A DNA stretch of 64,000 nucleotides from Okamejei kenojei (taxonomy: Eukaryota), in NCBI GenBank assembly GCA_035221665.1, contig CM069147.1:25668001-25732000 (forward strand), written 5' to 3'. The position numbers and the translations under genes were made by a program. The notes beneath the pieces are model-generated. The model made no database searches. It saw only the letters and a list, made by a program, of their open reading frames with translations, and was not told the origin of the DNA. Shown here piece after piece: positions 1-64,000 of the stretch (positions within the stretch are counted from its first letter, which is position 1; every line of letters starts with the position of its first letter).

Positions 1-94
1 CGAAATTTTTTAATTTTGGAATCCGTATTAAGGATACCGTTTAGGGTACTTGGATGCACATGATAAAATAAGCATGGTAAAATAAGCATAAGGG

Positions 95-665
95 AGATCT
101 TGCCTGTCAACTCTTTTATTGTTTTTTGAGGAGCTAACACGCGGGATAGACGAGTGTCAATAAGCGTCGGTGCACAAAAGGCTGGAGAAACTCAGCGGGT
201 GCAGCAGCATCTAAGGAGCGAAGGAGATAGGCGACGTTTCGGGTCGAGACCCTTCTTCAGTCAATAAGCGTCGTTTTCTTGGAATTTTAATAGGCCTTTG
301 ATAAGGTGCCACGTGAGGCCGTTACACAAAATAGAAGCGCAAGTCATTAGAGGCAAGGGATTAGCACGGATTGAAGTGTTACTGACCGGCAGAAGACAAA
401 CAGTGTCAATGAATGGGCCTTTTGTGATTTGTTGTGGTTGACTAGTGGTGTTCTGCAGGGGTCGGCGTTGTGTCTGCTGCATTTTACATTATATGTTAAT
501 TATCTGGATGATGAAATTGATGGCTTTTTCGCCAAGTTTTCAGATGACACTAAGGTACGTTCATGGGCAGATAGTGTTGAGGAAGCAGGGAGTTTGCTGA
601 AGGATCTAGACAGTTTGGGAGAGTGGGTAAATAAGTGGCAGATGGACTGCAGCGTAGCACACTAA
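95..665 (+). mobile_element. Decayed CR1 LINE RT fragment interrupted by a short repeat (170-259)
   Basis: TSGVLQGS..FSDDTK motifs; the insert is flanked by a 14-bp TSD GTCAATAAGCGTCG (156-169, 260-273). Confidence 0.85.
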
Positions 666-767
666 AAATGTGGAACCCATTCTGTAATTCCCTGTTCATG
701 TAATCCGATTATTCAATGAAGATAACCTCTGAAAAATTATAATATTCAGCTTTTATTTTCCCTTTAG

Positions 768-878
768 GAATTAGCGTTAAACTCGTCTGCTTTCTGGCGG
801 GTGGATTTGCCATATGCGTGCTAATTATTCTAGCGCTGGCATTTTTTGCCAGGCGGTGCAAATTACACAGTACTGAAG
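768..878 (+). CDS. Gene A (SIRP-alpha/SHPS-1-like inhibitory IgSF receptor): transmembrane exon
   Basis: Acceptor ttttccctttag|, donor |gtaaga, 111 nt, phase 1-1. Encodes (G)ISVKLVCFLAGGFAICVLIILALAFFARRCKLHSTE: uncharged hydrophobic helix plus basic stop-transfer residues. Extracellular exons lie upstream of the window. Confidence 0.85.
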
Positions 879-1549
879 GTAAGAAATGAGTTGATTCTTG
901 TCCGAAATTAGTGATACAAGGAACTGCAGATGCAAAGCACAAAGTGCTTGAGTAACTCGGCCGTTTGACAGCATCTGGGGATACAGTGGATAGGGTATTT
1001 TTAATGGTTGAGTCACATTTGAAGAATAGAATAGAATAGAATACCTTTTACTGTAATTGAAACAACTTGGTTTGAACGAAATTGCATTTTCTACACTTGT
1101 TACATTACAAAAAACCCAAGACCCACACTTAATACAGTTTACATAAACATCCATCACAGTGAGTCTCCAACACATCCTCACTGTGATGGAAGGCAAAGTC
1201 TTATCTCTACCCTTTGTTCTTCACCCTCGGTCCTGCAGTCCAACTGCAGCAACTAGGCGAACTGGGGCTTCGATGTTAAAGCCCCCGGCGGACGATGGTA
1301 GGTCCTGTGGCCATTAAGCCACGCGGGGCGATGTTAGGCCCCGGCTCCGTGTCCTTTAAACACTGCGATTCCAGCGGGAGAAGTTGCCGTTGCGGGAGAT
1401 CCGAAAAGTCGTCTCCCACGAGAGACCCGGAGCTCCCGATGTTCTTGTCCAGCGGGCCTGCGGCCGGAGCCTACGAAGTCGGGTCGCAGGCGAGCGCCAC
1501 CACAGCTCTACCCGCTCTCTGGTGGAATAAAACTGGGTGAAAAAAAGGT

Positions 1550-1838
1550 GTTACCTTCCACTACCTGCAACCTCCGGCAACCACCTTCAACTAAGGCTTC
1601 GCAACCGGCTTCGACTAAAAAATTACCGATTTTTAAAACGGCAACCTATTGTAAGTCGCGGCCGGTTTTGAATTTTTTGAAATAATCGCCGGAACATGGA
1701 AGAAGCGGAAACCACTTTCGACCATTAGGGAGACAGACAAAAACTTCCGGGAACCTCCGGGAACCGCAGGGAACCCTTGGGTGGGGCGCAAAGTCTCCAG
1801 AGGTTTCCGTTCAGGTTTCCTAAGTGAGACAGGGGCAT
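1550..1838. mobile_element. One end of a PIF/Harbinger-like MITE
   Basis: Ends ...GGTTTCCTAAGTGAGACAGGGGCA-TAA, the same terminus as the element at 54824-55728. Confidence 0.7.
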
Positions 1839-2101
1839 AACGATCGGGCTATTTAAATAGGGGCAGTTATCACAGGAAAGCGGAAGCAAACAATAGGGTT
1901 TCAACTTTTCCGTTTGCTTCTCCTTAACATTATGACTAACGAGGAGAGGATTTGTTCAAATAACAAGAATAGCATGACCGCAATGATCAATTTCTACAGC
2001 CGAACAAATCTGGTCACAACTCGACAATTAACTGACCATCTGCAGGCAAGTTGTGACACCTTGATGATTAAATGTTGTCGTTTTATTATGTTCTCTACTA
2101 G

Positions 2102-2145
2102 CCCCAGAAAATATTGAGGATAGAACCCACCACTTCGAAAAACAG
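2102..2145 (+). CDS. Gene A: cytoplasmic exon 1
   Basis: ttctctactag|...cag|gtaatt, 44 nt, converts phase 1 to phase 0 as required between the flanking exons; (A)PENIEDRTHHFEKQ. Confidence 0.7.
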
Positions 2146-2780
2146 GTAATTTATTTGTTGATATAACAAGATATAACCTGTTGTATCATGTTCTGCTAAT
2201 GGACGTCCGTAATTATAATCACATTGATGGATAACAGGACGGATCCACTTTTTGTGGAACTCTCTATGTGCCTCGTTTGCAATTGTCCTTATCCTCCCGT
2301 ATTCTCATGATATAGTCCATGGTCGTCAGCGACATGCACTTGCGTATCCTCCGAGTTATCCTAAACAGTTTATGTCTAATCCGTCCTGTTCCAATTCAAA
2401 ATTCACACGTTCTACTTTTTTGCGGAGTAGCTTGTACTGATATATGACGAAAAATCTGCTAACACGTCTGAGCCCAGAAATCGCGTCAACTATATATTGT
2501 CCCGAAGTCATCACCCAACAAACCTCCGGTCAGTGTCCTGCCGATGCGTTTCACGATTTGGCTACTAGTTCACTAATTATTCAAGAAACTCAAACCAATT
2601 AGATACCAGTTGCTTCCGTTTACTTTTTTTAGTAATCTCATCATAGGGATGTAGCCAGAAATGGCAATGGAATGGCTGGCCGTGCAGACCCAGCTTCCAC
2701 CCGCTTATTTTATGTTTGCCCGTCTTCGCAGTTGTTTGTAAATGTGGAGTTTATTTCCTTTCAAATAAATGTTCCCTCAG

Positions 2781-2868
2781 AATCCAACGTATGCAGATTT
2801 GAATTTCAGCGGACAGCAGAAAACTGAGAAAAACAGACGGCGCGAAAAAACTAATTATCTATGCCCAG
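2781..2868 (+). CDS. Gene A: cytoplasmic exon 2 (TYADL motif; ends IIYAQ after correcting a +1 frameshift)
   Basis: ttccctcag|AATCCAACGTATGCAGATTTG...TATGCCCAG|gtaaag, 88 nt. NPTYADLNFSGQQKTEKNRRRE; removing one A from an A run gives KLIIYAQ and phase 0, matching the next exon and the paralogous exon at 18990-19100. Confidence 0.8.
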
Positions 2869-3103
2869 GTAAAGAAAATAGTAAGATTAAACAAGAACTT
2901 ACCAGTTCGAAGTTTGATCGTTATTTTATGAGGAGTTACGATGAGGGATTACGTGAAGAACCCGCCTCACGCTGGCAACGGCATACTTCAAAGCAGCGGC
3001 ATGAAAAACACAGAACACCAAAAGCCGGAGTAACATAGTAAGGCTCATAAAAGACTTAGAACTACCATTTGATCATTTATTTTATGAGGGTGGGAGCGGA
3101 GGG

Positions 3104-3217
3104 CACGTAATCCCTCATCGTAACTCCTCATAAAAATAACGATCAAACTTCGAACTGGTAAGTTCTTGTTTAATCTTACCATTTTACTTCGGAGTCACGT
3201 GAGTGACTACGTGAAGA
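3104..3217. repeat. DIRS internal complementary region (ICR)
   Basis: 3104-3185 is the reverse complement of 2875-2955 (1 mismatch, 1 indel); 3181-3217 is the exact reverse complement of 7662-7698; the halves overlap on ATTTT. Confidence 0.95.
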
Positions 3218-3453
3218 TTTTAAAGCTTTCTGTGTTTTTTATGTCGTAGAATCAATCCGTACGACAGTCCGGCTAAGTAAACACATACATGAGAAACCAG
3301 ACTAATGTTAGATCATTTCACAATTAACTTCTTAATGGTTTAAAGACCATATAATAACCCTCCTTATATCTGAGGGAAAATGATTACAAGTGATAAAAGA
3401 TAGAAGTGACTACACCATTGATTATAGCAATTAATAGTAAACAAAGCAGGTGA

Positions 3454-4425
3454 TTATAGTGCTCCCAACACCGCGTGTCCAAAGCTTGTCATAGTGTGAA
3501 CAGGTTTATTGTAGAACTTTGAAAAAGTTTCTTCTTTACTCCACCCTGCGACTTTTAAAATATGCTCGAGAGGTACGTCCCGCCCCTTCGCCGCGGACGT
3601 AGCTGCCGCCCTGGTGGAGTGAGATTTGAACACATCAGTGTCTACTCCCGCTAAAACCAACACCTGTTTCAACCATTTTGAGATAGTTTGAACTGAAGCT
3701 TTTGTGTGTGGTTTTTTGTGCGTAACCATTAACGCTTTTTCATTTCCTCGAAGGGTGTCAGTAACTTTAATATATTCGTTCAAATGTTTAACCACACACA
3801 AAGTAGGATCAATATGATAAGCTTGAAAGGTTACCTTTGTTCCAGATCTCCCTGGTCTGCTTTGTTTGATCAACTCGTAAACATAGAACACAACATTATC
3901 TGTAGTCACATGCATACAGTCTAAACGCAACATTTGTAAAGTTTGCACTCTTTGAGCTGAGACCAGTGACATTAACATGACTAATTTCAATGTCAATCTT
4001 TCCAATGTCAACCCTTCAATTGGAGTCCATTGTCTAAGTAGCGTAAGTACAATGCTCACATCCCAAATCTCTGTGTATCTTGGTTTGGGTGGATTAATAT
4101 TAAAGATTCCTTTCATGAATCTAGATATTAATGGATGCGACCCAATTGATCTCTGATCAGTCATAAGCCCTAAATAGGACGACAAAGCACTGCGTGCAGT
4201 GTTAATGGCACTGTAACTTAAATGTTGCTGAAAATGCAAATTGGCAAGGAATTCCAAAACATTTGCAATATTTACAGTATCATAAGAAATATTTGACTGT
4301 GTGCAAAAGTCTTCCCATTTCTTAATATGTGTCATATATTGCTTTTGTGTGCTATTGCGCCATGATGCAACCATAACTTTCATAGTTTGGTCCGACAATC
4401 CCAGCTCCTGTAGTGGTCTGGTCAA
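3454..4425 (-). CDS. DIRS tyrosine recombinase (phage-integrase fold)
   Basis: 323-aa uninterrupted ORF with SAQR, HSTR, AGW and F..FY catalytic motifs. Confidence 0.95.
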   Translation of the reverse strand: MTRPLQELGLSDQTMKVMVASWRNSTQKQYMTHIKKWEDFCTQSNISYDTVNIANVLEFLANLHFQQHLSYSAINTARSALSSYLGLMTDQRSIGSHPLISRFMKGIFNINPPKPRYTEIWDVSIVLTLLRQWTPIEGLTLERLTLKLVMLMSLVSAQRVQTLQMLRLDCMHVTTDNVVFYVYELIKQSRPGRSGTKVTFQAYHIDPTLCVVKHLNEYIKVTDTLRGNEKALMVTHKKPHTKASVQTISKWLKQVLVLAGVDTDVFKSHSTRAAATSAAKGRDVPLEHILKVAGWSKEETFSKFYNKPVHTMTSFGHAVLGAL

Positions 4426-6419
4426 AACCTGCAGATTAACAAATTCATATATGCATACAATGGGTAAATCTCTTTAGTTACCGGATTAGTCAAGATATCA
4501 CTACAGTTAGGAATCGACATATATGGTTCTTTAATCATATTCAGCATTACTGGGAACCAAGGTTGAGTTGGCCAATTTGGAACTACCAACAATCCAGAAG
4601 CAGAATCTTGTTCTATCTTCTTCAGGCATCTCTGAATCAAAGCAAATGGTGGAAAAGCATAAAAGAACATCTTTCCCCAGTGTAATGAAAAAGCATCTAC
4701 TGCTACTGCATCTGGATCGTGTTCCCAAGACACATAAGTAGGCAACCGATGATTAAGCCTAGATGCAAACAAATCTATTTCTGGCAACCCAAATTGGTTT
4801 ACAATATTCTTAAATATTGCTGGCTTAAGCATCCATTCCGTATTATCTTTAAAAATCCTGGACCTTTCATCTGCTACCACATTGTCCTTACCCGGAATGT
4901 AGCTTGCTGAAATCCATATTTGGCGATCAATACACCATTGCCATATCTCATTGGCCAGACAATCACATGATACTGACCTAACTCCCCCCATGTGATTAAT
5001 GTATGCAACCGCCGTTTTATTGTCTAACTGTATTAACACATGTAGACCTTGTTTAGCACAACAATATGCTTTAAGTCCATAAAAAGCACCCAATAACTCC
5101 AAATAGTTAATACCATAAACTTGAAGAAACGCTTCTTCTTGAGCTTTCCATCTACCTCCACAACTGGAGGACGAATCTGTAGCCCCCCATCCGAGAGCAC
5201 TAGCATCCGTTTGTAAAACCATTTCAGGTTGTTTAATCATGATATTCTTAGCAGCTTGTGGGACATTTTCAACCCACCATTGTAATTCCAACACGGCTTC
5301 TTTTGTTAATTGCATAGGCCTGTCAAAGTGACCTGCCTTCTCTTTAAGAGCCCTTGTTTTGTCCCTTTGAAGATTTTGATAATGTAATGGACCAAATTCC
5401 ACTGCCGGAAATGCTGCTACCAGTTTCCCAATGGTTTTCGCCACTTCTCGGATGGAGGGATAAGGTTTGTGAGTGAGGTAATTACAAGTCATCAAGATGT
5501 CATTGGCCTTCTCTGTTGGCAAAGTAACTAACATAGTCACTGAGTTAATTACAAACCCCAAAAAGTTAATTGATTGTGCTGGCTGCAGCTGGGACTTAAT
5601 TGGATGAATCAAAAACCCTAGCTTTTCTAACAAAGCTTTAGTAACTGAAACTGAGTGCTCAGCTGACTCTTGAGTATCACTAATGATCAGAATATCATCC
5701 AGATAAGCCATAACAATGTGTTTCTGTGCTCTTAATTGGGCTAAAACTGGTTTCAACAGTTTTGTAAAGAGTCTAGGAGCCGAACTCAATCCATTTGGTA
5801 AAGCTTTAAACTGCCATAATTGTCCCAGCCAATTAAATTTTAAATACCTCCTGAAGCATTGATGAATTGCTACAGAATAATAGGCATCCTTCAAATCAAT
5901 CTTAGCCATATAACACCCTGCTGAGATAAGATATTTTGCAGTACTGAATGTCTCCATCTTAAAATGTTTGTATTCTACAAACTTATTCAGATCTGTAAGG
6001 TCCAGAATAATTCTGCAACCACCATCTTTTTTATCTCTTCGAAATATATTAGAGACAAATTGATGCTTATGTTCATAAGTCTTTTCAATTACGCCTTTTC
6101 CAGATAATTTGTCAATTTCCACATTAATCTCCATTCTTTCCTCTGCAGAAAACACATAAGCATAAGCAGGTCTATTCTGTACAGGAGGATTAACCCCTTC
6201 TTTAAAAATAATAATGGCTCCCGAAACTGTTTGTAATACATATCGATCAGAAGTAATGTTAAGCCAGGCATTATAAAATTTTTGCAATCTCCCTCCAACT
6301 GGAGAGTCATCCACAGTTTCTTTAAGTACATAAGTCTTTAATACCTCTGCGTATGAGCCTGGTGGTCTCCTTCTTCCCGAATACAGGGAAGCACTTGCTA
6401 AAATATTTAGCTTCTTCAT
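4422..6419 (-). CDS. DIRS pol: reverse transcriptase, RNase H and DAM-like methyltransferase domain
   Basis: 665-aa ORF with IDLKDAY, LPNGLSSAPRLFTK, YLDD, TDAS..GWG, INYLEL, DN, IDLFAS and YAFPPF motifs. Confidence 0.96.
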   Translation of the reverse strand: MKKLNILASASLYSGRRRPPGSYAEVLKTYVLKETVDDSPVGGRLQKFYNAWLNITSDRYVLQTVSGAIIIFKEGVNPPVQNRPAYAYVFSAEERMEINVEIDKLSGKGVIEKTYEHKHQFVSNIFRRDKKDGGCRIILDLTDLNKFVEYKHFKMETFSTAKYLISAGCYMAKIDLKDAYYSVAIHQCFRRYLKFNWLGQLWQFKALPNGLSSAPRLFTKLLKPVLAQLRAQKHIVMAYLDDILIISDTQESAEHSVSVTKALLEKLGFLIHPIKSQLQPAQSINFLGFVINSVTMLVTLPTEKANDILMTCNYLTHKPYPSIREVAKTIGKLVAAFPAVEFGPLHYQNLQRDKTRALKEKAGHFDRPMQLTKEAVLELQWWVENVPQAAKNIMIKQPEMVLQTDASALGWGATDSSSSCGGRWKAQEEAFLQVYGINYLELLGAFYGLKAYCCAKQGLHVLIQLDNKTAVAYINHMGGVRSVSCDCLANEIWQWCIDRQIWISASYIPGKDNVVADERSRIFKDNTEWMLKPAIFKNIVNQFGLPEIDLFASRLNHRLPTYVSWEHDPDAVAVDAFSLHWGKMFFYAFPPFALIQRCLKKIEQDSASGLLVVPNWPTQPWFPVMLNMIKEPYMSIPNCSDILTNPVTKEIYPLYAYMNLLICRF

Positions 6420-7444
6420 CCAACTCTTTCAGCTGTTTCGGCAGATTTTCTCCAAACAAATACCCAGGAGCTTGAACTCCACTTTCTTGACACAGGCTTG
6501 CAAATCTAGGGTGAAATATGGGCCGAATCGCCATTTTCCTCATGCAATTAATTTCATAGAATGAATTACATAATAAGCCCAAAGTATCCTTTTGAATCTT
6601 TTCCATTTCCAGATTCTCCATTTGCCTGCCATAGGCCGTAATGGCGGCAGAAATTAATTTGAGCACCTTTTGAAACTTCACTTCTAGGGCTCTCATACTT
6701 GGAGTCATAGACGTCCATATCATCGGATTCACCATAGGTACTTCCAATGAGGCACAATTTCTTGGAGCTTTATATAATTCTGATGTTTCATTCATCACAG
6801 AATTGTGAAGTTGGTGAGATACCATATAATTTATGTTTGCAGCTAGGATTTCTTCCATAGCCTCACCACTTCCTTCAGGTATAGCAAAATCTTGTGCTAT
6901 CCCAGGCACATTAGGCCTTTTCTTTTTACTTTGTGGTGTGCTTTCAAAAGCCATATAGCCACCAGCAGGGTCTGCCTTCTGCAGCCCTAAATCAATTGGG
7001 ATATCATCCCATGAGACTTCTTCCAGCCCAAATCCTGGGTCCGGAGTATCATATTCCCAACTTGGCCCACAGCCATATTCATCATATTCAAACCCCTCAG
7101 GGATTTTTTGGGATTCATCTGGGTACTCTGACCCTTGTCTCATTATTGTTTGGAGAACTTTCTCCATATGCTCCATTTTTAGCCACATAGTTTTATTGTC
7201 TGGAGGTCTTTCAATATCAGAGTCATCAGAAACCACGGGCCTCTCAGATTTCTTTTTGCATTTTTTAGGAACATTTTCCTCCGTGGTTATTATTTCTGGA
7301 GAATCTGGAAACTCACTATCGGGTACATCAGCGGCCAACGGTATCGGAACCGGGTCCGCACTAACTTCGCGTCCCGTATTTTTACTTTCACCCCGGGAAC
7401 ATCTTTTTACCCGCGAAAACTTCTTTCCCGATTTCTCAATTTTT
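6322..7444 (-). CDS. DIRS gag-like ORF1 (the frame is open from 7444; possible spliced first exon 7638-7562)
   Basis: The ORF track gives 6322-7338 from a TTG; the frame stays open to a TAA at 7449-7447. Lies upstream of and overlaps pol; YLFGENL motif near the C-terminus. Confidence 0.8.
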
Positions 7445-7756
7445 CTTTAATAATCAGTGCTCAATCAGCACGTTAACGTGGCTCTAAATTTTTCTTTTGG
7501 TTTCGTTTTGCTGGAGCCACCCAGCGTAACCTAAAAAACGCCCCGGTCTAACTGCACTTACCTGCGGGCCGTTCCGACCACTGCCGAGGAGCTGCTCCTT
7601 ACTGCAGCTCCTCCTCGCGCCGTCAGCGTTGACGTCATGCCGTTGCCAGCGTGAGGCGGGTTCTTCACGTAGTCACTCACGTGACTCCGAAGTAAAATTG
7701 GAAGTGTGCTGCAAGGAAAATTCGCGTACGTCGCCCATATGGGCGAATCGGCAACT

Positions 7757-8537
7757 CATAGAAACATAGAAACATAGAAACATAGAAACATAGAAATTAG
7801 GTGCAGGAGTAGGCCATTCAGCCCTTCGAGCCTGCACCGCCATTCAATATGATCATGGCTGATCATCCAACTCAGTATCCCGTACCTGCCTTCTCTCCAT
7901 ACCCTCTGATCCCCTTAGCCACAAGGGCCACATCCAACTCACTCTTAAATATAGCCAATGAACTGGCCTCAACTACCCTCTGTGGCAGAGAGTTCCAGAG
8001 ACTCACCACTCTCTGTGTGAAGAAAGTCTTTCTCATCTCGGTCTTAAAGGATTTCCCCCTTATCCTTAAGCTGTGACCCCTTGTCCTGGACTTCCCCAAC
8101 ATCGGGAACAATCTTCCTGCATCTAGCCTGTCCAACCCCTTAAGAATTTTGTAAGTTTTCTATAAGATCCCCTCTTAATCTCCTAAATTCCAGAGAGTAT
8201 AAACCAAGTCTATCCAGTCTTTCTTCATAAGACAGTCCTGACATCCCAGGAATCAGTCTGGTGAACCTTCTCTGCACTCCCTCTATGGCAATAATGTCCT
8301 TCCTCAGATTTGGAGACCAAAACTGCACGCAATACTCCAGGTGTGGTCTCACCAAGACCCTGTACAACTGAAGTAGAACCTCCCTGCTCCTGTACTCAAA
8401 TCCTTTTGCTATGAAAGCTAACATACCATTCGCTTTTTTCACTGCCTGCTGCACCTGCATGCCTACTTTCAATGACTGGTGTACCATGACACCCAGGTCT
8501 CGCTGCATCTCCCCTTTTCCTAATCGGCCACCATTTA
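7757..8537 (-). mobile_element. 5'-truncated CR1 LINE in the last intron of gene A
   Basis: [13 protein letters not shown] and FFTQRVVSLWNSLP ORF2 C-terminal motifs; (GAAACATA)n tail at about 7757-7795. Confidence 0.93.
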
Positions 8538-8578
8538 ATGTATATACATAATCATGATCTCTGATTATTTTTCGATAG

Positions 8579-8701
8579 GTCAAAGAAATGTCTGAAAATG
8601 AACGGACATATGCAACTCTGGATCTCACCGCTACTCTGAAAGATCCAAGAACAGCGAAGAACAATGAAACAGAGTATGCAGGAATCAGGATTATTAAGTA
8701 G
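8579..8701 (+). CDS. Gene A: terminal cytoplasmic exon with ITIM-like TYATL and ITSM TEYAGI
   Basis: tttttcgatag| then VKEMSENERTYATLDLTATLKDPRTAKNNETEYAGIRIIK-TAG; phase 0, 41 codons including the stop. Confidence 0.85.
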   Translation, partial: VKEMSENERTYATLDLTATLKDPRTAKNNETEYAGIRIIK

Positions 8702-8918
8702 CTGTGGAAGCAGCAAACGTCCATTCGCTCTAAAACCAACAATATTTAAATTACATAAACCTGATTAACATGGTGTCACTGATCGCACAGATACATTATC
8801 ATTTAGAAGACAATGTGCAGGGGCAGGGGATTTTAATGAACTCTGATAAATGTTGTTGACGTCAACAGAAAAACGATTAATGATCATAGAATCTTACGAT
8901 CATACAGCTGTTCTGCAC

Positions 8919-8924
8919 AATAAA
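8919..8924 (+). promoter_or_regulatory. Candidate polyadenylation signal of gene A
   Basis: AATAAA about 220 nt after the stop codon. Confidence 0.4.
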
Positions 8925-9189
8925 CGCCTTTCACCGCAAATCTTGGCTAACTGCATACGATCCTTATCTCTCTACCTTTTCCCTATCTAATTGCCCGTGG
9001 AAATGCAAGTGAAAGGCTGTATTAGCGTCTGCCTCCACAAACTCCTTGCCAGCTCGTCCATGGTCGTGACCACATTCTGCGTACATATTTACCTTAAGCA
9101 TATGCTCGTCAGTTAAATATTTCACCACAATATTTAGAAAAAGACTCTGAATATTTATCCTGTCTGTACTCCTCATACTTTTAGAAAAC

Positions 9190-9480
9190 TGAACAGATGC
9201 AATTTTATCGGGATGTATCACACCTGGTTTGGGAATAGCTCCATCCAAGACCGCAAAAGTTAGCAGAGATTTGTGGACCAGCCTAAAACCATCACGCAAA
9301 CCATCTCCCTGCCATTAACTCCATCTACACTTCACGCTGCCTCGCAAAGTCACCGGCATAATTAAGGCAGGGTCTCAACCCGGACACTCCATCTTCTCCC
9401 CTCCCCCACCAGGCAAGTGGTACAGAAGTATGAAAACGCATACGTCCAGAGCTAGTGACAGTTTCTTCCCAGCTGTTATC
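9190..9480 (+). mobile_element. Rex1/Babar-type LINE 3' fragment
   Basis: Degenerate C-terminal RT-region sequence resembling the Rex-like element at 60720-62070. Confidence 0.55.
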
Positions 9481-9514
9481 GTGTCCTTTGGATGAGAACA
9501 TACGGGGCACGACT

Positions 9515-10560
9515 TGCACATTTGCTGATGATACAAAAGTGAGTGGTTCTGCAGATAGTAAAGATGGTTGTGAAAGATTGCAGTAGGATCTGGATCGATT
9601 GACCATAAGGGCTGAGGAACGGTTGTTGGAATTTAATACGGAGAAGTGAGAGGTGTTGCATTTTGGGACGTCTAACAAGGGCAGGACCTCACAGTAAATG
9701 GTTGGCCTCTGTGGAGTGCTGTAGAGTAGTATGATCTAGGAGTGCGGGTGCATGGTTCCTTGAAGGTCGAATCGAAGGTAGCTAAGGTGGTCAAATAAGC
9801 TTTTCGCACTTTGGCCGTCATCAGTCTGAGTATTGAGTATAGAAGTTGAGAGGTGTGTAAAAAGGAGCTGTAGATACTGGTTTAAACCGAAGATAGAAAT
9901 AAAAAGCTGGAGTAACTCAACGGGACAGGCAGTATCTATCGAGAGAAGGAATGGGCGACATTTCAAGTCAAGACTCTTCTTTAAGTTGGGAGGTTATGTT
10001 ATAGTTGTATAAGACGTTCGTGAGTGCATTTAGAATATTGTGTTCAGTTCTGGACACCATATTATAGGAAATATATTGTCGAGCTTGAAAGGGTTCTGAA
10101 AAGATTTACGATCGCCAGGACTTCAGTGCGTGAGCAATAGGGAGAGATTCAGTAGGCTGGGTCTCTCTTCCTTGGAGTGCAGGAGAGTGAAGAGTATAGA
10201 GGTGTACAAAATCATGAGAGGAATAGATCGAGTAGATGCACAGAGTCTCTTGCCCTGAGCAGGGGAATCGAGGACCAGAGTACATAGGTTCAAGATGAAG
10301 GGGAAAATATTAATAGGAATCCGAGGTATAACTTTTTCACACAAAAGATGGTGTGTGTATGGAACAAGCTGCCAGATGAAGTAGTTGAGACTGGGGCTAT
10401 CCCATCGTTTAAGATGCAGTTAGACAGGTACATGGATTGGACAGGTTTGGGGGGATATGGACCAAGCACAGGCAGATGGGACATGTTGGCCGGCATGGGC
10501 AAGTTGGGCTGAAGGGCCTGTTTCCACACTGTATCACTCTATGACTCTATGACTCTATGA
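9515..10560 (+). mobile_element. Decayed CR1 LINE 3' part
   Basis: FADDTK-type start, CR1 3' UTR and (ACTCTATG)n tail. Confidence 0.85.
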
Positions 10561-11654
10561 GGCAACTAGACAAACCTATCACCAACAAGCGAGCGGTCCT
10601 GTGCAATCATCTGCCTCATTGGTGACCCTCGGACTATCTTTAATCGGACTGTACTGGACTTGCACTAAACATTACTCTCCTTATACTGTATCTTTACACT
10701 GTGGGAAGCTTGATTGTAAGTCTTTCCGCTAATTGACTAGCACGCGACAGAAAAGATGTTCATTGTACACGTGACAATAAACTAAGTTAAAATAAACTAA
10801 ACGTTCCACTGCGAATAAACCCATCACCCTTAATGTCTATTTATAACAGAGGTTTCGTCTGGCGAATGTCTAGCGAATGGCTGCTGCATTCTCCTGATCC
10901 CTTTAAGCATAGTCATGCACTCGCCAAAGGCAAATCAGCTAAAGCCAGACAAAGCCGTTAAATAGTCCCAGTTGTACGTTAGCCCGACTGTTCATTGCGT
11001 CGACGAAATTGAGCTACCACTAAACTACTCTAATAAGTTGATGAATTTGGAATCAAATTGCCTCTTTAGATCTATGTTGACCTGTTGTCTTTTCATTCTT
11101 CCGTTAAAGCGCTCTGTTCCAAGCTGCTGTCATATTCCAAGAAGCATTCGCGGTGGGTCTTTAATTTCCTTCTATAACTGTCAAACTTTAGTAGGAAAAA
11201 TAGTTGTACTCAATGAATGGCAAGTAAAGAGGCCGTATTACAGAAATATCTTCATACAATGGAGACACAAGAAACTGCACGTGCTGGAACCTTGAGCAAA
11301 AAACTGAGTGGCGGGGGAACTCCGCAGGCCACACAGCTCCTGTCTGGAAACAAACTACCCAATTTGTCCAGTAGAATTATTTAACTTTATGTTTTCATTT
11401 TGATATACAGCTGAACAATTAACAATCTGTTTTGAACCCGGTCGTAACTGTTGTTCTATCATATATCGTGTTTGCTATATTGGTTCATGTTTATGGTTTG
11501 GTGTCACCGATATAAAGGGGGTACACATGTGGGGGCAGGGAATTCAGTGGATGAGATTAGATGGTGTATCTTCGAGAACGAAAATATGCTATTTGGCCGA
11601 TCTTATCCATACTGGTCATCAACCAGCTCTTTGTACTTCACCATCCCCACCATT

Positions 11655-14395
11655 AATGATTTAGATGAAGGGATTCAAATAACATTATCAAATTTGCAGA
11701 TGACACAAAGCCGAGTGGCAAGTGTGAACTGTGAGGTCGATGCTATGAGAATGCAGGGTGACTTGGGTGAGTGGGCAGATGCATGGCAGATATAACCATA
11801 TTACCATATAACAAACCATATAACAATTACAGCACGGAAACAGGCCCTCTCGGCCCTTCCAGTCCGTGCCGACCATTTGTTTTCCCCTAGTCCCATCTAC
11901 CTGCACTCAGACCATACCCCTCCATTCCCTTCACGTCCATATACCTATCCACTTTACTTTTAAATGTTAAAATCGATCCTGCCTCCACCACCTCTGCTGG
12001 AAGCTCATTCCACACAGCCACCACCCTCTGAGTAAATAAGTTCCCCCTCACGTTACCCCTAAACTTCTGTCCCTTAATTCTCATGTTATGCCCTCTTGTT
12101 TGAATCTTCCCTACCCTCAATGGGAAAAGCTTATCCACGTCAACTCTGTCTATCCCTTTCATCATTTTAAAGACCTCAATCAAGTCCCCCCTTAACCTTC
12201 TGCACTCCAAAGAATAAAGACCTAACTTGTTCAACCTTTCTCTGTAACATAGTTGCTGGAACCCTGGCAACATTCTAGTAAATCTCCTCTGTACTCTCTC
12301 TATTTTGTTGACATCCTTCCTATAACTAGGCGACCAAAATTGTACACCATACTCCAGAATTGGTCTTACCAATGCCTTGTACAATTTTAACATTACTTCC
12401 CTACTCCTATATTCAATGCTCTGATTTATAAAGGCCAGCACACCAAAGGCTTTCTTTACCACCCTATCTACATGCGATTCCACCTTCAGGGAACTATGCA
12501 CAGTTTATTCCTAGATCCCTCTGTTCCACAGCATTCCTCAATTCCCTACCATTTACCATGTACGTCCTATTTTGATTTGTCCTGCCAAGATGTAGCACTT
12601 CACACTTATCAGCATTAAACTCCATCTGCCATCTTTCAGCCCACCATTCCAAATGGCCCAAATCTCTCTGTAGACTTTGAGAATCTACTTCATTATCCAC
12701 AATACCACCTATCTTAGTATCATCTGCATACTTACTTATCCAATTTTTCCACCCCATCATCCAGATCATTGATGTACATGACAAACGACAGTGGACCCAA
12801 CACAGATCCCTGATGCACCCCACTGGTCACCGGCTTCCAACCTGACAAACAGCCATCCACCATTACTCTCTGACATCTCCCATTCAGCCACTGTTGAATC
12901 CATCTTGCTACTCCGCCATTAACACCCAAAGATTGAACCTTCTGAACCAACCTTCCATGGGGAACCTTGTCAAAGGCCTTACTGAAATCCATATAGACAA
13001 CATCCACTGCTTTACCCTCATCAATTTCCCTAGTTACTGCTTCAAAAAATTCAAGAAGGTTTGTCAAACATGACCTTCCAGGCACAAATCCATGTTGACT
13101 GCTCCTGATCAGACCCTGTTTATCCAGATGCTTATATATATTATCTCTAAGTATCCTTTCCATTAATTTGCCCACCACTGACGTCAAACTAATAGGTCTA
13201 TAATTGCTAGGTTTATTCTTTGAACCCCTTTTAAACAATGGAACAACATGCGCAGTATGCCAATCCTCCGGCACTATTCCCGTTTCTAATGACATTTGGA
13301 ATATTTCTGTCATAGCTCCTGCTATTTCTACACTAACTTCCCTCAATGTCCTAGGGAATATCCTGTCAGGACCTGGAGACTTATCCACTTTTATATTTTT
13401 CAAAAGTGTCAGTACTTCCTCCTCTTTGAATCTCATAGTTTCCATAGCTACTCTACTTTTTCCCCTTAACTCACAGAGTTCAATATCCTTCTCCTTGGTG
13501 AATACCGAAGAAAATAAATTCTTCAATATCTCCCCCATCTCTTTTGGCTCTGCAGATAGCTGTCCATTCTGGTTCTCTAATGGTCCAATTTTATCCCTCG
13601 TTATCCTTTTGCTATTAATATAGCTGTAGAAACCCTTTGGATTTACTCAAACTGAGTAAAGTCAGATGCAGTTTAATGTGGATAAATGTGAGGTTATACA
13701 CTTTGGTAGCAAAAACAAGAAGGCAGATTATTATCTAAATGGTGCCAAGTTGGGAAAAGGGGAAGTACAATGGGATATGGGGGTCCTTATTCATCAGTCA
13801 CTGAAAGTAAACATGCAGGTACAGCACGCAGTGAAGAAAGCGAATGGTTATACACTATTAAGTGTGTAACCTCACATGTATCCATGGCCTTCATAACAAG
13901 AGGGAGCGTAGCATAAGTTTACAAGGTTAATTCCCGGGATGGCGGGACTGTCATATGCTGAGAGAATGAAGCAGCTGGGCTTGTATATTCTGGAGTTTAG
14001 AAGGATGGGAGGGAATCTTATTGAAACATATAAGATTATTACGGGTGTGGACATACTAGAGGTGGGAAACATGTTCCCGGTGTTAGGGGAGTCCAGAACC
14101 AGGGGCACAATTTAAGAGTAAGGGTAACCCATTTAGAACGGAGACGAGGAAACATTTCTTCACACAGAGAGTTGTGATTCCGTGGAATTCTCGGCCTCAA
14201 AGGGCAGTGGAGGCCAGTTCTCTGGATACTTTCGCGAGAAAGCTGGATAGGGCTCTTAAAGAAAGTGGAGTCGGGGATATGGGGAGAAGGCAGGAACGGG
14301 GTACTGATTGGGGATGATCAGCCATGATCATATTGAATGGCGGTGCTGGCTCGAAGGGCCTAATGACCTAATCCTGCACCTATTGACAATTGTCT
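11655..14395 (+). mobile_element. CR1 LINE split by a nested younger CR1
   Basis: INDLDEG...EWADAWQ (11655-11790) resumes as MQFNVDKCEV at 13666 and runs to a CR1 3' UTR. Confidence 0.88.
11791..13650 (-). mobile_element. Young 5'-truncated CR1 LINE (ORF2 RT)
   Basis: ORFs 12732-13538, 12494-12823 and 11887-12501 form one RT (NYRPISLTS, DFSKAFDKV, YADDTK) broken by 1-bp shifts; ATAACC-type tail. Confidence 0.95.
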
Positions 14396-15324
14396 ATTGT
14401 CATTGAAAGCATCAATATTAGGCATTTCCTCAAGATGGTGGCATCTATCGTCCTGGCTTCCAACCATCTGGGACATGCTGTCTCCCACTTCTACCATCCT
14501 GCAGAAAGCGCAGAGGCCTAAAATCCCACGCTGCCAGGTTCAGGAACAGGAACTTTCATACAACCATAAAGTTCTTAATCCGAGTTAGCCTGCTTAATCC
14601 TAATTCTACCTCAACAATAAAACAAGATGACACAACTATGAATTTGTTTTTTTTTAAGTGAGTTTTGTATTAATTAGTTGTTTTCTGCCTTGTGTCTTTA
14701 TTCTTTCCATTGCCCAGCAGAAGTTACATATAACTTAAGTATAATAATGTATGTCATGTCGTAGTATGCTGCCTGATTCTTGGTGCCGCTGATGCTGCTG
14801 CGAGCAAGGTTGTCATTATACTTGTACCTAGCAGAAGTTCAAGGATGCGGTCATTAAGATCTCCTCAATCGCCATTAGGAATGATCGATAAATACTAGCC
14901 TTGCCGAGGACCATGTAATCCATCCAAAATAATCGAAGCGAAGAGAGAGCAAAAGAATCAATTTGGGTTGTTCTATCTGTTTTCGATTTCAATCTATAGT
15001 TTGTAGCCGGGCGTGGGGTTGACAAATTGGGAGTATAAGGGTGGAGTTAAAGAGGAAGAGAGTACAGGAAATGTTACGAAAGACACCCACTTTAATGGGA
15101 TGGCAAGTTCAAGAAGGGATAAGAGAGTAAGGTCAGGTGAAATAGGAATCGGCGTAAGAAGGGAGATGAATACCGAAATTAAAATGTTAGGTATGAATGT
15201 GCGAAGTATAAGCAATGAAGTGGATGAGCTTGAGGCTCAGTTAGAAATTGGCAAGTAAGATGTTGTGGGAATTATAGACATGGCTGCAAGAGGACCATGG
15301 CTGGGAACTGAATATTCAAGGCTA

Positions 15325-16061
15325 CTAAACTAAGTGGGACCTTTTGGGTCCCAGTCACATGGAAGGCCTCCCCAACGCAACCCATTCCCCAACGCAATAT
15401 TCCACCACTCACCTGTTCCCCCAACGCAACCCGTTCCCCCAAAGCAATGTTCCACCACTCTGTGGATTGGGTGTGTGAGGGAGGGGGTGTGTGTGGGGGA
15501 GAGGTGGTGTGGGGTAGGGGGGGTGGGGGAATGCGGTGTGGGGAAGGGGGGTGTGGGGGACGGAGGGTGGGGAGGAGGGTGTGGGAGGGAGCGGTGTGGG
15601 GAAGGGGGTGTGGGGGAGAGGTGGGTGTGTGGGATGGGGAGGGGGTGTGTGGGGGATTGGGTGTGAGGGGGAGCGGGGAGTGGGGGAGGGAGCTGGTGTG
15701 GGAGAGGGAGTGGTGGGGGAGGGGCTTGTGTGTGGGAGGGGGTTGTGGGGGAAGGAAGGGGGGTAGTGTGGGAGAGGGGGTGTGTGGGGGAGTTGGCATT
15801 TTGGGGGGGCTGTGGCGGAGCGTGGGTGTGTGGGGGGGGGGGAATCGGCGGGTGTGGGGGAGGGGAACCTTAAAAACCCTCATAACCTTTGTGCTATTTC
15901 ACCAATCGGAACAAAACTTATTTGACTTGCAGCAGAGGAGAATGGTGAGTAAGGTGGCGAAGATCATAGCGCTATGGGGGAATCGTTTTTGCGCAAATGT
16001 AATTACAACACAGATAGGAAGTGGTCAAGATGATTGTTTTATTAATATTTAGATAGATAGA
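15325..16061 (-). mobile_element. Non-autonomous Helitron-like element inserted in CR1
   Basis: On the minus strand it starts TCTATCTATCTAAATATTAATAAAAC and ends with the hairpin GGGACC-CAAAA-GGTCCC then TTAG. Inserted between A and T with no TSD; G-rich low-complexity interior. Confidence 0.65.
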
Positions 16062-16093
16062 TATGTCCCATAGAAAATACAGACAGGTGGGCA

Positions 16094-16095
<2 letters not shown>

Positions 16096-16172
<77 letters not shown>
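16096..16172. repeat. Poly-G tract (similar tracts at about 47004-47039, 54471-54503 and 58875-58924)
   Basis: Direct observation. Confidence 0.95.
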
Positions 16173-16173
<1 letters not shown>

Positions 16174-18989
16174 GCATTGTTGGTAAGGAATGAAGTTCAG
16201 TCACTTGCGAGGGATTACATAGAATCAGATGATGTAGAGACATTGTGGATAGAACTGAGAAACTGTAAGGGTTAAAATACCCCAATGGTAGTTATCTACA
16301 GGCCCCCAAACAATAGCCAGGATATAGGGTGCAAGTTGCACCAGGAGTTAAAATTGGCATGTAACAAATGGTAATGCTAACGTGGTTATGGGAGATTTCA
16401 ACATGCAGGTTGACTGGGAAAATCAGGTTGGCACTGGACCCCAAGAAAGGGATTTGTAGAGTACCTCTGAGATGGATTCTTAGAGCAGATTTTACTGGAG
16501 TACCAGGGAGAAGGCAATTCTGGATTTAGTGTTGTGTAATGAACCGGATTTGATAAAGGAACTCAAGATAAAAGAACCATTATGCGGTAGTGACCATAAT
16601 ATGATAAGTTTCAATCTGCAATTTGAGAGGGAGAATATAAACTTGGAAGTGTTATTATTGCAGTTGAACAAAGGGGACTATGGAAACATGAAGAAAGAGC
16701 TGGCAAAAGTTGACTGGAAAGGGACCCTAGCAGGGATGACAGTGGAACACCAATGGCAGGTATTTCAGGAAATAATCCAGATAATGCAGGATCTTTTCAT
16801 TCCAAAGATTCTAAGGGGAGTAAGAGGCAACAGCGGTTGACAAGGGAAGTCAAGGACAGTATAGAAATAAAAGATAAGGCGTATAACATAGTTTAGATGA
16901 GCGGAAGGCCAAAGGATTGGGACACTTTTAAGACAGTATAGAAATAAAAGATAAGGCGTATAACATAGTTTAGATGAGCGGAAGGCCAAAGGATTGGGAC
17001 ACTTTTAAAGATCAACAGAGGTAAGTAAAAAAGCAATACGAGGAGAAAAATGAGGTACGAAGATAAGCTAGCCAAGAATAGAAAGGAGGATAGTAAAAGC
17101 TTATTTAGGTATGTGAAGAGGAAAACAATAGTTAAGACAAATGTGTATCCCTTGAAGACAGAAACAGGTGAATTTATTATGGTGAACAAGAAAATGACAG
17201 ACGAGTTGAACAGGTATTTTGGTTCTGTCTTCACTAAGGAACACACAAACAATCTTGCAGATGTACTAGGGGACAGAGCACCTAGGGTGATGGAGGAACT
17301 GAATTCACATTAGTCAGGAAATGGTGTTGGTTAAACTGATGGGACTGAATGCCGATAAACCCTAGTTTATAGATGGTGTGTATTCTAGGGCACCCGAGGA
17401 GGTGGATCAAGAAATTGTGGACGCATTGGTGATAATTTTCCAATGTTTTATAGATTCTGGGTCAGTTCCTGTGGATTGGAGGCTTGCTAATGATATCCCA
17501 CATTTTAACAAGGAGGGAGAGAAAAAGCAGGGAATTACAGACCTGTTAGCCTGACATCGGTGCTGAAGTGGATTATTAAATAGGTAATACCGGTGGATTT
17601 GGATAGCAGTGACAGGATCGGTCCAAGTCTGCATGGATTTACAAAGGGGAAATCATGCTTGAATAATCATCTGGAATTTTTTGAGGATGTTACAAGTAAA
17701 ATGTTCAACGAAGAGCCTGTGGATGTGGTATACCTGGACTTTCAGAAAGCCTTTGATAAGGTCCCACACAGGATATTAGTGGGCAAACTTAGAGCACATG
17801 GTATTGGAGATAGGGTATTGACATGGATAGAAAATTGGTTGGCAGACAGGAAACAAAGAGTAGGGATTAATGGGTCCCTTTCAGAATGGCAGGCAGTGAC
17901 TTGTGGGAACCGACGAAGCTCGGTATTGGACCACAGCTATTTACATTATGTATTATTGATTTAGATGAGGGAATTAAAAGTAACATTAGCAAATTTGCAG
18001 AAGACATAAGTCTGGGTGGCAGTGCCAACTGTGAAGAGGATGCTATGAGGATGCGGGGTGACTTGGTCAGGTTAGGTGAGTGGGCAGAAGCAAGGCGCAT
18101 GCAGTATAATGTGGATAAATGTGAGGTTATCCACTTTGGTGGTAAGAAGAGGAAGGCAGATTATTATCTGAAAGCTGTCATGTTAGGAAAAGGGGAAGTA
18201 CAACAGGATCTGGGAGTTCTTGTTCAGCAGTCACTGAAAGTAAGCATGCAGGTACAGTAGGCAGTGAAGAAAGCTAATGGCATGTTGGCCTTCATAATGA
18301 GAAGAGTTGAGTATAGGAGCAAAGAGGTCCTCCTGCAGTTGTACAGGGCCCTAGTGTGACCGCATCTGGAGTATTGTGTGCAGTTTTGGTCTCCTAATTT
18401 GAGGAAGGACATTCTTGCTATTGAGGAAGTGCAGCGCAGGTTCACAAGGTTAATTCCCGGGATGGCGTGACTTTCATGTGATGAAAGAATGGAGCGACTG
18501 GGCATGTATTCACTGGAATTTAGAAGGATGAGAAGGGATCGTATAGAAACAAATACAATTATTAACGGCTAGATGTAGGAAACGTGTTCCCGATGTTGGA
18601 GGAGACCAGAACCAGGGGCCACAATTTAAGAATAAGGGGTAGGCCATTTAGAACTGAGATGAGGAAAATCTTTTTTCACCTATGGAGCTGTGAATTTGTG
18701 GAATGCTCTGTCTCAGAAGGCAGTGGAGGCCGATTCACTGCATGCATTCAATAGAGAGTTGGATTGAGCTCTTAGGACATGAGGAATCAAGGGGTATGGG
18801 GAGGAGGCATGAACGGGGAACTGATGGTGGATGATCAGTGAACGATGGTGCTGGCGCGAAGGGCCGAATGACCTACTCCTGCACCTATTGTCTATGTATC
18901 TATGTAACGACAGACACCTTATAAAGATAAATGGTCAATTCATCTTTGATTCGTGAATTGTTCCATTAATAGACCCTCGTTACACTTAC

Positions 18990-19100
18990 CTGGGCATATA
19001 TCGTGCTTTCTTCAAAGTATCTGGATTTAGTAGATGTCTCCAGACCAGCGATGTTAAGAGTAGTGTATGTTAACTTTGGATCACGTTTGGAATTGCACGT
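18990..19100 (-). CDS. Orphan SIRP-like cytoplasmic exon (ITIM LTYTTL, TIYAQ end), paralogous to gene A exon 2781-2868
   Basis: tttcag|...GCCCAG|gtaagt, 111 nt, phase 0-0, open: TCNSKRDPKLTYTTLNIAGLETSTKSRYFEESTIYAQ. Confidence 0.75.
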
Positions 19101-19708
19101 CTGAAAGTTATCAGCAAGTTGTTATAATTATTACATCAATCAACATGTTTCAAAAAATACACCACCACTGCCAGTAATGGACATTGTAAATGATAGCAAA
19201 ATACCGAATGCCTTTACTAATATGAAAAATGTTCTTATTTTAATATTATATTTCCTTCTGCAAAGAACAAATTGATTCATTTATCACTTCTCTGGTTGTC
19301 CAGTGATCATTGGCTAAACATAAGACTACACATTAGCAACTAGCCAAACAAAATGTGCTAGTTAACTCAGACGATTTAAACATTTTTTTTAATGTTCCTG
19401 CGTGGAAATAGTTGCTGAAGGGCTCACCTGCATCATTTACCAATGTTGATCGTTGGATAGTTGAAGAGTTCGATAGAGCTCTAGGGGCTAGCGAAATCAA
19501 GGGATATGGGGAGAAGGCAGGGTTACTGATTATGGATGATCAGCCATGATCACAATGAAGGTTTGAAGGGCTAAATGACCTCCTCCTCCACCTATTTTCT
19601 ATGTTCCTATGTTTCTAAAACTGACCTGGTGGAAGGACAAAAGGACAAAGGACATTTATTGTCACATGAATGAATGAATGAATGAATGAATGAATGAATG
19701 AATGAATG

Positions 19709-20335
19709 AGGAAGTCCTTTATCCAGGCACATGTGAGAGTGGGGAGGCTGAGAGTGACCAGTTTGTCGATGAGAATGTCCGGGATGATAGTATTGAGAGC
19801 TGAGCTGTAATCCACAAAGAGCATCCGGACGTAGCTCTGCCCCAGCTCCAGGTGGCTCAGCACAGAGTGGAGAGCTATGGTGATGGCGTCTTCTGTGGAC
19901 CTGTTTGGGCGATAGGTGAACTGGTGGGGGTCGAATTCTGGAGGGAGATAGTCCTGGATGTCCTGGAGGACCAATCTCTCAAAGCACTTTGTGATTACCG
20001 GAGTGAGGGCCACAGGACGATAATCGTTTAGGCTGGTGATGGGGGACTTCTTTGGCACAGGGACGATTATGGCTGATTTTAGGCAGGACGGGATAACTGC
20101 CTGGTCCAGGGAGAGATTGAAGATTCTGGTGAAGATGACGGTGAGCTGGTGGGCACACGGTTTGAGCACCTTACCAGGTACTCCATCTGGGCCGGCAGCC
20201 TTCTTGGGGTTCACTGCCAGGAGCACCCGTCTGACATCGTGCTCCCTTACAGTGAATGGAGTCGTGCAGGAGCCAGATAAGGGTGGGAGCAGGGCTGTAG
20301 CAGATGAGTGCTGCTGTTGTGATGTTTCAAAGTGA
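19709..20335 (-). mobile_element. Rex1/Babar LINE RT fragment
   Basis: KAAGPDGV, LNDYRPVALTPVITKCFERLV, VRMLFVDYSSA; adjacent (ATGA)n microsatellite at 19666-19709. Confidence 0.88.
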
Positions 20336-21417
20336 GAAAATAAGCAATTTATTTCATATACACCAGTTGGTGCGGTGAAATTTGTCTTGCCATGCAGCGC
20401 ACAGATAAAGATGAGACACAACACTAAAGAATTAACAATAAACATAAAAACATCCACCCACAATGGTTCCCACTGTCGGGGAAGGCACAAAGTTCAGTCC
20501 CATTCCCTTGTCCACCCATAGTCGGGCCTATTGAGGCCTCCGCAGTCGGCGCTATGGCGGCCCGATGTTTTAGGCCTTCACACCGGGTGATGGTGCTCCG
20601 GCGTCGGTAGACCCTCTCAGCTGCTTGGGTAGGCTGTTTGTGGGGGTAGATGGTTATTTTATTTCACAAATTGGTCCACTGACTATTTAAAATCTGGATA
20701 TCATTTCAGGAGGTTTCTGTGGCAGTCACCTAGAGCTATATATGTTTAGCTGTTTACTCAACAATTTACTTCAATCGTAAATTCAAATGCGAAATCGCTG
20801 ATTAGTATCTGTTTTTATTTCAATTACCGGGTCATCCAGAAATTAGGTCGTTCGGGTCTGAATGCGCAGATAAATTTAGGGACGGTGTGGCAAGCGGCGT
20901 TTAAATACAGGCAATTGCAATCTCCGTCATTGAGGAAGTCTTATTGCTTGAGTTCAATATTCAGTGACGCCATTATCAATACGCTGGGCCCCACCATTCA
21001 GTATAAACACAACTGGCCCAAATACAAGTACTGCAGCTACAATAAGTAACAAAAACGAGAAGGTGCGTATGCATGTGTTACTCCAGCTTTTTATGGCCAT
21101 CTTTGCGGGGTAAGTCAAACAATCACTGTTCAAGGCGGACACTGGGCTTATCCCAGTAATCTATCTACATTACATTGATGACTGCATTGGGGCTCTCATG
21201 CCGAACTCACAGACTTCATTAACATCATGACTAAGTCCCATCTCGCACTCAAGTTCACTTGGACCATCTCCGACATCTTTATCGTTTCTTTCTCTCATTG
21301 GCTCCAACACAGGAAATAGAATATTGACTGACATCTATTATAAACTCACAGCTATTTTGACTACACTTATTGCCTCACTGCGTCCTACAAAAACTCTATC
21401 CCCTACTCCCAATTTCT

Positions 21418-24320
21418 TTTTTTTTTTTAAATTTTATTTTTATTATAGAAACAAAATAATAACAAAATACATTATTTTACAATAATGAAAATACATGATA
21501 TTAATGATAAATTCATACTATTGATATTATTTGTATTATTATTAATTATAAATTTCAAGGTTGTATATTTTATATAATTGAGAATACATGGTACTAATAA
21601 TACATTCATAGTATTAGCAATATACTCATACTGTTAATAATATTTGTATTGTCTCCGATTTTTAAATATAGGACCAAATTTTATGTAATTAATAATACGT
21701 AATACTAGTAAAACTTTTATGATATTCATTATATTTTCATAATGTTAACAATATTTGTATTATCATTGATTTTAAATTTAAAATTATTATATAATTGAAA
21801 ATACACAATTTTATATAATTGAAAATACACGATACTAATAATATTTTTATGAAGTTAGTGATATTTATATTCGTACTGATATTAAGAATTTAAGATAATG
21901 TGTTTCTATACTTTTTTCTAATTTTTTATATAAGTATGAGAAAATAGAAAAAAGAGTATGAAAAGTTTGATGGAGAATGGAATATTACTCATTATTACCC
22001 ATATCACACATCTGAGGTATGCTTTTACAAAATTGTATTCCCTTCGTTTTTACTGCCAGCAGGGGTAACAGGGGAATATTTTCTTATATTCCTCTTTCTT
22101 GCGAACGCCTATGGACTTTACCTGTTAAAACAGCGGGGAATATAGTCTTATATTCCCCTGGTCTCACATCCGGGAACTTGGCAACGTGACGGCAACGTGA
22201 TGCTGCGTGGGAAATTTAGAATATTCAAACGGCAGACAGGAAGACTGCCGCGTCCATTTTGGTTAAATTTTACGTGGAAGTCCGCCGAGCTGAGATGTTA
22301 AAATTTTCCTCTAGATGTCTGATAATGGGTAATAATAACAATATTGACTGTCCTCTTTCGGGAGATACGACATATATTGCCCTCACTAGATCCATATTGC
22401 CCTCGTCTTCGACTCGGGCAATATGAATCTACTTCAGGCAATATATGTCGTATCCCCCTCAAGGCCAGTCAATATTCTATTATTAGTCCGTCCTTGGAGA
22501 TATATTCATGATTTATTATATATATTTCTTCATCTATTCAAATATTCAGGTCTCAGTCAAGTCCTCGCGCCGAACCATTATGACCCTGTAAATATTTAAT
22601 ATATGGAGACCAAATCCCTCTGAAGAGATCTAACCTATCCTTGAGGACAAGTCTCAATCTCTCCAAATGAAGTGTCTCCGACATTTCTGTGTTCCACATT
22701 TTGATTGTTGGGGATGCAGGGCCTTTCCAAAATTTTAATATTAATTTTTTCCCAATTATTAAACAATAGTCGATAAAAGTTCTTTGGTTCATTGTTATTA
22801 GTTGTTCAGTTTCAAGTATTCCAAGTATTATTAACTTTGGATCAGGCGTCATAATTATATTGACAACATTCGAAATTATCTTAAATATTTCGTTCCAGTA
22901 TTCTACAATTTTTATACAGTTAGTGAATGAATGTGACAAATTTGCTTCTGTGATTTGACATTTATCACATATAGGAGATATTTTTGGAAAAATATTATGT
23001 AATTTAGATTTGGAATAATGTAATCTATGTAGTATTTTAAACTGTATAAGGGAATGTTTAGCATTTAACGAGCAATGAAGTATATGTTGTAAACTTTCAT
23101 CCCATATTTCTGGTCTTATAATTTGGCCTAATTCATTTTCCCAAGACTGTCTATGTGTTTCTGTTGATGGGATATCACTTTTAAATAAAATATAGTATAT
23201 ATATGATATCATTTTTTCCGTATTTGGATGTTTATTCAAGCATTCATCTAAAATTTCTGTCTTTCTATTTCTAAGTTCTTGTGTATTTGCAGAAACATAG
23301 TTTCTGATTTGTAAATATCTAAAATATTCTTTATTGTGTAGTCCATAAGTTTGTTGTAACTCTTGAAATGAGAGAAAAGAGTTTTCCTTATAAAGATCAC
23401 CCATCTTAGAAATTCCTTTATTTTTCCATTGTAAAAAAGCCTTATCCATCATTGAAGGTTTGAACGTAAAATTATTGGCGATGGTAAGACCTAATGGTAT
23501 AAATTTTAGTTTTAATGTTTTCTTTATTTGTTTCCAGATGCGGATTCCGTTTTCTATTATCGGAGTTTCACTATAAATTTTCTTAGCTACGTTAGTGTTA
23601 GCAAATATTATAGAGCTAATTTCAAATGGAGAACAATCTTCTTTTTCCATATTTAACCAGTTTGGTTTATTATCTATTTCTTCTAGCCAAAAATTCATAT
23701 TTTTAATATTAACTGCCCAGTAATAAAACATGAGATTTGGTAATACTAATCCTCCATTTATTTTAGATTTACATAAATGTTTTTTTTATTTATTCTATGG
23801 CTCTTATAATCCCAGATAAAGTTAGTAATTAGAGAATCTACTTTAAAAAAAAAATTTTTAGGGAGATATATCGGAATTAATTGAAATAAATATAATAATT
23901 GTGGGAGAAAAATCATTTTTATTGCATTAATTTTACCTAACATTGAAATAGGTAAGCTTTTCCAGTATAAAATATTCTTATTTAATTTATTCAATAATGG
24001 AGGGAAATTAAATTTAAATAAAGAATCAAATCTTTTTGTAACGAAAATCCCAAGATATTTAATATTTTCATTTGTTATCTTGAAAGGGAATTGTTGTAAT
24101 ATATGTAAATTATTCACCGTTATTGGCATAAGTTCACTTTTATTTCAATTGATACTGTATCCTGAGATTGATCCGAATTCCGTTATTAGTTTTAACAAAT
24201 TTCGGATACTTATTTCTGGTTCAGTGATGTAAAGTAATACATCATCCGCATATAAGGAGATTTTATTTTTAGTATCTCTAGTATCATATCCATGTAATCT
24301 CACCCTCTGGGCGAGAGGTT
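21418..24320 (-). mobile_element. 5'-truncated L1/Tx1-clade LINE with a long AT-rich 3' UTR
   Basis: SLYADD, YLGI, KINAIKM and C-terminal CDKC..H...C motifs (ORFs 22553-24327); poly(A) tail; 12-bp TSD CTCCCAATTTCT (21406-21417, 24321-24332). Confidence 0.93.
22330..22485. repeat. ~155-bp imperfect palindrome (MITE-like hairpin) inside the L1 3' UTR
   Basis: TAATAATAACAATATTGACTG...GATACGACATATATTGCC pairs with GGCAATATATGTCGTATC...CAGTCAATATTCTATTATTA. Confidence 0.85.
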
Positions 24321-24504
24321 CTCCCAATTTCTACGTCTGCGCTGCATCTGCACCTAAGATGACGTGTGCCAAACCAGGACATCCCGATGTCCTCATACTT
24401 TAGGAAATGGGGATTCCCATCTTCCATCACAGATGAGACCCTCACCCGGGTCTCCCCAGAATCCCAACAGCTGTGCTCCTGCTGACCCTCTCTCCAGTGG
24501 CAAC

Positions 24505-24826
24505 ATGGCGGCATGGTGGCGCAGCGGTAGAGTTGCTGCCTCACAGCAAATGCAGCGCCAGAGACACGGATTCTATTCCGACTATGGGTGCTGACTGTAC
24601 AGAGTTTGTACGTTCTTCCTGTGACCCACGTGTGTTTCTCCGAGATTTTCGGTTTCTTCCCACATTCCAAAGACGTACAGGTATGCAGGTTAATTGGCTT
24701 GGTAAATGTAAACAAAATGTCCCTAGTAGCTATAGTGTTAATGTGTGGGGGTCGTTTGTCGGCGTGGACCCAGTGGGCCGAAGGGACTGTTTCCGCGCTG
24801 TAACTCTAAACATTAAACTAAAGTAA
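24505..24826 (+). mobile_element. tRNA-derived SINE with a CR1-like 3' end
   Basis: A-box-like GGTGGCGCAGCGGTAGAG head, GGGCCGAAGGG..TGTTTCC 3' end, TAAAC-type tail. Confidence 0.8.
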
Positions 24827-25029
24827 ACGGAGCAGAGTCCCCGTGGTCATAGGTCAGAAGGTGGGGTCAAGGAAAGCGTACCCGTCACAGCCCAGCTTCC
24901 ACCAATCTTTCCACCACCACGCGCAAGAAGCACAAGAAACACAAGATGCCATTGTATGCAGATGCCGAGAAGTGTGTTCAGCTCTGGCTGTACATTATCT
25001 AATATTGTGATGTGGACTCGACAAGAAGG

Positions 25030-25885
25030 TCAGAAAGTCATAAGTGATAGGAGTAGAATTAGGCCATTCGGCCCAGCAACTCTACTCCGCCATTCAATCA
25101 TGGCTGATCCCTCCTAATCCCATTCTCCTGTCTTCTCCCCATAACGTCTGACACCTGTACCAATCAAAAATATATCTATCTCTGCCTTAAAAATATCCAC
25201 TGAAGGCCTGCCTCTACAGCCTTCTGTGGCAAAGAAGTCCACAGATTCACCAACCTCTGACCTCCACATCTCCAAAGCTGCCTCTTTCAGAACCCTAGGG
25301 TGCAGTCCAACTAGACCAGTTGACTTATTCGCCTTCAGCCATTTCAGCTTCCCAAGCATATTCTCCCTAGTAATAGCCACTCTACAAACTGCCAACCCCC
25401 TGTCTCTCTTGAATTTCAGGCACATTGCTGGTGTCTTCCACTGTGAAGATTGATGCAAAAAGGTTATTCAACTCCTCTGCCATTTCTTGATTTCTCGTTA
25501 TCACTTCTCCTGCATCATTCTCCAGAGGCCCAACTTCCACTCTTGTCTCTCTTACTCTCTATATATCTGAATAAATTCTTACTATCCTCTTTTATTTTAT
25601 TGGCTACCTTACCTTCGTATTTCAGCTTCTCTCCCTGCCTTTTCTGCCTTTTTAGTTACCTTCTGTGGTTCTTTAAAGCTTTCCAATTATCTGCCTTCCT
25701 ACTAATCTCTGCTCTGTTATACGCCTTCTCTTTTAGTTTTATATTGTCCTTGGATTCCCTTGTCAGCCACGGTCGCGCCTTTCTCCCCCTAGAATCTTTC
25801 TTCCTCTCTGGAATGAATAGATCCTGCATCTTCCGGATTATTCCCAGAAATTCATGCCATTGCTGTTCCACTGTCAGCCCTGATA
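25030..25885 (-). mobile_element. Internally deleted CR1 fragments
   Basis: CR1 3' UTR joined to ORF2 pieces (GLHPRVLKE, PWLTRE). Confidence 0.8.
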
Positions 25886-27949
25886 TGGTCCATTTTTAAT
25901 CCGCACTTCGCACCCCATCGGCCCTCCATACAGCACATTGTTCTCCGACATTTACGCCAGCTCCAACGGTTCCTACCATTAACCATATCTTCCCATCTCC
26001 AGCCCTTTCCGCTTTCCGCAGAGACCGTTACCATTCTACAATTCCTTATCCACACCTGCTTTGATCTGTTGTTTTCACACCATATCCTTCCATATCTCTG
26101 GAATTCCTGTCGCCTGACTCTCAGTCTAATGAAGGGTCTCGACCCGAAACGTCAATCATTCCTTCTCTCCAAAAATGCTGCCTGTCCCGCTGAGTTACTC
26201 CAGCACTTTGAGCATATATTCTCTGTAAACCAATATCTGTAGTTCTTTCCCACACCCTTAAAGCACTCGTGTCCTACCTTGGGACTGTACCTTATCGTTT
26301 CTCGGCCGAACCAGCACACAACAGCGTTCCATAGTATTTTTATTGGATTATCTGCTGCACTCTAAAGGTCAAGTTACCGTCATTATAAGCTCCAGGTATA
26401 CTCGGGATAACAGTAATGATCTTGGATGGGCTCACACATTTTGTTCAATATATGGAGAACTAAAACAGACATAAATGTTGCTGTAATGAGGAAGTGTTCT
26501 TAAAACCACGGCGTTGCAGATAGCACAAGTGGAAGGAAAACGATGGACAATGTTTGAGGTTAGGACCAGCATCTTTAGTCCCTTGGATAACACTTTCCCT
26601 TTCCCGTGTTTATGGTTTCACATATGTTAAAAACAAAATCAACCGGATGTTCGGAAAGTTTTAAGACATGCAATAGTGAGTTATATGTCATTCAAATAAC
26701 CACAGAAGCCACGTCCCTTGGACAAACCTAACGTATCCATTAAACAGACATCATTACGGCCATTTCAATGACAATTTTCACTGTGGGCTGAACGAATACA
26801 TTTCAAATGCGCCAAAGCTATTAACCCACAACGTTTAGTATAGAATTTATGTTGTAACCACTACATTTAGCAACTACAGATAGCGTTGCAATTACGTTGT
26901 AATTCACCCAATGGGTGATATTATGGATAGGCGAATAACTGCTTCTTTGCACGCAATGATACTGTTTTAATACAACAGTAACCACATCACAGTGATGGTT
27001 GTCAGAAAAAAAACGTTGTTTGCACGAGTAGTGAAGCATCCGTTCTTCATCAGTTTTGCAGATAAAATTCGCCTATCTTTCGCCAAGCCTGTACATTTTA
27101 CTCTTAAAAAGAAAGCTATGTCAAGCATAACACCTAGATTTTGCTTGTGCTAATCCACTATAGAAAGTTGCAAAATCCCTCTCATTCACATGTTTGCTCA
27201 TAACTCTCACAGGGAGATAGTGCAAACTTCGTACATACAGTGGCCGTCGTGAGGATTGAACCCTGGTCTCCGGCGATGTGAAGCAGCAACACTATCGCTT
27301 AACATTTAAGACGTAAAGTTAATATTTAACATGGAGTCAAACAATCGGGAAACAAATATAATTACACATTTGGGAATCGCTCTGAGACGATTGGTCTGCA
27401 CAGGTTGCAAGAACATGACCAGGCATGCCATCAGGTCCAGATGCTTTTCCAGAGTTCGCCCTCCTGAACAATAATCTGACGTCGGCCTCTGTGACGGACA
27501 TTGTGATGCCATCGGGGCTACGGGGCCTCGGGAAGCCACATCAGTGTTTCCCCAAACAAAGCGTGCGTACTTGAGCTTGTCTGGGAATTATGCCTCCCTG
27601 TCGCTTGGGTGGAGGGGCAGTGGAAAGTATGACACGTCATAGGTGATCAGAGGCGGGAGGGGTGGTGATAAGCAGATGATTGAACAATGGGTATAAATAT
27701 ATTACACATGGTGTACACACACCAAGTTGTGGGACGAAATAATTTAAGAGTTACGAACTGTAAAGCTAGAGGATTGACAAGTAGAACATTGTGTAACGCT
27801 GTGAGTAAAGAGGGAAGGGACGAAAGGGGTAGATGCATGCTCAGCCAGGACTCAGTGGTGGTGGTCGGGGGGGGGGGGGGGAGGGGGTGAGAAAGAGGTG
27901 AGGGTTTATTGGGGGGAATGTGATGGGGGGGGGGGGTCGTTACAGGTTA

Positions 27950-28310
27950 GCTAAATTGGAGAATTCAATTTTAATAATGTTGCCGTTTAAGCCACCCAAG
28001 CAGAATATGAGGCACTGTTCTCCAGTTTGCGTGTGGACTGACTCTGGGAATGGAGGAGGCCCAGGCCAGAAGGGCTAGTATGGGAATTAAAAGTGGGGCC
28101 TTGGCGATCAAACACAAGTGTTCGGAGCGAAATGGTTGCAGAGACGACATTCAGTCCAGTGGATGTACATGAGGCCACATAGGGAAGAGCCGATGGAGTA
28201 CATAAGTTTGGTGGAGGTGCACGTTGACTACTGTCTCACCTGGAATGACTGCCTGGGTCCCTGAATGAAGGCGAGGGTGGAGGTATAAGGACAGGTGTTG
28301 CATTTCCTGC
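27950..28310 (-). mobile_element. Penelope-like GIY-YIG/terminal fragment
   Basis: Resembles the 46650-47000 segment of the longer Penelope remnant. Confidence 0.6.
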
Positions 28311-28319
28311 GGTTAGAAT

Positions 28320-29105
28320 TTGAGAGAGTCATAGTGTCACATAGCGTGTAAGGCCCTTCATCCCAACTTGCCCGGGCCGACCAACAAGCCACATCTACAC
28401 TTTACCCACTTGCGTGTGTTTGGCCCTAATCCATCTAAACATATCGTCCATGTACCTTTCTAATGGTTTTGTTAATGTTGTTATAGTACCTGCTTCAACT
28501 ACGTCCTCTGGCTGCTCGTTCCACACACCGCCCACCCTTTGTGGAAAAACGTAACTCCGCAGGTTCTTATTAAACATGTCCACGCTTACTTTAAACCGAT
28601 GTCCTCTGCTTGTCGATTCCACATCTCTGGATAAAAGTACCATATTGCTCTCATAACCTTGTAACCTCTATAAGATCACCCCTCATTCTTCTGAACCAAT
28701 GAATACATTTCTAGCCTGCTCAATTTCTCTATAGCCAGAACATTGTGTCCTGGCAACATCCTCGTAACACTTATCTGCAACCTTTCCATCTTAATAGCAT
28801 ATTTCCTGCAAGAGAGTGACCAAAACAGAACACAATACTATGAGCGTTTTCCACACCAATGTCACGGTAACTGTAACAAGCCCTCCCAACCTCTATATTA
28901 AAATCTCTGACTGGAGAAGGCCGATGTACTGAAAGCGTTCTTGGCTACCCTATCTACTTGTGACTACACTTTCAAGGAACTATGTACGTGTACTCCCACA
29001 TCCTTCTGCCCTGTCATTCCCCAAAGCTCTGCCATTCACTGTGTAGACCTTGCCCTGGTTTTACTTTCAAAAAAGCAATAGATCACACTTCTCTATATTA
29101 ATCTC
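28320..29105 (-). mobile_element. Decayed CR1 3' fragment
   Basis: SRGHRFKV..FPQRVGGVWN motif plus 3' UTR. Confidence 0.8.
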
Positions 29106-30556
29106 AATGCGCCATGCATTAGGGGACAGGGGAAAGTAATCGGGAGGAGGTGATTTGGGTAGGAAGGGATGAACGAACCATGGAATTGTAGAAGGAGTGA
29201 TCTCGGCAAACGCAGAGTGGGTGGAGATGGTAAGATATGAATGCTGTTATGATCACAACAGAGATGCCGGAAATGTAGGATAATGATGTGGTGGATGCGG
29301 AGGCTAGTAGAGTGAAAGGTAAGGAACAGGGGAACTCTACCTTTATCGCCTCAACCAATGAGTTGCAAAGGGAACAGTCTCTGCAGATGGTAGGAAGGGA
29401 AGGAGATGAGAGGTAGACAAAAGTGCTGGAGAAACTCAGCGGGTGCGGTAGCATCTATGGAGCGAAGGAAATAGGCAACGTTTCGGGTCGAAACCCTTCT
29501 TCAGACTGATGCAGGGTGGGGTGGCGTGGGAGGTTGGGGGAGGTGGGGCGTGGGGGGAGGGGGTGAGAAGGAAGGAAGAGAGTATTATTATTATCATATT
29601 ATGATCATATTATTATCAATTGCTTGTCTTTCGATTGGCCATACACCGTATCGCCAGTCTCTGTTATAGTCCTTTACCCCACTTCCTATTCTCTGCTTCT
29701 GTACTTGCATGAACACCTGCGCTTCTCGACCCTCCTGCTGTACTGAAATAAGGCCATGAAAATGATATGCTTGCTTTACTTCCGATTTTACGGATCCATC
29801 CATACACGCGGAGCATTTATTACGTGCACACCGACCATATTACAGATTTCGCAATCCCGAAGCTCCAGCCCTTCCCATTTAATGATATTTGAAGGCTATT
29901 ATCCTTTACTGGTACACTGTGGACGGCTTTATAGTAATGATGTATAGTCTTTGACTGATAGCATGCAACAAAATACTTTTCAATATACCCCAGCACACGC
30001 TACAATATTAAACTAAACTAAACTATGTTTATTTTTTCCCAACCGGGTCAAGACGGACTGGTCTCTGACCGTTTCGATTTTTATTCATATGATGTACAGT
30101 ATTTCTATTTCTGATCATGTTTATTTTTAATCTCTCCGTACACTTCAAACATTCAGCGATTGCAAAGTGACTGGGAAGAATGCGGTAAACACACGCTTGG
30201 AAGTGCAGATTATTTTGCAGAACGTGAACGTGTAAGTGTGATGGGAAAAGGAAAATATCCATATTCAGTTAGGTTTTCCGGCTGTGCAATCAATTGACAA
30301 ACGTGATTTGTTATCTCGGAACGTTGATCACAAATAAAATAACAAAGAAAAGTAGCAGGTCCCGCTGAAGCCGAGCAGTGGTGCAAAGGTTCTATCCGGT
30401 TGGGCTATTCTGGTAACTTTTCTGCATGTTTCTTTTAAATATAGTATTTCTAAATTAATGCCGTTCCTCTTAATTAAGAGCAAGGAATATAGTTTTACGA
30501 CAAAGAGATAGCTGTTAAAGGCGGAGTTCTGAACATTTCTCCCAGCGTATTACACG

Positions 30557-31069
30557 ATTCGGTATCTTTGGAGATTTCAACGCAGAGTGCTGTGGATCGT
30601 TAGTCGCTAAATACCGTTAAAGGTGAAATCATTGGATAATTAGACACTGCCGAATCAAGGGTGTGGAGACCGGAAAGAAAAATCGCATTGAACTACAATG
30701 TCTACCAGCATGTCGTTAGATCTGGGGGGCGTGACATTTCACTTTTTCAATTTCTCCTGCCCGTCCTGCCCCTCCTGCCATCTAGGAACTCCATTCTTGC
30801 AAGAATGACCTGGAATATTTCACCGAGTCTTAATAGTTATTATGGTGGAAATATACTAGTTTGTCTCCCTTTCTACGTTTCTGAGTAGAATATCAACTTT
30901 TTGGCGTCAAGTGATTACGCCGAAATGCTGATTTTATGCATAATATATCAATTAAAGCTGCCTTTCAGCATTGCTGCGCAGTTTGGTCACTGTGCAATCC
31001 CGATTTGCAATTTAATGAAATAAAATGGACTGCACCCAAGACCAAAGTATACATCAATAAAGTAATATA
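30557..31069 (+). repeat. Local duplication, copy A (copy B = 33858-34209 plus 35732-35917)
   Basis: Collinear similar sequence from ATTCGGTATCTTTGGAGAT to AAAGTAATATA. Confidence 0.9.
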
Positions 31070-33830
31070 GAAACATAGAAACATAGAAACATAGAAACAT
31101 AGAAAATAGGTGCAGGAGTAGGCCATTCGGCCGTTCCAGCCTGCACCGCCATTCAATATGATCATGGCTGTTCATCCAACTCAGTATCCTGTACCTGCCT
31201 TCGCTCCATACCCCCTGATCCGTATAGCCACAAGGGCCATATCTAATTCCATCTTAAATATAGCCAATTAACTGACCTCAACTACCTTCTGTGGCAGAGA
31301 ATTAGACAGATTCATCACTCTCTGTGTGAAAAATGATTTTCTCATCACGGTCCTAAACGACTTCCCCTTATCCTTAAACTGTGACCCCTTGTTCAGGATT
31401 TCCCCAACATCGGGAACAATCTTCCTGCATCTAGCCTGTCGAACCCCTTAAGAATATTAATCTTATGTCAGAGAGTAATGGTGGATGGCTGTTTGTCAGG
31501 TTGGGGGCCGGTGACTTGTGGGGTGCCTCAGGCATCTGTGTTGGGTCCACTGTTGTTTGTCATGTACATCAATGATCTGGATGATGGGGTGGAAAATTGG
31601 ATAAGCAACTATGCAGATGATACTAAGATAGTTGGTGCTGTGGATAATGAAGTAGATTTTGAAAGTCTACAGAGAGATTTGGGCCATTTGGAAAAGTGGG
31701 CTGAAAGATGGCAGATGGAGTTTAATGCTGATAAGTGTGAAGTGCTACATCTTGGCAGGACAAATCAAAAAATAGGACGTACATGTAAATGGTAGGGATG
31801 AGGAATGCTGTGGAACAAGAGATCTAGGAATAACTATGCATATTTTCCTGAAGGTGGAATCGCATGTTAGATAGGGTGGTAAAGAAAGCCTTTGGTGTGC
31901 TGGCCTTTATAAATCAGAGCATTGAATATATGAGTAGGGGAGTAATGGTTTAAAATTGTACAAGGCATTGGTAAGACCAATTCTGGAGTATGGTGTACAA
32001 TTTTGGTCGCCTAATTATAGGAATGATGTCAACAAAATAGAGAGAGTACAGAGGAGATTTACTAGAATGTTGCTAGGATCCAGCAACTATGTTACAGAGA
32101 AAGGTTGAACAAGTTAGGTCTTTATTCTTTGGAGCGCAGAAGGTTAAGGGGGGACTTGAATTGAGGTCTTTAAAATGATGAAAGGAAAAGACAGAGTTGA
32201 CGTGGATAAGCTTTACCAGTGAGGGTAGGGAAGATTTAAAGAAGAGGGCATGACATGAGAATAAGTGACAGACGTTTAGGGGTAACGTGAGGGGGAACTT
32301 CTTTACTCAGAGGGTGGTGGCTGTGTGGAATGACTTCCAGCAGAAGTGGTGGAGGCAGGATCGATTTTAACATTTAAAAGTAAAGTGGATAGGTATATGG
32401 ATGGGAAGGGAATGGAGGGGTATGGTCTGAGTGCAGGTAGATGGGACTAGGGGAAACCAAATGGTCGGCACGGACTGGAAGGGCCGAGAGGGCCTGTTTC
32501 CGTGCTGTAATTGTTATATGGTTATATATGGTTAATGTTGTAAGTCTCTATAAGATCCCCCGTCAATCTTCTAAATTCCAGCGAGTACAAGCCGAGTCTA
32601 TCCAGTGTTTCTTCATATGGAAGTCCTGCCATCCTAGAAAACTGTCTGGTGAACCTTCCCTGTACGCCCTCTATGATATTAATGTCCTTCCTCAGATTAG
32701 GAGAACAAAACTGTACGCAATACTCCAGGTGTGGCCTCAGCACGACCCTGTACAACTGCAGTAGAACTACCCTGCTCTTGTACTCAAATCATTTTGCTAC
32801 GAATGCCAACATACCATTCGCTTTCTTCACTGCGTGCTGCCCCTGCATGCCGACTTTCAATGACTGGTGTACCATGACCCCTTTTCCTAGCCGTCCACCA
32901 TTCAGATAATAGTCTACTTTCCTGTTTTTGCCACCAAAGTGGAGAAACTCACATTTATCCACATTATACTCCATCTGCCATGCATTTGCCCACTCACCCA
33001 ACCTATCCAAGTCACCTTGCAGCCTCCTAGCATCCCCCTTACACCTAACGCTGCCCCCCGGCTTTGTGTTATCCGCGAACTTGGAGATGTTGCATTCAAT
33101 TCCCTCATCCAAATCATTAATATATAATTTAAATAGCTGGGGTCCCAGCACTGAGCATTGCGGTACCCCACTAGTCACTGCCTGCCATTCAGAAAATTAC
33201 CCGTTTACTCCTACACCTTGCTTCCTGTCTTCCAGCCAGTTCTCTATCCACATCAATACTGAACCCCCAATACAGTGTGCTTTAAGTTTGTATACTAATC
33301 TCTTATGTGGGACCTTGTCGAAAACCTTCTGAAAGTCCAGATATAACACATCCACTGCTTCTCCCTTATCCACTCTACTAGTTACATCCTCGAAAGATTC
33401 TATAAGATTCGTCAGACATGATTTACCTTTCATAAATCCATGCTGACTTTGTCCAATGATTTCACCACTTTCCAAATGTGCTGCTATCCCATCTTTAATA
33501 ACTGACTCAAGCATTTTCCCCACTACCGATGTTAGACTAACTGGTCTGTAATTCCCCGTTTTCTTTCTCCCTCCCTTTTTAAAAAAGTGGGGTTACATTA
33601 GCTACTCTCCAATCCTCAGGAACCACTCCAGAGTCTAAAGAGTTTTGATAAATTATCACTAATGCATCCACTATATCTGGGGCTACTTCCTTACGTACTC
33701 TGGGATGCAGCCTATCTGGCCCTGGGGATATATCGTCCTTTAATCCATTCAATTTACCTAACACCACTTCCCGGCTAATCTGGATTTCACTCAGTTGCTC
33801 CATCTCATTTGACCCCCGGTCCCCTGCACG
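31070..33830 (-). mobile_element. CR1 LINE containing a nested plus-strand CR1 (about 31465-32533)
   Basis: (GAAACATA)n tail at 31070, RT ORF pieces 32522-33857; the nested copy closely matches 11791-12870. Confidence 0.92.
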
Positions 33831-34209
33831 ATTCCATCGGTCCCCTGCAGTAAACACAATTCGGTATCTTTGGAGATGTCAACGTCAGAATGCTGTGGAT
33901 CGTCAGTCGCTGAATACCGTTAAAGGTGAAATCATTGGATAATTAGATACTGCTGAATCAAGGATGTGGAGACCGGAAAGAAAAATCCCATTGAACTACA
34001 ATGTCAACCAGCATGTCGTTATATCTGGGGGCGTGACATTTTCCTTTTTCAATTTCTCCTGCCTGTCCTGCCCGTCCTGCTCGTCCTGCCTGTTCTGCCC
34101 CTCCTGCCATCTAGGAACTCCATTCTTGCAAGAATTACCTGGAATATTTCACCGAATCTTAATAGCACAATGTTTAAAATCGAATAATTGTTGCCCTCCC
34201 TACGTTTCT

Positions 34210-35717
34210 TTGTTTTAATAATATTTTTATTAGAAGTAATCCATCATAACAACGGTAAACAACTTTTCGAATACACAACCAACTTATTTCAATAAGTATA
34301 CGGATGTTACAAATAATTCTTATAAACTTCTATTTTTTAGAAAGTAAAAAAAGAAAATAATAGATTTTAATCAATAAGAATAGTGATTAAATAATAATTT
34401 TGATTACATAGAGAGAGAAAGAGAAGAGAAAAAGACAAAAAAGATTATAGTATACATCTTAATAGTGAATAACACAATTTCAAATAACGATATCAATAGA
34501 GACATGCATACAAATCCAAAAAAAAAAAAAAAGAATTATTTTCATCTACCTGCCGGGTACCCATTGTAATGCAAGAACAGCTACCCCTTCAAATATTCTG
34601 TATATGGAGACCATATCTGTTCAAAGAGTTCGTATTTGTCCATTAGGACAAATCTGATTCTTTCCAAATGCAACGTCTCCAACATTTCCACTGTCCACAT
34701 TTTAATTGTAGGGGATAATGTTCCCTTCCAAAATTTCAATATTAATTTTTTCCCTATTATCAAACAGTAATCCAAGAAATTTCTTTGGTTTACTGTTAAT
34801 ATTAAATTTGAATCCGGAACTCCTAATATTATTAATTTTGGATCTGGGTCCAGTTTAATTTTAAGAACTTCAGAGATAACTCTAAATATTTCTGTCGAAT
34901 AATAGTTGAGTTTTATACATGTTACAAAACTATGCGTTAAATTAGCTCCCAAGTTCTGACATTTATCACAAATAGAAGAAATGTTAGGATAAATTCTATT
35001 TAATTTCGTTTTTGAATAATGTAATCTGCGTAATACCTTAATTTGTATCAATATATGTCTAGCATTTAATGAGCAACGATGTATACATTGTAGGCTTTCT
35101 TCCCAAGTTTCCTTCGTTATAGATAAACCTATTTCATTTTCCCATGTTTGTCGATATATTTCCGAAGTTGGGACTTCCCTATCCAAGATAGTATTGCATA
35201 TATACGCTATTAATGTTTCTGTATTTGGGTGTTTATTAAACAATTCATCTAATAATCCTGGTTTTCTATTTTTATAGTCTTGCTTATTTGACAATATAGT
35301 TTCTAATTTGTAAATACCTAAATATGTTATTTGACTGCAAACCATAGATTTCCTGTAACTCTTGAAATGAAAGAAATTTTCCTTTCTTGTAAAGGTGTTC
35401 TATCCATTTAATTCCTAAATCATTCAAGTGTCTAAACCCCTTGTCCAATACAGAGGGCTTAAACAAAGGATTATTCATAATTGGCAAACAAAGTGACAAA
35501 TTATCCATATGTAGGGTCTTAACTATTTGTTTCCAAATACGTCTATTGCCATGAATTATAGGGTTATCACCATACGTTTTTTTTTGTATTTCCCTTGGTG
35601 CAAAAAGAATCGAACCTACATCAAAAGGCAAACAGTCTTCCTTTTCCATCTTTAGCCAGCATGGCTCATAATCTAAATTTACCAACCAAAAATTCATATT
35701 CATATTCTTAATCTGAA
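34210..35717 (-). mobile_element. 5'-truncated L1/Tx1-clade LINE
   Basis: ORF2 C-terminus similar to 22553-23731; 14-bp TSD CTCCCTACGTTTCT (34196-34209, 35718-35731); empty site visible in copy A near 30866-30882. Confidence 0.93.
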
Positions 35718-36740
35718 CTCCCTACGTTTCTGAGTAGAATATCAACATTTTTCCGTCGTGTTGACGCCGAAATGCTTATTTTATGCATACTACATCAAAT
35801 AAAGCTGCCTTTCTGCTTTGCTGAGTAGAATATCAACTCAGTGCAATCCCGATTTTCCATTGAATAAAATAAAATGGACTGCACCCAAGACCAAAGTATA
35901 CATCAGTAAAGTAATATACCCGATCCAAGTTACTTGTAAACAGCTCGCGATAGGAAAATTGGGCAGGTGATAGGAGATGGCCCTAATACGGATGGGTGCT
36001 CACTGTTGTATGTGGACGAGTTTGTCTCAAGCCCTAACTCCATGATGCACGATGCTTTGTTTCTATGGAGATTATGATGCTGTCGGTCTGCGCGTTTCAT
36101 TGACTCGCAGAGCGGTGCAGCGTAGAAACAGACCTTTCGGCCTATATTGACATGCGGACCATCAAGAACTGATCCATCCTAATTTAGTTTTCTAGCACTC
36201 GTTTCGTGGTCTCTTATATCTTGGAAATTCCGGTGCTTGTAAGGACGCTTCATAAATGTTGCAAGAGTACATTACCCCACTCGTCCGGCAGTGTATTCCA
36301 GATGCCAAGCAATCTCTGTCGGAGTAAAGTCACCTTTGGATCCCCTCTAAACGCTAATCATTTTGCATGGGTCTTTTACTTTCGGGATGAAATCATAATT
36401 TAGTGGCCTACCTTTACAAAAATTGTTCAAAGACAAAGATCGCAGTTGTCAAACGCATGGACACCGAAACTTACTTGAACAAAACTTGGGCAATTAGTTG
36501 CAACCCATTTCGTCCCAAGTGTTGAAGGTGAAGGGTTCAGTTGGTTAGAAGTTTTAACGTAAAATCAGTGTTTCATGCATGTAAAATAGTACATCTCGCA
36601 CTTTCTCTGAGGGCTATTGCAGCTTTTTGTCAGAGTATGGACGAGCTGATAAGTAATTACACAATAACAAGACATCACTTTGAGCACTGACACTACGCCA
36701 TTCCATTCTGAATAGATAATATCTGCATCTCGCATTTGCT

Positions 36741-36857
36741 TTATTGGCGGTTTGTTGTCAGTGGCATTATCCGTACAATTGTTTGCTCTCTTTTCTTGTT
36801 TCCTGCCGTAAGGAGCGGAGCGTAGATCACTTTAGCATGCATCGGTTTCTGCTTGGT
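36741..36857 (-). CDS. Gene B: candidate terminal cytoplasmic exon with ITIM VIYAPL
   Basis: Acceptor cccctaattttcatctcgcag|, phase 0: TKQKPMHAKVIYAPLLTAGNKKREQTIVRIMPLTTNRQ-TAA; AATAAA overlaps the stop. Confidence 0.65.
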   Translation of the reverse strand, partial: TKQKPMHAKVIYAPLLTAGNKKREQTIVRIMPLTTNRQ

Positions 36858-37221
36858 CTGCGAGATGAAAATTAGGGGAAAGAATATTAATTCATGTTGT
36901 AAGTTGCTTTAAATCTCATGGAGACACGAAAGCATCGCAGGATCAGAAATTATTATAACAGGCTGCCGAGTAAAAGTAATAAAAATTAACGACAGATACT
37001 GGTTTATACCAAAGACAGATGCTGGTGTGAGTCAGCGGGTAAGGCAGCATCTCTGACGAAAATGCACAGGTGATTTTGGGGTCGGGACCCTTCTTTAGTC
37101 TGATTTTGTGTGTCTATGTGTGTGTGTCTGCGTGTGTGACTGTGTGTGTGTGTGTCTGCGTGTGTGTTTGTTTTTTTTTTTTGTGTTTTTTTGTGTGTGT
37201 GTGTTTTGTGAGTGTGTGAAT

Positions 37222-37619
37222 ATGGATTGTCACCTTGTCGTGGTGGAGAAGGTTGTGTGGTTTTGAGATCCTCGGAGCGATGCTGTCTGCAGCTATGCTG
37301 TTGGTAGGGCCACCCATGGCGGCAAGGTCGAGGGGGAGGTCCCTGATTGAAAGAGCAATCCAACCAAGACCTCAACGGTGGAACAGGCAGAGGATGATGG
37401 CTGAATTTAGTGGAGCGTCACAACGGCTGGTAAGGCGGATGAAGGCTGCAGCAGTGAAGGGTCTCCGGTCGTCTTGGACCCCATGCCACTGAAACCTCAC
37501 TCAGAATTGTCAAGAACCGTGTGGTGGCTGTCTGTGCACCAGTCTCCCCACGTTAAACAAAGTAACGCCAAAAGAGGACAGTCATAATCGTTTCGAGTGA
37601 CCGCCGATGATGATGATGA

Positions 37620-37621
<2 letters not shown>
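37222..37621 (+). mobile_element. Short RTE-derived non-autonomous retroelement flanked by (TG)n microsatellites
   Basis: 5' CACCTTGTCGTGGTGGAGAAGG resembles RTE/BovB 5' UTRs (recognised from memory); (GAT)n tail; no ORF. Confidence 0.55.
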
Positions 37622-37658
<37 letters not shown>

Positions 37659-38269
37659 TGGCTGGCGGGGGGTTTGGGGGGAGGCGAAATTGGAGGTTTC
37701 GTTTGTGCTGCCCAATGGTATGAACGTTGAACTCTCCAATTTTAGGTGACCTCGCTGCACCTCCCGCCCTACCCACCCCCGTCCTCTACAAAAAGCTGGT
37801 TAACTATTTCGGCAGTTCGCAAATATGCATCCCTCTTGGATTCACACCTGTCCCTGGCCAACAGTCAGCCCATCGTGGAACCACTTTACCTGAGGTCATT
37901 TGTTGTGGGCCCCAATTTTTCCTAATTTTGTTCGCTTCCAAATTTCCCCCTCTACTCCCCCTGCTGCATTCAATCTGAAGAAAGGTCCCGACCCGAAATG
38001 TTACCTACCCACTTTTTCCAGAGATGCAATCTGACCCGCTGAGTTTCTCTAGCATTTTGTGTCTAACTTTGCCATATAAATATTTTTGATACATTATGCG
38101 CAGGCGCAAGAATTTGACTTTTTTCCCTCCCATTTATATTTTCTATCAGGAGATGAAATATATACTAGATAAGTAAAGCCGTCACTCGTTCGGTTGGCAG
38201 TGGTAAATGCAGAGCTAAGGCCAATCATCACATTACACGACGGAGCATACCGAAAGGTGGCGGAATTCA

Positions 38270-38353
38270 CATGAAAAAAGGACAGATATATATATCATAT
38301 CATATATATATTATATATATATGATATATATATATATCTGTCCTTTTTTCATG
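38270..38353. repeat. AT-rich palindrome
   Basis: CATGAAAAAAGGACAGATATATATAT ... ATATATATCTGTCCTTTTTTCATG. Confidence 0.9.
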
Positions 38354-38402
38354 CACCGGCATTGCAATTTTCCTGGATTTGCTCTGATTTAGCGCAGGTT
38401 AG

Positions 38403-38650
38403 GGGGCGACAAGTTGGCGCAGCGTGAGAGTTGCTGCCTCGTAGCGCCGGAGACGGCCCCCCACACTCCAAAAGCGTACGGGTTTGTAGGTTAATTGGTT
38501 TGGTATCATTGTTAAAAAAAAAATCCTAGTTTGTGTAGGAAATAGTAGTTGTGCTGGAATGTTGTTCGCTGGTCGGCATGGACTCAGTGGGCCGAAGGGC
38601 CTGTTTCCGCATTGTATCTCTAAACCAAACTAAACTAAACTAAACTAAAA
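38403..38650 (+). mobile_element. tRNA-derived SINE, internally deleted
   Basis: Same head and 3' end as 24505-24826; (CTAAA)n tail. Confidence 0.75.
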
Positions 38651-38926
38651 CAAGACACAATCGGTTCACCTACTTATTGCATAGACTAGGAAAAGTATAC
38701 ATCTTCTAAACAATGGTACATTGATTCTTGCGCAGAACGAAACTATCAGGCTTTGAAATGGTTTCGAGGGCCCATTACATGAATAGTTCCAATGCCAGTA
38801 ACCTATAGGCACGATCTCTATCACTTCTGCTCTTCCAACAGTACCCAAGAAAGCAAGTTAGATCTGATCAGCTAAATAACTCGCAGTGTGGAGATAGCGG
38901 GGAAGGTTTCCTAACCCTCAAATTAC

Positions 38927-38961
38927 CTTTATTTTCCTCGAAAACGTCCAATTTGCTTTAT
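38927..38961 (-). CDS. Gene B: candidate cytoplasmic exon 1
   Basis: tttgtaaattctaag|...aag|gtaatt, 35 nt, phase 1 to 0, (D)KANWTFSRKIK. Same phase logic and donor as gene A exon 2102-2145, but a weak AAG acceptor. Confidence 0.45.
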
Positions 38962-40420
38962 CTTAGAATTTACAAACGTAAATAAACAAATTGCAGCCAA
39001 CTGATGGAACAGAAGTAATCGAGTATCCGATTTTTCATTTCATTTCATATCAAAATTCAACTACTGTTTCCAAGTTGTTGTCAGGCTATGCTACAGCGGC
39101 ATTGTCCTGTCATCTTCTGGGGGGATGCTGCAAGTATATATATATAACTCTTACTTCAAATTTACAAAGCGTTATTTGAACTACAACTAAAAACGTCGTC
39201 TGTTTCTATGCGCTAACTTAAAGAAAGGAACAGTGTTACACGACACAGTTCAGTGAAGGTCCCCTGAGATGACTGCGGGTGCCTTGTGGTTTCGCTTTAC
39301 GCGGGAATAGAGCGCAGCTTGATCCTGTACGGATTGGACATCCTACTACTGACTTCGTGGCTTGGCAGGGTACATACTGGGCATGCAATGCGTGCCAGGC
39401 AAACATGGCAAATATGCATCCGTGGTAGGCATTCATGATTTTGCTCTGGAGGTAAGAGCATTCAATAGACCTTAGGCATTTTGTTGACAGCAGGTACAAT
39501 TTTTTAGAAGTGATTTTCAATATATCAGCTTGGCAAGATGGGTTTTCATCTAGCATTCGTGTTAACGGACAAAACACTTTGAACGGCTGGTACGTAGAGG
39601 TATTGGTAGCAGTAACCCTGCTAACCAAATTCTGTTGTATGGAAGGCAAAGGCAGATATTTCAACGTAACTTCTTTCATGGGGATGTAAATGTGAAATGT
39701 TTCTTCAGATTACTCTAATGGTAATTTAATACATCGCAGACTTGCGATGGTTCTTTTTAAGATAATGCTGCATTTTTGTTCAATCGGCTCTACTGCTAAT
39801 TTTGTATAATATATTATATTTCAAAACTAATTCCATGGATTTTGAGTACATACCATTAATATCAGATATTCCTCCTTCTTTTGGGTACGTGGTAAATTAA
39901 TAATATTAATTAGTTATCAAGTTACAAAAATTGCATTTTGTCACCCGATAAAAAGCGGTTCACAAGCGGTACATTGGTGGTTAATATAGATCGATGGAGT
40001 CGATCATCTGCAAAGACATGGCTATATCCCGCATCGATATTAATATGCTGATATCGTCAGTCATTTAATTCTAGGTAGTGTTTTTTCGGGAATACATAAT
40101 TGGACGAGATCTTCAGTTCTGAGGGGAACAGCACGTGACAGTAAGGTATTAGTGTACTTAAAAATGTGCGGAATAGCGAATATGAATGCTTTCATGAAAG
40201 GCAATTACTTTTCCTAGATGGAATATGAAGGATACACATTGTAACATAAAACATTAATACAGAGCACAGGAACTGGTCCCTCGGCCCACAATATGTTTGC
40301 CGAACATGATGATAAGATAGAATAAGGTATATTCCCCAAGAATAGAGAGTTCATGTGCCTCACGGTCTGGAGCTTTAGCCCCCTGAACAAAATGCTTAGT
40401 TGTTTTAAATTATTTTTTAC

Positions 40421-40519
40421 CTTTATTTTTTCTTGCAATATAACGTATTGCAATGCCAAGAGGCAGTAGTAAAGTTACTAAACCGCATATTATCCTGACG
40501 CAATTGATGATTGTAGTAC
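40421..40519 (-). CDS. Gene B: transmembrane exon containing an arginine
   Basis: gcttttcaatcttacag|...aaag|gtaaaa, 99 nt, phase 1-1: (G)[32 protein letters not shown]. Confidence 0.7.
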
Positions 40520-41464
40520 CTGTAAGATTGAAAAGCATAGGATACATATAAAAATCGAAGCTCCTGAATTCGGAAAATCACTCTCCGTTGAATCTGATGT
40601 AATACATTGTAAGCCCAGAAATTCTACAAATATATTCAACGTTTGGGCAAAGCAAACAGTAAAAAGTGTCAAATTTGAATTTTCCGAAGGCGAATCTGGC
40701 TAAAATGTAAATGGATCTGCCTAATTGTCGAAATAACTTTAATAAAATTGCTGGAGTTGGAGGGAAGGCTGTCAAAGGTTACAGCGGATTTTATCTCACT
40801 GTCTAATTTCCCTTTTCCCCTTTATGTACCCCCGAAATGTCTTCATATTTTCCTTAATATTATCTGCTATAATTACCCCCTTGCCTCTTCTTGCCCGTTT
40901 AATTTGCTTTTTAACTATGCTCCTCTATCCGCTAAATTCCTTCAGGGATACATTTTCGTCCCAACAGCCTATAACTGGCCCACACCCCCTTTGTTCCTGA
41001 CCAAAGACTCAAATTTGCACGTCATCTGGTCTTCCTTACTCCCATTTGTCTTACCCATTACTTTAACATGATCATGTATGCTTGCGACATTCGCCATTGC
41101 ACTTTGAAGAGCAGTCCACTTACTTGAAGCCGCTTTGGCCGCAAATAACCTGCTCGACTGAAGATTGTGCTATAAAAGGATACATAGTGCTGTATTAACT
41201 CAGCTGATCAATCAGCATCTCTGAAGAACATTGATAGGTGATGTTGCTGGTCGGAACTCTTCTTCAGATGGTTGTGTCAGCTCCAAGCCTCCACCAAACG
41301 TTTGTAAATTCCTGTCGAATACCATCTAAGTTGGCCTTGCACGGCTTAGAACTTCAACCTTGTGGACCAGCCCTGTGCGTATTCAAAATTATTTTCAAGC
41401 AAATAGAACTGCAGATACTGGTCCCTAAATGGTCACCCACCAACATTTATGGAATAAAATAGTT

Positions 41465-42252
41465 ATTCACTATGGAAACAGGCTCTTCGGTCTAACTTGC
41501 CCACGTGGACCAACTATGCTCCATCATGACGCATGACGCATGACGTTCTAAACCTATCCTATCCATGTGCCGGTCCAGATATCATTTGCACGTTGTTATT
41601 TCACCTGGCTCAACTACCTCCTTTGGCAGCTCCTTCCATATACTCACCACGATTTGTCTAAAACAGTTGCCCTAAAAGATTCCTATTAAATCTTTCCACC
41701 CTCCCATAAACGTTTGCCCTCTGTTTTATGATTCCCCTACACTGAGCAAAATACTGTGCGTTTGCCCTATCCGCTCATCTCTTGCGAGGAACTTCTATAA
41801 GATCACCCCTCACCATTCTGTAGCACAAGGGATAAAGTCTTAGCCTGCTCAATCTCTCCCTATACCTCAGGCCCTCGATTCCTGGCAACAGCGTCGTAAA
41901 TCTTCTCTGCACCCTTTACAGCTTAACAACATATTTCCTGTAACAGGGTGGTCAAAACTGAATACAATACTCCAAATGTTGCCTCGCCAATGCCCCGTAC
42001 AACTGTAACACGACCTCCTAATTTCTATATTAAATATTTTTAATGATGAAAGCCGATGTGCCGAACGCCTTCTTGCTCACCCTATCCACCTGTGAAAACG
42101 CTCTCAAGAAAGTATGTACCTGTATTCCTAGATCCCTCTGCTCCCCATCACTCCGTAGAGCCCAGCCTTACGCTGTCTGGGTCCTCACACTGTTTGACCT
42201 TAGAAAATGCAACACCTCTCACTTACTGGTATTTAACCCCATTAACAATTCC
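41465..42252 (-). mobile_element. Decayed CR1 3' fragment
   Basis: Similar to 28320-29105. Confidence 0.8.
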
Positions 42253-42310
42253 CCATTAACCATTTTCAATCTTTGTCTTCCTCCTAATAGGGCATACACG
42301 TATTGACAAA

Positions 42311-42627
42311 CCCCCTGTGCCACGGTACGAGTTCATTTCAAGCGTTCTTCCGAGTTTGCCCTGATTAGAACTCTGAGATTTACGGTAATGGCCACTCGTC
42401 GGTACTAGGGGCTCTCGTGGACATTTTTCATCATGTTGAAAAATCTTCACAGTCTTTCCGTGCTTACCTGCCGTAAGCGAGGCTCCCCGAGTACCTGCAG
42501 TTAGCGCGAAGAGACGTCCCCGAGCTCCGACGTATCCGCTATGTTCATTCTCCGTGCTTACCACGAGTTTGATTTTTATAAAACTCGGGAGAGTTCTTGG
42601 AATGAACTCGTACCGTGGGGCAGGGCT
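42311..42627. mobile_element. TIR-bounded MITE (Harbinger-like termini)
   Basis: CCCTGTGCCACGGTACGAGTTCATT ... AATGAACTCGTACCGTGGGGCAGGG. Confidence 0.8.
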
Positions 42628-45600
42628 AGAAAAAGGATGTTGTCCTGAACATATATGACAAATTCCAACTGATCAACGTCCATGACACTGGCACTTTGGC
42701 ACTCGCAGTCTAAACAGGGAAAGGTCCAGAATGATTACAGACTATGTGTAGAAATGGAAAATGCAGTTTAATCTGAGCAAGTGTGTTCTGTTACGCTTTG
42801 CAAAACTTTCCACAGCACTGATGAATTGTTGGATCTTGGACATAGGACATAGTTCCTTAAGAATGGTAACACAAATTGATAGCATGGTAAATGATGAATT
42901 TGGCATACTTCCTTTCATCGGTTGTGGCACTGAGTTCAAGAACCATGTGCTGAGTGGGAGCCATGTTGCAGCTTTAAATAACTTTGAATAGTCCGCGTGT
43001 GGAATGTTGTCTGCCGTTTAGATTGCCTCATTACGGCAAGAATGTGGAGACTTTCTAAAACAAGATTTACTAAAACAACATTTAAAAGACATTTGGACAG
43101 GTACATATTTCGGAAAGGGTTAGAAGGATGAGATATGAACGCAGGCAGGTGGAACCTGTGTAGATGGGGCATCTAGGTCAGCATGGGCAAGTTGGACAGC
43201 ATAACCTCTCCGCGTGCCCAATTACTACCTGAATGCTGGCTGCATGAGAGGATATTGACCATCAAGACAGCTTGGCCAACCTTGTATTTTTTTCTGGGGC
43301 TTCGGAGGTTGTGGGCAGATAGACATTTTCTAGAATTAGAGGGACATAGTCAGGATAGATAATCAAAATCCTTTTCCTGTGGTTAAAATTTTCTAGAATT
43401 AGAGATGTGCGGGTGAAGTTATTTTTATGCAGAAAATGGTACGCTCCTGGAAAACGTTGCCAGGTGGTGGTGGTGTTGGAAGCAGAAGCGAATTTTGGTT
43501 TTAAGAGTCTTTTGTACAGGCACTGATATGCAGAGTGTGGAAGGAAATAGATCACCAATAGAAAGAGGAAATTATTTTTGCTTGCATCTTGTGCGGGACG
43601 AAACGTCTAATCTTGTGGTGTACCGTTCTGTATTATATGTTAAACAAGTAAAACAGGTTTTGAAGGCGTCATGTTATGAAACTATCATTATAAGCGAGAT
43701 ATAAGCGATACTTTTCAAGAACGATAGCGTTAAAAAACGAACCGGAGTGTTCTCTTATTCCTTGGTAAAATGAAAGTTCCATGTTAGAGATAATATTTAG
43801 TGGATACTTCTGATTATTGAGGAGACAACAAACCGGCGGTCCGAGTCACAAATTATTTCGCTGTAAAATTCAAGAATGTCAATGAGAATATTTTTAGTGT
43901 GTTAGTTTATTTCAAGGTGTAAATTATTGGCAAAATTCCTGATTTGTAAGGAGTTATGTCATGTTCAGGAAATGCGAGCCAGCATTTCAGCTCCCTGTCC
44001 TTTCGGCAAGGAGCGGATATTAGCTCATGTATCCATCTTAGTCATCTGCGCGGACTCATCTGGCAGTAGAGACAGAGTGGCAGCCCCCATCAGTCTGACG
44101 AAGGGTTTCGGCCCGAAACGTTGCCTATCTCCTTCGCTCCATAGATGCTGCTTCACCCGCTGAGTTTCTCCAGCATTTTGTGTACCATCGATTTCCAGCA
44201 TCTGCAGTTCCTTCTTCAACACGAGTGGCAGAGCGAGATATGTTAGTCGGATAACGGGATCACATTATTTTGTTTAGAATCAAACAATTCACCCGTGCGG
44301 TGGCGGGGAACTGTTTGTGTGTTTGTTATGGGAGATCTGTTATCCTACATAAACTAATAGGAATATAAAGAAGGACAGTAAAAGCTTCTTTGTATACGTT
44401 AAGGGAATAATAGTAGCAAAGTCAAATGTGGGTTCCTTGAAGGCAGACACGGGTGAAATTATTATGGGAAACAAGGAAATGGCAGAAGAGTTGAAACAGG
44501 TACTTCGGATCTGTCGGATTTCATGCGCTTCACCAAACAGTCTGATATCCCGTAACGTTGCCATTTCCTTCCACCCTGAAATAACACGTCGGCCCCCAAC
44601 TCTCAGTGGTTCATACTTACAGGGTTCAGCGCGGTAGGCCAAACCGTAAATATAGTTTCAATTTGACAGGTCATATATTACGATAGATTTAAAACCTCCC
44701 CAAATTCAATATCTTAACTTCCAGACGAATGTAATCCCGATCCATGACCAGCCCTAAGCCTAAAGAAATTGACTCTATCGAAAAGGTTGGCCCCAACCAC
44801 TGGACCAAATAATTGCCTTAAATTGCCCAAAGATTCAAGTAGCAACGTCGCGGATGGATTACGCGCATTATGGCTCAGAATGCTTTCCTGGACACCATTT
44901 TGTCTTTCCTACTAAAATTTTCCAAATTTATATTACTCTACATGAACTCTCCAACTACTAACACAGGATTAATCATAAATCATTCGGATTTGCCTACATC
45001 AATCGGAAAACACCAGATAATAAATGTAATAATAGGGCTGATAAATGTGCAGTTTATCATCAAAGTGATCGTTAGAGCATACAATTCAACAGCACAGGAA
45101 TGGGCCCTTCGGGCCAAAATATATGCGCTATAAATGCCACGTCAATCCGAACACATCTTCCTGTACATGATCCAACTTCCTCTATTGCTAAACTTCCAGT
45201 TATCCTCATCATCACTGGCAAAACACCCCATGTCCCTACTACTCCCGAGGATTGAGAAATGTTACGATCTCCCTTTTCCACTATATCTTTAGCCAAGTAT
45301 TCCACGGATCTGTCCTCCTAATCCTATCTTCATTCGCAAGTGGTACTATAACAAATCTGGATTTAACTTCAGGGGTCCTGCTCCTTAAACTTTGATTATC
45401 CACAGTCAGTTGCACACCCACGCTTTCCGATTGTGCCACTACTTTGGCCATAGCGTACTAAACGCCCTTTTCCCCAAAGCGATCAATATTGGTCACATGA
45501 TGAAGTCAGGAAACAAGCTATCCATACTGTCGTAAACACCGCGGATGCTACACTGCGAATCCATCCTAAATACCAGATGCGTAAGAACGTCAGACAGGAG

Positions 45601-45961
45601 CTGAACTTTAATGCATTTCCTGAAGAAATGGCCGCGAGCGACATTAAACTTGTTGCTGATCTCCGACAAAGCGCGGATAAACATTGCACATGCCCATCTC
45701 TCCTGATACGTATTATACTTAAATTGACTGAATACTCTAAACGGAATAAGCAAGTCGGTTAAGGGCTTTATCTGCTCCAACTACAACTTAATTCAATCTG
45801 AAATCCACGCTATTGATTTCAACAATATAATGAAGACAGCAAGGTAGAAATACCATACTTTTGCAACTTAGCAATCATCCTCTCCATCAAAGCCACTTCG
45901 CTCCCCAAACACGACGATCTGAATCCGCTACAATCGAACATTCTAATGGTTTCTACGTTAC

Positions 45962-46267
45962 CTGTTTTGGAATCCGGAACATGAAACGTTGCAGTCAGTG
46001 GAGTAGGAAGAGTGAGGTGCGCCACTTGGCAAGTATACACCGACCCGCCCTGGAGTGTCCTTGTTTCCTTTAAATGACTGGAAACATAATACAATCCATT
46101 CATTGTCAGTTTTACCGTTGTATCTATGTCCTCGAAAATCTCAATACCATTTCGGTACCAAGTAAGGCTTAATGACTCCGGGTAAAATTCATCCGTTTTA
46201 CACAAGAGATTCAATGTGCTTGAGTTTTGATCAGGCAGTTTGGAGATTCTGAGCTGAGCTGGCGGAA
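45962..46267 (-). CDS. Gene B: Ig C1-set domain exon (SIRP-like receptor)
   Basis: ttacatttgcag|...acag|gtaacg, 306 nt, phase 1-1. LLCKTDEFYPESLSLTWYRNG ... GLYYVSSHL ... YTCQVAH are C1 hallmarks (C-x4-FYP, W, YxCxVxH). Confidence 0.93.
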
Positions 46268-46436
46268 CTGCAAATGTAAAGCAGAAAATGTATTTGTGAT
46301 CCGGAAAACAACTACACGATCATAACTATTTTGTACAATAATGGTCGACGACCTCATAATTGCAAGATTATAGAAACGTTCAAGAGGTTAGCATAATTTC
46401 GGCTGTTTTTTTCGGATATCAACAACATAAATCGTA

Positions 46437-47004
46437 GGTCGACAAAAATGCTGGAGAGAAACTCAACGGGTGAGGCAGCATCTATGCAGCGAAGGAATAG
46501 GTGACGTTTCGGGTCGAGACCCTTCTTCAGACTGATGTGGGGGTGGGGGGAGGGCGGGGGCGGGAAAGAAGAAATGAAGAGGCGGATATAGAGGCTGTGG
46601 GAGAGATGGGAAGGTGAGGGGAAGGAGGGAGAAAGCAAGGAATACCTGAAATTGGAGAAGTCAACGTTCATACCGATGGGTGTAAACTACCCAAGCGAAA
46701 TATGAGATGCTTATCCTCCAATTTGCGGTGGGACTCGCTCTGGCCATGGAGGGGGCCCAGACAGAAAGGTAGGATTCGGAGTGGGAGGGGGAGTTGCAGT
46801 GCTGATCAGGTTAGTTAATGCGAACTGAGTGGAGGTGGAGGGCGAAGCGATCGCCAAGCCTGCGATTGGCCTCACCGATGTAAAGCAGTTGACACCTGGA
46901 ACAGCGGATACAATAGATGAAGTTGGAAAGAGGTGCAGGTGAACCTCTGCCTCACCTCGAAATACTGCTTTGGTCCTCGGATGGAGCTGGTGGGGTGGGT
47001 TGGT

Positions 47005-47040
<36 letters not shown>

Positions 47041-47722
47041 AGGTAAAGCGACAAGTGTAGCATGTCCTGCAGTTTCAAGGGAGAGTTCCAGGGGAGAGGG
47101 TAGTTTGGGTGGGAAGGGACGAATTGACCAGGGCATTATGGAGGGAGCGGTGGCTGCTGCGGAAAGCCAAAAGCGGAGAAGATGGGAAGATGTGTCCAGT
47201 GGTGGGATCCCATAGGAGGTGGCGAAAATGTCAGAGGATTATCTGTTGCGCGTGGCTCGTAGGGTGGAAGGTGAGGACAAGGGGGACTGTCCTTGTTATG
47301 AGTGGGGGGATGGAGAATGAGAGCGGAGCTACGGAATATGGAGGAGACCCTGGTGAGAGCCTCACCTATAGTCGAAGACGGGAACCCCCGTTTCCTAAAG
47401 AATGAGGACATCTCCGATGCCCTGGTTTGGAACACCTCATCCTGGGTTCAGATGCGGCGTAGACGGATGAATAGGGAGTAGGGGATAGAGTCCTTACAGA
47501 AAGCAGGGTGGGAAGAAGTGTAGTCCGGATAGCATGGGAGTCAGTGGGTTTGTAGTGGATGTCGGTCAGTAGTCTGTTGCCTGCGATGGAGATAATGAGG
47601 TCTAGAAACGGCAGGGAGATGTCGGAAATTGTCTAGGTGAAATTGGGTGCCGGATGGAAGTTGCGGGTGAAATGGATGAAGTCAGTGAGTTCTGCATGGG
47701 TGCAGGTGGTAGCACAAATGTA
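46437..47722 (-). mobile_element. Penelope-like element remnant (RT C-terminus, GIY-YIG, terminal region)
   Basis: FFRKRGFPSSTI, FEVRQRFTCTS and LLYIGE-like motifs; terminal segment matches the short GACCCGAAACGTC repeats found across the window. Confidence 0.8.
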
Positions 47723-48606
47723 GTCCTCATCAGCCGTGCAATCTGATTCTGTACACGTCCTTTAAAAAAATAAAAGCCTTAATGAGCAACTTGACAGCAA
47801 GCATCTGAGAAGAATGAAAACTTTATTTTGCGCTTCCAATCGTTGCCCATTGTTTCGAATAGTGTGAATAGCTACCTCTGTTGATTTATTTTTCGCCAAA
47901 AATGGTCAGTTTATCTTTAACTTAATTCGCAATTTTACGGATTTGCTCTGTTTTTCAAATCCCAGACTGAGCGCCCTATATGACTTAGTTTTTTTGAAGT
48001 AAGAACAAATTAATTGGTAAATAGAAAAACACATAGGAATATCAGGTGTAAACCATTTATGTTTACTGGGGGGAGTGGAGGAGACGTTAGACACCGCTAC
48101 GGCAATTTGATACCGCGTTGAATGTTTTAAAAAATCCAGCTAGGGGAGAAGGCCGGCAGGGCGGGTCCATGATGAGGGGGAATGTTGGAGACTGGAGAAG
48201 TGACCGTAACAGGGCGACGGTTATGCCGCACAGGCAGTTGGAAATAAAATGGTCCAAAGAAATGCTTCCCAACTATTACATCCACAGTTTTGTCCTGCCC
48301 CTCCTCTCTTCCAGCTTTATACCTCCCACCCAGTGCAGATATTAGATCGCATTGATCGGCCTCGCAAAGTACTGCTCAAGATAGTAACTGTGTTGGGATC
48401 TGTGTTTCGGTGAAATTTGAGCAGCGTCCTCATATTAACAGCAAACAAACCAACCAATTAGACAGTTGTCCTGGGATCTTAAGACATAATATGACATAGA
48501 ACATGGGTAACTTCGAATGACAAACCTTGCCACATTGCTTTCCAGAATGATAATATTGAACAATAATAGAATAATAACTCTATATTGATTTTACTGTTAC
48601 ACATAC

Positions 48607-48928
48607 CGAAGACTTTGATTTCTGGTGCCAGATCCATTCACAATTTCGCTTCCCTGAATTCCCACTCCACAGTAATAGACTCCATCATCATCTGCATGGA
48701 TATTCAATATATGCAAGGAGGCTCCACCTTGTTTAAAACGAACAAATATCTTCCTACTGTCAGAAGCTGTTTGCAGAAAGTTCTGTTCGCCAAGTTTCCA
48801 CCAATAAAATTCCACATGTAGACTATTGTGCGATAGGTCAATAATGCAATAGAGAGTGATATTTGAATGTAAGATCACGTGTTTGCTCGTCGGAGATTGA
48901 TCCACTTGGTAGTGATCTTCAACGGCAA
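48607..48928 (-). CDS. Gene B: Ig V-set exon, germline-joined VJ type (SIRP/NKp30-like), with a +1 frameshift in the G strand
   Basis: ttttcttctgctacag|...cg|gtatgt, 322 nt. VDQSP..ITLYC..FYWWK..ASLHILNIHADDDGVYYCGV..NGSGT; deleting one base at 48624-48625 gives GSGTEIKVF and phase 1. Confidence 0.92.
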
Positions 48929-49096
48929 CTGTAGCAGAAGAAAATCAAATATTATCGCATAACAGACGAGGACAGACACAATTAATCGTACTTTTAAAAG
49001 ATGCGTGAAAGTGGATGTGCGTTCGATATACGGGTGTTGATCACAGAGGGCGTAAGCCAGTAAGAGGATGAAAACAAAAGAAAAATCGCAAAATAC

Positions 49097-49151
49097 CTGC
49101 ATTTATAATCAAGAACGACGATGATAACAGAACCACATCCCGAAAAGGCAT
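49097..49151 (-). CDS. Gene B: leader (signal peptide) exon
   Basis: ATG at 49151, MPFRDVVLLSSSFLIINA plus 1 nt, donor cag|gtattt; phase 1 joins the V exon across a 168-nt intron. Confidence 0.65.
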
Positions 49152-49647
49152 ACTGAACCATGAAAAGCATACGTCCTAGATATTGGAAGTCTGAAATTCG
49201 CTCAGGAATTGCTGAACGCAGCAAGTAAGTAAAGTATGATCTGGATAAAGAGAAATAGAGTTAACTTTTCTGTTCCAAAGACTTGGTCAAATGGAACAGA
49301 TTGCACAATGCATTACCATGTCTCTGCTGTGAAAGAAAAGGTACGCGATTTGACGTGGGCTGAAGGAAATGACGTCCGATACGAAATGACCCAATCGCAG
49401 CTGTTCAGAAATGAGCTTCGGGATAAACTCTGGAAACAATCTGTCGGAAGTGCATGTCATGTTCCGTGATGCAAACACATATTTTCCATCCATCCAGATG
49501 AATCTTGTCTTTGCTGAGTTTACAAATGATCTTCATGCTAATGGCGGCAGTTTATATCCGAACAGAAAATTAATAGTCTTCCACATTTGTAGAAACTGAA
49601 AGAAGTCGGACATCCGAAAATACTAGTAACCAGATTGAAAGTGACGT

Positions 49648-52600
49648 AAATGCGAATAGGAAAACTTTAAATATTTCTGTCAGCCATTAATTGTTTGGAA
49701 TGTGCCACCAACGTCACAAGACGTATATAGTATATAAGATAGATCCATCTTGGGACGCTAACAACCCCTCTCCAAAGTACTATGTCCTATTCTTGACACA
49801 TTAGTCGTAAAATTAAAGGAACTATTAGCAAAAAAAAATGAAAATGCCGTCCTATCGGAGATTCGCAGCATCGTATAACAGTACAACAAGCCTTGGTGTA
49901 GCTGTTCCAGCCTCAACAGCTGTGATCATGTCTTCGCTAAACTCAGTTGCTTGCAAGTCTCGTATCACTCTCTATTTTTATTTTCTTTATACCTGTCGAA
50001 ATGTCTTCTGGACGTTGTAATTGTAATTGTGTTTGCCTTTCCATCATGTTTGAAATAAACGTGCCTCTCCTTCTCTCCCATCTATTACGTATTAAATGTT
50101 CCTATGTGTGGTAATTATAACCCAGTGACTGCCGCATATTCGTCTACGAATACCCTATTCCCAAATATGCCCCATCATTTTAACCTTAAGCGCAAGCGCC
50201 TCGGTCGCTTCTTCGTTGTTGCTAAAACGTGCACCACAAGTCCATTTTTGATGTAACATCTGACATTTGCTGTTCAGAAAGGTGCCGCGATATTTGATAA
50301 ACGGTCCTCGATTCTATGCCTGGTCCAACCGACGTACAGGAGGAATATCGGATGCAGTTGACGAGGTTAGAGGACCTACACGTTTCACTTTACTCCAGTA
50401 CAATGTCTCTTTTTTTAAAATGAAGCAGCATTTGCTTCTCGCCATGGCCGATTCAGCGGAAACGGAACCAGATAACGTTTTACGTCCCACAACTTTCATT
50501 GGACTAGGAAAGAGTGTTACCATCGATGGCGGATAAGTTGGAGGACTAGTACATAGATCAAAAGGAAACAACCCTGAGTAAATATTCCGCTTGCAGGGTT
50601 CTGCATCCTCTGGGCTTGAACATTGAATTTTCTCAATTCTGTTAAACCTTGCTGTCTCCTCCCCTTCCACCTCTCCCTCAGCCCTCGGGCCCTGGCATTC
50701 CCTCTCTCTCTATCTCCCTCACCCTCCCTCCCCCACCCTAGTCGCACTAGCTTCTCATTTTCACACCACAAACAGCTTACAATGGCTTGTTCCCTTTATC
50801 ATCGATACTTTTTTGCATATCTTTCATTCATTGTTCTTTATCTCTCCACATCACCGTCTATATCTCTCGTTTCCCTGATCCCTGACCAGTCTGAAGAAGG
50901 GTCTCGACCCGAAACGTCGCCTATCTCCTTCGCTCCTTAGATGCTGCTGCACCCGCTGAGTTTCTCCAGCCTTTTGTGTACCCTCGATTCTCCAGCATCT
51001 GCAGTTCCTTCTTTAACAACTCTGAGTAAACCCGTTTTTAAGGTTGCGGTTAGCATCAGTTATGCGTCTTTGTCTATGAAGCATGTTGTTCTAATGAAGC
51101 TCTGAGATGTATCCAGCAAGCTATGGCATTCCAAAAAAGAATGAAAAGAGAGGTACTGTGATGAGAGGTAGAAATGGGCATTTATGATACACAAGGAAAT
51201 AAAGTCTCAATTACTTAAGTTGAAGAGGTCTGCAATGTGATTAGATGGTTGGGCGTTCTTATAACAGTTTCATTTGGATTAGGATGGGCAAACAGAATAG
51301 TCAGTGGGAGAGGGACGCAACCGGGTGCTCAGGGTCTCTCTGAAAAGTCATAAAACAATTTAGTTTCTTTTCTCCAATGCAGAGGAGAACGATTTGTGAA
51401 CACCGAATTTTAATGTCAACCCGGAGGAAGTACAAAAAATGCGAAAAGGAAAGCTTTGAATATTTCTGTCTGCCATTAATTGTTTGGAATGTGCCACCAA
51501 CGTCACAAGACGTATTTAGTATATAAGATAGATCCATCTTGGGACGCTACCAACCCCTCTCCAAAATACTATGTCCTATTCTTGACACATTAGTCGTAAA
51601 ATTAAAGGAACTATTAGCACAAAAATGAAAATGCCGTCCTATCGGAGATTCGCAGCATCGTATAACAGTGCAACAAGCCTTGGTGTAGCTGCGCCAGCCA
51701 TGACAGCTGTGATCATGTCTTCGCTAAACTCAGTTGCTTGCAAGTCCCGTATCACACTCTCTATTTTTATTTTCTTTATACCTGACGAAATGTCTTCTGG
51801 ACGTTGTAATTGTAATTGTGTTTGCCTTTCCATCATGTTTGAAATAAACGTGCCTCTCCTTCTCTCCCATCTATTACGCATTAAATGTTCCTATGTGTGG
51901 TAATTATAACCCAGTGACTGCCGCATATTCGTCTACGAATACCCTATTCCCAAATATGCCCCATCATTTTAACCTTAAGCGCAAGCGCCTCGGTCGCTTC
52001 TTCGTTGTTGCTAAAACTGCACCACAAGTCCATTTTTTGATGTAACATCTGACATTTGCTGTTCAGAAAGGTGCCGCGATATTTGATAAACGGTCCTCGA
52101 TTCTATGCCTGGTCCAGCCGACGTACAGGAGGAATATCGGATGCAGTTGACGAGGTTAGAGGACCTACACGTTTCACGTTACTCCAGTACAATGTCTCTT
52201 TTTTTAAAATGAAGCGCATTTGCTTCTCGCCATGGCCGATTCGGCGGGAAACGGAACCAGATAACGTTTTACGTCCCCACAACTTTCATTGGACTAGGAA
52301 AGAGTGTTACCATCGATGGCGGATAAGTTGGAGGACTAGTACATAGATCAAAAGGAAACAAACTCTGAGTAAATATTCCGCTTGCAGGGTTCTGCATCCT
52401 CTGGGCTTGAACATTGAATTTTCTCAATTCTGTTAAACCTTGCTGTCTCCTCCCCTTCCACCTCTCCCTCAGCCCTCGGGCCCTGGCATTCCCTCTCTCT
52501 CTATCTCCCTCCCCCTCCCTCCCCACCCTAGTCGCACTAGCTTCTCATTTTCACACCACAAACAGCTTACAATGGCTTGTTCCCTTTATCATCGATACTT

Positions 52601-52827
52601 TTTTGCATATCTTTCATTCATTGTTCTTTATCTCTCCACATCACCGTCTATATCTCTCGTTTCCTGATCCCTGAACAGTCTGAAGAAGGGTCTCGACCCG
52701 AAACGTCGCCTATCTCCTTCGCTCTTAGATGCTGCTGCACCCGCTGAGTTTCTCCAGCCTTTTGTGTACCATCGATTCTCCAGCATCTGCAGTTCCTTCT
52801 TTAACAACTCTGAGTAAACCCGTTTTT
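49648..52827 (+). repeat. Near-identical tandem duplication (49648-51039 and 51437-52827, offset about 1.79 kb)
   Basis: Collinear copies, each including the same Penelope-derived insert with a CTGAGTAAA-type TSD. Confidence 0.95.
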
Positions 52828-53355
52828 CAAGGGTCCAACTTTGGTCTTAACTAATTTGTTTTCTCTTCACATACCTAAAGAAGCTTTTACAATCCTCCTT
52901 CATATTCTTGGCTAGCTTACCTTGGTACCTCATCTTTTCTCCCGTATTGTCTTTTTAGTTATCTTCTGTTGCTCTTTCAACATTACCCAATCCTCTTGCT
53001 TCCCGCAAATCTTTGCTACGTTGTACTTCTCTTTTATTTTTAATCTGTCACTGACGACCCATGTCAGCCACGGTCGCCCCTTACTCCCTTGGAATCTTTC
53101 TTCCTCATAGGAATGAACAGATCCTGCACCTTCTGTATTATTCCTAGAAATACCTGCCATTTTTCCACTGTCATCCCTGCTAGTGTATCTTTCCAGTCAA
53201 CTTTGGCCAGCTTCTCCCTCATGGCCCCATAGTCCCTTTATTCAACTTCAACACTGACACCTCCGATCTACCCCTCTCCCTCTACAATTGTTGATTAAAC
53301 CTGACCATGTTATGGTCACCACCTCCTAATGGCTCATTACCTTCGAGGTCCTTTA
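52828..53355 (-). mobile_element. CR1 ORF2 internal fragment
   Basis: SDH and GSKGRPWLT region, similar to 16560-17150. Confidence 0.8.
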
Positions 53356-54422
53356 TTCAAAACATTGAAACGAAGAGGAAGACATCTCCGATTTACGAGG
53401 ATTTTGCCAAGACCTTGGATTCACGAAGAAGGCAATGATTTCAAAACACTGAAACGTAGAGGAATACATCCCTAATTTACGAGGATGTTGCTATGACTAG
53501 AGTGTAGGCTATAGGGAGAGGTGTAGGCTATAGGGAGAGGTTGAGCAAGTTGCATTGGCGCAAATCTGGGGACGTGGGGACGACGGCACGGGGGGGACAC
53601 GTTCCTTCCATGTTTTGAGAGATGGGGGACAATCCCACCCCCACCCCCATGTTTTGTGAAACATATATTTTGCAATCAGTTCCATCCGATCGCGCGCTGA
53701 GGAGTCGCGGCCGCATGCATGGTCAGCTTGCTCAGAAAATTATTGAATATTATCCTTTGGTAAAGATAAACGCTCATCCATTCCTCACACAATACACAAA
53801 ATAGATTGCAGCAAAAGCAAAACCACCATGGAATTTTACATTTTTATAAAGCTCTCGGGTTTAATGAGTACTGCAGAAACGATTGGAGTCGTTTATCACT
53901 TCATTGTGAGATAAAAAAACGATGTGGTAAGTCATAGCTCACTGTTATTTCGATGCGTCACGAATCAATACGTCGATACGCATTCCTCAGTAAATATGAT
54001 TGTGTTTTGACCATCTTTGGTTTTGACCTTCAAGTATTACTGACGCGTTCCTTTCAATAAAATTTACGCGAGAATTCCTTGAAACTATCTGATGCGGGTA
54101 TAATTACCATTTGAACATGGCAGACGGAATGTGCTGGAGGAACACAGCGGATGGGGCAGCATCTATGTAGAGAAGGAATAGGCGACGTTTCGAGTCTCGA
54201 CCCTTCTTCATACCCTTTGTGAACTTTGGATGTATCGGTGGATGGGAAAGATTTAAACGGGTATCGGAGGGTTATTAAGGGATCCGGCGGTCGAGCTGGT
54301 GTGCAGGTATAGGCCCTCATTCACCCACGTTATTTAGTAATTTTTACCCATCATTTAGGGATGTTATAGGGATTTAAAACAAATTAATTATGTTTATGTT
54401 TATTTTTGTTAGTTTATCAAAA

Positions 54423-54468
54423 TTTATTTATGCATGTTTTTGTTAGTTTGTGAGAAGTTTATGCATTT

Positions 54469-54503
<35 letters not shown>

Positions 54504-55010
54504 ACTCTCTCTCTGTCTCTCTCCTCCAAGGTTAGTACTTATGTTTGCCTTTATTTGCTTCAGTTTTATTTTGTGTTATTTATCACGTTGCAGCTTTTGA
54601 AAGATTTAAACGGGCATCGGACCGTTCGGACAGCCATTAAGGGCTCCGGACCGCGAGCAAGGGATTCCTGGCGTGCAGGTACGGTCCCTCATTCACCCAC
54701 ATTATTTAGTAATTTTTACCCATCATTTTCTCTAAATTATGGGTAAAAATTACTAAATAACGTGGGTGAATGAGGGACTGTACCTGCACGCCAGGAAGCC
54801 CGTACTCACGGTCAGGACCCTTATGCCCCTGTCCCACATAGGAAAGCTGAACGGAAACCTCTGGAGACCTTGCGTCGCACCCAAGGTTTCCGTGAGGTTC
54901 CCGGAGGTTCCGGTCACTCTCTATGAGTCACCACAGGTTTTGGTCACTTGCCTGGGAAGCCTCAACCGAAGCGTGAGCTGCATCTAATGATCTTTGGTTC
55001 CGACCGCGCG

Positions 55011-55087
<77 letters not shown>

Positions 55088-55900
55088 CGCGAAGATGGGG
55101 GCCAGGGGCAGCGGAGGAGCGTTGCTGCGCGATGAAGAGGAAGGTAAACGGCTACCACAGAGCACGGTAAGTCCTTTAGAGAGCGCGGGAGGGAGGGAGA
55201 GAAGGGGAAAGAAGGGGAGAGAAGGACAGATAAGGGAGAGAGAAGGGGGAGAGAGAAGGGAGAGAGAAGGAGGAGAAGGGAGAGAAGTGGGGAGAAGGGG
55301 GGAGAAGGGGGAGAACGGGGGGGTGAGAAGGAGTGGAGACAGTTTTAAGAAGTTTCATTAAGTTAGCGGATATTTTACCTTCCGACGGATCTTCTAGGTC
55401 CTGAAAACCAAAGATCCGATAGGATCTTTGGTGAAAATTCCAACGAGCCAATCAAAATGGCCGGACAGCGAAGGAGATTGCGTTCGACTGCCAGTAAGTA
55501 AATAGGAACCCCACTCCACTGGCTTCGACCAAACCGCAACCTATTTTTAGTCAAGGCCGTTTAAAAAAAAAGTAATTGCAGGAACATAGAAGAAGGCTCG
55601 ACTACACGGAAACCACTTTCCACCATTAGGGAGAGTGACCGGAACCTTCGGGAACATCACGGAAACCTTAGGTGGGGCGCAAGGTCTCCAGAGGTTTCCG
55701 TTCAGGTTTCCTAAGTGGGACAGGGGCATTAACGATCGTCCGATACTCGCTTAAATCTTTCAAAAGCTACAGCGTGATAAGTAACACTGAATAAAACTGA
55801 AGCAAATAAAGGTAAACATAAGAACTAACTTTGGAAGAGAGAGAGAGACAGAGAAAACAACACAGTGAACTTTTCACAAACTAACAAAAACATAGATAAA
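54423..55900. mobile_element. Large palindromic (foldback) element interrupted by a MITE
   Basis: Arm 54423-54725 is an inverted match of 54735-54823 plus 55732-55900; partial extra copy at 54245-54360. Confidence 0.8.
54824..55728. mobile_element. PIF/Harbinger-type MITE
   Basis: TIR TGCCCCTGTCCCAC...GTGGGACAGGGGCA, TTA TSD (54821-54823, 55729-55731), internal (CG)n(CA)n microsatellite 55005-55085. Confidence 0.88.
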
Positions 55901-56461
55901 GAAACTTTGGATGGGAGGAGATAAATGTGTTAGTTGTCATGCACACTCGTCATCGGGTCGCCAGGCAATTGTATACCCGCCCCCCCTCATGTTTTAAAAG
56001 TGATTTCCGCCCTTAGCAGGTTGAGTAGGCTGGGTCTTCAATGGAGCACAGGACATCTTATAGATGTATACAAAAACATAAGAGGAATAGATCGGGTGAA
56101 TGCACAGAGAGCTATATAGGGCTCTTAGAAAATAGCGGAGTCAGAGGATTTGGGGAGAGGGCAGGAACGGGGTATTGATTTGGGATGATCAGCCATGATC
56201 ACATTGAATGGCGGTGCTGGCTCGAAGGCCAAATGGCCTACTCCTGCAGCTATTGTCGATTGTCTATTGAGTCTTCTGCCCAGAGCAAGGAATCGAGGAC
56301 CAGAGGACTTTTGTTCAAGGTGAAGGGGAAAATATTTAATAGGATTCTGAGGGGTAACTTTTTCACACAAAGGGTGGTGGGTGTATGAAACAAGCTGCCA
56401 GGGGAGGAAGTTGAGGCTGGGAACATCCCATCATTTAAGAAACAGTTAGACAGGTTCATAG

Positions 56462-58030
56462 ATATAACCATATAACAATTACAGCACGTGCCGACCATTT
56501 GTTTTCCCCTAGTCCCATCTACCTGCACTCAGACCATACCCCTCCATTCCCTTCACGTCCATATACCTATCCACTTTACTCTTAAATGTTAAAATCGATC
56601 CTGCCTCCACCACTTCTGCTGGAAGCTCATTCCACACAGCCACCACCCTCTGAGTAAAGAAGTTCCCCCTCACGTTACCCCGAAACTTCTGTCCCTTAAT
56701 TCTCATATCATGCCCTCTTGTTTGAATCTTCCCTACCCTCAATGGGAAAAACGTATCCACGTTAACTCTGTCTATCCCTTTCATCATTTTAAAAACCTCA
56801 ATCAAGTCCCCCTTAACCTTCTGCGCTCCGAAGAATAAAGACCTAACTTGTTCAAACCTTTCTCTGTAACATAGTTGCTGGAACCCTGGCAACAGTCTAG
56901 TAAATCTCCTCTGTACTCTCTCTATTTCGTTGACATCCTTCCTATAACTAGGGCGACCAAAATGTACACCATACTCAGAATTGGTTCTTACCAATGCCTT
57001 GTACAATTTTAACATTACTTCCCTACTCCTATATGCAATGCTCTGATTTATAAAGGCCAGCACACCAAAGGCTTTCTTTACCACCCTTTCTACATGCGAT
57101 TTCCACCTTCAGGGAACTATGCATAGTTATTCCTAGATCTCTCTGTTCCACAGCATTCCTCAATTCCCTACCATTTACCATGTACCTATTTTGATTTGTC
57201 CTGCCAAGATGTAGCACTTCACACTTAACAGCATTAAACTCCATCTGCCATCTTTCAGCCACTTTTCCAAATGGCCCAAATCTCTCTGTAGACTTTGAAA
57301 ATCTACTTCATTATCCACAACACACCACCTATCTTATATCATCTGCATACTTACTTATCCAATTTTCCACCCCATCATCCAGATCATTGATGTACATGAC
57401 AAACAACAGTGGACCCAACACAGATCCCTGAGGCACCCCACTGGTCACACCGGCTTGCAACCTGACAAACAGCCATCCACCATTACTCTCTGACATCTCC
57501 CATTCAGCCACTGTTGAATCCATCTTGCTACTCCGCCATTAACACCCAAAGATTGAACCTTCTAACCAACCTTCCATGGGGAACCTTGTCAAAGGCCTTA
57601 CTGAAAATCCATATAGACAACGTCCATTGCTTTACCTCATCAATTTCCCTAGTTACCGCTTCAAAAAATTCAAGAAGGTTTGTCAAACATGACCTTCGAG
57701 GCACAAATCCAGGTTGACTGTTCCTGATCAGACCCTGTTTATCCAGATGCCTTATATATATTATCTCTAAGTATCCTTCCATTAATTTGCCCACCACTGA
57801 CGTCAAACTAATAGGTCTATAATTGCTAGGTTTATTCTTTGAACCATTTTTAAACAAAGGAACAACATGCGCATATGCCAATCCTCTGGCACTATTCCCG
57901 TTTCTAATGACATTTGAAATATTTCTGTCATAGCTCCTGCTATTTCTACACTAACTTCCCTCAATGTCCTAGGGAATATCCTGTCAGGACCTGGAGACTT
58001 ATCCACTTTTATATTTTTCAAAAGTGTCAG
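56462..58030 (-). mobile_element. Young CR1 LINE (same subfamily as 11791-13650) nested in older CR1 3' fragments (56010-56461, 58031-58155)
   Basis: Near-identical RT sequence with many 1-bp indels; the host fragment resumes at 58031. Confidence 0.93.
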
Positions 58031-58874
58031 GTTTGGAGGGATATGGATCAAGCGCAGGAAATGGGACTAGTGTAGCTGGGACATTGTTGGTCGGTGTGGG
58101 CAAGTTCGGCCGAGAGGCCTGTTTCCACAATGTATCATGCTATGACTCCATGATGGTGGGATCTTATTAACGCTTCTATGAGTTACTTTGCATAACGCTT
58201 TGGATGTGGAGACTGGTGGGGTTGAAAGTAACGATTAGTTCAGGAACTAAATGAGCTTCAAGCAAGGGTTCCATCTACTCTTGTGGGGGAGAAGCCGCAG
58301 GACAGAAAGAATGAGAACCTTTCAGACATACCTGCGTGAATCGTTCCATTGTCAACCAATGTGTCATACTGTAGATTGGGAACTGATGGCATGGAATAGA
58401 AGCACTGCCAATACCGTAACTCGTGACACCCGAGGAGAAATCATGAGATAAGTAGATAGGGTGAATGCACAGAATATTTTCCACGGGATTGAGCAATCAA
58501 GAACTAAATGACATGGTTGTATGCTGAGAGGGGAAATGATTAATAAGAACCCGAATCGGAACTTTGTGTACTGGAGATTATATAGGCATGGATTTAATAT
58601 GGTTAATCTGCAGTGGGTAAATCCGAAAGTGTGATATTGTAGAACTAGTGCTTCAGTGGGAATGTGTGGAGATCCCGGTGGGGACAGGGGACACATCCCC
58701 TCCATGTTTTGATGGGTGGGGGACAATTCCCCCCCCCACCATGTTTTGTAATCCGAGATTTTGAAATTCGGTTTTAAAAAATCTATTAAAAATCTCAGTT
58801 TCCGCGAGACAGTGGAGGTGGAACTGACGATCAAGGGCGCCGATTGGACGAGAGAGACGTCGGTCAGCAGGAAG

Positions 58875-58925
<51 letters not shown>

Positions 58926-60719
58926 GGACGCGGGACATGTCGATTTAGTGCGATGATTGGAGGAGGGAGGTATCGGTCAGAGGCGGAAGTAGGGGGTGGG
59001 GACTGAGGATACAGTTGCGTGTCTGGAGGAGGGAGACGTCCTGGTGGAGCAAAGATCATAGAGGGGAGTTCGAAATTGGCCCATTCGCGGGGCCATTCAT
59101 CTCCCGGCGAGACGCGGCCGCGGGATCTTTCACGCCCCACGGTTAAAATTGCTGGTTCCCGATGTTGAAGCTCCCGCCGGGGGATGGAAAGAGCCCGCGG
59201 CCTTTTGAAGCCGCGCTGGGCGATGAAATGCCCCCGAACGGCCGATTGAAGCCCCATGATTCGGGGCGGACGAAGCTGCTGTTGTCACCAACCAGGTCAT
59301 ATCCCGATCTTACCGCCCACAGGGCCCCGGCGGCCGAAGCCTGCGAATTCTCGCGCGCGTTGTGTGTGGGCGCGTGCGGGCACCAAAAATGGTGCCCCCC
59401 CCCCATGTTTTGACAGCGATTTCCGCCCCTGGGACGAAGGGCTTTCTGTATTTCATTCTGTATTTTGCAATCAAATGAAACCTGTGTGGAAAGATTCATC
59501 ATGGGAGAAAATGCAATCGTTGGAGGTGGGATCCATTGAATAATGCTTCGGGATGGAATCGCATATCAGAGCGGCAATTAAGAGCATGGTTTCCTGCAAA
59601 GCCGAAACGAATATTTATCCTCACTGTATTTACCGATTTACATTGCTGTTGTCATCTTAAATCTCAAACCAGAAATTATATGTTCATTCATATTCTCATT
59701 CTTTATTTGGGAGATAATGAACCGAAAATTCCCCCAACTTTTCCCACACTTTCTGATCGACATCAATACTCGGCATGGCCTCGGTGGAACGAAGGATCTG
59801 TTTCCATTGTGTAATTTGTGATTGAAATCTCTCAAAACGTCCACTACATTAATGGTTTTGATTCTATCTGTTGTACCTCTAAAAATGCGAATAAACCTCA
59901 ATGGCGACCTTGCTTTTATACATCGGCATGGAGTCACACAGTCATACAGCACCGAGTCAGCCCTCTCGTCTCAATTAGAACTCTTGAACACTGAGTACAG
60001 CACAAGGTCAGACCCTGCTTCTCACGATGTCGGCACCGAACACGATGAGCAGTACAATCGCTATCTACCTACACATACTGTAATCCATACAATTCATTTC
60101 CCTGCACATCCATACACATATGCAAAGTCATGAAAATGCCACTATCGTACCTGTCTGGATCGCTACTCCTGCCTCTCAGTTCTTTGAGTCCTGGCAAAAT
60201 TCTCGGAAATATTCTCTGCGCTCTCTCTCTTGTGTGTGTTTTCAACGGCAGAGTGACCAGGCGTTAGCATTTCACGCGTGGCTTGAACAACTGAAACATA
60301 ACTTCCCAACCTCTATATTCGATGTCCTTTTAATTTAAGGCCATCGTGCAAACACATTCCTTGCACCCTAACAACCCGGGACGCACTTTTCAGTGAAGGA
60401 TCTGCTCGGACTTCCGAATACATCCCAAGGGCCCTACGTTAAAACTGTAAAGGTCTTACACAATATTGACATCCCAAATTGCAACACTTTGCACAGCTGA
60501 AATAAACTCCATTACATATTATTTCGCCCACATGCCCAGCTGACCAAAATCTTGCTCTCATCCTGATAACCTTCTGCACACTAAGATGCCACCTCATTTC
60601 GTGACATCTGCAAACTTATTACCAATGCCATAGACATTTTAATCCAAATGGGTGATGTGGACAACAAATAAAAATGTTGCTCCGACTCTTGAGACATCTC
60701 TCTTGCAATAGGCCTCTAA

Positions 60720-62070
60720 TCCGAGATGATTAGAGGCCGTAGTAGGATGATTCAGTTGCATGATAGCAGCTGGGAAGAAACTAGCCGTGTGTTTTGTGCG
60801 GTTTTTCACACAAGTTGCCCCACGGGAAAGGGGAGAGGGTAGACGAGGGAGTGGCCAGGGTGCGACTCGCCCTTGATTATGCTGCTGGCCTTGCCAAGGC
60901 AGCGTTAAGTATAAATGGAATTTATAGAATGGTTGGATTGTGTGATGGCCTGGGCTGCATCCACAATTCACTGCAATTTCTTATGGTCCAGCATGAGCGG
61001 TTCCCAATCCAAGCTGTGATGCATCCTGAGATAAAAATGCTTTCTATGGTTGCCATCTGTAAAAGTGGTGAGAGATGTAGGGACATGCCAAACTTCCTCA
61101 TAAGCCTTTAAAAGGAAGCAGCAGCGTTGGTGTACATTCTTGGTCGTTGCTTCAATATGGGGGGCCCAGTAGAAGTTGTTGGTGACTCCGCGAAATTCAA
61201 AGTTTTCGACCTTCTCTACTTCAGCACCATCAATGCAAACTGGGGTATGTGTACCACTTTGCTTCCTGAGGTCGATCACTATCGTGCTGACTTTGAGAGA
61301 AAGCTTTTTGTCTCGACAACAAGAACACGAAGTTCAATCAATCTCCCTTCTTCTCGCACTCTGTCTCATCATATTTGAGATCCGGCTCTCAATGGTGGTG
61401 TCATTTGGGAATTTGAAACTTGAATTAGGTTTGTACATGGCTGCCCAGTCGTGGCTGTACAAGGAGTAAAGAAGGGAGCAGCGAACGCATCCTCGCGGAG
61501 CACCAGTGTTGAGGGTTATCGCGAAGGATGATTTGTCCCCTATCCTCACATATTGGGGACTGTTGGTCAGGAAGTCGAGGATCCAGTTGCAGAGATGAGT
61601 GCTGACCCCAAGTCCTGCGAGTTTGGTGATGAACTGGGATGGTATTAAAGGCAGAGCTGTAATCTATGAATCTGAATCTAGGAATCTGATGTAGGTGTCT
61701 CTCCTCTCTTCTCGGAATGTGTGTAGGGTTAGGGTGATGGCATCATCCATGGAGCTGTTGTGGCAGCAGGCGAACTGCAGTGGGTCAAAGTCACGGGGTA
61801 GACTGGATTTAATGCGTTCCATATCTAGCCTCTCAAAACATTTCATGATGGCGGACGTGAAGGCCACTGGATGGTTTTCGTTTCGGCATAAGGTCTTGCT
61901 TTTCTTTGGCAATGGGATGAAGGTGGTCTTTTTGGACGTAAGGTGAGTACTTCAGAACGGAGTAAGTTGGTTACTACGCTAGATGGTCCGCGCAGCTACT
62001 AAGGACACTGACCAGGAACTCCATCGGTCCAGTTGATTTTTGTGAGTTTACCCACCAGGAAGGGCCAATT
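60720..62070 (-). mobile_element. Decayed Rex1/Babar LINE
   Basis: PVAFTSAIMKCFERL, LNTGAPRGCV..LLYSLYSHD, KFPNDTT and EKVENFEF motifs. Confidence 0.82.
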
Positions 62071-62489
62071 TAACCTCTGCTACAGTCACCCGTGGGAGAG
62101 GCATATTGGGGTGTGATGGGCCAGGTGTCACCATTATTCCTGTACAGTTTTTCGTCGTCCACATTTTTTGTTTTTAAAATTAGAACATTAGTTTTAATTT
62201 CCCTGCTTTTTTTAGTAAAAAACTTCTTCATTTTTTTAAAATCAAGCTGCTGCATGAGACAGCGCCATCTCACAGATGTCCAATCACAATGGATCTAATT
62301 ACCTATGATATGACATCACAATGGGACAGGGCTCGGAGATTGGAACCTTTAGGTGGGCCCGCTAAAATCAAACAGCTGCACGAGTCACAGAGCCATCTCA
62401 CAGATGTCCCTAACGCACAATGGGACAGGTGTGGGAGATTGGAACCTTCACGTGGCTGCGTGTACAATCAAATTAGAGAGCAGGTTGTC

Positions 62490-64000
62490 CTATACCCCCT
62501 CCCTATCTAACCCCTTTCCTCTCCCACCCACTCCCCTCTCCACCCCCAATCTCCGCTACCCCTCCCCCTCCACCACCCTTCGCCTATCCTACCCTCCCCT
62601 CCTCCACCCCTCTCCCTCTCCTCCATCCCCATCTCTTCCCTCCCTCCACTTCTCCCCGTCCACTTCCTCCATTCTCATCTCCCCCTTCCCACTCCCCCAC
62701 TTCTCTCTCCCTCCTCTCTCCTCCCTCCCCCTCACATCCCCTCCTCTCTCCCCGCTCCCTCCCCCGTCTCCCCTCTCCCCCCTCTACTCTCTCTCTCTCT
62801 CCCTACTCTCTCTCTCCCCCTCTACCTTCCATCTACCCTCTGCTCTCTCTCCTCTCTCCCCCCTCCCTCCCCCCTCCATTCCCCCCTGCCCTATCCCCAC
62901 TCCTCCCCACTTCTCTCCCACTCCCTTCTCTCTCCCCACTTCCCTTTTCCCACCGTCTCGCTCCTCACCCTTCTCTTCGCCCCATCCTCCCTCTCTCCCT
63001 CCATTTTCCCCGAACTCTCTCTCCCCCTTCTCTCGTCCCCTCTCCTCTCTCCCCTATTTCTCCACCTCCCTATTCCCACCTTCTCTCTTTCTCCTCTCTT
63101 CCCTGTCTCTCTCTCGGCCCCACTCCAGCTCCCTCTCCTCTACCTCCTTTTTTCCCCCCAGTACTCCTCTTCTCTCCCCCTATCCCTCTCGTACCCGTCC
63201 CCCATCTTTTCTGTCCCTCTCACCTCCTACCTACCCTTCCTTCTCTGGCCCCTCAATCTCACGATCCTCCCTGTCCTCCCCTCTCTCATCTTCACTCTCA
63301 ACCACCCCACCCCCCCACCTCCCTCTCCCCATTCATGCCCCCTCCCTCTACCTCCTCTCCCCAATCCCCTCCCTAAACCCCATTCCACCCTCCCCTTTCC
63401 TTTCCTCCTCACCTCCCTCCACTCCCTCCCCCTTTCCCTCCTCCTCCCCCTCTGCCCTTCACTTATCCCACCTCTCTATCCATCCTCTTCCCCCCTCTTC
63501 TCCCCCGAGTACTCTTCTTCCTTCTTCCCCTAATCCTCCTCTTATCTCCATTACTCTCCCCTCTATCCACTCTAACACCTTTCCTCATCTCAACCCCGCA
63601 ATTTTCTAAATCCTCCTTCTCCCCTCGACATCTTCACCCCATGCATCCTCTCTCCCACACCCATCTCTCCCTCCCCCCCTCTACTCTCCTCCCCTCTCTC
63701 TATCTACAATCTCTTTCTCCTCTCTCATATCCTTCACCCCTGCCATTCATCTCTCCACTCCAATCTCTTCCCTCTCACTCCCCTCACCTCTCTCCCCTCT
63801 CAATCTTCTCTCTACTCCACTCTCTCCCCCCTCCATTCTCTCCCCCTCCAATCTCCCCCCCACCTCTCCCTCTCATCACTCTCCCCCATCAATCTCTCTC
63901 CACCTCTCCCACACCCCCCTTTGTCCCTCCCCCTCTCCACTGTTCCAAAACCCCACTCACTCCACTCCTATCTTCCTCCATCTCTCTCCCCCCCACCCTG
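62490..64000. repeat. C/T-rich low-complexity (polypyrimidine) tract
   Basis: About 1.5 kb almost devoid of G on the + strand. Confidence 0.95.

What the first reader, a model, noticed from the sequence alone, without database searches (positions are those of the whole stretch)
2781..8701. Gene A tail reproduces the four-tyrosine layout of mammalian SIRP-alpha
Seen: spliced tail TYADLNF...IIYAQ|V...RTYATLDL...TEYAGI. Known (from memory): human SIRP-alpha has ITYADLNL...TEYASI...LTYADLDM...SEYASV, two tandem pairs that recruit SHP-1/SHP-2. Inference: the CD47-SIRP-alpha style inhibitory module, or at least its tail, dates back to early jawed vertebrates. One motif (IIYAQV) forms only across a splice junction.
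Basis: partly seen in the sequence, partly recalled or inferred. Interest (0 to 1): 0.7.

Follow-up and report, generated by a model that had tools for sequence, protein, structure and literature searches.

The report
Shark-skate V-C1 inhibitory immune receptor gene
This is the tail end of one gene in a large cluster of two-domain antibody-like surface-protein genes of sharks, rays and chimaeras; its four tyrosines likely act as an immune brake in the manner of SIRP-alpha, but it has a different outer part and chromosome position, so descent from the SIRP-alpha gene is unproven, and the tail is frameshifted in this assembly, likely by a one-base error.

Summary
Partly confirmed. The four tyrosine motifs are at the stated places, but the exon at 2781-2868 is 88 nt, so the first motif is out of frame with the other three and canonical splicing stops after it. 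Three runs of one sample show the exon one A shorter (87 nt, in frame) and without the 4.8-kb DIRS-like insert that follows it; two paralogues also have 87 nt. The four-tyrosine tail is therefore real for the gene. Upstream lie leader, one V and one C1 exon: a V-C1 receptor, not SIRP-alpha's V-C1-C1. It belongs to a family clustered on one chromosome beside OSGIN1-like in sharks and rays, with likely activating siblings; databases already auto-label many members SIRPA-like. The tail is two copies of an exon-sized two-tyrosine unit whose copy number varies in the family. The ectodomain is not specifically SIRP-like (a lungfish control is), and the NSFL1C/prodynorphin region is on another contig. 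A V-domain tree neither supports nor rejects a sister relation to SIRPs, and a lungfish SIRP tail resembles the shark tails somewhat beyond its motifs. It likely works like SIRP-alpha inside the cell; nothing here supports CD47 binding.

The parts
768..878 (+). Transmembrane exon of gene A (111 nt, phase 1-1); no charged residue in the hydrophobic stretch
   Evidence: 90-94% identical copies in two paralogues
2102..2145 (+). First cytoplasmic exon (44 nt, phase 1 to 0)
   Evidence: conserved in three paralogues
2781..2868 (+). Second cytoplasmic exon: first two-tyrosine unit; 88 nt in the assembly, 87 nt in reads and paralogues
2845..2850 (+). Run of six A; one base longer than in sample S1 contigs, shifting the frame
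2875..7698 (-). DIRS-like retrotransposon inserted a few bases after the splice donor: tyrosine recombinase ORF 3454-4473, reverse transcriptase ORF 4422-6428, third ORF 6322-7446, terminal inverted repeats; absent from the S1 allele
   Evidence: the name DIRS is from my knowledge of this ORF/repeat layout
7759..8549 (-). 3' fragment of a LINE-type repeat in the same intron (33 matches over 600 bp in 864 kb, counting itself; best others 98.7-99.0% identical)
   Evidence: LINE label recalled
8579..8701 (+). Last coding exon: second two-tyrosine unit and stop codon

Best explanation
Gene A has leader, one V, one C1, transmembrane and three cytoplasmic exons and is a likely inhibitory member of a cartilaginous-fish family of likely paired, non-rearranging V-C1 receptors, not a demonstrated SIRP-alpha orthologue. 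Shown: exon structure, family, cluster, four tyrosines in the 87-nt form, tail made of two exon-sized units. Inferred: on ligand binding to the V domain, Src-family kinases would phosphorylate the tail and a tyrosine pair 22-23 residues apart would bind both SH2 domains of SHP-1/SHP-2, damping activation; the distal pair is likely the core site because the second tyrosine is the one most often lost in relatives. Short-tailed siblings with a transmembrane arginine would signal the opposite way through an ITAM adaptor. The ligand is unknown. The extra A in the window is more likely an assembly error (about 2 to 1) than a real null allele.
For: Gene model in frame from leader to the A run; exactly one C1 exon in the 18 kb between V and TM. 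87-nt exon in 3 of 3 runs of S1 and 2 of 2 paralogues; paralogue at C17:25.43-25.45 Mb has an open four-tyrosine tail. The proenkephalin exon on C4 carries an apparent one-base insertion in a T run in the same assembly. 55 of 59 genome matches of the horn-shark orthologue are on C17, in two clusters. 50 of 55 profile hits are chondrichthyan, including chimaera. Family members and OSGIN1-like sit on contigs of the same length in 7 of 7 species where both records give one. Tail unit occurs in 1 to 4 copies. Ten family proteins have an arginine in the outer part of the TM and tails of 6-56 residues. Ala at pY+1, which favours SHP-1 (PMC8631942, passages), is present in all four motifs.
Against: No expression, ligand or phosphatase data. 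Only 2 of 4 motifs fit the strict consensus. The S1 contigs lack the DIRS insert, so they represent another allele and do not directly test the assembled haplotype. The nearest ESM Atlas clusters of the horn-shark orthologue are SIRP-alpha-like (0.97, 0.96; CD33 and BTLA 0.94), a lungfish SIRP-family tail matches the shark tail profile better than 296 of 300 motif-kept shuffles, and no better SIRP candidate turned up elsewhere in the genome: all compatible with kinship to SIRP.
Confidence: 0.65

Rival explanations
1. The family is the cartilaginous-fish sister group (co-orthologue) of SIRPs: V-C1 ectodomain and two-unit tail are inherited from the gnathostome ancestor, the second C1 was added and the locus moved in the bony-fish line.
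For: Monophyly of family + SIRP V domains is not rejected (AU p 0.264). Lungfish P0249 (69% identical over two C1 domains to the SIRP-type P0304) has a four-tyrosine tail spaced 23/15/26, between the family (23/13-14/23) and human SIRP-alpha (24/17/26, from positions in PMC12765318); it scores 39.7 bits on the shark tail profile, 4 of 300 motif-kept shuffles reaching that. SIRP-alpha is the best-ranked non-antibody-like structure for the family profile (113 bits, rank 5). Atlas features rank SIRP-alpha clusters first. No SIRP-type V exon was found elsewhere in G000.
Against: P0249 was found by a search with a family member, so its tail match is selected for. The family and the SIRP V domains form separate clades with an unresolved base, and grouping with turtle multi-V genes is equally allowed (p 0.372). 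Family C1 profile scores lungfish SIRP C1 (34-49 bits) no better than B7-H6 C1 (39-48) or a coelacanth V-C1 protein (55). Different chromosome context. One C1 only.
Confidence: 0.25
2. The assembled haplotype is a real damaged allele: a frameshift plus a recent 4.8-kb retrotransposon just behind the splice donor leave a receptor with one tyrosine motif or no stable mRNA. (Independent of the question of family membership.)
For: The DIRS-like insert is in the assembly but not in S1, so the haplotypes differ; the same intron also holds a young LINE fragment (5,710 nt against 96-97 nt in paralogues); several neighbouring copies are broken.
Against: All upstream exons, splice sites and the last exon are intact; the extra base is in a homopolymer and the assembly shows the same kind of defect in proenkephalin.
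Confidence: 0.3
3. The 88-nt exon is real and the frame is rescued by another splice site (acceptor at 8586 or at 2810), giving a three-motif tail.
For: Both alternatives give open frames to the normal stop.
Against: Paralogues use the homologous 2781 and 8579 sites with an 87-nt exon; 8586 lies 7 nt behind a good AG; reads show 87 nt.
Confidence: 0.04

Closest known systems
SIRP-alpha (PTPNS1/SHPS-1/CD172a) and the SIRP paired family
   Same: V domain with J-like end plus C1-set domain; four cytoplasmic tyrosines in two pairs; clustered genes with short-tailed, charged-TM siblings; NCBI auto-names many shark members 'tyrosine-protein phosphatase non-receptor type substrate 1-like'.
   Different: One C1 instead of two; no specific sequence affinity (51 bits against 144 for a lungfish SIRP); spacing 23/13/22 against 24/17/26; tail split over two repeated exons; on the OSGIN1 chromosome, not with NSFL1C/prodynorphin; activating-type siblings carry Arg near the outer TM end (SIRP-beta uses DAP12; that its residue is Lys is recalled); no evidence for CD47 as ligand.
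UrIg / UrIg2 of elasmobranchs (PMC12227049, passages read)
   Same: Non-rearranging VJ exon followed by C1 domains; top or second PDB hit for the family.
   Different: UrIg has three C1 and is secreted; UrIg2 has many C1 domains, lies in the antigen-receptor complex, and the paper's text has no mention of ITIM (0 occurrences).
PRARP of birds, reptiles, amphibians and fish (recalled; paper not found in the library)
   Same: Recalled as non-rearranging V(J) or V-C1 membrane proteins with ITIM/ITSM; named among joined-VJ IgSF genes in PMC11599192.
   Different: Not compared here: no sequence or locus available.
B7-H6 (NCR3LG1) and B7-H3 (CD276)
   Same: V + C ectodomain; cow B7-H6 was the only tetrapod hit of the seeded profile search (E 8e-19); B7-H3 ranks above SIRP-alpha for the horn-shark protein.
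   Different: Their V domains fall in a separate clade from VJ-type domains; no ITIM-type tail in the B7-H6 record.
Turtle multi-V proteins XP_053904980 and XP_037733860
   Same: Among the best non-chondrichthyan scores on the family V profile (34-52 bits, as is one coelacanth V-C1 protein at 51); terrapin protein has three tyrosine motifs and lies on a contig of the same length as terrapin OSGIN1.
   Different: Four to six V domains, no C1; orthology not resolved by the tree.

Membership tests
SIRP family | Ectodomain of one V-set plus two C1-set domains (PMC12975943, PMC2785349) | tested here: not met
   One C1 exon between V and TM; relatives are V-C1
SIRP family | Membrane-proximal domain is C1-set: F-[FYH]-P in BC loop, CxVxH, 13 residues from Cys to Trp (PMC2785349) | tested here: met
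   Gene A C1 exon has all three; Pfam C1-set in relatives
SIRP family | V domain with joined J-like GxG end | tested here: met
   G99 and G101 nearly invariant in 57 rows; shared with many non-SIRP genes (PMC11599192)
SIRP family | SIRP is the clear best sequence match among solved structures | tested here: not met
   Horn-shark orthologue 51 bits, rank 4; family profile 113 bits, rank 5; gene A V exon lists no SIRP among 26 hits; control lungfish P0304 144.5 bits against 80.9 for the next non-SIRP
SIRP family | V domains group with SIRP V domains in a tree | tested here: inconclusive
   Separate clades, unresolved base; AU p 0.264; only lungfish and lizard SIRP-type rows, no mammalian rows
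SIRP family | V-domain fold closest to SIRP d1 | tested here: inconclusive
   Model pLDDT 84; top rows are tied V-set folds, Z 13.5-14.6
SIRP family | Cluster on the human chromosome 20 counterpart (PMC9652883), between NSFL1C and PDYN (neighbours recalled) | tested here: not met
   SEP-domain and prodynorphin-type genes on C20 (42.47 and 40.92 Mb) and their paralogues on C4; gene A on C17 beside OSGIN1-like; no V or C1 exon in 400 kb fetched beside the two C20 markers, about 300 kb of it within the 1.55-Mb interval
SIRP family | Four cytoplasmic tyrosines in ITIM/ITSM motifs (SIRP-alpha Y429, Y453, Y470, Y496; PMC12765318) | tested here: inconclusive
   Four tyrosines in the 87-nt form, two meeting the consensus; one motif in the assembly as written
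SIRP family | Binds CD47 | not testable with these tools
   No CD47 sequence of this species was obtained
SIRP family | Phosphorylated tail recruits SHP-1/SHP-2 | not testable with these tools
   Inferred from motifs and 22-23-residue spacing (PMC8631942)
Paired Ig-like receptor families (general kind) | Clustered paralogues with similar ectodomains | tested here: met
   About 12 V and 12 whole C1 exons in C17:25.37-25.87 Mb, second cluster at 20.34-20.76 Mb
Paired Ig-like receptor families (general kind) | Both ITIM-tailed members and short-tailed members with a charged TM residue | tested here: met
   two TM exons in the local cluster carry Arg
Paired Ig-like receptor families (general kind) | Opposite signalling on leukocytes | not testable with these tools
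   No expression or signalling data
PRARP | Orthology by sequence and locus | not tested
   No PRARP sequence or paper was available

The most novel reading that the evidence does not exclude
This chondrichthyan V-C1 paired-receptor family is the sister lineage of SIRPs, so that a non-rearranging VJ-C1 receptor with a duplicated two-tyrosine exon unit already existed in the first jawed vertebrates; SIRP-alpha's four-tyrosine tail descends from that unit, and the family is a living model for the origin of SIRPs, which a 2022 review calls unknown.
Probability: 0.25. Interest if true: 0.7.

Novelty: new variant of a known kind. Interest (0 to 1): 0.38.

Why it matters
The origin of SIRPs is stated to be unknown (PMC9652883), and non-rearranging VJ-C1 genes are discussed as relatives of the antigen-receptor precursor (PMC10751288, PMC12227049). 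A multi-gene, likely paired VJ-C1 receptor family conserved from chimaera to skates gives a testable candidate for the leukocyte checkpoint receptors of cartilaginous fish, whether or not it is kin to SIRP. The particular claim of an ancient CD47-SIRP-alpha axis is not supported, database labels already say 'SIRPA-like', and this scan has noted the family at least eight times, which lowers the surprise of this window.

Tried and rejected
Expression: no RNA holder was listed; the one possible RNA run laid (X22) looked like DNA and did not cover the exons; no evidence either way. CD47: Pfam V-set_CD47 gave four weak matches (E 0.03-0.7, not examined) and the CD47 TM family none, with no positive control ringing; no conclusion. 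Fold searches listed no SIRP entry among the 50 rows shown in each; rows are tied, so this excludes nothing. Flanking-gene scan: 99 of 1,033 candidate ORFs were scanned with Pfam; only the OSGIN-type exon and a 7TM ORF passed cut-offs; a NECAB-like exon was recognised by eye only. The regex scan for Ig exons returned nothing and was replaced by tblastn and profiles. Paralogue A3 coordinates were off by one and were corrected. Whether the S1 allele carries the LINE fragment could not be settled. No complex prediction was run. Ohta 2019, Flajnik 2012 and Dornburg & Yoder 2022 were not held; they may describe this family. No supplements were opened.
Full report
Observation. The first two are in different frames. 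The exon is 88 nt, and splicing it to 8579 after the upstream TM (768-878) and 44-nt (2102-2145) exons gives a stop just after the junction. The tail as quoted cannot be read from the window as written.

Is the extra base real? A DNA search of the genome found this exon and two paralogues (3 matches); both paralogues are 87 nt and open through both tyrosines. In 3 of 3 laid runs of sample S1 (X1, X2, X4) one 203-nt contig covers 2762-2879 with no substitution and one base left out in the A run at 2845-2850; no contig with six A is counted in the depth there. The same contig continues with letters that match window 7699-7728 at 29 of 30, so this allele also lacks 2880-7698. The fourth run (X5, sample S2, 92% read) listed only paralogue contigs over the exon. 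Contigs drop rare variants, and S1 shows another allele, so the assembled haplotype itself is untested. One independent sign of error: the proenkephalin exon on C4 shifts frame at a T run in this assembly. I put about 2 to 1 on an assembly error.

The intron. It is 5,710 nt against 96-97 nt in the paralogues. It holds a 4,824-nt element with tyrosine recombinase and reverse transcriptase ORFs and inverted terminal repeats, the layout of DIRS retrotransposons (recalled), and a 0.8-kb fragment of an abundant LINE-type repeat.

The whole gene. Upstream, outside the window, lie a 55-nt leader exon (C17:25,650,583), a 324-nt V exon (25,650,839) and a 282-nt C1 exon (25,663,104); all join in frame up to the A run. 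A profile scan at full sensitivity finds one C1 exon between V and TM. The C1 domain has the three marks listed in PMC2785349 (part 2 of 4 and passages read). The protein is leader-V-C1-TM-tail; SIRP-alpha is V-C1-C1 (PMC12975943, passages).

The family. The V exon's 4 database hits are horn-shark and catshark proteins, auto-named SIRPA-like or tapasin-related-like; the horn-shark protein has four tyrosines in the same layout. It matches 59 places in G000, 55 on C17, in clusters at 20.34-20.76 and 25.37-25.86 Mb; the local cluster has about 12 V and 12 whole C1 exons plus broken ones. Of 55 profile hits, 50 are chondrichthyan (chimaera, sharks, rays), 4 lungfish and 1 cow B7-H6 (a seeded search of limited reach). 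Ten family proteins have Arg in the outer TM and short tails (picked from 18 flagged of 90 TM-bearing proteins), the pattern of activating partners (recalled).

The tail. In the 87-nt form the tyrosines are spaced 23/13/22. Of 37 family tails that I picked for having a tail (some near-duplicates), 19 have four tyrosines at 22-23/13-14/22-23 and 6 have lost the second only. Each pair sits on its own phase-0 exon, and members carry one to four such units, so four tyrosines is what two copies give. Human SIRP-alpha positions (PMC12765318, passages) give 24/17/26. PMC8631942 (passages) gives the ITIM and ITSM consensus, notes that at least 32 human receptors have tandem motifs with similar spacing, and shows that Ala at pY+1 favours SHP-1. 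Gene A has Ala there in all four motifs, but only the second and fourth meet the consensus at -2.

Is it a SIRP? Against: the horn-shark orthologue scores 51 bits on SIRP-alpha, behind UrIg2 (58) and B7-H3 (55); the family profile ranks it fifth; a lungfish protein used as positive control scores 144.5, far above the next non-SIRP at 80.9. SEP-domain genes map to C20:42.47 and C4:58.1 Mb and opioid precursors to C20:40.92 (prodynorphin type) and C4:56.54 Mb (proenkephalin type), typed by eye from their translations; that NSFL1C and PDYN flank human SIRPs is recalled. 400 kb fetched beside the two C20 markers hold no V or C1 exon. Gene A's cluster instead lies about 70 kb from an OSGIN1-like gene, and family members share a contig length with OSGIN1-like in 7 of 7 shark and ray species where both records give one. 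For: ESM Atlas features put SIRP-alpha clusters first (0.97, 0.96 against 0.94 for CD33 and BTLA); a lungfish SIRP-family tail (P0249, 69% identical to the control over two C1 domains) is spaced 23/15/26 and scores 39.7 bits on a shark-only tail profile, reached by 0 of 300 full and 4 of 300 motif-kept shuffles, against 11-12 bits for two shorter ITIM tails, though it was found by a family search; and lungfish queries found no SIRP-type V exon and nothing on C20 or C4 (99 of 161 candidates scored in the latter). In V-domain trees the family (92/84 and 96/87) and the lungfish-lizard SIRP domains (94/90 and 98/97) are separate clades with an open base; holding them together is not rejected (AU p 0.264), nor is joining the family to turtle multi-V genes (p 0.372) (39 and 28 rows, no mammalian SIRP). 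The V model is an ordinary V-set fold tied among VNAR, TCR, PD-1, NKp30 and NCAM.

Mechanism. Shown: architecture, family, cluster, motifs. Inferred from known ITIM biology: ligand-induced phosphorylation, bivalent SHP-1/SHP-2 binding to a tyrosine pair, damping of leukocyte activation, opposed by Arg-TM siblings through an ITAM adaptor. Nothing here points to CD47.

Literature. Nine full-text searches found no description of this family in the listings returned. SIRP + cartilaginous fish + ITIM gave 1 paper, on Xenopus CEACAMs (listing only); SIRP + Chondrichthyes + synteny gave 1 (PMC11599192, passages), which only lists SIRP among joined-VJ genes. PMC9652883 (passages) reports SIRPs in mammals, birds and lizards and calls their origin unknown. 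PMC10751288 and PMC12227049 (passages) discuss other VJ-C1 genes. Three key papers were not held, so absence from print is not shown. Eight earlier scan notes on other genomes, read after my analysis, describe the same family with the same verdict; they are not independent support.

Verdict. A real gene, an inhibitory-type member of a chondrichthyan V-C1 paired-receptor family. It likely works like SIRP-alpha on the cytoplasmic side; membership of the SIRP family fails on domain number, specific similarity and locus, while sister-group kinship stays open at about 1 in 4.

Noticed in passing
window 2875-7698 (-): Full-length DIRS-like retrotransposon with open ORFs, inserted a few bases behind a splice donor and absent from the allele in sample S1: a polymorphic insertion in an immune-receptor intron. 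Its terminus is very abundant in the reads; the closest long copies in 864 kb are 79-86% identical.
   Followed up: partly
window 48597-48944, 45819-46319, about 40420-40519 and about 36830-36860 (-): A second family gene on the minus strand: V and C1 exons, a TM exon with Arg, then a tail exon that in phase 1 ends after eight residues (as in database protein P0185) but in another frame still shows a tyrosine motif; suggests an activating member derived from an inhibitory one by a frame change. The V exon's end looks shifted, and its V/C1 and TM match different paralogue types, so it may be chimeric or mis-joined.
   Followed up: partly
window about 18990-19080 (-): An isolated two-tyrosine tail exon of the same family, with copies at C17:25.407 and 25.590 Mb.
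   Followed up: no
L052 (G000:C4:56.539 Mb): Proenkephalin exon shifts frame at a T run: probable homopolymer insertion error in the assembly.
   Followed up: partly
P0304, P0268, P0249, P0216 (lungfish database proteins): Lungfish has clear SIRP-type genes (144 bits to human SIRP-alpha), one with a four-tyrosine tail and one with a TM arginine and short tail; the review read lists SIRPs only for mammals, birds and lizards.
   Followed up: partly
P0236, P0189 (turtle database proteins): Multi-V tyrosine-motif proteins; the terrapin one shares a contig length with terrapin OSGIN1 and may be a tetrapod remnant of this locus.
   Followed up: partly
L087:5416-5835 (+), L081:4429-5433 (-), L073:7782-8810 (-): Flanking genes: a NECAB-like exon (by eye), OSGIN1-like, and a single-exon 7TM receptor. 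From memory, NECAB/OSGIN regions of human 16q, 8q and 20q are genome-duplication paralogues, which would leave room for an ohnologue link to the chromosome-20 SIRPs; untested.
   Followed up: no
G000:C17:25.484-25.488 Mb (-): Paralogue with the third tyrosine replaced by Phe, a degenerate donor at its 44-nt exon and no V exon found before an assembly gap.
   Followed up: partly
G000:C8:22.28-23.07 Mb: A separate cluster of at least eight V-type exons hit by the turtle query.
   Followed up: no
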